Shown here: one piece after another, positions 1 through 51,234 of the stretch
How the letters are laid out: each line of letters begins with the position of its first letter
Numbering within the stretch: position 1 is the stretch's first letter
DNA from: SAR86 cluster bacterium AG-339-G14
GTDB lineage: Bacteria > Pseudomonadota > Gammaproteobacteria > Magnimaribacterales > AG-339-G14
Reading direction: 5' to 3'
NCBI GenBank assembly: GCA_003282105.1
Contig: QCAB01000004.1
Coordinates: 1-51,234, forward strand
Length of the DNA stretch: 51,234 nt
The notes under the pieces: model-generated
The model's input: the letters and a program-made list of their open reading frames with translations, nothing else
Databases searched by the model: none
Told to the model about the DNA's origin: nothing
Made by a program: the position numbers and the translations under genes

Positions 1-371
1 TTATATTCACTGATTTTTTAACAAAAGAAGAAATTTTATCCTTGTTATTTATTTCAGATTGTTTCATTTTTCCATCTAGAGCAGATACTTTTCCATTAGT
101 GATTCTTGAAGCTATGGCAGCAGAAGTTCCAGTTATATCTACTTCTATCGGAGGTATTCCTTACCAAGTAGGTGAAAATTGTGGAGTCTTGATTAAACCT
201 AATTCTCCTGAAGAGCTTTCAATTGCAATGTCTAGATTAATTAACAAAAAAGACGAACTAAAAGAATTTGGAAAAAATGCAAGAAAGAGAGTTTTATCTA
301 ACTTTAGTTGGGAAAATTCTGCAAAGACCGCGATAGATTCTTACAATAAAATCTTAGCTATGAAAATCTAA
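1..371 (+). CDS. Glycosyltransferase family 4, C-terminal part (5'-truncated by window edge)
   Basis: Frame is open from position 3; GT4 motif FPSRADTFPLVILEAMAAEVPVISTSIGGIP and terminal FSWE. Confidence 0.9.
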   Translation, partial: IFTDFLTKEEILSLLFISDCFIFPSRADTFPLVILEAMAAEVPVISTSIGGIPYQVGENCGVLIKPNSPEELSIAMSRLINKKDELKEFGKNARKRVLSNFSWENSAKTAIDSYNKILAMKI

Positions 372-372
372 A

Positions 373-1761
373 ATGAATTTAGCACTTTTATCCTTTTTTT
401 TAGTTTTGCTTTCAACAGTATCAAATCTATTTATTTTTACAATCCCGCCTATTATTCCTTTCCTTTCAACGTGCTTATTAGTTTTATCTATTGTTTTCTT
501 CAGGGGCCTTGAAGATTTTAGATCAGGGTTATTATTGATTACTCTTCTATATTCTTTCTTAGGAGTAATGCATTTTCTAATAAATGGCGATCATGATTTA
601 GGACAAGGTGGTTATAATTTATTTGCGTCTCTAGAAGACCCTTTTGTAAATTATCTTGCAATTCAATATATAAATTTTTTTTTGATAGGGATATGCTTGC
701 ATTCACTGGTTGTTAAAAACTCTTACTTGATAATCATTAACGATGCTTCTATAAATTCAAAAATGTACTCTTTTAGAGATTACAGAATCAAGCTCTTCTT
801 GGCATTTTGTCTTTTTTTATTCTTTTCGTTTTCCCTGGACTGGCAGAGAATATTATCTGAGTACACTCTTGAAGGTATAAGTCTTACTTTTTTTCTTTCA
901 TATTATATTTTTTTTATTTATTCATTTTACATTTTGCAAAGAGGCAAATTAAATTTAGTTTCCTTAATTCCATTATTTTTTATTATTGTTATTTTTTTTC
1001 TTACCGGCACTAGGCAAACTATTTTTTGGGGAATTCTATTATTGGCATTATCTTTTTACATTTTTAGATTAAAAGAAAATAACGAAAAGGACAGAAAATT
1101 AAAAATTTTAAATTTAAAAACTATAATTAAATTATCAACTTTATTTTTTTTAATTCTTATTTTATTTTCAGGAGCAGTATATTTCAGAGTTAATAGAGAC
1201 CCAGAAATGCTTCTGAGTTTTTTTAGTAATTTACCTTTAATATTTAAATTATTTATTAATCTCTTCATAGCAGAGACTATGTACACCTATTACAATTTAT
1301 TGATTGTTTTGGATTTGTCTTTAAATGGAGTTTTTTCTTTACTGAATTTCTTCAATGATCTTATTTTACAAATTATCCCAGCTCAAATTTTTCCAGAGAA
1401 ATACAAGTTTATGGATTTCAATAACTTGAGCTTAGAAAAAAATCTTACTCCATTTGGAACCTGGTTTTCCATTGGTATGTTTACGACAATTTCTTTTCAT
1501 CCACTTTTAATTTGTTTTTATTCTTTTTTATACTGTTCTTTTTTAAATTTTTTATCGTTACCACTAAGAAAATTAACTAATAACAATCCTGAGTATATTG
1601 CTTTTTATTGCGTAATTTATATTTTTTGTAGTGTTTATATAGTAAGAGCTACTATAGCAGGCGGGTTAAAAATTGCTTTTTCTATAATAGTTATAGCATT
1701 TTTAATAAATTCGATTTTTAAAGTATTTACTGGTCAGTTTGTTGAAAAAGCAAGAAGATAA
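373..1761 (+). CDS. Polytopic membrane protein, probable O-antigen/polysaccharide polymerase (Wzy-like)
   Basis: 462 aa, many hydrophobic segments, TGTRQ motif after a TM helix, very AT-rich, lies between glycosyltransferases. Confidence 0.6.
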   Translation: MNLALLSFFLVLLSTVSNLFIFTIPPIIPFLSTCLLVLSIVFFRGLEDFRSGLLLITLLYSFLGVMHFLINGDHDLGQGGYNLFASLEDPFVNYLAIQYINFFLIGICLHSLVVKNSYLIIINDASINSKMYSFRDYRIKLFLAFCLFLFFSFSLDWQRILSEYTLEGISLTFFLSYYIFFIYSFYILQRGKLNLVSLIPLFFIIVIFFLTGTRQTIFWGILLLALSFYIFRLKENNEKDRKLKILNLKTIIKLSTLFFLILILFSGAVYFRVNRDPEMLLSFFSNLPLIFKLFINLFIAETMYTYYNLLIVLDLSLNGVFSLLNFFNDLILQIIPAQIFPEKYKFMDFNNLSLEKNLTPFGTWFSIGMFTTISFHPLLICFYSFLYCSFLNFLSLPLRKLTNNNPEYIAFYCVIYIFCSVYIVRATIAGGLKIAFSIIVIAFLINSIFKVFTGQFVEKARR

Positions 1762-2854
1762 AAAAATTATTGTAGTTCAAAGAATTATTCCAAGTTATAG
1801 GATTGATTTCTTTAGACTTCTTGATAAATCTTTAAAGGAAGATTTTCAAGTCTGGTATTCTTCAAATCCAGAGAAAAATAAAATCTTTAAAACAAAAAAA
1901 ACCTCTATAAAATTTTTTAGAAATTTAGGCCATTGCTATTCATTTCTTGGGAGTTTTTGGCAATTTGGTGTAATTTTTATCCCAATAAAAAGAAACGATA
2001 TAATTATCTTAGAGGGAAATCCAAGAATCATTACAAATTTTTTTTTGATTTTAAGATGTTATTTCAAAAGAGCTAATTTCGTTTGGTGGGGACATTTATA
2101 TAGTTCTACATCAAAGAATCTTAGGTCAAAGATTAGATTAAAAATAATGAGTTTCTTTTCTAATATTTTATTTTACACTGATGAAGAGGCCAAAAAATAT
2201 AAGAAGTTTAAGGAGGTTAAAAATAATATCTTCTATCTAAATAATGGGGTTGATTTAGAAAAATTAAACCCACTAAGAAAATCTTATGATTCATCAAAAA
2301 GAGAAATCGATATTTTTTTTATAGGTAGATTTACCAAAAAATCTAATATCAATCTTCTTTTGAAAGCATTAATAAATGACAATTGTAAAAATTATACCGC
2401 CATTCTTATAGGTGCTGAATCCGATGAAGAAGTAATAGAATATGAAAATATTTTAAAACTTCATTATCTGACAGACAGAGTCACTATAAAGAAAGTAATC
2501 ACTGATGAAAGAGATATAGCCTATTTTGCAAATCGCACTAAAATATTTTGCTATCCAGGATCAGTGGGACTTAGCTTAATACATTCTATGGCATATGGAT
2601 TGCCCAGTTTGATTCATGACGAAAGTAAATATCACATGCCTGAATTTTCAGCTTTTAAGGAGAACTTTACTGGTATAAATTTTAAATATTTAGACCATAA
2701 TTCTTTATCAAAGTCTATTTCTAAAATTTTAGAAGACGAAAATATTTTAAAAAATTTTTCTCAAAATTCCATTCAAATAGTTGAGTCAAAATTTAACTTT
2801 ATTTTTATGAAAAATAAATTTTTAGAAATGATCAAACAGATTTCGCAAGGTTAA
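1739..2854 (+). CDS. Glycosyltransferase family 4
   Basis: IIPSYR N-terminus, NNGVD, FIGRF..K, YPGSVGLSLIHSMAYGLP (GT-B C-terminal motif). Confidence 0.85.
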   Translation: MLKKQEDKKIIVVQRIIPSYRIDFFRLLDKSLKEDFQVWYSSNPEKNKIFKTKKTSIKFFRNLGHCYSFLGSFWQFGVIFIPIKRNDIIILEGNPRIITNFFLILRCYFKRANFVWWGHLYSSTSKNLRSKIRLKIMSFFSNILFYTDEEAKKYKKFKEVKNNIFYLNNGVDLEKLNPLRKSYDSSKREIDIFFIGRFTKKSNINLLLKALINDNCKNYTAILIGAESDEEVIEYENILKLHYLTDRVTIKKVITDERDIAYFANRTKIFCYPGSVGLSLIHSMAYGLPSLIHDESKYHMPEFSAFKENFTGINFKYLDHNSLSKSISKILEDENILKNFSQNSIQIVESKFNFIFMKNKFLEMIKQISQG

Positions 2855-2856
2855 GA

Positions 2857-3624
2857 TTGAAAGTCTCTGTAATTACAATTTGCTTGAACAGTGAAAATAC
2901 AATTTTAGATAATTTAAAATCAGTTAAAGGCCAAAGTTTTAAAAATATAGAACACATTATAATTGACGGAGGATCTACTGATAAAACTTTAGAAATTATC
3001 AAAGGATTTCAAAACCCTAACCTGAAGTTATTTTCAGAGAAAGACGAAGGAATTTATGATGCTATGAATAAAGGAATTGAAAAAAGCTCTGGTGATTTAA
3101 TAGGTTTTTTAAATTCAGATGATCTTTTCTATAATGAAAAAAGTATGAATGAAATGGTTCATCAGGTCAAAATAAATTCTTCTGAAGCTGTTTACTCTGA
3201 TCTAGTTTATATCTCTCAAGATAAAAGAAAAATTCTAAGATATTGGAAATCTAATCGTTTTAAAAGAGGTAGTTTCTCTAGGGGCTGGGCACCTCCACAT
3301 CCTACTTTTTATTTTAAAAAAGAATATAAAAATATTAAATTTGACCTTCGTTATAAGATCTCGTCGGATGTTGACTTAATGATGAGGCTTTTAGAGATAA
3401 AGAGTATTTCAGTAACTTACTTACCGAAAATTACAGTTAAAATGCGCATTGGAGGTGTATCTAATAGTTCTTTCAAAAATATTTTTAATCAAAATAAGGA
3501 AGTATTTGAGTCTTTAAAAGTCAATAATCAAAATTTTCACTATTCTTTTTTTATCTTTTTTAAACTTTTCAACAGAATTAATCAAAAAATTAAATCTTAC
3601 TTTATTCAAATTGAAAATAATTAA
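2857..3624 (+). CDS. Glycosyltransferase family 2 (WcaE-like)
   Basis: KVSVITICLN, IIDGGSTD, EKDEGIYDAMNKG, FLNSDD, PPHPTF motifs. Confidence 0.92.
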   Translation: MKVSVITICLNSENTILDNLKSVKGQSFKNIEHIIIDGGSTDKTLEIIKGFQNPNLKLFSEKDEGIYDAMNKGIEKSSGDLIGFLNSDDLFYNEKSMNEMVHQVKINSSEAVYSDLVYISQDKRKILRYWKSNRFKRGSFSRGWAPPHPTFYFKKEYKNIKFDLRYKISSDVDLMMRLLEIKSISVTYLPKITVKMRIGGVSNSSFKNIFNQNKEVFESLKVNNQNFHYSFFIFFKLFNRINQKIKSYFIQIENN

Positions 3625-4246
3625 AGTACATGACTCGAAACATGCAATAGGAAAAGCTTTTGAGCTATCACGTGACTTTCTCAAAAATGAAAAAAAATTA
3701 AATATATGTTTGACAGGAGGAAGATTTGGAGAAAAATTTTCTAATTTTTTAATTAACCATAACTCTCTTATAGTAAATAAGAATTTTTACTTAACAGACG
3801 AAAGAATTAGTAAGTTAATTTGGGAAAAAAATGGAGAAATAGTTTTAAAAAAACTAATAAAAAACAAAAATTTTGTTAATTGTAATTTTATAAATTTTGA
3901 AATTTCAACAAAAAAAAATAAAAATTACTTTGATGAATTAAAAATTTTTGATTTAGTTTTTATGAGCTTAGGGGAAGATGGGCATTTAGCAGGACATTTT
4001 CCGACATCAAATAATATAGATAAAAAAATTTGTTTTACAGATAGAGCTTCTTCAAAACCCCAAAAAAGAATAAGCTTCAGGTTAGATTTTCTAATGGAAG
4101 CTAAAAGAGTTATTCTTATTGTGTTAGGTAAAGAAAAAGAAAATGCTTTAATAAGTTTATTGAAAGGAAATAGCTTTCATTCGAAAAATATATTAAAACG
4201 TTTTAAAGAATTTTTCATAATTACAAATATTGATAATATTTCTTAG
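3611..4246 (+). CDS. pgl: 6-phosphogluconolactonase-like protein (divergent)
   Basis: LTGG, TDER, LGEDGHLAGHFP, RIS and LIVLGKEK match the 6PGL/glucosamine isomerase family. Confidence 0.7.
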   Translation: MKIIKVHDSKHAIGKAFELSRDFLKNEKKLNICLTGGRFGEKFSNFLINHNSLIVNKNFYLTDERISKLIWEKNGEIVLKKLIKNKNFVNCNFINFEISTKKNKNYFDELKIFDLVFMSLGEDGHLAGHFPTSNNIDKKICFTDRASSKPQKRISFRLDFLMEAKRVILIVLGKEKENALISLLKGNSFHSKNILKRFKEFFIITNIDNIS

Positions 4247-4256
4247 GTAGAAGCTA

Positions 4257-5108
4257 TTGAATTTAATAGAAAAAATTTATTTTAAGCTTAGTAAAAAGAA
4301 AGAAATATTTCTAATTGAAAATTCAGAAGATAAAGAATTTATTAAATCAAATTTAAAAGATAGTAATTTAATAGGAATTGACACAGAATTTGATTGGAGA
4401 AGGACTTATTTTCCAAACTTGTCAATTTTGCAAATATCAACAAGAAATAAAATTTTTCTAATTGATTACTTAAATTTCTCCAATTTAGATTTTTTGGAAC
4501 AGATACTCTTGAAAAAAGATTTTTTAATTTTTCATTCGGTCAGAAGTGACACAACTATTTTATCAAAATGCTTGCAAATTGAAGTAGATCAAGTTTTTGA
4601 CATTCAAATAGCAGAGAGATTTCTAACTGGAGGGAATAATCAAAATTATGCGGCAATTGTTGAAAATTATTTTCCAGTTAAATTATCAAAATCTGAGACT
4701 AACTCGGATTGGCTTCAAAGACCTCTTTCAAAGAAACAAATTTCTTATGCCGCTAATGATGTAAGGTTTTTAATTGATATTTTTGAAAAACAGAAAAAAA
4801 AATTAATTTCAATGAACAAATATAATGATGTGTTAAGTGCGTCTAAAAAAGAAGCAAATTTGGGAAATCAAGATCTTCACGTTTCTAGACTTGCAAAATT
4901 AAGTAATGCTAATGAAAAAGAAAAAAAACTTTTTATGTGGAGAGAAAATTTGGCTATTAAGAAGAATATTCCTTCTTCTTACATCTTTAAGGACAAACAC
5001 TTGAAAGAGATTCTGAAAGTTTATAAATCTTCCGATGGACTTAATAAGGTTACAAATTTAACACGAAGTAGAACACTGGCAAAAGATATTATTGAAAACT
5101 TAAATTAA
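4257..5108 (+). CDS. rnd: Ribonuclease D (3'-5' exonuclease with HRDC domain, shortened)
   Basis: GIDTEF, FDIQIA, SDWLQRPLS..QISYAANDV; WRE..A...NIPSSYIFKD HRDC segment. Confidence 0.9.
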   Translation: MNLIEKIYFKLSKKKEIFLIENSEDKEFIKSNLKDSNLIGIDTEFDWRRTYFPNLSILQISTRNKIFLIDYLNFSNLDFLEQILLKKDFLIFHSVRSDTTILSKCLQIEVDQVFDIQIAERFLTGGNNQNYAAIVENYFPVKLSKSETNSDWLQRPLSKKQISYAANDVRFLIDIFEKQKKKLISMNKYNDVLSASKKEANLGNQDLHVSRLAKLSNANEKEKKLFMWRENLAIKKNIPSSYIFKDKHLKEILKVYKSSDGLNKVTNLTRSRTLAKDIIENLN

Positions 5109-5404
5109 TGATTTATTTCTGGATTTTATATTTTATTCTTTCATTAATAATATCTTTTTCTTTTTATAAGATTTTTAGTTCACCTGTATTGAAAATTTTA
5201 TTTTTTTCTATTTTTTTTGGGTTACTGAATGGAGTGTGGTTTGTTTTGCCTGGGAGCCAAACTTTAGCTCCTGCTATTTCAATTTTAATTCTTGAAAATA
5301 CAATTATTGAAGGTAATGGATACATTCGTCTAATAAGGCCAATGCTAGTTTCGTTTATAGTTGGGTTTTTAATTGCAATTTCCTTTCATTTAGTAAAAAA
5401 ATAA
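5108..5404 (+). CDS. Hypothetical small membrane protein
   Basis: 98 aa, about three hydrophobic segments, TAATG coupling to rnd. Confidence 0.7.
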   Translation: MIYFWILYFILSLIISFSFYKIFSSPVLKILFFSIFFGLLNGVWFVLPGSQTLAPAISILILENTIIEGNGYIRLIRPMLVSFIVGFLIAISFHLVKK

Positions 5405-5409
5405 AAAAA

Positions 5410-5868
5410 TTAATTTTTTTGAAGAGAAAATATCGAAAATTCCCAATAGTAAACTCCATTCTTTTTTTCGTAAGAATTTTTGTTTAAAACTTCTATGTTT
5501 TTAATAGCCTTTTCGAGAAAAGAACTTTTTCTGGATAAATCTTTTCATGTGCCATTAGATAATAATTTTTGAAAGAATCATAAATCTCACTTTCTTCAGA
5601 AAACGAAGTGGTACAAACTATTAGACTACCTCCAGAGTTTAAAAATTGTTTTGAGTTCTTTATGACCTCTAGAATAAGGTTTGCACCTGTATTGTCGGCC
5701 TTTGGCACTTCCTCTGGAAACCAACTAGTTAATTTTGCTACTTCTTCTTTAACTCCAGAAACATCACAACAAATTATGTCGTAATTTTTTTTTACATTTT
5801 TCACTAAGAAGCGTAAGCCTAAAAACTTTTTCATTATATTCAAGATCTATTCCAAGAAATTCAATCAT
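5410..5868 (-). pseudogene. Disrupted class I SAM-dependent methyltransferase-like gene
   Basis: Three segments separated by frame breaks: MIEFLGIDLEYNEKVFRLTLLSEKC (ATG 5868), KNVKKNYDIICCDVSG...FLNSGGSL...RLLK, and NIEVLNKNSYEKKNGVYYWEFSIFSLQKN* (stop 5410); no GxGxG motif I. Confidence 0.6.
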
Positions 5869-5873
5869 AAGAT

Positions 5874-6362
5874 TTAAAAATTAATAATTTTAGGTAATTT
5901 ATCTTTTAAATTTAATATTCCTACTTGATTTTTACCCTGCATGAAACCAGCGCATTCTCCTGGATTAAATATTAAAGTGTTCTTAATTATTTCATTTCTA
6001 TATCTATGTGTATGACCATGGAAAATGATATCAGATCTGTCCAACAGATTAGTATCTATAAGTTCAGGGTGGTGGATCAAGCAAATCGAAACGCCTTCGA
6101 GTTTAAAAAAATATGGTTCTTCGCTAATCATACAGTTCATATTTTTTGCAACTTTTTCTAATGATTCTTTTTCTTCGATGTCATTGTTTCCAAAAACAGC
6201 ATATATATTACAATTCAAAGAGTTAAAAGCATGAAGAGATTTAGGTAAAGTTATATCGCCTGTATGAAGGACTAGATCGGTATTCTCTTTATTAAAGATT
6301 TCACATATTTTAGAGATATTTTTTAAGTTATTATGAGTATCTCCAACTATTCCTAAAATCAA
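5874..6362 (-). CDS. Metallophosphoesterase, YfcE/MJ0936 family
   Basis: DTH, HTGD, GNND, HGHTH, NPGE motifs. Confidence 0.92.
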   Translation of the reverse strand: MILGIVGDTHNNLKNISKICEIFNKENTDLVLHTGDITLPKSLHAFNSLNCNIYAVFGNNDIEEKESLEKVAKNMNCMISEEPYFFKLEGVSICLIHHPELIDTNLLDRSDIIFHGHTHRYRNEIIKNTLIFNPGECAGFMQGKNQVGILNLKDKLPKIINF

Positions 6363-7505
6363 TTAGGAATTTTTCTCTAAAATATGAATTCCGCAAGCAG
6401 TTCCAAGACCAATCACATGAGTCATGCCAATTTTTGCTCCTTCAACCTGCCTTTTTCCTGCCTCGCCTCTTAAATGGGTGCAGATTTCGTATATGTTAGC
6501 TATACCTGTTGCTCCTAAGGGATGTCCCTTTGAAAGAAGACCTCCAGAAACGTTCACTGGAACCCTTCCGCCTAATTCGACATGACCCTCGTCAATCATC
6601 TTGCCAGCATCCCCATCTTTGCAAAGTCCAAGATTTTCATAATGCAACATTTCCGCAGTTGCAAAACAATCATGTAACTCAACAAGATTTATATCTTCTG
6701 GACCCACTCCAGCTTGTTCATATGCGTCTTTTGCCGCTAATCTTGTACAAGCATTAACGTCAGGCATTACTAAATCTCTGTCCGTATAGGGATCACTTGC
6801 CATTGCAGATGCTCTTACTTTAACTGCTCTAGCCATACCTAATTCTTTTGCTTTTTTTTCTGAAACTAATATTGCAGCTGCGGAACCATCCACATTTACA
6901 GAGCACATAAGTTTTGTGTTCGGATAAGAAATCATCTCAGCATTCATAACATCATCAAGAGGAGTTTCTATTTGATACATTGCCTTGGGATTCATCGTAG
7001 AGTGATGATGATTTTTTACAGAAATCTTTGCAAATTGTTCAAACGTAGTTCCATGTTCCTTGGCATGCTCCATTCCAGCTTCTGCAAAAACGCAAGGCAT
7101 TGTTCCAGATCCTAAGAGTCCTTCTTTAGGAATTCCGTCGCTATTACCGGCTCCACCTAAAAGACCTTTACCCATTTGTTCTACGCCAACTGCTAAAACC
7201 ACGTCATACATTCCAGCTTTAATAGACATCCAAGCCTCTCTGAAAGCCGTAGCTCCAGTTGCACAAGCGTTAGCTACGTTCACTACAGGCATACCTGTTT
7301 GACCAATTTCCTGAAGAATTCTTTGACCGACCATTGCATTGGCTTGACCTAAATTTCCACAATACATAGCTTGCATGTCTTTTATGCTTAAACCAGCATC
7401 ATCGAGAGCCATTAGTGCAGCTTCTGCTCCAATATTTGGAACACTTCTTTCGGGAAATCTTCCAAATTTAATCATATCGACTCCAACCACATATACATCA
7501 CTCAT
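6363..7505 (-). CDS. Thiolase, SCP-x/SCP2-thiolase type
   Basis: NACATGA (catalytic Cys), VELHDCF, GGLLSKGHPLGATG. Confidence 0.92.
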   Translation of the reverse strand: MSDVYVVGVDMIKFGRFPERSVPNIGAEAALMALDDAGLSIKDMQAMYCGNLGQANAMVGQRILQEIGQTGMPVVNVANACATGATAFREAWMSIKAGMYDVVLAVGVEQMGKGLLGGAGNSDGIPKEGLLGSGTMPCVFAEAGMEHAKEHGTTFEQFAKISVKNHHHSTMNPKAMYQIETPLDDVMNAEMISYPNTKLMCSVNVDGSAAAILVSEKKAKELGMARAVKVRASAMASDPYTDRDLVMPDVNACTRLAAKDAYEQAGVGPEDINLVELHDCFATAEMLHYENLGLCKDGDAGKMIDEGHVELGGRVPVNVSGGLLSKGHPLGATGIANIYEICTHLRGEAGKRQVEGAKIGMTHVIGLGTACGIHILEKNS

Positions 7506-7516
7506 ATTTCACCTCT

Positions 7517-7933
7517 TTAAGCGGGTTCGAAAAAATAACTTAGATAAGAATTTCCTTCTTTATCTTTTCTGCCTAAAGCATCTCCATAAGTAAGCTTAAC
7601 CGGCATATCAAATTTTATTTTATCAGGATCTGGATCAATATTGATAAGATTTCCTTTAATTGTTCCGCCACCTTCTAAGTCTACAATCGCAGAAACGTAT
7701 GGGACATCTATTCCAGGAAAGGATCTGTAAACAATAGCAAAACTATGAAGTTTTCCATAATCCGACAATTTGATTACTTCCATTTCGTTTCTTGCAAAGC
7801 ATTTGGAACAGACATTTCTTTCCCCAAGAAATATAGCTCCACATTTTTTACATCTATAACCTTCTAAATAAGGCTCTCCCTTTTCTGGTATCTTTAGATA
7901 ATCAACTACTGGCAAAGGTCTAGATTCTGTCAC
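7517..7933 (-). CDS. DUF35 zinc-ribbon/OB-fold protein (thiolase partner)
   Basis: CKKC...CSKC zinc ribbon plus PYVSAIVDLEGG OB fold; start placed at GTG 7933 after a GGAG SD. Confidence 0.88.
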   Translation of the reverse strand: MTESRPLPVVDYLKIPEKGEPYLEGYRCKKCGAIFLGERNVCSKCFARNEMEVIKLSDYGKLHSFAIVYRSFPGIDVPYVSAIVDLEGGGTIKGNLINIDPDPDKIKFDMPVKLTYGDALGRKDKEGNSYLSYFFEPA

Positions 7934-8009
7934 ATTTCTCCACATAAAATTTAAACGTATAATAATTAAAGCACAGCAAGAATAAAAAATTAATAAAAAT
8001 TAAAAAAAT

Positions 8010-8744
8010 ATGAGTCTTATCGGTGGTTTAGTTGGAGGCATGATTGGATTCACTTTCCTAGGTCCTTTAGGAGCCTTAATAGGAAGTGTTGTGGGCTCAA
8101 GGATGGTTAGAAATTCAGTTCGTAGAAAAAATCCTAATAATTTCGATCATCAAGTTGCTTTTTTCGCTGCCCTTTTTGCTTGTTTGGCAAAAATTGCGAA
8201 AGCAGATGGACAGGTCACTAAGGAAGAAATTAACAAAATAGAAGACTTTATAACTCAAAAGTTTAATTTAGATGGAGAGCAAAGAAATTTTGCTATTAAT
8301 ATTTTTCAAAAGGCTAAAGATGATAATGTATCTTTCGATGCTTATGCAAAACAATTGGCAAGTTTACTCAAGAGTAGTCCTAATTCGCTAATGATTTTTT
8401 ATGAACTTTTGTTTGAATTAGCAATGGCTGATGGCGAATTGCATCCTAACGAAGAAAAGTTATTAAAAAAAGTTCCAAAGATTTTTGGTTTTAACGATGG
8501 CTTATACAATCAATTATTCCAAAAATATGGGCTGAAAACTCAAAATTTCTATGAAGTACTTGGCGTTTCAAAACAAATGAATTTTGATGAAATAAGAAAG
8601 ACATATTTAAAAAAAAGGAGAGAATTTCATCCTGATAAATTAATCTCTAAAGGTTTGCCAGAAGAATTGATAGAAAAAGCTAAAGAGAAATTTATAGAAA
8701 TTCAAGAAGCCTATGAAGAATTGGAAAAAATTCATAAAAAATGA
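8010..8744 (+). CDS. djlA: Co-chaperone DjlA (TerB-like domain plus J domain)
   Basis: Gly-rich N-terminal TM, KIAKADGQV, C-terminal J domain with HPD. Confidence 0.9.
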   Translation: MSLIGGLVGGMIGFTFLGPLGALIGSVVGSRMVRNSVRRKNPNNFDHQVAFFAALFACLAKIAKADGQVTKEEINKIEDFITQKFNLDGEQRNFAINIFQKAKDDNVSFDAYAKQLASLLKSSPNSLMIFYELLFELAMADGELHPNEEKLLKKVPKIFGFNDGLYNQLFQKYGLKTQNFYEVLGVSKQMNFDEIRKTYLKKRREFHPDKLISKGLPEELIEKAKEKFIEIQEAYEELEKIHKK

Positions 8745-8755
8745 TAATTTGAATT

Positions 8756-9223
8756 GTGAAATTTTTATCTTCTTTCAATCAAAAATTAATTAATTTAATT
8801 TATTTTGATTTCATTATTCTGCTTTTTTTCAGGCTATACCTAGCTTATGTATTTTGGTTTGCAGGCATAAGAAAGATAGCTTGGGACAATGGAATTCCTA
8901 ACATTGATAGATTTGCGGGATTTCTGGCTGCTGGTGGAGAAGATAATCTAAATTTTATTTTTCCTCATTTTTTTGGTTGGTTAGCAGTTCTTGCAGAAGC
9001 AGGGGGCGCTATTTTTCTAACATTAGGCCTCTTCTCAAGATGGGCGATAATTCCATTAATTTTCACAATGTTGGTAGCTTTTTATTATCACTTTCCAAAT
9101 GGATGGAATTCAGATTCTGGAGGAGTTGAAATGACAGTGACTTATATTTTAATGTTGCTCGTGATTACAGTTTATGGACCAGGTAAATATTTTTCTTTAG
9201 ATTACTGGGTACTGAGAAAGTAA
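8756..9223 (+). CDS. DoxX family membrane protein
   Basis: RLYLAYVFWFAG..K, AEAGGA, GPGKYFSLD. Confidence 0.85.
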   Translation: MKFLSSFNQKLINLIYFDFIILLFFRLYLAYVFWFAGIRKIAWDNGIPNIDRFAGFLAAGGEDNLNFIFPHFFGWLAVLAEAGGAIFLTLGLFSRWAIIPLIFTMLVAFYYHFPNGWNSDSGGVEMTVTYILMLLVITVYGPGKYFSLDYWVLRK

Positions 9224-9224
9224 G

Positions 9225-9830
9225 TTGTTATTTCATTCAGATATAACTGTCGAACCAATCCTTAGAGTTGTTGAAATTCTAAATAAGGCCATGACTTTAA
9301 ATTTAGTAGATTGGAATGCCATGAATATTGCTACCGTAAACGTTGATGGTTCTCCATCTTCAAGGATGGTGCTACTAAAAAAAGTAGACGATAGAGGGTT
9401 TGTTTTTTACTCAAATTTCAATAGCAGAAAAGGAAAAGAAATTGAAAAAAATAATTCAGTTGCTCTTAATTTTTGGTGGAGAGAGCTTAAAGAGCAGATT
9501 AGAGTTGAAGGGAAAATTGAAAGACTCTCTGCAGAAGAATCAGATGAATATTTCAACTCAAGGGCATTGCAATCTAGGGTTGCTGCAATTGTTTCTAAGC
9601 AAAGTGAGAAAATAGAGTCTTATGAAAAATTAAATCAAGAAATTGAAGAGATGACAAAAAGTTTTGAAGATAAAGGAGAAGAGCCTGAAAGACCTGAGCA
9701 CTGCGGATTATATTTGATAGTTCCAAGTTCTATAGAGATCTGGAAAGAAGGAGATTACAGAACTCATTTAAGAGAGAAATTTACGTTAACTTCGAAAAAT
9801 ACCTGGGAAAGTTGCTTCTTATCTCCTTGA
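9225..9830 (+). CDS. pdxH: Pyridoxine/pyridoxamine 5'-phosphate oxidase
   Basis: PSSRMVLLK, GFVFYSNFNSRKG, QIRVEG, SDEYFNSR. Confidence 0.93.
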   Translation: MLFHSDITVEPILRVVEILNKAMTLNLVDWNAMNIATVNVDGSPSSRMVLLKKVDDRGFVFYSNFNSRKGKEIEKNNSVALNFWWRELKEQIRVEGKIERLSAEESDEYFNSRALQSRVAAIVSKQSEKIESYEKLNQEIEEMTKSFEDKGEEPERPEHCGLYLIVPSSIEIWKEGDYRTHLREKFTLTSKNTWESCFLSP

Positions 9831-9839
9831 TTTTTGAGT

Positions 9840-9875
9840 TATAATTATCACATAAGGCCGTTCGTAAAGGTCGTA
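9840..9875 (+). promoter_or_regulatory. -10 box (TATAAT 9840-9845) followed by a tRNA-Thr anticodon-like hairpin; putative thrS translational operator
   Basis: TAAGGCCG-TTCGTAA-AGGTCGTA: stem GGCC/GGTC, 7-nt loop with central CGT, ending 4 nt before the thrS ATG. Confidence 0.65.
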
Positions 9876-9879
9876 GAAA

Positions 9880-11808
9880 ATGATAGTAATCACTCTTCCG
9901 GATAATTCAAAAAAACAATTCGATAATTCTGTGTCAGCAATTGAAGTGGCTAGATCTATAGGCGCTGGCTTGGCCAAAGCTACAGTTGCGGCAAAAGTTA
10001 ATGGAAAACTAATCGATGCAACCGACTTAATAGAAAATGATTGTTCTCTTGAAATAATAAGAGCTCAGGATCAGGAAGGTTTAGAAATTATTAGACATAG
10101 CTGCGCTCATTTATTTGGTCATGCGTTGAAGCAGCTATTTCCCGAAGCTAAGATGGCAATTGGTCCGGTTATTAAAAATGGATTCTACTACGATGTGGAT
10201 TTAGATAATTCGTTAACACTAGATGATTTACAAAAAATTGAATTACGAATGAAAGAATTGGCTTCTTCCGCTTATCTCGTTAAAAAAGAAGTTGTACCAA
10301 AAAAAGTTGCAGAGGAAGTTTTTAAAAAAAGAAAAGAAAGCTATAAGTTAGAAATCTTAAAAGACATTGACGATGAAGAAACAGTTGGATTGTATCACCA
10401 CGAAGAATATGTTGACATGTGTAGAGGACCACATGTCGATTCCATGAGACACGTTAAAGCTTTTAAACTGTCTCATGTTGCTGGAGCTTATTGGCGCGGA
10501 GACTCAAAAAATAAAATGCTGCAAAGAGTTTACGGAACTCTGTGGAATTCGGATAAAGAATTAAGAAAACATTTAAGTAATCTGGAAGAAGCTTCAAAGC
10601 GCGATCATAGAAAACTAGGACAAAAATTTGACCTGTTTCATTTTCAGGATGAAGCGCCTGGAATGGTTTTTTGGCATCCTAAGGGCTGGACTATTTTTAG
10701 AATCTTGGAAGATTTCATAAGAGAAAAACAATTAAGGGCGGGATATGAAGAAATTAGAACGCCTCAAGTTATTGATCGTAAGCTGTGGGAAAAATCAGGT
10801 CACTGGGAAAAATATAGAGAGAATATGTACATTACCGAGATCGATGAAGAACAAGCTAATGAAAAAAGAGTGAATGCGCTTAAACCAATGAGTTGCCCTG
10901 GACATGTTCAAATTTACAATCAAGGCATAAAATCCTATAGGGATTTACCAGTGAGGTTGGCTGAATTTGGTTGTTGTCACAGACATGAAGCCTCTGGAAC
11001 TTTACATGGCTTGATGCGAGTCAGACAGTTGACTCAAGACGATGGACATATATTTTGCACTAATGAACAAATAGAATCTGAAACACAAGGGTTTATTAAA
11101 ATTCTTTCTGAAGTTTATACCGAACTTGGATTTAATGATTTTAGAATCAATTTATCTACTCGACCTGAAATCAGAGTGGGGTCTGATTTAATTTGGGATA
11201 AAGCTGAGAAAGCCCTAGAAGATGCGATAGATAAACTAAATTTAGATTATGAAATTTCGGCTGGAGATGGAGCATTTTATGGTCCCAAATTAGATTTTGT
11301 TTTAACCGATGCAATTGATAGGGAATGGCAATGCGGAACATTACAATTGGATTTTAATTTACCTGAAAGACTTGATGCAAAGTATGTCGGGGAAGATGGT
11401 GAAAAACACCAACCAGTGATGATGCATAGAGCAATACTTGGCTCAGTTGAGAGATTCATTGGAATCTTAATTGAAGAATACGATGGAAATTTTCCAATTT
11501 GGTTGGCTCCTATTCAGGCAGTGGTAATGAACATTTCACAAAAACATGAAGAAAAAGCTATTGAATACGCTGATTTTCTCAAATCTAAGGGTTTTAGGGT
11601 CAAATTAGACTTGAGGAATGAGAAAATCACTTATAAAATCCGCGATCACTCTATACAAAGAGTACCTTTTCAACTCGTTGTTGGAGATAAAGAACAAAAT
11701 TCAAATTCTTTGTCAGTTAGAGCCAGAAAAGGAGAGGATTTAGGAAGTATGAAGTTGGAAGAATTTTCTAACTTTCTTTCTAAAAAAATAAAATCAAAGG
11801 AGGTTTGA
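9880..11808 (+). CDS. thrS: Threonine--tRNA ligase
   Basis: TGS domain, [36 protein letters not shown]. Confidence 0.99.
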
Positions 11809-11841
11809 TTGAATAAAATTTTTTTAGTTTTAGCCTAGTTA

Positions 11842-12381
11842 ATGGCTCAACCAAGAAGGGCATTTGAAAAGAAAAATAAGCAGCCCATAAACCAATTCAT
11901 TAAAGCTGAAAAAGTAAGGCTTATCTCACAAACTGGAGAGCAGTTAGGAGTTGTCGAACTTAAAGAAGCTTTAGCAAAAGCAAAAGATCAAGAACTAGAT
12001 TTAGTTCAGATGAATAAAGACTCTGATACTCCGGTTTGCAAAATGATGGATTATGGTAAGCACCTATTCGATCAAAAAAAACAAAAGGCAGCTTCAAAAA
12101 AGAAAACAAAAAAAACCCAACTCAAGGAAATTAAATTCAGACCAGGAACGGATGAAAATGATTATCAAATTAAGATGAGAAATATTGTTAAATTTTTAAA
12201 TGATGGCGATAAAACCAAAATAACAATGAGATTTAGAGGAAGAGAATTAGCGCATAAAGAAATAGGTTTGAATCTATTGAAGAGAGTTGAATCAGATTTA
12301 GTTGATATTGCCAATGTTGAACAAGAACCAATTTCTGAAGGGAGACAGTTTGTAATGCTTTTGAGCCCAAATAGGAAATAA
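11842..12381 (+). CDS. infC: Translation initiation factor IF-3
   Basis: [27 protein letters not shown]; follows thrS. Confidence 0.98.
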
Positions 12382-12383
12382 AT

Positions 12384-12581
12384 ATGCCAAAAATTAAAGT
12401 TCATAGTGGCGCCGCCAAACGATTTAAAAAAACTGGAAGTGGTTTAAAAAGAAAGCAAGCCAATAAAAGCCACATTCTCACAAAAATGACGACTAAGTCA
12501 AAAAGACAATTGCGCGGAACAACCGCTTTGGCAGCCGGTGACGAGAAGCTAGTTAAAAGAATGTTTAAGGAGAAATCTTAA
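12384..12581 (+). CDS. rpmI: 50S ribosomal protein L35
   Basis: [18 protein letters not shown]. Confidence 0.98.
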
Positions 12582-12937
12582 TGGCAAGGGTAAAAAGAGG
12601 CGTCGAAGCCAGAAGAAAGCATAAAAAAGTTCTTAAACTGGCAAAAGGGTATAGAGGAGCAAGAAGCAGAACCTTTAAAGTTGCTAAGCAAGCCGTAACT
12701 CGTGCGGGACAGTATGCTTACAGAGATAGAAAGGCTAAAAAAAGAACTTTTCGATCCTTATGGATTGTAAGAATTAATGCTGCCGTTCGAGGTCATGGCA
12801 TGTCTTATAGTGTTTTCATGAATAGTTTAAAAAAAGCAAATATTAAGTTGGATCGCAGAGTTCTTGCAAATATTGCAGCAGAAGACGAACAATCATTTGC
12901 AGATTTAGTCGAAATTGCTAAACAAAATGCAGCATAA
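12581..12937 (+). CDS. rplT: 50S ribosomal protein L20
   Basis: [33 protein letters not shown]. Confidence 0.99.
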
Positions 12938-12945
12938 TATGTTGT

Positions 12946-13920
12946 ATGGATTTAGCAAAGCTTAAGCAAGAATTAAAAAAAGACTTTAATTTATCTAAAT
13001 CATCCGAAGACTTACAAAAGTTAAAAGTCAAATATCTAGGAAAAAAAGGCAAGATAACAGATTTGTCTAAAACTTTAGGTAAGTTGGATCAAAAGGATCG
13101 TCCAATCGTTGGAAAAAAAATCAATCAAATAAAAACTTTATTTCAAGATTTAGTTAAGTCTAGTTCAAAACGAATAGAAGACTTTGAATTAGACAATGAG
13201 ATCTCGAAGGAAACGGTAGACGTATCTTTGCCAGTCGGAAAAATTTTTGCTGGCGGATTGCATCCCATTACTAAGACAATAGATAAAATTTGTTCATATT
13301 TTTCTGCTAAGGGGTATCTAATAGAAGAAGGCCCAGAAATTGAAAGTGAATACTATAATTTCGATGCTCTTAATATCCCTGAAAATCATCCAGCTAGAGA
13401 TATGCACGATACTTTTTATATTGATTCTGGAAAATTATTAAGAACTCATACATCCCCCGTTCAGATTCGGTCTATTGAAAAATATAACGTTCCTCTCAAA
13501 ATAATTTGCCCAGGTAAAGTTTATAGGAGTGATTCAGACCCTACACATACGCCGATGTTCCATCAGATTGAAGGATTATTGATTGATGAAAATGTGAATT
13601 TTGGTAATTTGAAAAAAGAACTTATAGACTTTTTAAATTATTTTTTTGCCAAAAAACTAGACGTAAGATTTCGTCCATCGTATTTTCCTTTTACAGAACC
13701 CTCAGCTGAAGTGGATATTATGGATAAAAATGGTTGGCTTGAGATCATGGGCTGCGGCATGGTACATCCCGATGTTTTAGAAATGGCCGGTATCGATTCA
13801 AAGAAATACTCAGGCTTTGCTTTTGGGTTAGGTATTGAAAGAATGGCTAAACTTGATTATTCAATAAAAGATATGCGGGTTTTGTTTGAAAATGATTTAA
13901 AAGAAATTTCGGGTTCATAA
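12946..13920 (+). CDS. pheS: Phenylalanine--tRNA ligase alpha subunit
   Basis: HPARDMHDTFY, LRTHTSPVQ, RFRPSYFPFTEPS, FAFGLGIER. Confidence 0.99.
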   Translation: MDLAKLKQELKKDFNLSKSSEDLQKLKVKYLGKKGKITDLSKTLGKLDQKDRPIVGKKINQIKTLFQDLVKSSSKRIEDFELDNEISKETVDVSLPVGKIFAGGLHPITKTIDKICSYFSAKGYLIEEGPEIESEYYNFDALNIPENHPARDMHDTFYIDSGKLLRTHTSPVQIRSIEKYNVPLKIICPGKVYRSDSDPTHTPMFHQIEGLLIDENVNFGNLKKELIDFLNYFFAKKLDVRFRPSYFPFTEPSAEVDIMDKNGWLEIMGCGMVHPDVLEMAGIDSKKYSGFAFGLGIERMAKLDYSIKDMRVLFENDLKEISGS

Positions 13921-15957
13921 ATGAAGATCTTAAAATCTCATCTTTTAGAAAAAGTTGACGCAAAATTAAATGTTAAACAGTTAGAAGCCGAGCTTACAAG
14001 ATTAGGACTAGAAGTTGAATCGATCGAAAAATTTGGAAATTCAAAAAAATCCGATTTTGTTATTGATTTAGATCTTACTCCTAACAGGGGCGATTGTTTT
14101 AGTGTGCTTGGAGTTGCAAGAGAACTAGCTGCAATAAGTAAGAAAGAGATTTTAAAAGAAAAAAATATTCTTAAAAAAGCTAGTTTAAGTCCCCTTACTA
14201 AAGTGAAACTCTCTGAAAAGCTTGCCTGTCCAAAATACTCTTTTATAGAAATTCATAAAATTGATAATACAAAAAAATTACCTGAATATATCTCGAATAG
14301 ATTAGATGCGGCCGGAATAAATTTAATTAATCCGATTGTAGATATTTTAAATTACGTGATGATTGACTTAGGTCAACCGCTTCATGCATTTGATTTAGAC
14401 AAAATAGGTAAATCAATAAATGTAAGATTTGCAAAACCTAAAGAGAAGATCTCCCTACTTGATGGCTCAAATAAAATTTTGAATAAAAACTGCTTAGTTA
14501 TCTCAGATGAAAAAAAAGCCTTGGCATTAGCAGGAATTATGGGGGGGATAGATTCTTCGGTTCAACGTGATACTTGCTCTGTATTGATTGAGTCTGCCTT
14601 TTTTGACCCTTTAGTGATTCAAGGAAAAGCAAGAAGTTTTAATATTCAGACCGATTCTTCACAAAGGTTTGAAAGAGGGGTGGATTTTTATCTACAGCAG
14701 AAAGCGCTTATCAAGGCAACTAATTTAATTGCAGATTATTTATCTGGTTCTCACAGTCAAGTGAAGACCATTGAAGCAAAAAAATTCATACCTAGAAAAA
14801 AAGTTTTAAACATTGAATTAAACAATTTAAATAAAAAATTAGGTACGAAATTAAAAGCTGTAGAAATAAAAAAAATTCTAAATTCTTTAGAAATAAATAC
14901 CACCGTAAAAAAAGATTTGCTTTGTACCATGATTCCGTCGCATAGATTTGATTTGAATATCGAAGAGGACTTAATTGAGGAAGTGGCTCGCATGATCGGA
15001 TACGATAATCTCCCTTCATCTGAACTGAAAACGTTTAATAAATTTTTCGTTCCTACCGATTATCAAGAAACTTCAAAAATAAAAAAATACATTGCTAACA
15101 AAGGGTTTCAAGAAGTCATAAATTATTCATTTGTGAGTAAAAAAATTCTCAATGATTACAATCTCTTTAAAAACTCAATATCGGTAAAAAACCCACTCAA
15201 CGAGAACTTCGAAGTTATGAGAACAAGCTTATTACCTGGCTTGCTGAATAATTTAAAATTAAATTTTAATCGAGGTGAAAATTCTTTAAAAATATTTGAA
15301 GAAGGGAGAATATTTAGTAATAAAAATAATAGTAAGGAGCAAAAAATACTTGCGGGATTGATTTTTGATCACGATGGCAAGAAAAATTGGAACAATAAAA
15401 CTAAATTTGACTTTTTTGAACTAAAAAAATTTATTATAACTTTGCTAAATAATCTTTTCTTGGTTGATTTTAACTTCAAAAAAAGTTTAAACAATTTTTT
15501 ACATCCAAACATATCTTTGGACGTATACGTTAAAGGAAAAAAAATAGGTTCCTTTGGAAGAAGTCATCCAAAAGTTAATAAAATTGTAGGCATTAGAAAA
15601 GATTTCTTTTACTTTGAGTTTGAGTTAGAAGAGTTATTTCAAAAAGAAATATTAAAAATTTCAGAATCTTCAAAGTACCCATCAATTCAAAGAGATTTAT
15701 CCTTTTTGATACCTGAAAATGTTGAATATGAGAAGTTGAAAGCACTAGCAGAAAAAATGGCAGGAAACGAATTAGTAAATTTAAAATTATTTGATCTTTA
15801 CAAAAATTCTGGAATTCAAGAAGCAAGTTCTAGTTATGCATTAAATTTCACTTGGCAATCAAAACATAAAACTCTTAGAGATGTTGACATAGATTTAGTT
15901 ATTGAAAAAATTATTAAAGCATTCGAAAAAGAATTCAATGCTTCCTTAAGAAGTTAG
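13921..15957 (+). CDS. pheT: Phenylalanine--tRNA ligase beta subunit (short form lacking the B2 OB-fold)
   Basis: GLEVE followed almost directly by TPNRGDC; GQPLHAFD, RFERGVD, EEVARMIGY, SKYPSIQRDLS. Confidence 0.97.
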   Translation: MKILKSHLLEKVDAKLNVKQLEAELTRLGLEVESIEKFGNSKKSDFVIDLDLTPNRGDCFSVLGVARELAAISKKEILKEKNILKKASLSPLTKVKLSEKLACPKYSFIEIHKIDNTKKLPEYISNRLDAAGINLINPIVDILNYVMIDLGQPLHAFDLDKIGKSINVRFAKPKEKISLLDGSNKILNKNCLVISDEKKALALAGIMGGIDSSVQRDTCSVLIESAFFDPLVIQGKARSFNIQTDSSQRFERGVDFYLQQKALIKATNLIADYLSGSHSQVKTIEAKKFIPRKKVLNIELNNLNKKLGTKLKAVEIKKILNSLEINTTVKKDLLCTMIPSHRFDLNIEEDLIEEVARMIGYDNLPSSELKTFNKFFVPTDYQETSKIKKYIANKGFQEVINYSFVSKKILNDYNLFKNSISVKNPLNENFEVMRTSLLPGLLNNLKLNFNRGENSLKIFEEGRIFSNKNNSKEQKILAGLIFDHDGKKNWNNKTKFDFFELKKFIITLLNNLFLVDFNFKKSLNNFLHPNISLDVYVKGKKIGSFGRSHPKVNKIVGIRKDFFYFEFELEELFQKEILKISESSKYPSIQRDLSFLIPENVEYEKLKALAEKMAGNELVNLKLFDLYKNSGIQEASSSYALNFTWQSKHKTLRDVDIDLVIEKIIKAFEKEFNASLRS

Positions 15958-15958
15958 A

Positions 15959-16234
15959 ATGTCAATCACTAAAGCCGACCTTATAAATCATTTGAATCAG
16001 AAGTTGGGAATTCCAAAAAAGGATTGCAACTTGATTCTGGAGTGTTTTTTTAACGAAATTTCAGAGGCACTTGCACGCGGAGAAGAAGTAAAATTGCCAG
16101 GACTAGGAAATTTTTCAACCTCTTATAAAAATAGCCGACCCGGCAGAAATCCAAAAACAGGAGAAAAGTTTCAAATAAAAGCAAGAAATGTTGTAAGTTT
16201 TAAGGCCGGGAAAAAATTAAAAGAACAACTTTAA
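15959..16234 (+). CDS. ihfA: Integration host factor alpha
   Basis: ITKADL, GEEVKLPGLGNF, RPGRNPKTGE; follows pheT. Confidence 0.93.
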   Translation: MSITKADLINHLNQKLGIPKKDCNLILECFFNEISEALARGEEVKLPGLGNFSTSYKNSRPGRNPKTGEKFQIKARNVVSFKAGKKLKEQL

Positions 16235-16237
16235 TTA

Positions 16238-16561
16238 ATGGAGATAGATTTAAAAAAAATTCCTGATAAAAAATACTTTACTACCATAGAAGTTTCAAAA
16301 ATAGTCGGTATTGAAGCACATACATTAAGATATTGGGAAAAAGAATTTGAGAGTTTATTCAATGTTAAAAAGACTTCAAATCAGAGAATATTTAAAAAAA
16401 ATGACATAGTTAATTTTTTAAAAATAAAATCTTTGATTAAAAAAGAAGGAATGACTATCAAAGGAGCAAAGTCTAAAATTAAGAAATTCGAGATCGATAC
16501 AAAGTCTTCGACAAATCTTTTACCGATCTTAAAAAGCATTTTGAAGGAGTTAAAAAAATAA
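16238..16561 (+). CDS. MerR-family regulator (ihfA-associated type)
   Basis: IPDKKYF, HTLRYWEKEF, GMTIKGAK. Confidence 0.9.
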   Translation: MEIDLKKIPDKKYFTTIEVSKIVGIEAHTLRYWEKEFESLFNVKKTSNQRIFKKNDIVNFLKIKSLIKKEGMTIKGAKSKIKKFEIDTKSSTNLLPILKSILKELKK

Positions 16562-16575
16562 TTTGGGAGAGAAAA

Positions 16576-17096
16576 ATGAGAAGAATAGTTACGGGACATA
16601 ATAAAGAGGGCAAATCAATTATAAATATAGATGGTCCTCCCGCGAGATCCTTAGGTGAAGACGTTGGAGGATTGTTTGAGCTCTGGAATACTGATGGAAA
16701 GGATGTAAATTCTTTGGATACAACTGATAGGGCTGACTCAGAAGTAATTCTTTCTCCCCCTTCTGGTGGAACTAAATTTAGGTATTTTCAAATTAATCCA
16801 TTACCCGAGGGAGTCTCGCCTGAATTCATCGAACAAGCAACGGCTGACGCTTTTGAAAAGATGGGGGCTGCTCACCATAGAGTTGATACTTCTAGACATC
16901 CTGCGATGCACAAAACTGAGACTGTCGATTACATAATTCTTCTTAAAGGCGAGGTTAATCTAATTTTAGATGAAGAAGAGGTTGCTTTAAAACCATTTGA
17001 CGTAGTGGTGCAGCGTGGAACTAATCACGCTTGGGCAAATACCGGAAGTGAACCAGCTCTTTTAATAGCAGTTTTAATTGATAGCAATATCAGAGA

Positions 17097-17100
<4 letters not shown>
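16576..17100 (+). CDS. Cupin-domain protein (RRIVTGH/QRGTNHAW family)
   Basis: MRRIVTGHN..GKS, MHKTETVDY, VVQRGTNHAW.N. Confidence 0.85.
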
Positions 17101-18690
<1,590 letters not shown>

Positions 18691-18703
18691 AACTAATTTA
18701 ACT

Positions 18704-19207
18704 ATGATTAAAAAAAATTTTATCTTTTTCTTATTTTTTTCAAATTTTATCTTTTCGTCGTCTTCTTTAGATACTTCGAGTGAAATTGATTCTTATTTTA
18801 ATGACTTCACGTTTAAATGCGGCTGCCGGGAAGGTTTATTCAAATCTTTCGAGATTGGAAGATCAGGGAACGTAAAATGCAAATCAGGGTTATATAAAAG
18901 TTATCAAATAATTAAAAAGGGAAATAGTTATTTTTTGAATGGAGATAAATATCCTAGCTTTGAAGAGAGTTTTAATGGCGCAAACATTAAATTATCAGAA
19001 ACCAAAACTGCAGTTGAAGATAATGGAATTCTTAAACTAAGGCATGAAACCAAGTCACTGAATGGTGAAAGCTTCAAAGAAATTAAGTATTTTAATTTGA
19101 ATATTAACGAGAAAAGTTTTGAAAAGGGAATAGAGATTTATTCAGAAGAAAAAATAAGTTCGAATTGGTTAGGAAATTCTTCAGGTAAATGCAAAAAGAA
19201 AGCTTAA
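18704..19207 (+). CDS. Hypothetical exported protein
   Basis: Signal-peptide-like N-terminus [18 protein letters not shown]; 4 Cys; no recognised family. Confidence 0.7.
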
Positions 19208-19227
19208 TGCAAATAGTAAAATCAACT

Positions 19228-20194
19228 TTAACTTATCGCGATGACTTTTTTTTCTATCAAACCTTTTATTATCGCTTCATCTACTCCCAAAGAAGAAACG
19301 ATCTCTTGGCTATGCTCACCAAGCATCGGTGCCGGTCGAGAAAGCTCACTGGGCGTCTTACTGAATCTAGCAGCTGGTCTTGCTTGTCTGACTTCTCCGA
19401 AGCCATCAATATTTATTCGAGAGATAGATTCATTTGCCAAAATTTGTTCATTGTCTAATAGTTCCATTCGATCAAGCAGCGGAGCGCTTGGCACTCCTTC
19501 TTCTTGAAGCCTCCTAAGTATTTCTCACATCTATTTCATTTTCTGCGTATACGATGCCAGCCATTCCTTCTGGCCAGAAAAAAGAAATCATACAATCCAG
19601 CATTGATATTTCAATATGTTGAGCAGTTCCATGTTTTTCTCTCGCATACAGAGCAGACGATATGGCTTGTGCAGTTGTTAAAGCCGTAACTTTGTCAGCT
19701 ATGATTATTCTAAACATTTTGGGCTGACCTGTTTCACGATCGGCTTGTATATCTGTAGCTCCTGATAAGGCTTGAATTATGGGGTCATAAACCCTTGAAT
19801 TTGCATAGGGGCCTCTGTTACCAAATCCACTGATTGATACATAAATTATTTTTTCATTGATTGCTCTAATTTCCTTCTCTCCAAAGCCCATTCTTTCAAT
19901 GGCTCCTGGTCTAAAATTTTGCATAAACACGTCAGCTTCGGCAGCTAACTTAAAGAGAATATCCTTTCCTTCTTTAGTCTTTAAATCTAAAGCAATAGAT
20001 TTTTTCCCTCGGTTGCATGAGAAAAAAACTGGATTTATACCATTGTGTGGAGCTGCCATATGCCTAACGAGTTCACCGGATATGGGCTCAACTTTTATAA
20101 CCTCTGCCCCTTGATCGGCAAGCATCATTGCGGCAACTGGTCCTGAAACCATTCCTGTTAAATCTAGAACTTTCAAGCCTGTTAGTGGCCCCAT
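19228..20194 (-). pseudogene. CaiB/BaiF family III CoA-transferase with internal deletion and frameshift
   Basis: N-part GPLTGLKVLDL, NRGKKSIALDLK, QNFRPG stops at 19514; another frame opens at 19524 with EILRRLQEEGVPSAP...PAPMLGEHS (family C-terminus); combined ~320 aa versus ~400 typical. Confidence 0.8.
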
Positions 20195-20197
20195 TTA

Positions 20198-20830
20198 TTA
20201 ACCTCCATAATTTACTTTCATAGCTTTTTTGTAAGCTTCTCTTTTCGAAATATTTTCTCTATAGATTGTAATATTTTTAGACAAATCAAACTCATAAAAA
20301 ATAGCCCAATCTAAGCAAGACATCAACAAAATATCTGCTAAACCAAAGCCATCGGACAGAAGGGTTTCATTTTTCTCTAGATGTTTCTCAATAACTTTAA
20401 AATGCCGTTTCAAATACTCTCTGCAAGAAAGGACAACATCAGGTGCCTCTCCATAAATTTCTTTTAAATCGTAATGACGGCGCATTACATAAAGACTCGT
20501 TTCGTCAACTTCTCCATAAATATAGCTGCACCATTCATCTTCCTTTGCCAATTCAGAATTAGTGCCAGGTATAAATAAATTTTTTGAAGGGAAGGAGTTT
20601 TGTAAATACTTACAAATTGCAACACTTTCCGAGAGGCTTAAATCTCCATGTTGCATAAACGGAATTTTCTGTTTCGGATTAAGAGAGGAATATTCTTTGG
20701 TGAGAGTCTCTCCAGTTCTTGGTCCAATCGGTTTCAACTCATAATCAATTGTTAGTTCTTCGGCCATCCAAATTGGTCTAAGAGTTCTAGCTGTGCCTGC
20801 TCCCCAAAGTATAAGTTTATTTTTATCCAC
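20198..20830 (-). CDS. Glutathione S-transferase family protein
   Basis: LNPKQKIP, LSESVAICKYL, FGLADIL. Confidence 0.9.
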   Translation of the reverse strand: MDKNKLILWGAGTARTLRPIWMAEELTIDYELKPIGPRTGETLTKEYSSLNPKQKIPFMQHGDLSLSESVAICKYLQNSFPSKNLFIPGTNSELAKEDEWCSYIYGEVDETSLYVMRRHYDLKEIYGEAPDVVLSCREYLKRHFKVIEKHLEKNETLLSDGFGLADILLMSCLDWAIFYEFDLSKNITIYRENISKREAYKKAMKVNYGG

Positions 20831-20844
20831 TAAGGATATCTTAT

Positions 20845-20873
20845 AAAAAAAGGGGCTTTTCAGCCCCCTTTTT
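20845..20873 (-). terminator. Rho-independent terminator of the hsp20 gene (possibly bidirectional)
   Basis: Minus strand GGGGCT-GAAA-AGCCCC then T7, right after the stop codon; T-run on the other side as well. Confidence 0.85.
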
Positions 20874-21320
20874 TTAACCTAAAAGTTTACTTTTTGTGGT
20901 GAAGTCAATTTTTCTAGGTTTTTGATCATCAGGAATAACCCTTTCAAGGCCGATGTAGAGCATGCCATTATTTAAAGCTGCTCCTTTAATCACCATGTCA
21001 TCTGAGAGCACAAACTTTTTCACAAAGTTTCTAGCCGCAAGACCTTGATGAACAATTCCTTCACTTGCATCTTTGTCTTTAGATCCAGTAATGGTTAAGT
21101 TTTCACCGACAGCCTCAATGTCAACTTCACTCTCTTCAAAACCGGCAACAGCAAGTTCGATAGTATATTGTTCTTCATTTACCTTTCTAATATTGTAAGG
21201 AGGGTAATTGGAAGTTTGTTTAGAATTTGCTAACAAAGACAAAGTGTCAATTGTTCGGTCAAATCCCACCGAGAAAGGAGAGATATCTCTCCATAAAAGT
21301 TCAAATGTATTATTAATCAT
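20874..21320 (-). CDS. ibpA: Small heat-shock protein Hsp20 (IbpA-like)
   Basis: SVGFDR, NYPPYNI, IELAVAGF, HQGLAARNF, NGML.I.LER.IP. Confidence 0.93.
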   Translation of the reverse strand: MINNTFELLWRDISPFSVGFDRTIDTLSLLANSKQTSNYPPYNIRKVNEEQYTIELAVAGFEESEVDIEAVGENLTITGSKDKDASEGIVHQGLAARNFVKKFVLSDDMVIKGAALNNGMLYIGLERVIPDDQKPRKIDFTTKSKLLG

Positions 21321-21351
21321 TTTTTACTCCTTTTGTTTAAGCAAGTTAAAA
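21321..21351 (-). promoter_or_regulatory. ROSE-like RNA thermometer in the ibpA 5'UTR
   Basis: Minus strand TTTTAACTTGCTT-AAACAA-AAGGAGTAAAAA-ATG: UUGCU motif can pair with the SD, leaving a bulged G. Confidence 0.65.
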
Positions 21352-21385
21352 TTACATTGACCCTAAAAGGCATCAACTTAACTTT

Positions 21386-21412
21386 AATATGGTTTCTACC
21401 TAAAATTTCAAG
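21386..21412 (-). promoter_or_regulatory. Sigma-32 promoter of ibpA
   Basis: Minus strand CTTGAAA-N13-CCATATT versus RpoH consensus CTTGAAA-N13/14-CCCCATnT. Confidence 0.75.
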
Positions 21413-21435
21413 ACCTAGGTATAATTTATTTTGTA

Positions 21436-21954
21436 ATGCTTTCTTTTAAAGAACAAAATTGCAATATTACTCTTAGGGAGGGAATTGAAGAATATAATAG
21501 TTACTTAATGGCCAATGGAAAAGAGATTCTGACTGAACTGTCTGACTCATCAATTGTCATGGATCATGACGCAACACACGTTATTTTTGGTTTGGACACT
21601 TCTCTAGAAGAGGAAAGCCTCCTCGACTCGTGGGTGCTTTGGTGTTCTTCTTTCGAATTAAAATATTTAATGTCTTACTCAAAACAACCTGAGATAAAAG
21701 ATTTATACAAAAAACTTCTTAGGGAAGTTGGTGTTTTTAAATTTATTAAACTTTTTTTTAGCGTTTTCCCAACGAAACTAAGGATAATTTTTAAACATAA
21801 AAGAATAATGAAAAAAAAGTGGCCTTTTAAATTTCCTAAAGAATACTTAGATAAGAAAATTTGCGATCTAAGAGAAGAATATGGCATCGTGATTTTAAAA
21901 GACGAAGATAAAGGTTTTAAAAAATTAAATTGGTCTGGTTCAATTAGAAATTAA
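21436..21954 (+). CDS. Hypothetical protein with Coq4-type HDxxH-x11-E metal motif
   Basis: HDATHVIFGLDTSLEEE and C-terminal DLREEYGI. Confidence 0.65.
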   Translation: MLSFKEQNCNITLREGIEEYNSYLMANGKEILTELSDSSIVMDHDATHVIFGLDTSLEEESLLDSWVLWCSSFELKYLMSYSKQPEIKDLYKKLLREVGVFKFIKLFFSVFPTKLRIIFKHKRIMKKKWPFKFPKEYLDKKICDLREEYGIVILKDEDKGFKKLNWSGSIRN

Positions 21955-21982
21955 GTAAGGATTAATTTTAGGGAGAAATATA

Positions 21983-22369
21983 ATGGATAGAACGCATTTG
22001 ATAACGGTAGTGAGTGAAAAGGTTCTCTTGGCAATTATAGGAGTAGCTACTTGCATAGCAGCGGGACAGCATCTGTACAGTATGTATTTGTCAATGCAAA
22101 TTGTGCTCGCAGATTTATTTTTGCTCTTTATATTCACCGAGATTCTTGCAATGGTTGCAGCTTTTTATAGCTCAAAAAGAATTCCTGTAACTTTGCCAAT
22201 TATCATAGCGATTACCGCTCTTTGCAGATTGATAGTGATGCAAAATAAAGACATGGATGCATTAATAATCATTGCCGAAGCTTCTGCTGTAATTATTTTG
22301 GCTGGAGCTGCCTACATTATGAGTTTAAAGGACAAAATAAGCCTAGAAAAATTGAGAGATAGGAAGTAA
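21983..22369 (+). CDS. PsiE family membrane protein
   Basis: LADLFLLFIFTEILAMV, IPVTLPIIIAITALCRLI. Confidence 0.85.
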   Translation: MDRTHLITVVSEKVLLAIIGVATCIAAGQHLYSMYLSMQIVLADLFLLFIFTEILAMVAAFYSSKRIPVTLPIIIAITALCRLIVMQNKDMDALIIIAEASAVIILAGAAYIMSLKDKISLEKLRDRK

Positions 22370-22373
22370 TAAT

Positions 22374-22592
22374 TTAAGTGATTTTTTTTACTTTAAATTC
22401 AAGTAAATCATCTGAAATCTTTTTAGAAACTAATTCATGATTTAGATATTCACAGAATTTTTCAACATCTTTTTCAGCTGTAGGATCTGTTGCTATTAAT
22501 TCAATGACATCTCCCGAAGAAGCTTCATGAATTGCTCTATGCAGCAACATTATAGGTTCGGGGCAAATTAATCCCTTAGCATCAATTTTCAT
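22374..22592 (-). CDS. tusA: Sulfur carrier TusA family
   Basis: IDAKGLICPEP, ATDP..D..KFC. Confidence 0.9.
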   Translation of the reverse strand: MKIDAKGLICPEPIMLLHRAIHEASSGDVIELIATDPTAEKDVEKFCEYLNHELVSKKISDDLLEFKVKKIT

Positions 22593-23358
22593 TATCGTAA
22601 AACCTTAGTCTCTCTATGTCATCTTCATCGGTTTTTTCTCCATATTGGATTTCTATAATGTGACATGGTTCATCGAAAGGGTTTGTGATTTGGTGCCACG
22701 CTTCTTTTTCAACATGAAATACTTGTTCTTTATTTAATTCAATTGATTGGAAGTTTTCAGCATCTACTTTGCTGAAATTAATTAGGCACTTACCTTTTGA
22801 AACGAACCAAATTTCATTTCTATGAAAATGTCTTTGAAAGCTCATTCCTTTTTTTGGATCTACAATTAATTCTTTAAGTTTTAAGTTTTCATCAACGAAC
22901 AGATTATAAAACTTGCCCCATACTCTATTTTCTGAAGAATGTTCGAAGTTTTTTAAGATCCAGCTTGAAGAATTTTTTTTGTCTTTTCCTCCTACTTCAA
23001 AATGAAATGTGACATCAGAAACTTCCATCTCTGGAATATTTTCTTTATTTCTATCTCCTCCATTACAAAACAATATTTCTTCATCAGGGTATTTTAATTT
23101 TGTTTTATTGAGCGCATCTTTGCAGCTTCCTAACTCATCGTCCTCAAAGGAAATAACGTCATCAACGGGTTTTAAATTTTTAAGAATTATTTCTCTCTCA
23201 GCAAAGGGCATAAAAAATTTCCCCTTTTTCTTTATCAACCAATCATCGCTATTTAAAGCAACAATTAACTTATCTCCAAGTTTCTTTGCTTCTTCCAAAT
23301 AAGCTATATGTCCTGAATGGATTGGGTCAAAACCACCACTGACAATTACGATTTTCAT
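22582..23358 (-). CDS. Cytidylyl/adenylyltransferase fused to a mannose-6-phosphate-isomerase-type cupin
   Basis: SGGFDPIHSGH, LNSDDWL..KKG, NGGDR, KKNSSSWIL; then R.WG, SFQRH.HR.E.W, IIEIQYG...EDDIER. Confidence 0.88.
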   Translation of the reverse strand: MKIVIVSGGFDPIHSGHIAYLEEAKKLGDKLIVALNSDDWLIKKKGKFFMPFAEREIILKNLKPVDDVISFEDDELGSCKDALNKTKLKYPDEEILFCNGGDRNKENIPEMEVSDVTFHFEVGGKDKKNSSSWILKNFEHSSENRVWGKFYNLFVDENLKLKELIVDPKKGMSFQRHFHRNEIWFVSKGKCLINFSKVDAENFQSIELNKEQVFHVEKEAWHQITNPFDEPCHIIEIQYGEKTDEDDIERLRFYDNEN

Positions 23359-23386
23359 TAATTAATTTTAATTTATTTTATTTTTT

Positions 23387-24799
23387 TTAAACAACCTTAA
23401 AATCACTGTCTTCAATTGCTCTTCTTGAAGTCTTATCAAGTCTAAGAAAAACTAAAACTGATGCAAGTAAAACGCCTAGGCAAAGTCCAATCCACATACC
23501 AATTGCACCTTTTTCTGGAACAACTAAATCTGTCAGGCCTAAAATATATCCCACAGGTAGGCCAAAACACCAAAAAGCGAGAATCATTATATATAAAGGA
23601 GCCAAGGTGTCTTTATAACCTCTTAGCGCACCTTGACCAGTAAAACTTATGCCATCAGATAATTGCATGAAGGCAGCTATAAAAATTAGTGAACCAGCTA
23701 GAGAGGTTACAATTGGATCAGTATTAAAAAAAGAAGCAAAGAAAGTTCCATAATTTAAAAGTAAAACGAAATTAAATGAAGCTAAGATGACTGCTACGAT
23801 GATAGCAAAAAAGGATGAGTATCTTGCTCTGACGAATTCTCCTGCTCCTAAAAGGTTTCCAGATCTCACTGCAGCAGCCAAACCTATCGAAAGAGGCAAC
23901 ATAAATGTCACCGTTGTAACTTGCATAGCTATTGCGTGAGAAGCAATTGTATTCTGACCAAGATTGCTTAATAACAATCCGCTTCCACTAAAAAGTCCAA
24001 ATTCAACAAAAATACAAGCTCCGATGGGAAAGCCTAGTTTGAAAATTTCACCCATTTTCTTTAGATCTGGAGGAGTATATCCTTTGAACAAGTTTGCGCT
24101 TTGATAAGGTTTGGAGAAATAAATGTAAAGTATCAAAGCCAATAAAGCTGACCATGTGGAGATAGCAAATGATACACCGCAGCCACTGCCCCCCATTTCT
24201 GGAAAACCAAATTTGCCAAAGATAAATACATAATTCAAAGCCGCGTTGAGCGTGACCATGCCTAAGTTGATAACAGTAATTGGTATAGGTCTCGTAATGC
24301 CTTCGCTAAATGACTTTAACGGCTGAAAAAGAAATAATGCAGGAGTGCCAACTAATAAACCTAGAAGGTAATTTTTGGTAATTTTCTGTACATTTTCTGG
24401 AGTTTTAAAAAAGTCTAGTAGATTTCCTGCGAAAATTAAATAAATAGAAACCAAAGCTATCAAAGGAATGCACAACCAAAAAGCCTGTTTTACATGAGGC
24501 CCAATTTCTTCAAATTTTTTTGCACCATAAAATTGAGCTACATAAGCAGTAACAATAAATAGGCTCCCTCCGACTCCAAAGAAGACGGGCCAAAAGAGCA
24601 TATTTCCTGTTGCCACTGCAGCTTGATCGACAGTACTGTAGCTCCCCGTCATCAATGCAGCAATCACTCCAGTGGCATGAGAAGCCAATTGTGAAAAAAA
24701 GATTGGGATTGCTAAAGAAGCAAAAATTTTTAACTCAAAATCAATTTTATTGCTACTTCCAATAGGCTCGATAATATTTCTGTCTTCAGTTGCTTTCAT
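23387..24799 (-). CDS. MATE family efflux transporter (NorM-like)
   Basis: Many TM segments; LNYVFIFGKFGFPEMGGSG, LGFPIG, GALRGYKDT. Confidence 0.92.
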   Translation of the reverse strand: MKATEDRNIIEPIGSSNKIDFELKIFASLAIPIFFSQLASHATGVIAALMTGSYSTVDQAAVATGNMLFWPVFFGVGGSLFIVTAYVAQFYGAKKFEEIGPHVKQAFWLCIPLIALVSIYLIFAGNLLDFFKTPENVQKITKNYLLGLLVGTPALFLFQPLKSFSEGITRPIPITVINLGMVTLNAALNYVFIFGKFGFPEMGGSGCGVSFAISTWSALLALILYIYFSKPYQSANLFKGYTPPDLKKMGEIFKLGFPIGACIFVEFGLFSGSGLLLSNLGQNTIASHAIAMQVTTVTFMLPLSIGLAAAVRSGNLLGAGEFVRARYSSFFAIIVAVILASFNFVLLLNYGTFFASFFNTDPIVTSLAGSLIFIAAFMQLSDGISFTGQGALRGYKDTLAPLYIMILAFWCFGLPVGYILGLTDLVVPEKGAIGMWIGLCLGVLLASVLVFLRLDKTSRRAIEDSDFKVV

Positions 24800-24845
24800 A
24801 AAGGTAGGGTATGATACTACTTGAAATTTAATTTGGAGATAAAAA

Positions 24846-25568
24846 ATTAGGCATGATAATAGACCTTTTTGGTTGAAACGGATTCACTGGTGGTTCGATC
24901 AAAAATATATCCAATATAAAATTAGTCCTCAATTTGAGAAAATAGGATCAGGCCCACTAATTTTAGGTGTCAAATACTTGCATATTAATGGCAAAGGAAT
25001 TTCTGTAGGAGATTTCGCTACTTTTATTTCCGCTCCAGATTCTCATATTCATCTGACTACTTGGAACGCGGGCGATTATGACGGAAAAATTGAGATAGGT
25101 GATTTTTGTTTATTTAGCCCTGGCGTAAGAGTTTCTGCTGCTACCAAAATTAAAATAGGAAATTCTTGTATGTTTGCTAATAGCGCATATATCTCCGATT
25201 CCGATTGGCATGGAATTTATGATCGGGCTCTTCCAGTTGGGCAATCAAAACAAGTTACGCTAGAAGATAATGTATGGATAGGAGATGGCGCAATTGTTAG
25301 CAAGGGAGTGACTATAGGCAAAAATTCAATTGTAGGCGCAAGAGCAGTCGTTGTGAAAGATATCCCAGAGAATGTCATTGTTGCAGGAAATCCAGCAGAA
25401 ATAATAAAAGAGCTTGATCCAAAAGAAAAACAAGTGTCTAGAGCCGAAATGTTTTCTTCGCCAAAAGCTCTGGACGAATTGTATTTAAAAATAGATAGAA
25501 TTAGTTTAAAGAAAAACACTTTTTATGGATGGATAAAAAGTAAGTTTTTTCCTCAACAAGATCAATGA
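24846..25568 (+). CDS. Hexapeptide-repeat acyltransferase; start probably ATT 24846 rather than TTG 24873
   Basis: ISDSDWH, VTLEDNVWIG..A.V.KGVTIG.NSIVGA.AVV.KD.P...VAGNPA; SD GGAG at 24835 precedes an in-frame ATT. Confidence 0.85.
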   Translation: MRHDNRPFWLKRIHWWFDQKYIQYKISPQFEKIGSGPLILGVKYLHINGKGISVGDFATFISAPDSHIHLTTWNAGDYDGKIEIGDFCLFSPGVRVSAATKIKIGNSCMFANSAYISDSDWHGIYDRALPVGQSKQVTLEDNVWIGDGAIVSKGVTIGKNSIVGARAVVVKDIPENVIVAGNPAEIIKELDPKEKQVSRAEMFSSPKALDELYLKIDRISLKKNTFYGWIKSKFFPQQDQ

Positions 25569-26656
25569 TAAAAATTGTAGCCGACAAAGATCTTCCTTTC
25601 TTAGATAAGGCTTTCGATTATTCTGAAGAAATAGAGCTGCTAAAACTACCTTATGATCAAATAACTAATAGTAATTTAAAAAATGCAGATGCCTTGATAA
25701 GTAGATCGGTGACAAAAATCAATGAGGAATTAGTAAGTGATACTAACTTAAAGTTAATTTTTTCTTTAACATCAGGAGAAGATCATGTTGATTTCGATTG
25801 TTTGGAAGAAATAAAATTTCAATCTGCCAAGGGTTCTAATGCCCAAGCGGTTTTTGAGTACACTGCTAGCGCTTTACAATTTTCCTCAGAAAAAAAAATA
25901 GGAATTATTGGCGAAGGTAACATTGGGAAAAAAATTAAAGATAATCTTTCTTTTTTGGGTTACGAAGTAATTTCTTATGATCCTTATCTTTATAACCATG
26001 ATGAAAACACAAAAAATGCCGTACTAAATTGTCCAATAGTTTCAGTAAATGCTTCTTATTCCAGAGATGGAAAGTATCCTTCGCATGAGTTAATAGAAAA
26101 CGTATTCAGTGATTCTCTTTTAATAAATACTTCGAGAGGCGAAGTTGTCAATTATAAAAAAATTGCAAAAGAAAATGATTGCAACCAGATAATTGATGTT
26201 TGGAATAATGAGCCAAAATTAAATAAAGATGACTTAGTCGATGCTTTTTTAAGCACTCCTCACATAGCAGGAAATTCTTTTGAAGCAAAATCTGATGCAC
26301 TAAATTTAGCAATTGAAGAAATATCTAACTTTTTTGAATTAAAAAAAACAAGACAATTAAATCCTGATCTTCACTATATCGACGTAGACGAAATCAGTTT
26401 GGCTGAAGAATTAGAAAAAACTATGATTCCTTTTAATTTCTTGAAACAGTTTCTCGATATAAAAAAATATAGTGATGTTTTTAAAAAGAAAATAAAACAA
26501 GACAAAGCGATTTCAGATTTTTCAATGTATTTTCAGGAAATTAGAAAAAAGTTTGAGCGTTTAGGGTTTGGAAATTACTCTTTGAACCTTTCAAACACCT
26601 CTAACGAAAATAAAGAAAAATTATCTTGCCTTGGCTTTAGGTTTCAAGAGAAATAA
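25565..26656 (+). CDS. pdxB: Erythronate-4-phosphate dehydrogenase-like
   Basis: [58 protein letters not shown]. Confidence 0.85.
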
Positions 26657-26672
26657 AATTTATAATAAACCT

Positions 26673-27053
26673 ATGAAAGACTTAAAGGAAAAACTTTCAA
26701 AAGAAGCTTTTGAAGTAACACAAAACCAAGGGACCGAAAGACCTTTTAGTGGAGATTTGCTTAACATAAAAGAAGAAGGGACTTATAAATGTGTTTGTTG
26801 TGGCCAAGATTTATTTTCTTCTCGAGCGAAATTTGAATCAGGGACCGGGTGGCCAAGTTTTTTTATGCCAATCGATGAGACAGCAGTTAAAAATATTGAA
26901 GATCGTAGTCACGGAATGGTAAGGGTTGAAGTAAGGTGTAATGGGTGCGATGCTCATTTAGGCCATGTTTTTCCTGATGGCCCCGAACCAACTGGGTTGA
27001 GGTACTGCATGAATTCTGTTGCGATGTCTTTTGAGCCTTACAACAGTGAATAA
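26673..27053 (+). CDS. msrB: Peptide-methionine (R)-S-oxide reductase
   Basis: [33 protein letters not shown]; start placed at ATG 26673. Confidence 0.96.
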
Positions 27054-28347
27054 TTTTTGGAAGTCAACTTTTGGATTTTCTTTTTTCACATTTATCTCAA
27101 GGGTTTTTGGCTATCTTCGTGATCTAACATTAGCGGCTTTTTTAGGAGCTGGACAAATTTATGACATATTCGTTGTAATATTCAGAATACCTAATGTCTT
27201 CAGGAGTTTTTTTGGAGAAGGAGCAATGGCACAATCTCTTGTTCCGAGCATTATAGAAGCAAAAGAAAATATAAATAATTTTCTAAATCAAATTTTTTCT
27301 TTGTTACTTTTTTCTTTATTGATTTTTGTTGGATTAGCTGAGGTATTTCCCAAATTATTTGTTTCCCTTTTTGCACCTGGTTTTATCTATGATGAAGAAA
27401 AATTTTTAAATGCCACAAACTTTTTGAGAATTGTATTCCCATACATACTTTTGATTTCTCTTACTGCATTTTTTGGGGCAATACAAAATTCTAGGAAAAT
27501 CTTTCAATTTGTAGCTGCGACTCCAATTTTTTTTAATCTAAGTTTAATTTGTTTCGCTTTTTCATTTGCTGAACTTTCTTTAAAAGTTTTGGGAATTTCA
27601 ATATTAACTGCTGGATTCATTCAATTAATTTTAAATTTCTCCGTTGTGGCTTATTTTGGAATTTTTCCAAAACTCACATTTACTTTTGATCGTGAAATTC
27701 TCAATTCCTTCTTCAACAAATTCATTCCCGCAATTTTCGCAGCTGGCGTTTATCAGTTAAATGTCTTAGTAGATACAATATTCGCTTCATTTCTGATAAC
27801 TGGCAGCCCAACTTGGTTGTATTTATCTGAGAGACTAATTCAATTTCCTCTTGGTCTGTTCGGAGTAGCAGTTGCACTTGTTTCTTTACCAAACTTAACA
27901 GAACTTTTTATTCAAAAAGATATGAAACAAATAAGTTCTCATAGTTTTAAAATTTTGAGAGTTTTATTTTTAATGGGTTTTGGATGTTTCTTAGGAGCTT
28001 ACTTCCTTGGGGACTACATAATTGAAATTCTCTTTAAGAGAGGTGAATTTTCTTCTTTTGATGTAGGAATGACTTTTTTAGCTCTTCAGGGGTATGCTAT
28101 TTCGCTCATCTTTTTACTACCTCAAAAATATTTTAATAGTCTTTTCTTTGCGATTTCAAAAACAAATATGGTTGTTTATACTGGATTGTTATCACTTTTT
28201 GCTAATTTGATCTTGAATTATTATTTTATTTTTACAATAGATTTAGGCCATTTTGGATTGGCTCTTGCAACTTCTATAAGCAGCATAATAGTCTTTTTTG
28301 TTAGCTTGTATTGGTTGTTGAGTAGAAAAATTTTATTGGCTTTTTAA
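27046..28347 (+). CDS. murJ: Lipid II flippase MurJ
   Basis: [33 protein letters not shown]; start placed at GTG 27046. Confidence 0.93.
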
Positions 28348-28349
28348 CA

Positions 28350-29297
28350 ATGTATTTAATAAGAGGACTTAAAAACATAAATCTTTTTAAGGAAAGATTT
28401 TCTGATTTTAGAGTCATTGCAACCATAGGAAATTTTGATGGACTGCATCTAGGGCATCAAAAAATTATTTCGGACATGAAAAATATTGCTAATGAAAAAA
28501 AACTAAAAACAATGGTAATTTTTACTGAACCACATGCAAAAGAATTTTTTGCTGAAAGCTCTAATTCCTCATTTCAGCCAAGCAGAATATCGCCTTGGCG
28601 TGATAAATTTCAAAGATTAAAAGCACAAGGAGTAGATTTTGCTCTCTATTTAAACTTTAACAAAAAATTACAATCGATGACCCCCGAAAAATTCATAAAT
28701 AACGTTCTAGGAAATTTAAACATTCGTTATTTAACTATCGGGGATGACTTTAAGTTTGGAAATCGTAGAAAAGGTGATTATGAGATGCTTGAAAACTGGG
28801 GCAGTCTAAATGATGTTATTGTTCAACAAACTCCAACATATCTTCGGGGAGATAGAAGGTACAGTAGTTCCTGGATAAGGGAGGCACTTGATAAAGATGA
28901 TTTTGAATTGGCAGCCGAATTGCTCGGAAGAAGATATACTTTTTCTGGCAAAGTAGTTAGTGGAAACAGTTTAGGAAGAACTATTGGAGTTCCAACAGCA
29001 AATTTGTGGTTGCCTAAAAGTAACCTGCCTATAAAGGGTGTGTATGCGGTAAAAGTTCACTATGAAAAAGAAATTCTTTTGGGCATTGCAAATATGGGAA
29101 TAAGACCTACCATTGGTGGGGAAAATCCAGTGTTAGAAGTTCACATATTTGACTTCGATAAAAATTTATATGGGAAAAGAATAGAAGTTGAATTTTGTAA
29201 TAAAATAAGAGAAGAAAAAAAATTTTCAAACCTCGAAGAATTGAAATCGCAAATCCATAAAGATATTGAATTGTCTAAAAATCTATTAATTTCGTGA
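28350..29297 (+). CDS. ribF: Riboflavin kinase/FAD synthetase
   Basis: TIGNFDGLHLGH, GRTIGVPTAN, EVHIFDF, IREEKKF. Confidence 0.97.
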   Translation: MYLIRGLKNINLFKERFSDFRVIATIGNFDGLHLGHQKIISDMKNIANEKKLKTMVIFTEPHAKEFFAESSNSSFQPSRISPWRDKFQRLKAQGVDFALYLNFNKKLQSMTPEKFINNVLGNLNIRYLTIGDDFKFGNRRKGDYEMLENWGSLNDVIVQQTPTYLRGDRRYSSSWIREALDKDDFELAAELLGRRYTFSGKVVSGNSLGRTIGVPTANLWLPKSNLPIKGVYAVKVHYEKEILLGIANMGIRPTIGGENPVLEVHIFDFDKNLYGKRIEVEFCNKIREEKKFSNLEELKSQIHKDIELSKNLLIS

Positions 29298-32083
29298 AAC
29301 AACTTAAGGAAACATTAAATTTACCTACCACCAGGTTTTCTATGAAAGCGAATCTTTCACAAAAAGAACCAGGAATATTAGAGTATTGGAAAGAAATTAA
29401 TCTATATCAACTGATTCAAAATAAGAATAAGGGCAAACCTTCGTTTAATCTTCATGATGGACCTCCATACGCAAATGGGCCTATTCATTTAGGCCACACT
29501 GTAAATAAAATTCTTAAAGACATAATCATTAAGACCAAAAATTTCTCTGGATATTCTGCGCCTTATGTTCCTGGATGGGATTGTCATGGACTTCCAATCG
29601 AGCTAAATGTTGAAAAAAAATATGGAAAAGCTAAGAAGGATTTATCTATTGATGAATTTAGACTTCGTTGCAGAGATTATGCCAATCAACAAATTGCCAT
29701 TCAAAAAAAAGATTTTATTAGACTTGGAGTGCTAGGGGACTGGGAAAATCCATACAAATCTATGGACTTTGAATTCGAAGCAAATATTGTTCGAGCGCTT
29801 GGAAAAGTTATAGAAGCAGGGCATTTATCAAGGGGATTTAAACCTGTTTATTGGTGTGAAAATTGTGCATCTGCTCTTGCAGAAGCGGAGGTTGAATATA
29901 TTGAAAAAGAATCAAATGCTATTGATTTTTTATTCCCTGTTGATTCTAAGTTATTGGAGAAAATATTTAACTTGAAGATAAATTTCGACTGCTATATTGC
30001 TTCATGGACAACAACACCCTGGACTATTCCTGCTAATAAAGCTATATCCGTTAATCCAGATCTAGAATACGAGCTAATTGAATTAGAGGTTAAAAAAAGA
30101 AAATTAGTTTTAGTTGTTGCATCAAGTCTTAAAGAAAAAACCTTAGAACGATATGAAGTTACCAACAATAATTCTTTAGGAAAAAGCTTAGGAAAAGAAC
30201 TAGAAGGCATTGTTTGTAAGCATCCTTTGTTGGATCAAGAGTCTCCAATTATTTTAGGCTCCCATGTTACTGACGAAATGGGAACGGGACTTGTGCATAC
30301 CGCTCCAGCTCATGGTTTAGAAGATTATGAAGCATGTAAAAATCATAACTTTGATTCTTCTAGCCTAGTTCAAGCTGATGGAAAATTTTCAAAAGACACT
30401 CCATTTGTAGGCGGAAAAAAATTAGATGAAGCAAATGAAATTGTTATAGACGAGTTAAACAAAATGAAGCTTTTGTTTTCAAAAAATAAGTTTAGGCATA
30501 GTTTTCCGCATTGTTGGAGACATAAAACCCCACTTTTTTTTCGTGCTACTCCTCAATGGTTTATTTCTATGGATAAAAATAAACTTCTTGAAGAATGTCT
30601 ATCAAAAATTGAGGAAATAAATTGGTTACCTGATTGGGGTAAATCAAGAATAAATTCTATGATGTCGGAACGACCTGATTGGTGTATCTCCAGACAGAGA
30701 CATTGGGGAGCTCCAATTCCTTTATTTGTAAGTAAATCTTCCGGAAAGATTCATAAAGATACAATAAAGATAATCGAAATGGTCGCAGATGAAATTGAAA
30801 AGAATGGTGCTGAAAGTTGGTTTACCTCTGATCCATCGAAATTTTTAGGAGATGATTCCGATGAATATGAAAAAATTACTGATACCTTGGACGTTTGGTT
30901 CGATTCTGGTGTGACTCATTATTGTTCAAATTACCAACCAAAAGATTCAATAGTCCCTGCGGATTTGTATTTAGAAGGTTCTGATCAACACAGAGGTTGG
31001 TTTCAATCTTCACTACTTACTGGTCTAGCAATTAATAATGAATCGCCTTATCGGACAGCATTAACCCATGGATTTGTTGTTGATGCCGATGGTAGAAAAA
31101 TGTCTAAATCTCTAGGCAATGTAATTTCACCTCAATCAATATGGAATAAAAAGGGGGCAGATATTTTAAGAGCATGGACAGCATCAACAGATTTCAGAAA
31201 TGAAATGAATTTTTCAGAAGAATCTCTTGAAAGAACAAGCGATGCTTACAGAAGAATCAGAAATACGCTGAGATTTTTAATGGGCAACCTGAATGAATTT
31301 AATTTCCAAGAAGACAAGATAAGCCCTGAGAATTATTCAGAACTTGATAAGTGGATTATTATGAAGGGAATGGAGCTCCAAGAAGAAGTAATCATAGACT
31401 ATGACAGTTACGAAATTCACTTGGCTTTCCAAAAAATTTTAAATTTTTGCACCAACGAACTTGGCGGTTTTTACTTAGATATTATTAAAGATCGACTTTA
31501 CACTTCAAAGAGAGATGGGGTTGCAAGAAAGTCAGCACAATCAGCGATGTTTCAAATTTACTCTTCATTAGTAACTTTAATTGCTCCAATACTCTCTTTC
31601 ACGGCCGAAGAAGCATTTGTTGAAATGAGTGGCGAAGGTTCTTCAATTTTTCTAGGTGAATGGTTTAATGATTGGGAAACCTTTGATTCCAAGATTGATG
31701 AAGATTTGTGGGCCAAACTTATCTCTTTGAGAGACGAGGTAAATAAAGAAATTGAAGAAAAACGAAACTTAAATGAAATTGGATCTTCCTTAGAAGCTAA
31801 GGTAGATCTGAGTTGTGATGATGGGGTTTTCATGAGGCTAAACGACCTTAAAGATGAGTTAAAATTTCTGTTCATTTCTTCTGATGTAGATTTAAAATTA
31901 GATGAACAAAATTCAAAAAGTTTATCCGAAGAAGTAAAAATAAAAGTCTCAAAAAGTTCAAACAAGAAGTGCGACAGATGCTGGCATCACGTAGATAGAC
32001 TAATAAAATATCAAGACGAAAATATTTGTTTGAGGTGCCAAGAAAACATAGACGGTTCTGGAGAAATAAGATTATTTTTCTGA
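29294..32083 (+). CDS. ileS: Isoleucine--tRNA ligase (type 1)
   Basis: GPPYANG.IHLGH, WTTTPWT, WCISRQR.WG, KMSKSLGN, C-terminal CDRCW zinc finger. Confidence 0.99.
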   Translation: MKQLKETLNLPTTRFSMKANLSQKEPGILEYWKEINLYQLIQNKNKGKPSFNLHDGPPYANGPIHLGHTVNKILKDIIIKTKNFSGYSAPYVPGWDCHGLPIELNVEKKYGKAKKDLSIDEFRLRCRDYANQQIAIQKKDFIRLGVLGDWENPYKSMDFEFEANIVRALGKVIEAGHLSRGFKPVYWCENCASALAEAEVEYIEKESNAIDFLFPVDSKLLEKIFNLKINFDCYIASWTTTPWTIPANKAISVNPDLEYELIELEVKKRKLVLVVASSLKEKTLERYEVTNNNSLGKSLGKELEGIVCKHPLLDQESPIILGSHVTDEMGTGLVHTAPAHGLEDYEACKNHNFDSSSLVQADGKFSKDTPFVGGKKLDEANEIVIDELNKMKLLFSKNKFRHSFPHCWRHKTPLFFRATPQWFISMDKNKLLEECLSKIEEINWLPDWGKSRINSMMSERPDWCISRQRHWGAPIPLFVSKSSGKIHKDTIKIIEMVADEIEKNGAESWFTSDPSKFLGDDSDEYEKITDTLDVWFDSGVTHYCSNYQPKDSIVPADLYLEGSDQHRGWFQSSLLTGLAINNESPYRTALTHGFVVDADGRKMSKSLGNVISPQSIWNKKGADILRAWTASTDFRNEMNFSEESLERTSDAYRRIRNTLRFLMGNLNEFNFQEDKISPENYSELDKWIIMKGMELQEEVIIDYDSYEIHLAFQKILNFCTNELGGFYLDIIKDRLYTSKRDGVARKSAQSAMFQIYSSLVTLIAPILSFTAEEAFVEMSGEGSSIFLGEWFNDWETFDSKIDEDLWAKLISLRDEVNKEIEEKRNLNEIGSSLEAKVDLSCDDGVFMRLNDLKDELKFLFISSDVDLKLDEQNSKSLSEEVKIKVSKSSNKKCDRCWHHVDRLIKYQDENICLRCQENIDGSGEIRLFF

Positions 32084-32087
32084 TTGA

Positions 32088-32561
32088 ATGAAATCTTTTT
32101 TAGTTGTTTTATTAGCTTCATTGATAAGTCTTGATCAATTATCTAAAGCTTGGATTTATAAAAATTTTGAAGTTTTTCAATCCTTAGAAGTCTTTTATTT
32201 CCTAAACTTCACGTTTGTTAAAAACTATGGTTTTGCTTTTAGCTTTTTGAATGATGAAAGCTTAAATTTAAATGCTCTAATAGGTGTTTTAATTTTTTTT
32301 ATTTGTGTTTATTTAGCTTATTTTATTTTTTTAAAAGCACACAAAGAGACCCTATTAAAAAATCAGTTAATGAGTTTTAGTCTGATTTTAGCAGGTGGAT
32401 TGGGGAATTTACTCGATAGATTGATGTATGGATATGTAATCGATTTTATTGATATAACATTCAATTCATACGTGTTCAATTTAGCAGATTCTTATGTCAC
32501 TATAGGATTGATAATGTATGTTATTTTTTCTCTGAAAAGTAAGCCTTATGAAAACAATTAA
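32088..32561 (+). CDS. lspA: Signal peptidase II
   Basis: DQLSK, NYGFAFS, GGLGNLLDR, VIDFI, FNLADS. Confidence 0.96.
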   Translation: MKSFLVVLLASLISLDQLSKAWIYKNFEVFQSLEVFYFLNFTFVKNYGFAFSFLNDESLNLNALIGVLIFFICVYLAYFIFLKAHKETLLKNQLMSFSLILAGGLGNLLDRLMYGYVIDFIDITFNSYVFNLADSYVTIGLIMYVIFSLKSKPYENN

Positions 32562-33483
32562 GCTAGCGAACCCAAGGGGTTTTTGCGCTGGAGTAGATAG
32601 AGCAATTGATATAGTTTCGAAAGCATTAGAGATTTATGATGATCCAGTTTATGTCAGACATGAGGTTGTCCATAACAGGAAAGTAGTTGATGATCTCAAA
32701 TCAAGAGGTGCTGTGTTTGTAGAAGAATTATCAGAAATTCCTGACGATGGCATTACCATTTTCTCAGCACACGGAATTTCAGCATCCGTAGAAAATGAAG
32801 CTGAGGATAGAAAATTAAAATTCTTTGATGCAACTTGCCCTTTGGTTTCAAAAGTTCACAAAGAAGTTATTAGGTTTGCTAGCGCAGGAAAAGACATAAT
32901 TATGATTGGTCATAAAAATCATCCAGAGGTTGAAGGCACTCTTGGAAGATTTCCGGAGCATTCTCGAGGAAAAATGTATTTGGTAGAAAATTTAGAACAG
33001 GCTAAAACTATAAAGGTTAATCAACCAGATAATTTATGTTTAGTAACACAAACAACTTTGTCCGTTTCAGATACGGAAGGAATTGTAGAAGAATTGAAGA
33101 CTAGATTTCCTCTAATGCAAGAGCCAAAATCCGAAGACATATGCTATGCCACTCAGAATAGACAAGATGCCGTGAAGCAACTAGCTTTAGAATCGGATTT
33201 AATAATTGTGGTTGGATCTCAGAATAGCTCGAATTCAACTAGGCTAAAAGAATTAGCAGAAAATTGTGGAGTCAAGTCTGTGCTTTTAGACGAACCAGAG
33301 AAAATAAATCTTTTAGACTTGAAAAATATAGAAACGATTGGAATTACTGCAGGAGCATCAGCTCCAGAAGAATTGGTTCAAGAAATGGTCAAGAAATGCA
33401 ATTTGCTTGGGTATCAAATTAACGAAGAGATGGAAGGTTTGAAAGAAAAAGTATTTTTTAAATTACCCGTAGAGTTGCGATGA
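32548..33483 (+). CDS. ispH: 4-hydroxy-3-methylbut-2-enyl diphosphate reductase
   Basis: PRGFCAGVDRA, DATCPLV.KVH, ICYATQNRQ, SSNS, TAGASAPE. Confidence 0.98.
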   Translation: MKTIKLANPRGFCAGVDRAIDIVSKALEIYDDPVYVRHEVVHNRKVVDDLKSRGAVFVEELSEIPDDGITIFSAHGISASVENEAEDRKLKFFDATCPLVSKVHKEVIRFASAGKDIIMIGHKNHPEVEGTLGRFPEHSRGKMYLVENLEQAKTIKVNQPDNLCLVTQTTLSVSDTEGIVEELKTRFPLMQEPKSEDICYATQNRQDAVKQLALESDLIIVVGSQNSSNSTRLKELAENCGVKSVLLDEPEKINLLDLKNIETIGITAGASAPEELVQEMVKKCNLLGYQINEEMEGLKEKVFFKLPVELR

Positions 33484-34721
33484 AAAAAAAAGTAGCAATT
33501 ATTGGCGCAGGTATTGCAGGAACGACGACTGCATATTCTCTTGCAAAAAACGGGATGGATGTAACTTTAATTGATTCAAGAAGGTACCCCGCAATGGCTA
33601 CCAGTTATGCTAATGGAGGGCAGTTGAGTGCAAGTAACTCAGAGGTGTGGAACACTCCAAAAAATCTTATTAATGGCATGAAGTGGATGTTTAAAAAGGA
33701 TGCGCCTTTATTATTTAATCCTTCACCTAGTCTTGAGAAATATAAGTGGATTTTAGGATTTCTTGCAGCTACTTTTGACGGAAAGCACAAGTCGAAAACT
33801 CAGGAAACTATAGAGTTAGCAAAAAGAGCAAGAGAGATTTATTACAAAATTTCAGATGAAGAGGGAATTGAATTTGATTTACTAAAAAAAGGCATTCTGC
33901 ATTTTTATGATACTCAAAAGGAGTTAGATTCAGCCGCCTCAAAAGCATCTTGGCTTGATCAAGAAGGAATGGAATGGGAAGTTCTAGACGCAGATCAAGT
34001 TGAAGATCTAGAACCAGCCTTCAAGTCTACCGCTAATCAAAAAAAATTAATTGGCGGAATTTATACGAAATCTGATGCGAGCGGAGATATTCATAAGTTC
34101 TGTAAAAATATGCATAAACTTTTAGAAAAAAAATACGATGTTAAATCACTTTTCAATACAGAAATTGAAAGTATTTATAAAGATAGAGATAAGGTGATTT
34201 TATCTGCAGCGTCGGAGACAGAAACTAAAGGATTCCATTTCGATAAAGTAGCTATTTGTGCAGGTATAGATACTCAAAAATTTGCTGACAGTCTTGGAGA
34301 TAAAATGCGCGTATATCCGGTAAAGGGCTACAGTGTGACTATCCACTTAGATGATAGCGTTTCTCAAAATTCAGCCCCACATGTGTCTCTTTTAGATGAT
34401 CCAAAAAAGATTGTTTCTAGCCGCCTTGGAAATAGGCTAAGAGTTGCTGGAACCGCAGAGTTAGCAGGAAAAAATAAGGACATAAAACAGGATAGAATAA
34501 GACCTTTGTTGGCTTGGGTTCGTGAATATTTTCCAAATGTTAGTACAGAAAACTATACACCTTGGGCTGGTTTGAGACCTATGACACCTGACATGATGCC
34601 GCTGGTATTTGAAAGCAAAGCTAAAGGTATTTTCTATAACACTGGGCATGGCCATTTAGGATGGACTCTAGGTGCCGCGACCGGAGATTTACTGGCCTCA
34701 AAAATAATAAATGCAGATTAA
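33480..34721 (+). CDS. dadA: D-amino acid dehydrogenase
   Basis: GAGIAG FAD motif, TSYANGGQLS, YPVKGYS, WAGLRPMTP, NTGHGHLGWT. Confidence 0.9.
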   Translation: MKKKVAIIGAGIAGTTTAYSLAKNGMDVTLIDSRRYPAMATSYANGGQLSASNSEVWNTPKNLINGMKWMFKKDAPLLFNPSPSLEKYKWILGFLAATFDGKHKSKTQETIELAKRAREIYYKISDEEGIEFDLLKKGILHFYDTQKELDSAASKASWLDQEGMEWEVLDADQVEDLEPAFKSTANQKKLIGGIYTKSDASGDIHKFCKNMHKLLEKKYDVKSLFNTEIESIYKDRDKVILSAASETETKGFHFDKVAICAGIDTQKFADSLGDKMRVYPVKGYSVTIHLDDSVSQNSAPHVSLLDDPKKIVSSRLGNRLRVAGTAELAGKNKDIKQDRIRPLLAWVREYFPNVSTENYTPWAGLRPMTPDMMPLVFESKAKGIFYNTGHGHLGWTLGAATGDLLASKIINAD

Positions 34722-35250
34722 ATCAGGCTGGATTGCTGAAGCAAAAAAAGTAAATTCTCCAAATTTCGAAGACAGACCTTTGAATACTTCTATAGATCTC
34801 GTAGTTATCCATTGCATAAGCCTTCCCCCTGGTGAGTTCGGGACAAAAAATATAGATGATTTTTTTCTTAATAAATTAGATATTTCTAAGCATGAGTATT
34901 TTAAGGAAATTTCAGGTTTAAAAGTTTCTTCTCATTTTTTAATTGAAAGAACGGGAAATTTAAAACAATTTGTTTCAATAGATAAAAAGGCTTGGCACGC
35001 TGGAGTCTCTTCATTTAAAAATCGAGAAAATTGTAATGATTTCTCTATCGGCATCGAACTTGAAGGAACTGACGATTCTGTGTATGAAAAAAATCAATAC
35101 AATACTTTGATAAAGCTAGTAATCTCGCTGATGCGAAAATACCCAAACATTACCAAAGAAAGAGTGGTTGGTCATTCGGAGATAGCTCCAAAAAGAAAAA
35201 CAGATCCAGGAATAAAATTTGACTGGGATTATATAAAATCTAAAATCTAG
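34711..35250 (+). CDS. ampD: 1,6-anhydro-N-acetylmuramyl-L-alanine amidase
   Basis: IHCISLPPGEFG, AWHAGVS, CNDFSIGIELEG, GHSEIAP.RKTDPG. Confidence 0.96.
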   Translation: MQIKSGWIAEAKKVNSPNFEDRPLNTSIDLVVIHCISLPPGEFGTKNIDDFFLNKLDISKHEYFKEISGLKVSSHFLIERTGNLKQFVSIDKKAWHAGVSSFKNRENCNDFSIGIELEGTDDSVYEKNQYNTLIKLVISLMRKYPNITKERVVGHSEIAPKRKTDPGIKFDWDYIKSKI

Positions 35251-35252
35251 CT

Positions 35253-35735
35253 ATGCCTTCCTTTGACATAGAATCTAAAGTAGATAGCCATGAGCTAACA
35301 AACGCAGTGGATCAATCAAATAGAGTTATTTCGAACCGTTTCGATTTTAAAAATGCAAATGCCATGTTTGAAATAAAAGAAAATAAGCTTTCTATTTCGG
35401 CAAACGAAATTTTTCAGATTGACCAAATGATACCTATTCTCAAGGAGAATCTTTCGAAAAGATCTATTGACTTAAAAGCTCTAGAGTTTGGAGAAAAGAC
35501 TTCTAACAATAATAAAGCCTTATTAGATGCCAATATTATCCAAGGAGTAAGTCAGGAAATTTCTAAAAAAATTATCAAAATCATTAAAGATTCCAAAATC
35601 AAAGCTCAAGGATCAATTCAAGGAGATAGCTTAAGAGTGTCAGGAAAAAAGCGGGATGATCTTCAAGCAATTATAAATTCTTTAAAGAATGAAGAATTCG
35701 AAATCCCTCTACAGTTTGTAAATTTCAGAGATTAA
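35253..35735 (+). CDS. yajQ: YajQ family nucleotide/c-di-GMP-binding protein
   Basis: MPSFDI.S, RFDFK, RVSGKKRDDLQ, PLQFVNFRD. Confidence 0.96.
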   Translation: MPSFDIESKVDSHELTNAVDQSNRVISNRFDFKNANAMFEIKENKLSISANEIFQIDQMIPILKENLSKRSIDLKALEFGEKTSNNNKALLDANIIQGVSQEISKKIIKIIKDSKIKAQGSIQGDSLRVSGKKRDDLQAIINSLKNEEFEIPLQFVNFRD

Positions 35736-35736
35736 T

Positions 35737-37017
35737 ATGCCTTGGCTCAGTTCTTTTAAGGGTTATTTACAACCTAGAGTACTTTTAATTGCCGGACTAG
35801 GAGTCCTTTCAGGCTTGCCACTGGGGCTTTTAATTGATCCCTTGAGATATTGGTTATCTGAAATAGGTATCGAAAAATCTACCATAGGGTTGCTTTCTTT
35901 GGTGATGCTTTCCTATTCGTTAAAAATGTTTTGGGCTCCTTTAGTTGATAGATTAAGAATTCCTTTTCTATCTGCGATTGGGCAAAGAAAAAGTTGGTTG
36001 CTCTTGGCCCAGATTCTTACTTTTTTGTGCATTCTTCTCGTTGGATCAATCGATCCTTCTAAAGAATTAAATTTATTTATTCTTTTCGTATTGGGTATAA
36101 GTTTTTTTTCTGCAACTCAGGATATCTGTGTTGATGCAATGCGTATTGAATTGGTCGAAAAGAAAGCCATCGGCGAGGCCTCGGCGCTTTACATTATCGG
36201 ATATAGAATTGGAGTTATTTTTCTCTCGCAGGTGATAACTTTTTACATTGCAGACTCATATGGCTGGAGTGCAGCTTATTTTAGTATCGGAGGAATTTTT
36301 ATCATCACCTCTTTAATTCTAATACTTATAGTTCCTGAGCCTGAAAGAGACGAAAAAGATTATATTTCTTTGTTAAAAAATCCTAATTTGTGGTTCAAAG
36401 ATTCCTTTATCCTGCCATTTGCCGATTTGATTTCAAGGTACAAAACTCATTTACTCTTATTATTAGGAATTACATTTACTTATAGATTAAGCGATATGTT
36501 CTTAGGCCCTATGGCAATGCCTTTTTATCAAGAGATTGGTTTTACAAAAATTCAGGTAGCTCAAATAACAAACTTCTATGGAATGTGGATGACAATACTA
36601 GGCGGACTCTTTGCAGGATTAACTCTACATAGATTTGGATTAGTTAAGAATATGATTGCAGGTGCAATTTTCGTTCCATTAGCAAATATTCCTTTTATAT
36701 TTTTAAATTTAATTGGCAATGACGTGAATTTCTTAATTTTTACAATTACTGTAGACAATTTCTCCCAGGGATTCATTTCTGTCGTTGGGATAACTTTTTT
36801 GTCAAATATGGTTTCCGCAACTTACACGGCAACTCAATACGCCTTGCTTTATGGTCTAGTAGTAATTCCACCAAATATAATTTCTAGTGGATCAGGATTT
36901 GTCGCGGAAGCTTATGGTTTTCAAAATTTTTTTATTCTTTGTGCTCTTTTAGGCATACCAGCTATCGTTCTAACTTTGATGGTTTGGCAGAAGAGGGAAG
37001 TTTTCGGCTTTGACTAA
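35737..37017 (+). CDS. ampG: Muropeptide MFS permease AmpG
   Basis: SGLP, WAPLVD, GQRKSWLLLAQ, SATQDI.VDA.RIE, YTATQYAL. Confidence 0.93.
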   Translation: MPWLSSFKGYLQPRVLLIAGLGVLSGLPLGLLIDPLRYWLSEIGIEKSTIGLLSLVMLSYSLKMFWAPLVDRLRIPFLSAIGQRKSWLLLAQILTFLCILLVGSIDPSKELNLFILFVLGISFFSATQDICVDAMRIELVEKKAIGEASALYIIGYRIGVIFLSQVITFYIADSYGWSAAYFSIGGIFIITSLILILIVPEPERDEKDYISLLKNPNLWFKDSFILPFADLISRYKTHLLLLLGITFTYRLSDMFLGPMAMPFYQEIGFTKIQVAQITNFYGMWMTILGGLFAGLTLHRFGLVKNMIAGAIFVPLANIPFIFLNLIGNDVNFLIFTITVDNFSQGFISVVGITFLSNMVSATYTATQYALLYGLVVIPPNIISSGSGFVAEAYGFQNFFILCALLGIPAIVLTLMVWQKREVFGFD

Positions 37018-37357
37018 AAATAAATTCTCGTTGGTTTGGACGATAATTTTTTTATTTTTTTTTAGTTTAATTTCCTATGGCTTATTTTCTCATCCAAATG
37101 TAAATTCAGATTTTTTTCTTCCCGACGAAGTTTCCCATTTTATGGCTTTCTTAATTTTGACTTACACAATTTATAAATCCATGGGGTCAATTAACTGGAT
37201 ATTTCTAATCTTACTTTATGGATTAATTTCTGAGATCATCCAATTTTATCTGCCGTATAGAGATTTTCAGCTAAATGATTTATTTTTTAATTTTTTTGGC
37301 ATTCTAAGTGCAATATTTGTAATTTTCTTTTTAAAAAAACTTGAAAAACCTAATTAA
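37010..37357 (+). CDS. VanZ family membrane protein
   Basis: D..SHFMAF, SEIIQFYLPYR....ND...N..G. Confidence 0.8.
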   Translation: MTKNKFSLVWTIIFLFFFSLISYGLFSHPNVNSDFFLPDEVSHFMAFLILTYTIYKSMGSINWIFLILLYGLISEIIQFYLPYRDFQLNDLFFNFFGILSAIFVIFFLKKLEKPN

Positions 37358-37367
37358 GAACATAGAT
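37340..37367 (+). promoter_or_regulatory. Putative sigma-32 promoter of groES-groEL
   Basis: CTTGAAA-N13-ACATAGAT: perfect -35, weak -10; expected regulon member. Confidence 0.5.
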
Positions 37368-37449
37368 ACATTTTAGTTGTGTATTTAGCTAGTCTTAACT
37401 AGAATGCGCATCTTAGACATTTATTAAGAATTTTTAAAAGGAGAATTAA

Positions 37450-37743
37450 ATGAAATTTAATCCACTTGGCGATAAGCTCCTAGTAAGAAGAGGAGAAGAA
37501 GAAGAAACCTCTGCCGGAGGTATTGTGCTACCTGGTTCTGCAGCTGAGAAACCCTCTCAAGGAGAAGTTCTCGCAGTTGGACCTGGAAGGACTTTAGATA
37601 ATGGAGAAGTCTCCGAGATTCCAGTGAAGGTAGGCGATACAATTGTTTTCGGTCAATACGCTGGAAGCAACACAATTAAAGTAGATGGTGAAGAGCTTTT
37701 AATTCTATCTGAGAGCGATTTACTAGGAACTGTTTCAAAATAA
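37450..37743 (+). CDS. groES: Co-chaperonin GroES
   Basis: [23 protein letters not shown]; SD AAGGAG. Confidence 0.99.
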
Positions 37744-37763
37744 TTAAATTTACAAAGAGGTAA

Positions 37764-39413
<1,650 letters not shown>

Positions 39414-39425
39414 CGATTACATTTC

Positions 39426-39456
39426 AAAAAAAGGGCTCTATTGAGCCCTTTTTTTT
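39426..39456 (+). terminator. Rho-independent terminator after groEL
   Basis: A7-GGGCTC-TATT-GAGCCC-T8. Confidence 0.92.
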
Positions 39457-39498
39457 AGCTGTTTATACAATATAATATAGCTTTGAGAGGGATAAATT

Positions 39499-40149
39499 AT
39501 GGAAGCTTATTTATACAACGTTTTATTTAGATGGGGCCACATTGTAGTAGGGATCGCATGGATTGGATTGCTTTATTATTTTAATTTTGTTCAAACAGAA
39601 TATGTAAAAAAAGCCGATCCTGAAGCTAAAAAAGACGTCATGCAGAAATTAGCTCCTAATGCGCTTTGGTGGTTCAGATGGGCAGCTTTTTTTACTTTTT
39701 TAACTGGTCTTTACCTTTTATATGTTCAAGAAAGAATGATTACTACCGCTATAGCTCTAGGAACTCTTATGGGCACCATAATGATGTTGAATGTGTGGGG
39801 CATAATATGGAGAAACCAAAAGGTCGTTATAGGTTTAAAAGAGGGCGATGCAGTAAAAGCAGGGGCAAAAGCAGCGCTTGCTTCAAGAACAAATACATTA
39901 CTTTCTCTTCCAATGCTTTATTTCATGGTCTCCTCAGCACATGGCGGAACAGCAGCTTATCCAAAATCATATCTATTAATTGATGGATATTTAAGTACAG
40001 GGTTTTGGATAGTTTTTGTAGCAGTTTTGCTCATTGAATTTAATGCTATTTTTGGAAAAATGTATTCAATGATTACCTCAGTGAGAAGTGTAATCGCATC
40101 GAGTTTAGTGTTAACTTTTGTTTGTTCGGGCCTAGTCTTTTATCTTTGA
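39499..40149 (+). CDS. PuuD/DUF989-like membrane protein (no cytochrome c domain)
   Basis: RWGHIVVGIAWIGLLYYFNF, WWFRWAA..T.LTG, NVWGIIW.NQK, SRTNT.LS.PM. Confidence 0.8.
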   Translation: MEAYLYNVLFRWGHIVVGIAWIGLLYYFNFVQTEYVKKADPEAKKDVMQKLAPNALWWFRWAAFFTFLTGLYLLYVQERMITTAIALGTLMGTIMMLNVWGIIWRNQKVVIGLKEGDAVKAGAKAALASRTNTLLSLPMLYFMVSSAHGGTAAYPKSYLLIDGYLSTGFWIVFVAVLLIEFNAIFGKMYSMITSVRSVIASSLVLTFVCSGLVFYL

Positions 40150-40153
40150 GGCG

Positions 40154-41428
40154 CTAATCTTCTTTAGGTTCTGAAACAGAGAGTTTTAGAATCTTAGCGA
40201 ACTTAATCATATTATCTTTGATTAAAACTGTTTCTATCAAATAGTTGTTTAGATTAATTGATACGTTAGATTCAGGAATAGTTTGAATTTTCTCTAAAAT
40301 TAATCCATTCAATGTTACAGGCCCTTCTAGTGGAAGGTCCCAAGACAACTTCTTATTGATTTCTCTTATAGCGGCGCTTCCGTCTATTAAATAGCTCCCG
40401 TCTTTTTGTTCTTGAATGTCAATTTTATCTCTAGCTTTATCTGTAGAAAGCTCTCCAACTATCTCTTCCAGAATGTCATTAATGTCTATAAGACCTTTAA
40501 CATCTCCATATTCATCAACAACGACCGCTGAAGTCTTGTTATCCTTCTGAAAATTAAATAGTTGATTGCTTAAAGGAGTATTTTCTAAAGCCACATAAAC
40601 ATCATCAGCAAAATCCATAAAACTTTTTATAGAAAGTTTGTTACTTATCAAAAATTTTTTAATACCATTCGTATCAATCGTTCCTTTTAGGTTATCAAGA
40701 CTTTGTTCATAGATTGGCATGATTTCCTTTTGATTGATTGCTATTTTTTCCATTAAGATCTCAAAATTTTCTTCTATATCAATTCCTAAAATTTCATTTC
40801 TTGGAGTCATTATTTCGTCAATTAAAATCTCATCTAAATCCAAAATGCTAGTCAACATGTCTTGATATCTTTTAGGTATCATTTCTCCTGAATTTTCAAG
40901 AACACTTTTAAGTTCCTCTGTTGTAATGTCTTCATTTTTATTTTCATCTTTAACATTGAGAAGGTCTAAAAGTGAATTTGAAAAAAAATTTACAACCCAA
41001 ATAAGAGGGTATAAAACTTTTTGTAAAACTTTTAGAATACCTGATGCCGGCAGAGCTATGCTTTCAGCATTTTTAGCTGCGAAAGTTTTAGGAGTCACTT
41101 CTGCAAAAATCAAAATTATTATAGTTAAAATAATAGAACCTATAAAAACTCCACTATTTCCAAATAATTCAAGACATAAAATAGTTGTTAAAGCTGCTGC
41201 TAATATATTTACAAAATTATTTCCTATTAAAATAACTCCTAGCAGCCTGTCGGGACGTTTTAATAATTTATCAGCCCTTTTAGCTGAGCGATTATTTTGT
41301 TTTATTAAGTGCTTCAACCTGTATTTATTAAGTGCCATCATGCCTGTCTCAGAACTAGAAAAAAATGCAGACAACACAAGTAAAATTGAAATACTGGAAA
41401 GAAGTAACCAGACGGGAATTTCGTTCAA
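40154..41428 (-). CDS. HlyC/CorC (CNNM, YfjD-like) transporter
   Basis: SAFFSSSET, ILIGNNFVNI, FAEVTPKT, CBS pair (VVDEYG), DILEEIVGE, CorC domain. Confidence 0.92.
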   Translation of the reverse strand: MNEIPVWLLLSSISILLVLSAFFSSSETGMMALNKYRLKHLIKQNNRSAKRADKLLKRPDRLLGVILIGNNFVNILAAALTTILCLELFGNSGVFIGSIILTIIILIFAEVTPKTFAAKNAESIALPASGILKVLQKVLYPLIWVVNFFSNSLLDLLNVKDENKNEDITTEELKSVLENSGEMIPKRYQDMLTSILDLDEILIDEIMTPRNEILGIDIEENFEILMEKIAINQKEIMPIYEQSLDNLKGTIDTNGIKKFLISNKLSIKSFMDFADDVYVALENTPLSNQLFNFQKDNKTSAVVVDEYGDVKGLIDINDILEEIVGELSTDKARDKIDIQEQKDGSYLIDGSAAIREINKKLSWDLPLEGPVTLNGLILEKIQTIPESNVSINLNNYLIETVLIKDNMIKFAKILKLSVSEPKED

Positions 41429-41482
41429 ATCAGATAAATATTGTTCAAATCAATTAACAGTATAAATTATAAAATGTTTTAC

Positions 41483-41510
41483 TTGAATACCAAATCAATT
41501 TAAATAGAAT
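41483..41510 (+). promoter_or_regulatory. Putative sigma-70 promoter of the rpsP operon
   Basis: TTGAAT-N16-TAGAAT, 21 nt upstream of the rpsP ATG; AT-rich context lowers specificity. Confidence 0.4.
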
Positions 41511-41531
41511 AGCCAATCTAATAAAAAATAT

Positions 41532-42122
41532 ATGGTAACAATAAGACTTTCAAGATCCGGTGCAAAGAAAAAGCCTTTTTTTCACATCACGGTCACTGAT
41601 TCTAGAAAACCCAGAGATGGAAGGTTTATAGAAAGAATTGGCTACTTCAATCCTATTGCTAAAGGCAAAGAAGTAAGATTAAAAGTAGATCATGAAAGGA
41701 TTGATTATTGGCTTGGAGTTGGAGCATCTTTGAGTGATAAAGTTGCTCTCTTGGTTAAACAATCTAAATTCACTCCAGAAGAACAAGAAAATTATTTCAA
41801 ATTTAAAGAAGAAAAAAGATTAAAAATTCTTTCTAAGAAAAAAGAAAAAGCCTTAAAAGAAGCTACACCAGAAGCCGAAGCAACTCCAGAAGCGGAAGCT
41901 TCCCCAGAACCAGAAGCCAAAGCTACACCAGAAGCCGAAGCAACTCCAGAAGCGGAAGCTACCCCAGAAGTAGAAGCCGAAGCTGCTCCAGAAGCCGAAG
42001 CAACTCCAGAAGCGGAAGCTACACCAGAAGCGGAAGCCGAAGCTACACCAGAAGCCGAAGCTACACCAGAAGCCGAAGAAGTTAAACAAACTTCAGAAGA
42101 AGGCGAAGAAAAGAAAGATTAA
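41532..42122 (+). CDS. rpsP: 30S ribosomal protein S16 with long acidic repetitive C-terminal extension
   Basis: [29 protein letters not shown]; followed by rimM-trmD-rplS. Confidence 0.98.
41859..42078 (+). repeat. Coding tandem repeat: 18-bp EATPEA units arranged in a 60-bp higher-order period
   Basis: CAACTCCAGAAGCGGAAGCT recurs exactly at 41881, 41941 and 42001. Confidence 0.95.
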
Positions 42123-42136
42123 TTTAAGCCTCTTTT

Positions 42137-42643
42137 ATGATGACCCAAAATGATGATTACATTTTGGTTGCCAATATAGGAAAGCCAATTGGTTTGAAGG
42201 GCTGGATTAAGATTAACTCTTTTACCAGACCAGAAGAAAATATAAGAAATTACAAAGAATTTTTTTTAGGAAAAAAGAAAGAATTTGTAACCTTTGGTCA
42301 AATCAAGAAATCAGGAAAAAATTTGATAACAAAACTCAATAATTACGATTCAATTGAAGAAGTAGAAAAATTTAAAAACTTTGATGTTTTTATAAAATCT
42401 AGTGAGCTTCCTGAACTTAGGGAGAATCAGTTTTATTGGAAAGATTTAATTGATATGGAAGTAGAAAGCATAGGTGGAGAATTTTTTGGAAAGGTAATAG
42501 AAATAATTGAGGCTGGATCCACTGATGTAATAGTTGTCAAAGATAAAAAAAAGAAGTCCATCTTAATCCCTTTCATCTTTGGCACTTACATAAAAGAAGT
42601 GAAAGAAAATACAATTTACGTTAATTGGGAAAAAGATGACTAA
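42137..42643 (+). CDS. rimM: Ribosome maturation factor RimM
   Basis: IGKPIGLKGWIKI.SFT, FYW.DL, LIPF; operon position. Confidence 0.95.
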   Translation: MMTQNDDYILVANIGKPIGLKGWIKINSFTRPEENIRNYKEFFLGKKKEFVTFGQIKKSGKNLITKLNNYDSIEEVEKFKNFDVFIKSSELPELRENQFYWKDLIDMEVESIGGEFFGKVIEIIEAGSTDVIVVKDKKKKSILIPFIFGTYIKEVKENTIYVNWEKDD

Positions 42644-43418
42644 AAAATCTTACTTCATTTCTATATTTCCTGAAATCTTTGAAACAGCACTAAGAATCGG
42701 AATCACAAAAAAAGCTTTAATCAACAAGATTGTAGATTTTGAAACAATAAATCCTATATCTTTCTTAAAAGATAAAGAAAGGCTGGATGACGTTCCATTT
42801 GGCGGGGGACCAGGGATGCTGATGAAGGCTAATCCCTTAGTAGATGCAATAGACTTTTGTAAGGCCAAAGCTGAAAAAAAAACAAAGGTGATTTATGTCA
42901 GCCCTCAAGGTAAGTTATTTGATCAATCTCTTTCGAAAGAACTTGCGAATGAAAAAGAATTAATTTTTTTATGTGGAAGGTATGAGGGCATTGATAATAG
43001 AGTTTTAGATTCCAGAGTAGATCTAGAAATCAGCCTAGGTAATTTTGTTCTATCTGGCGGCGAACTTGCAGCATTGGCTATTCATGATTCCATTTGTAGG
43101 CATTATGAAGGATTTCTTGGTGATCAGAAGTCGCTTGTAGAAGAAACTTTTGTGAATAATCTTTTAGAATATCCCCAATTTACCAAACCGCGGCAATCAG
43201 AATATGGCAAAGTTCCAGAAGTTTTGTTGAGTGGAGATCACAAAAAAATTTCAAATTGGAGAAAGAAACAAGCCTTAGGAAAAACTTTTCTGAATAGACG
43301 AGATTTAATTGAAAGATCAAAATTGAAATCAGAGGATATTGAAATACTAGAAGAATTTCTTAGTGAACTTGGCTATGATTCTGATAGAATCATCGACTTA
43401 CTCAATGAAATAAGATGA
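42636..43418 (+). CDS. trmD: tRNA (guanine-N1)-methyltransferase
   Basis: [39 protein letters not shown]. Confidence 0.98.
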
Positions 43419-43768
43419 CTAGTTCAAGAAAATCAGTTGATATCATAGAAAAAATTCAGTTAAAAGCTGATCTGCCAGTATTTTCTCAAGGGGATACTGT
43501 CTTGGTTGATTACCTTGTTAAAGAGGGGACAAGAGAGAGATCTCAACCTTTTGAAGGGGTTGTAATAGGAATCAAAAACAGAGGCCTTAATTCTTCATTT
43601 ATAGTTAGAAAAATTTCTAATGGAGTGGGGGTGGAGAGGACTTTTCAATCACATAGTCCATTAATTAAATCAATTAAGGTAAAAAGAAAAGGTAAAGTAA
43701 GACAATCGAAACTCTTTTATCTAAGAGAAAGATCGGGAAGGTCAGCTCGTATTAAAGAAAAAATTTGA
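43415..43768 (+). CDS. rplS: 50S ribosomal protein L19
   Basis: [30 protein letters not shown]. Confidence 0.98.
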
Positions 43769-43774
43769 AGAGTC

Positions 43775-44671
43775 ATGAATAGAGATGAAAGGCAAATTCT
43801 TGATGCCTTTATAGATACTATTTGGATAGAAAAAGGTCTCAGTACTAATACTCTTAACTCATATAAAACTGACGTTGAAAAATATCTAAACTGGATAAGC
43901 AAGAATGCGTTGTCTTATAAAAATTTAACGCGATCAAATATCCTAGAGTATTTAGCATTTCTCTTTGGGCAAAAAAAAGAAGGCAAGACAGTTGCAAGAA
44001 ATTTATCATCTCTAAAAGCTTTTCACACTTATTTGTTACAAAAAGGTCTAGTTAAAAACAACCCTTGTGAAAAAATCGAAAGTCCAAAATTTGTAAAATC
44101 ACTCCCTAAATCTTTGTCTGAGAGTCAAGTTGAAAACCTACTCGAAGCACCTGATATAGATTCATTTATAGGGTTAAGAGACAAAACAATGATAGAAACT
44201 CTCTACTCTTGTGGTTTGAGAATTTCTGAACTAGTAAATCTTGAATTAATTCATGTAAATTTAAGACAAGGCGTAATAAGAGTTCTTGGAAAGGGTCAAA
44301 AAGAGAGATTAGTTCCAATGGGACAAAGATTAGTTATTTTGATTGAAATGTATAGCAATAAATTGAAAGAAGAAAAAATTGGAGAAACCTCCAATTATCT
44401 TTTTTTATCAAAAAATGGAAACAAAATATCAAGACAGGCGTTTTGGCATAGAATAAAAATCTATGCCGACAAAATTGGTCTCAATCAATCAAAAATATCC
44501 CCGCACGTTTTGAGACATGCATTCGCAACTCATCTTTTAAATAATGGTGCTGATTTAAGGGTGGTTCAACTTTTACTTGGCCATAGTGACCTTAATACGA
44601 CACAAATTTATACTGAAGTTGCAAAACAGAGGTTACAAAATTTACATTCAACTCATCACCCAAGAGGATAA
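43775..44671 (+). CDS. xerD: Site-specific tyrosine recombinase XerD
   Basis: GLRISEL, GKGQKERLVP, SPHVLRHAFATHLLN.GADLRVVQ.LLGH..L.TTQIYT, HHPRG end; xerD-dsbC synteny. Confidence 0.96.
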   Translation: MNRDERQILDAFIDTIWIEKGLSTNTLNSYKTDVEKYLNWISKNALSYKNLTRSNILEYLAFLFGQKKEGKTVARNLSSLKAFHTYLLQKGLVKNNPCEKIESPKFVKSLPKSLSESQVENLLEAPDIDSFIGLRDKTMIETLYSCGLRISELVNLELIHVNLRQGVIRVLGKGQKERLVPMGQRLVILIEMYSNKLKEEKIGETSNYLFLSKNGNKISRQAFWHRIKIYADKIGLNQSKISPHVLRHAFATHLLNNGADLRVVQLLLGHSDLNTTQIYTEVAKQRLQNLHSTHHPRG

Positions 44672-45382
44672 ATGCGTTATTTATTAATTTTATTTTTAAT
44701 GCTTATATCTTGTAGCAAGAGTCTTCAAGACCAAGAGTCTTTGATTATTAATTTAGAAAAAGTTATTCCAGAAGAATTATCTATAACTTCCTTTATTAAA
44801 TCTGACTTAGAAAGTTTCTATGAAGTCGAATTATCCGACGGAACATTCTTTTATTACAGTAACGATGGGGAACATTTATTCCTTGGCGACTTATTCCGTA
44901 TTGAAAAAGATAATTTATTAAATTTATCTTATGCTCGTGAGAAAGAAAAAGTATTATCTGTTTTAAATGATCTTGATAAAAATTCTGTAATTAAATTTCC
45001 TTCTCAAGATAAGAAATATGAAGTTTTTATATTTACAGATGTTGATTGTGGTTACTGTAGAAAATTTCATAGTCAAATTCAGAGTTACTTGGATTTAGGA
45101 ATTGAAGTTAATTACCTCTCTTTTCCTAGAGAGGGCCTTAATAGTGAGACAGCTAAAAAACTTGTAACTGCTTGGTGCTCAGACGAAAAACAAGTTGCGA
45201 TAACAGAGTTAAAAAATGGAAAAGAACTGCCTTTTCAAAATTGCGATTCAAATCCTATAGAAGAGCATTATAATCTTGCAAGGAGAATAGGTATTACTGG
45301 GACACCAACTATTATTACTAAAGCTGGGATCAGTATACCCGGACTTATGGAAGCAAATGAATTAATGGAATACTTAAAATAA
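44672..45382 (+). CDS. dsbC: Disulfide isomerase DsbC (lipoprotein-like signal peptide)
   Basis: FTDVDCGYCRKFH, FPR, GITGTP. Confidence 0.93.
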   Translation: MRYLLILFLMLISCSKSLQDQESLIINLEKVIPEELSITSFIKSDLESFYEVELSDGTFFYYSNDGEHLFLGDLFRIEKDNLLNLSYAREKEKVLSVLNDLDKNSVIKFPSQDKKYEVFIFTDVDCGYCRKFHSQIQSYLDLGIEVNYLSFPREGLNSETAKKLVTAWCSDEKQVAITELKNGKELPFQNCDSNPIEEHYNLARRIGITGTPTIITKAGISIPGLMEANELMEYLK

Positions 45383-45385
45383 ATT

Positions 45386-46561
45386 ATGAATGAGTTAGAT
45401 AAAACTTTTGCATCAATTGACAGGCTTCCACCTTACATTTTTGAGCAAATAAATGCTTTGAAAATGGAGGCAAGAAGAAACGGGGAGGATATCATTGATT
45501 TCAGTATGGGCAATCCAGATGGAGAGACTCCCAAATCTATCGTTGATAAGATGACTGAAACAGTTCAAAGAGTTGACACACATAGATATTCTCAATCAAT
45601 AGGTATACCTAAATTGAGATTAGCAATTACCGATTGGTATAAGAGAAAATTCGGAGTTACTTTAAATCACGATACCGAAGCTATAGTAACTATTGGCTCA
45701 AAAGAAGGTTTAGGGCACTTAGCAATGGCAACTGTTGATAAAGGAGACATAATTTTAGTTCCTAATCCTGCATATCCTATTCATCCATTTGGATTTGTAA
45801 TATCGGGAGCAGATATAAGACATGTGCCTATAGGACCTAATATTAATTTTTTTGAAAATTTAGAAGAAGCAATTAAAACTTCTTTTCCTAAACCAAAAAT
45901 GCTTTTGTTGAATTTTCCAAGCAATCCTACTGCATTGTGCGTTGAGAAAGATTTCTTTGAAAGAGTTATTGAGATAGCTAAAGAACATGGTATTTGGGTA
46001 GTTCATGATTTAGCTTATGCTGATTTATGTTTCGACGGATATAAAGCTCCCTCTATTTTAGAAGTTGAAGGTGCTAAAGAGATTGCCGTTGAGTTTTTTA
46101 CTCTTTCTAAAAGTTACAATATGCCAGGATGGAGAATAGGTTTTTGTTGTGGGAATCCAGAATTGATCAAGGCACTAGCTAGATTAAAATCTTATTTCGA
46201 TTATGGGCATTTTACTCCCATACAAGTTGCTGGAATAGAAGCACTCAACAATGGCGACGAGTACGTTAAAGAGATATGCAATACTTACGAAGCTAGAAGA
46301 GACGTTCTTTGTGATGGATTAAATGCACTTGGTTGGGAAGTTGACAAACCAAAAGCAACAATGTTCGTTTGGGCAAAAATACCGAAAAAATTTGATATGA
46401 AATCAATGGAGTTTTCCGAACTTCTTTTAAAAGAATCAAAAATAGCAGTATCACCAGGACTAGGATTTGGTGTTTACGGAGATGATTATGTTAGATTTTC
46501 CCTAATTGAAAACGAACATAGAACTAAACAAGCTTTAAAAAATCTAAAGAAGATATTTTAG
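45386..46561 (+). CDS. alaC: Alanine transaminase AlaC-like PLP aminotransferase
   Basis: RLPPYIF, GSKEGLGHL, HDLAYAD, LSKSYNMPGWRIG, RFSLIENEHR. Confidence 0.88.
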   Translation: MNELDKTFASIDRLPPYIFEQINALKMEARRNGEDIIDFSMGNPDGETPKSIVDKMTETVQRVDTHRYSQSIGIPKLRLAITDWYKRKFGVTLNHDTEAIVTIGSKEGLGHLAMATVDKGDIILVPNPAYPIHPFGFVISGADIRHVPIGPNINFFENLEEAIKTSFPKPKMLLLNFPSNPTALCVEKDFFERVIEIAKEHGIWVVHDLAYADLCFDGYKAPSILEVEGAKEIAVEFFTLSKSYNMPGWRIGFCCGNPELIKALARLKSYFDYGHFTPIQVAGIEALNNGDEYVKEICNTYEARRDVLCDGLNALGWEVDKPKATMFVWAKIPKKFDMKSMEFSELLLKESKIAVSPGLGFGVYGDDYVRFSLIENEHRTKQALKNLKKIF

Positions 46562-46565
46562 TTAG

Positions 46566-47834
46566 ATGCAAAAAATAAATATCGCCCTATGTGGGACAGG
46601 GAATGTTGGCTCTTCATTTATTGATTTAATTTTACAAAGTAAAGAAAAAATTAAATCTAACTACAATGTTGAACTCAATCTAAATTTAATTGGATCTCGT
46701 AAAGGTAAAATAAATAATTCAGATTTCAAAGGAAAGATTGAAACGGATATTTTAAAAGTCCCAATGTCTAATGAAGTAGATATTATTGTCGAGTTGATCG
46801 GTGGAACAGAAATTTCTTATGAACTAGCAAAGCTAAGTTTGAAAAACGATAAGCACTTTGTTACTGCAAATAAGTCTTTGATTGCGGAGAAGGGTCAAGA
46901 ATTGTTTAAATTAGCTTCAGATAGGAATCTACATATCGGTTTTGAAGCCTCTGTGGGAGGAGGTATACCAATATTGAGGACCATTAGAGACGGTTTAATA
47001 TCTAGCAAAATTAATTGGTTCAAAGGAATACTTAATGGAACTTCAAATTATATTTTGTCTAAAATGTACTTAGAAAAACAAACCTACGAAGACGCTTTAA
47101 AATCAGCTCAAAAACTAGGTTTCGCTGAACCTGATCCATCATTAGACATAAATGGGACAGATGCTGCACAGAAAACAGCTATTTTATCTTTCTTATCCTT
47201 CAGTGGGAAAATTTCTCCTCGGGATATTTTTTTTGATGGAATAAAACATATCGAGCCCATTGATATGGAATATGGGAAAGAACTAGGATATGTGATTAAA
47301 CCAATATCAATTGGATTTAACGAAGAAGAAAAATTACTTTTAGGTTCTTTCCCCGCGTTTATTCAACAGGATGAAATTATTGCAAATGTAAACTTCGAAA
47401 CAAACGTCATAGAAGTTAATTCAAAAAATACTAATTCTACAGCTTTCCAAGGACCCGGCGCAGGAGGATATCCTACTTCAAGCTCTGTGATGAATGACAT
47501 TTTAGATATAGCTAATGGAAAAGTTTTTGATTATTCAAACCTTATGAGAAAAATCGAAGTTAATAATTTCGATGAATTTATAACAAAAAGATATTTGAGA
47601 TTAATGGTTAAAGATGAATCCGGAGTAGTTGCTGAAATATCAAAACTGATAGCTGAAAAAGATCTATCAATTGATAATTTAATTCAAAAAGAAAAAAATA
47701 AGACTGAAGATATAATTCCAATAGTGATTATGTTGGGAGAATGTAAAGAAAGCCTTGTAAGTTTGCTTATTAACGAATTAGAGAATCTGAATCAGGTAAA
47801 AGGCTCTATTCAACACATTAGATTTATTGAATAA
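46566..47834 (+). CDS. hom: Homoserine dehydrogenase with ACT domain
   Basis: G.GNVG, VTANK, EASVGGGIP, GILNGTSNYIL, GFAEPDP, GPGAGG.PT. Confidence 0.96.
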   Translation: MQKINIALCGTGNVGSSFIDLILQSKEKIKSNYNVELNLNLIGSRKGKINNSDFKGKIETDILKVPMSNEVDIIVELIGGTEISYELAKLSLKNDKHFVTANKSLIAEKGQELFKLASDRNLHIGFEASVGGGIPILRTIRDGLISSKINWFKGILNGTSNYILSKMYLEKQTYEDALKSAQKLGFAEPDPSLDINGTDAAQKTAILSFLSFSGKISPRDIFFDGIKHIEPIDMEYGKELGYVIKPISIGFNEEEKLLLGSFPAFIQQDEIIANVNFETNVIEVNSKNTNSTAFQGPGAGGYPTSSSVMNDILDIANGKVFDYSNLMRKIEVNNFDEFITKRYLRLMVKDESGVVAEISKLIAEKDLSIDNLIQKEKNKTEDIIPIVIMLGECKESLVSLLINELENLNQVKGSIQHIRFIE

Positions 47835-47836
47835 AT

Positions 47837-49219
47837 ATGTTGTATTCAAGCACAAGAGGAAACTCTCCTTCTGTTAATTTTCTTGAAGTGCTTACTTCAG
47901 GAGTTGCTCCAGATGGAGGATTATATTTGCCTGAAGAAATTCCTCTATTCAACAAAGATGAATTGAAAAGTTACGAAAGTTTTACTTACAATCAGCTTGC
48001 ATTAAAACTTCTTCATCCTTACATGGATGATTTCTTAGAAATAAATGAATTAGAAAAAATAATTGAGGACGCTTATTCTGCCTTTCGCATTGAAAACGTA
48101 GTGAGAATAAATAATCAAAATAAGTTTGGAAATATTCTTGAGTTATTTCATGGGCCAACTTTTGCTTTCAAGGACGTTGCGATGCAACTTCTGGCAGGAC
48201 TTCTTAATAAAGCTTCCGAAAAAATCAATAAAAAAATTGTAATTCTTGGGGCTACTTCAGGTGATACGGGTTCAGCTGCTATAGAAGCATGTAAAAGATA
48301 TTCAGATTTAGACATATTTATTTTTTTCCCAAACAAGAAAATTTCAGAAGTTCAGCAAAGACAAATGACAACATCAGGAGCAAAAAATGTAAATACAATT
48401 GCATTGGACGGAGATTTTGACGATTGTCAAAAATATGTGAAACAACTTTTTTTGGATCAAGAAAACTTTCCAGGCTTAAGGTTCGTTTCAATAAATTCAA
48501 TTAATTGGACAAGAATAATTTCTCAAAGTGTTTATTTTTTTTATGCTAACTATCTCTTAAACCATAATTACATAGCCTCAATTCCATCAGGTAATTTTGG
48601 ACATGCTTACGCTGGTTGGCTAGCATCTAAAATGGGCTTAGATTTGCAAGGTATTCATATAGCTACCAATAAAAATGACATTCTGCATAGATTAATTTCT
48701 TCTGGTACATATCAAAAAAATGAAACTATAAAATCCTTGGCTCCGAGCATGGATATTTCAGTTGCAAGTAATTTTGAAAGACTGATGGTTGAGATTTTAA
48801 ATCACGACAGAGATGTTGTTTATGACTTAATGAAGAAATTTCCAGGAAATTCGATAGATTTTAATGAATTCCAAAAATGGAAAGAGGTGAAAAATTTTTT
48901 CCTGAGTAGTTCAACAACAGACGATGAGATAAGGCAATGCATAAAAAAAATAGTTTCAGAAGCGAATTATTTTTTAGATCCTCATACAGCTACAGCCATA
49001 GATGGACAGAGTTCGTTAAAAATAAATCAAAAAGAGATTCTTACTTTTGCAACCGCACATCCAGCTAAATTTCCAGAAGCCTTTGAAGGTATTGACGGTT
49101 TTAGTGAAAATATTCCTATTTCTTTAAAAGAGATTTTTCAAAAAGAAGAGAAATTAATTAATATTAAAAATAACTACCAAGAAGTAAGTGATTATATTTC
49201 ATCAATGTGTTCAATTTAA
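47837..49219 (+). CDS. thrC: Threonine synthase
   Basis: Y.STRG, LELFHGPTFAFKD, ATSGDTGSAA, PSGNFG, ATAHPAKF. Confidence 0.97.
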   Translation: MLYSSTRGNSPSVNFLEVLTSGVAPDGGLYLPEEIPLFNKDELKSYESFTYNQLALKLLHPYMDDFLEINELEKIIEDAYSAFRIENVVRINNQNKFGNILELFHGPTFAFKDVAMQLLAGLLNKASEKINKKIVILGATSGDTGSAAIEACKRYSDLDIFIFFPNKKISEVQQRQMTTSGAKNVNTIALDGDFDDCQKYVKQLFLDQENFPGLRFVSINSINWTRIISQSVYFFYANYLLNHNYIASIPSGNFGHAYAGWLASKMGLDLQGIHIATNKNDILHRLISSGTYQKNETIKSLAPSMDISVASNFERLMVEILNHDRDVVYDLMKKFPGNSIDFNEFQKWKEVKNFFLSSSTTDDEIRQCIKKIVSEANYFLDPHTATAIDGQSSLKINQKEILTFATAHPAKFPEAFEGIDGFSENIPISLKEIFQKEEKLINIKNNYQEVSDYISSMCSI

Positions 49220-49224
49220 ATGAT

Positions 49225-50320
49225 ATGAGTGATAAGTCCTTACAAGAAAGATTAAGCATGGCAAGAGATGAACTTAGCGATCTTAGGGGGTTTCTTTGAC
49301 TACGATGCAAAAAATCTTAGGCTTGAGGAACTCAAAAAAGAGTTCGAAAATCCTGAGTTATGGAAGAATCAAGAAAAAAGCCAAACTTTAGGGAAAGAAA
49401 AAGCTAGTTTAGAGAAATTAATAGTAGATATTGATGATCTTCATGCTTCTTTGAATGATTTAAGTGAGCTTCACGTTATTTTAGATAAAGAAAATGACAT
49501 AGATGAGTTAAATTCTATTTCTGAGGATTTGAAAGATTTAGAAAGAAAAATATCAAGCCTTCAATTTCAGAGAATGTTTTCAGGAAAAAATGATTCCAAT
49601 AACGCTTTCTTGGATATTCAAGCTGGTTCAGGAGGCACAGAGGCTCAAGATTGGGCAGAAATGTTATTAAGAATGTATCTAATGTGGGGCGAAAAGAAAA
49701 AATTCAAAACAGAACTAGTAGAGGTCTCTCCTGGAGAGGTAGCAGGTATAAAGAGTGCTACGATAAGATTTGAAGGAGAGTTTTGTTATGGTTGGCTCAG
49801 AACTGAAACTGGGGTTCATAGATTAGTTAGGAAGTCTCCTTTTGATTCTGGAAGCAGAAGGCATACTTCTTTTGCATCTATTTTCATTTCTCCTGAGATA
49901 GAAGACAACATTGAGATAAATATTGATCCATCTGATATTAGAATCGATACTTACAGAGCTAGTGGAGCTGGAGGTCAGCATGTTAATAAAACAGATTCAG
50001 CAGTTAGACTGACGCATGAACCGACTGGAGTGGTAGTCCAATGTCAATCAGATAGGTCACAGCATAAAAATAAAGATAAGGCCATGAAACAGCTTAGAGC
50101 TAAACTATATGAGTTAGAATTAAATAAGCAGGATGAAGAAATGAAGAATTTGGAAGATAGCAAAGCTGACATTTCCTGGGGCAGTCAAATAAGGTCGTAC
50201 GTTTTAGATTCAGGAAGAATAAAAGATTTAAGAACAGGCATGGAAACGGGAAACTGTTCAGCAGTTTTAGATGGAGAGATAGATCTCTTTATTGAGGAAA
50301 GCCTAAAAGCTGGAGTTTAA
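49225..50320 (+). CDS. prfB: Peptide chain release factor 2 with programmed +1 frameshift
   Basis: ATG 49225 [24 protein letters not shown], then CTT-TGA-C; the +1 frame continues DYDAK; SPF and GGQ motifs. Confidence 0.97.
49285..49300 (+). promoter_or_regulatory. RF2 autoregulatory frameshift cassette
   Basis: AGGGGG-TTT-CTT-TGA-C: internal SD, 3-nt spacer, slippery codon and UGA. Confidence 0.95.
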
Positions 50321-50321
50321 A

Positions 50322-51234
50322 ATGTCAGATATTCAAGATGAAAATCACTTAATCGAAGAAAGAAAAAAGAAACTAAAAGAACTTAAAAAAAACGGCATAA
50401 ATTATCCAAATTCCTTTAGAAGATCAAATCTGTCTATGTCTTTGATTGAAGATTACTCAGAGTTCACCAAAGAAGAATTGTCCGAAAAAAATATATCTGT
50501 CTCTGTGGCAGGAAGAATAATGTTGAGGCGAGTTATGGGCAAAGCCAGTTTTTCTACCATTCAAGACATGACCGGCAGAATTCAGCTTTATTTGCGACAA
50601 GACACTATTGATAATTATGAGCTTTTTAAAGATTGCGACCTTGGAGATATTATTGGAGCAAAAGGAGTTTTATTTAAAACTAATACTGGCGAACTCTCTA
50701 TTCAAGTTAATGAATTTAATTTATTAACTAAATCTTTAAGACCCCTGCCGGAAAAACATCTTGGATTGTCTGATGTAGAGACAAAGTATAGGAAAAGATA
50801 TTTAGATCTTTTAACAAATTCAGTGTCTCAAGAAGTCTTTGAAATTAGAAGTAAAGTGGTAAATGAAATCAGACAATTCTTGATAAAAGATAACTTTATA
50901 GAAGTTGAAACTCCGATGATGCATCCAATACCAGGAGGCGCAACAGCCAAACCCTTCGTTACTCATCACAATGCCCTAGATATGCAGTTATTTTTAAGAG
51001 TAGCTCCAGAGCTTTATCTAAAGAGACTTGTAATTGGGGGCATGGAAAAAGTTTTTGAAATCAATAGGAATTTCAGAAATGAAGGACTTTCAACAAAACA
51101 TAATCCAGAATTCACAATGTTAGAGTTTTATACCGCTTATGTGGATTATAAATTTCAAATGGATTTTGTCGAAAATATGCTCCGAACTATAGAGAAAAAT
51201 TTGAGCACTGATAATTTAATTTTTTCAAATAAAT
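50322..51234 (+). CDS. lysS: Lysine--tRNA ligase (3'-truncated by window edge; missing from the ORF track)
   Basis: My translation: MSDIQDENHLIEERKKKL...VAGRIMLRRVMGKASF...LRPLPEK...EVETPMM...RNFRNEG...HNPEFTMLEFY; prfB-lysS synteny. Confidence 0.97.
   Translation, partial: MSDIQDENHLIEERKKKLKELKKNGINYPNSFRRSNLSMSLIEDYSEFTKEELSEKNISVSVAGRIMLRRVMGKASFSTIQDMTGRIQLYLRQDTIDNYELFKDCDLGDIIGAKGVLFKTNTGELSIQVNEFNLLTKSLRPLPEKHLGLSDVETKYRKRYLDLLTNSVSQEVFEIRSKVVNEIRQFLIKDNFIEVETPMMHPIPGGATAKPFVTHHNALDMQLFLRVAPELYLKRLVIGGMEKVFEINRNFRNEGLSTKHNPEFTMLEFYTAYVDYKFQMDFVENMLRTIEKNLSTDNLIFSNK

Follow-up and report, generated by a model that had tools for sequence, protein, structure and literature searches.

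A 17-nucleotide anticodon-arm-like hairpin before thrS in a SAR86 family, a putative reduced form of the Escherichia coli thrS operator

Does the short segment of DNA ahead of thrS in the SAR86 cluster bacterium AG-339-G14 specify an RNA operator, by which threonyl-tRNA synthetase (ThrRS) could repress its own translation? The original prediction read there, from the letters alone, a minimal tRNA-Thr anticodon-arm mimic that would make up the entire thrS leader. The locus lies on the forward strand of the window, that is, the whole 51,234-nt stretch of DNA analysed. The pdxH gene (9225-9830; pyridoxamine 5′-phosphate oxidase, predicted start codon, TIGR00558 above cut-off) has its stop at 9830, leaving a 49-nt gap to the ATG of thrS at 9880. 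The latter gene (9880-11808; TIGR00418) encodes a 642-aa ThrRS with an N-terminal domain, the presumed repressor. infC follows 3′ of thrS, and the ORFs beyond it are presumably rpmI, rplT, pheS, pheT and ihfA. A pdxH match lies upstream of thrS in 32/34 loci of the bacterium's own family and in 8/8 loci of the sister family. Sequencing runs in which the genome occurs are labelled marine. By our search tallies, the order comprises four families and 22 genera. The own family (f1; four genera, genomes of about 1.1-1.3 Mb) is probably SAR86 RedeBAC7D11 and the sister family (f2) probably Magnimaribacteraceae, f3 and f4 denoting the remaining families of the order. PMC11582366 places Magnimaribacteraceae as sister of RedeBAC7D11 within the SAR86 order.

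The other end of thrS has a feature of its own. At 11797-11844 in the window, a strong Shine-Dalgarno (SD) sequence, AAGGAGG, lies inside the final thrS codons and precedes a TTG-started mini-ORF of 9-12 codons that stops just before infC; the arrangement recurs in all seven own-family sequences read (the window, L169, L186, L187, L171, L170 and L172). Three own-family genera start infC with ATG and the fourth apparently with ATA; an apparent ATA start of infC is also what the SD near the thrS end aims at directly in the sister family. Possibly, this element is a coupling device that replaces the autoregulation of IF3 through a non-canonical start codon.

Both the TATAAT hexamer at 9840-9845 and the letters predicted to fold, UAAGGCCG-UUCGUAA-AGGUCGUA at 9853-9875, are present as claimed. 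The 8-bp stem originally drawn through them has to be cut down: only four of its pairs form, G9860·A9868 and A9855·G9873 being mismatches. The 8-bp version was rejected in the family as well, where its outer U-A and A-U pairs are kept in only 5/34 and 18/34 loci. What remains is a 17-nt core (9856-9872), in which the 5′ strand GGCC (9856-9859, equivalent to tRNA positions 27-30) pairs with the 3′ strand GGUC (9869-9872, equivalent to 40-43) through four base-pairs, one of them G·U. A G·A mismatch (9860 and 9868, the 31-39 equivalent) closes the 7-nt loop UUCGUAA (9861-9867), which holds the anticodon mimic CGU at 9863-9865; together with A9868, the 3′ strand reads AGGU, a weakly SD-like word that ends 8 nt from the AUG. 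Taken alone, the single window sequence is not above chance in its folding: the hairpin has a minimum free energy of -4.6 kcal/mol (z -1.25, 24/200 shuffles as good) and the 23-mer a z of -1.53. Within the 868-kb assembly (34% G+C, 70% complete), the core pattern has a single occurrence, the one before thrS. An Rfam scan detected no family at this leader or at the leaders of 11 loci, tRNA-Pro being its sole match in the window.

The hairpin becomes conspicuous when related genomes are read. Queried with the ThrRS N-terminus, 58 of 61 genomes yielded a thrS gene. Thirty-four f1 loci were fetched, and patterns anchored on the thrS coding start added nine genomes, so that 43 of 50 f1 genomes were read; the queries used gave no thrS start in the other seven (G007, G023, G032, G063, G067, G069 and G070). 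A pattern match in contig 1 of G003 was discarded as not being thrS. The core precedes thrS in 34/34 fetched loci, L006 and L031 included, and in 9/9 further genomes, hence in 43/43 read. Its consensus is G[G/A]C[C/U]-[G/C]-[C/U]UCGUA[U/A]-A-GG[U/C]C. Across the 34 loci, 12 of the 17 columns do not vary, among them U33, C34, G35, U36, A37 and A39, while the 6-10 nt between the -10 hexamer and the stem drift. The family spans four genera, with identity of the ThrRS N-termini going down to 58%. The stem is paired in 132/132 cells, against 0-51% in slid controls, and ends 5-7 nt before the ATG in all 34 loci. Among distinct rows, pair 28-42 is G·U in 23, A-U in 5 and G-C in 5; the commonest stem form (24/34) pairs only by virtue of the RNA G·U wobble. 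The 31-39 positions are unpaired in 34/34 (C·A in 20, G·A in 14). At the level of strains, RNA and DNA contigs show changes at 9836, 9848, 9849, 9851 and 9853; among the differences listed, only one, U to C at 9871 (two sequencing runs), falls in the core, where it turns G·U into G-C and keeps the stem.

The original prediction was borne out as to the xGU loop: G35 and U36 never vary in 34/34 f1 loci, and the outcome that would have refuted it, a loop GU that relatives do not share, was not seen. Inside f1 alone, stem covariation is not significant (232/500 shuffles reach the observed value), and no pair differs from its commonest form at both positions. Across 53 distinct cores from several clades, pairs 28-42, 29-41 and 30-40 covary, with 48, 53 and 53 cores paired against shuffle means of 38.2, 46.8 and 25.6; none of 5000 shuffles reaches this, by a naive statistic in which kin are not independent. 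The fourth pair is an invariant G-C.

These wider cores tell where the hairpin probably comes from. In E. coli the leader reads GATC-T-TTCGTGT-G-GGTC-ACCACTG, then AAGGA. Aligned to the thrS operator there, the f1 core matches, in register, the loop and the four innermost base-pairs of its domain 2. Among 61 other gammaproteobacterial loci, with E. coli in the count, all but L081, L087, L131 and L137 have a domain 2 with the CACCACUG-type tail (57/61). The full domain, CACCACUG tail included, stands in 30/30 sister-family genomes read, 17 of 47 having been left out for want of a match to the coding pattern. L069 and L039, to which no start was assigned, are outside the counts; the genome of L039 shows a full domain 2. 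G35 and U36 are invariant throughout (34/34 f1, 7/7 and, in the wider reading, 30/30 f2, 57/57 tail-bearing gammaproteobacterial and 14/14 Paracoccaceae loci), whereas all four bases occur at position 34 in one clade or another, as expected for threonine identity elements (PMC7373986, PMC4756836).

Compared with these leaders, f1 has lost the outer pairs, the CACCACUG tail (0/34), the separate SD and the closing 31-39 pair, which forms in 0/34 f1 loci as against 55/57 tail-bearing gammaproteobacterial, 6/7 sister-family and 14/14 Paracoccaceae loci. No second anticodon-like hairpin (domain 4) was found within 200 nt in the 34 f1 loci other than one non-conserved chance hit, the same search recovering the E. 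coli control. Neither did we find AGGA, GGAG or GAGG 3′ of the stem in any of the 34, where only 5-7 nt remain. The sister family has a single hairpin too, in a predicted leader of 33-41 nt; it ends 10 nt from the AUG, and 30/30 leaders finish in CACCACTGA-nn-ATG, with no SD after the hairpin. We take the 17-nt hairpin, from its register and conservation, to be homologous to domain 2 of the E. coli thrS operator, but truncated. Of the possibly undescribed minimal switch first proposed, a conserved xGU-loop stem before thrS stands; it is not a separate invention, and a single hairpin is not the new part either, as the sister family has one too.

The ThrRS tree (FastTree, unrooted) bears on the direction of change. 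All f1 enzymes form one clade (support 98) beside those of f2 and other Gammaproteobacteria, which makes loss of the tail and outer pairs in the f1 ancestor the parsimonious reading, on the basis of parsimony and the published sister relation. The f3 and f4 enzymes (L043-L058, L178-L185) sit on another branch outside this clade, which suggests replacement of the thrS gene, and the hairpin is absent from both families (0/8 and 0/8). In several f3 genomes thrS looks leaderless; in f4 it lies directly 3′ of an ORF that we take to be cysS-like. Two thrS frames are short: L176 (G049 contig 1, near 22800) encodes 520 aa, with a frame break near the thrS start, and L182 (G059) 360 aa, with an early end; either an assembly error or a broken gene would account for them.

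A tail-less core is not unique to f1, as 14 of 19 alphaproteobacterial loci, all Paracoccaceae (L059-L068, L070, L071, L073 and L079), carry GGCG-U-UUNGURG-G-CGCC with a threonine anticodon-like loop before thrS. This hairpin, a candidate thrS operator outside the Gammaproteobacteria that did not turn up in the literature searched, resembles the f1 one (compare GGCG-U-UUCGUAG-G-CGCC) in its 4-bp core, its xGU loop and a ThrRS without Asp549. Unlike f1, the Paracoccaceae loci have 31-39 paired, a separate SD (13/14) and 19-23 nt between hairpin and AUG. The mark of f1 is instead the fusion of the hairpin into the last 25 nt before the AUG.

How far, then, does the f1 element qualify as an operator of the E. 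coli type? Torres-Larios and colleagues are said to have noted, in 2002, conservation of the thrS operator in some Gram-negative bacteria. The two have in common the place in the 5′ leader of thrS, the 7-nt loop U-U-C-G-U-R-N with CGU, G35 and U36 in register, and an inner stem of G-C, N-N, C-G and C-G ending in GGUC. They differ in the stem (4 bp with 31-39 unpaired in f1, 7 bp plus a bulged extension in E. coli), in the distance from stem end to AUG (5-7 nt versus 22 nt, with a predicted f1 leader of 23-28 nt), and in the CACCACUG tail, domain 4, the U-rich domain 3 and the separate SD, all of which E. coli has and f1 does not. With three defining features missing (a full domain 2, domain 4 and an unpaired SD in domain 1), the f1 hairpin is a reduced form of the E. 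coli thrS operator, not a plain member of its class. Closer to it are the single-hairpin gammaproteobacterial leaders, which have one hairpin, an xGU loop and often a -10 hexamer close upstream; the sister family in addition shares with f1 the pdxH-thrS synteny and the lack of an SD. These other gammaproteobacterial and sister leaders keep the outer G-C and U-A pairs, the paired 31-39 and the CACCACUG tail that f1 is without, and their hairpins end 10 nt (sister family) or 19-26 nt (other Gammaproteobacteria) from the AUG. In other bacteria, T-box elements and thr attenuators link thrS expression to threonine or tRNA-Thr. The f1 leader shows no Rfam match, no terminator-antiterminator and no leader peptide, and has no room for a peptide or a terminator. 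Among titles and abstract openings in the literature searched, none dealt with thrS leaders in SAR86 or pointed to a one-arm thrS operator.

The enzyme that would read the hairpin was compared with its E. coli counterpart. The window ThrRS is identical to E. coli ThrRS at 376 of 636 aligned residues (59%) and keeps, besides the N-terminal domain, equivalents of N575, R583, E600 and R609, a set that we take to represent the anticodon-reading residues. All 26 f1 proteins have the N-terminal domain and the N575, R583 and E600 equivalents. The exception is Asp549, whose equivalent is Q in the window protein and E, Q or D among the 26, and S or T in the 14 Paracoccaceae enzymes, while Asp549 is invariant in the proteins that go with a tail (57/57 and 5/5); the T548 equivalent is S in f1. 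E. coli ThrRS contacts its tRNA through N575, R583 and D549, with Asp549 contacting U33 (PMC4756836). The change may be a co-adaptation or a weakened contact; it represents one or two evolutionary events, too few to serve as a test.

As to the tRNA being copied, five of five relatives have tRNA-Thr with GGU and UGU anticodons (loops UUGGUAA and UUUGUAA), and no CGU tRNA-Thr was seen among 20 of the 22 matches scanned in these five; the own assembly, 70% complete, yielded no tRNA-Thr. As the loop nonetheless reads CGU, it copies identity bases and not a resident tRNA. The assembly does contain an odd tRNA-like element on contig C9 (22439-22521, reverse strand) that, according to ARAGORN, has no normal anticodon; it sits between tRNA-Pro and tRNA-Arg(TCT), and its first and last letters resemble the neighbouring tRNA-Arg.

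The extent of the leader depends on the promoter. The TATAAT at 9840-9845 has no recognisable -35 element and predicts a transcript start near 9852; TATAAT or TAAAAT lies 6-10 nt before the stem in 33/34 f1 loci. A sigma-70 promoter scan did not call the site at 9840, for which there is no -35, and returned 2 hits against 2.6 expected. In the genome at large, -10 hexamers are most frequent at precisely 6 nt upstream of the start codon (21 of 417 starts, versus about 2-8 at other distances), and no -35 consensus emerges from 39 leaderless-type starts. Leaderless-type genes are thus common in this genome, and these two patterns support both -10-only promoters and the predicted start near 9852. 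RNA-library contigs extend 5′ of 9852 in three of seven runs (X1 from 9426, X6 from 9688, X10 from 9822); in runs X2, X3, X4 and X7 no contig covers 9816-9859 or a wider stretch around it. A search for terminators in 9200-10100 gave none. Read-through from pdxH, a possible source of RNA entering thrS, or DNA in the libraries may account for these contigs; assembled contigs, the only form of RNA evidence here, cannot fix a transcript start. The 28-nt RNA first proposed as the whole leader is therefore a predicted leader and perhaps not the only one.

A further part of that proposal has the 3′ arm serve as the SD. In this sub-case of autorepression, the tail and the old SD would have been lost, the AGGU arm then co-opted as SD, and ThrRS would hold the SD in the stem; we regard this as conceivable, on balance somewhat improbable. 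AGGU ends 6-8 nt before the AUG in 34/34 loci, within the 4-9 nt slot of the genome's SD words, and counts in that slot over 417 starts are raised for AGGA (40 vs 6-11), AGGT (17 vs 0-9) and TAGG (15 vs 0-6). A39 is invariant although its C or G partner cannot pair with it, and the 16S tail is intact in this genome. Against this, GG[U/C]C is an inherited stem arm that occurs also where a separate SD exists. In the sister family, where no SD follows the hairpin in 30/30 leaders, six of the 30 already have UAUAGG[U/C]C, in which U31 and A39 form a pair and the stem ends 10 nt from the AUG. Moreover, AGGC replaces AGGU in 5/34 f1 loci, weakening the duplex with the 16S tail to -2.9 kcal/mol from the -4.4 kcal/mol of the other 29, and even a -4.4 kcal/mol duplex is no better represented at starts (22.8%) than at internal controls (26.2%). 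A core SD word is found at only 67 of 417 starts (about 16%; background 18-28).

Two observations concern the SD system of these organisms more generally. The 16S tail is GATCACCTCCTAA in 3/3 own-family genomes (L139, L140 and L142), versus GATCACCTCCTTAA in one sister-family genome (L141). In the own genome, both TAGG and TAGGA are over-represented at the spacing of an SD.

The reading we favor, with a probability of about three in four, is a putative autorepression of thrS translation by ThrRS through mimicry of the anticodon arm, in competition with tRNA-Thr. Its counterpart in E. coli is documented: the operator consists of two hairpins read through G and U, and a change of the anticodon switches control to MetRS (reviews PMC7373986, PMC11088916, PMC9976931 and PMC3858243); the N-terminal domain of ThrRS excludes the 30S subunit (PMC7373986); and the ribosome binding site is bipartite, domain 1 carrying an SD that is unpaired and lies 3′ of the hairpin (PMC3858243). 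PDB 1KOG is listed for this operator/ThrRS system. In f1, free ThrRS would bind its own mRNA at the G35-U36 mimic and block ribosome loading. With tRNA-Thr plentiful, ThrRS would be occupied; the hairpin, weak at about -3.4 to -5.2 kcal/mol, would melt or be accommodated, and thrS would be translated. ThrRS in excess would clamp the hairpin inside the 30S footprint and exclude the ribosome directly. From ThrRS bound 5-7 nt from the AUG, we infer that such repression would operate whether or not the arm serves as SD; the hairpin should also act alike whether the RNA begins with the predicted leader of 23-28 nt or reads through from pdxH. Conservation, pairing-compatible changes, the domain 2 register, the position before the AUG and the features of the enzyme support this reading, and we count in its favor that the families with a ThrRS of another branch lack the hairpin. 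Against it stand the broken 31-39 pair and the changed Asp549; the loss of the CACCACUG tail and the lack of a second arm may also leave ThrRS binding far weaker than that of the E. coli operator.

Next in order, and improbable in our estimate, is another role for the RNA: it might shield the 5′ end of a short mRNA, adjust initiation, or be bound by a different anticodon-reading protein such as a tRNA-modifying enzyme. The hairpin does lie 0-4 nt from the predicted 5′ end, and f1 lacks both the second hairpin and the longer stem that strengthen ThrRS binding in E. coli; but a structural job could do without a fixed UCGUA loop, the genome has no copy of the core other than the one before thrS, and the hairpin appears to descend from a characterised ThrRS operator. 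Less probable still is a DNA site, in which the inverted repeat G[G/A]CC-N9-GG[T/C]C 3′ of the -10 would be bound by a regulator or belong to the promoter. Its fixed place 6-10 nt after the -10 and the GACC/GGTC and GGCC/GGCC variants, perfect DNA palindromes at 9/34 loci, would suit such a site, yet the commonest form pairs only as RNA, the center of the spacer is as invariant as the arms, and a single copy homologous to a known RNA operator is present in the assembly. The least probable is a non-functional relic or chance GC-rich spot, for which one may cite the modest folding z and the fact that conservation within one clade amounts to one inheritance, against 12 of 17 columns held constant across four genera next to freely varying non-coding letters, and strain changes that, among those listed, fall outside the core save the pairing-neutral one at 9871.

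Autorepression through a tRNA mimic being already known from E. coli, the mechanism itself would hold limited surprise. A broader scenario, which we put forward tentatively and consider doubtful, is that streamlining of the genome in an abundant ocean lineage pared the thrS operator down to a 17-nt arm that is at once repressor site and SD, in a leader of about 25 nt, with ThrRS alone toggling the SD between paired and free and positions 548-549 of its anticodon-loop surface changing along. If the merged arm were real, the families could be placed, in one order, as a reduction series that runs from a full domain 2 without SD, through a bare arm fused to the SD, to a leaderless or coupled thrS without operator. 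Either way, these leaders are a set of deletions, made by nature, in a translational operator of the textbooks. Should a 4-bp arm suffice for ThrRS feedback, what E. coli has in addition (a tail, a second hairpin, a split ribosome-binding site) would be refinements; the minimal requirement for an operator would be testable with a 28-nt RNA, which would also offer a compact regulatory part switchable by CGU to CAU. For the organisms themselves it would mean that streamlined marine bacteria, whose leaders are very short and mostly poor in SDs, have shrunk their synthetase feedback to keep it and have not given it up.
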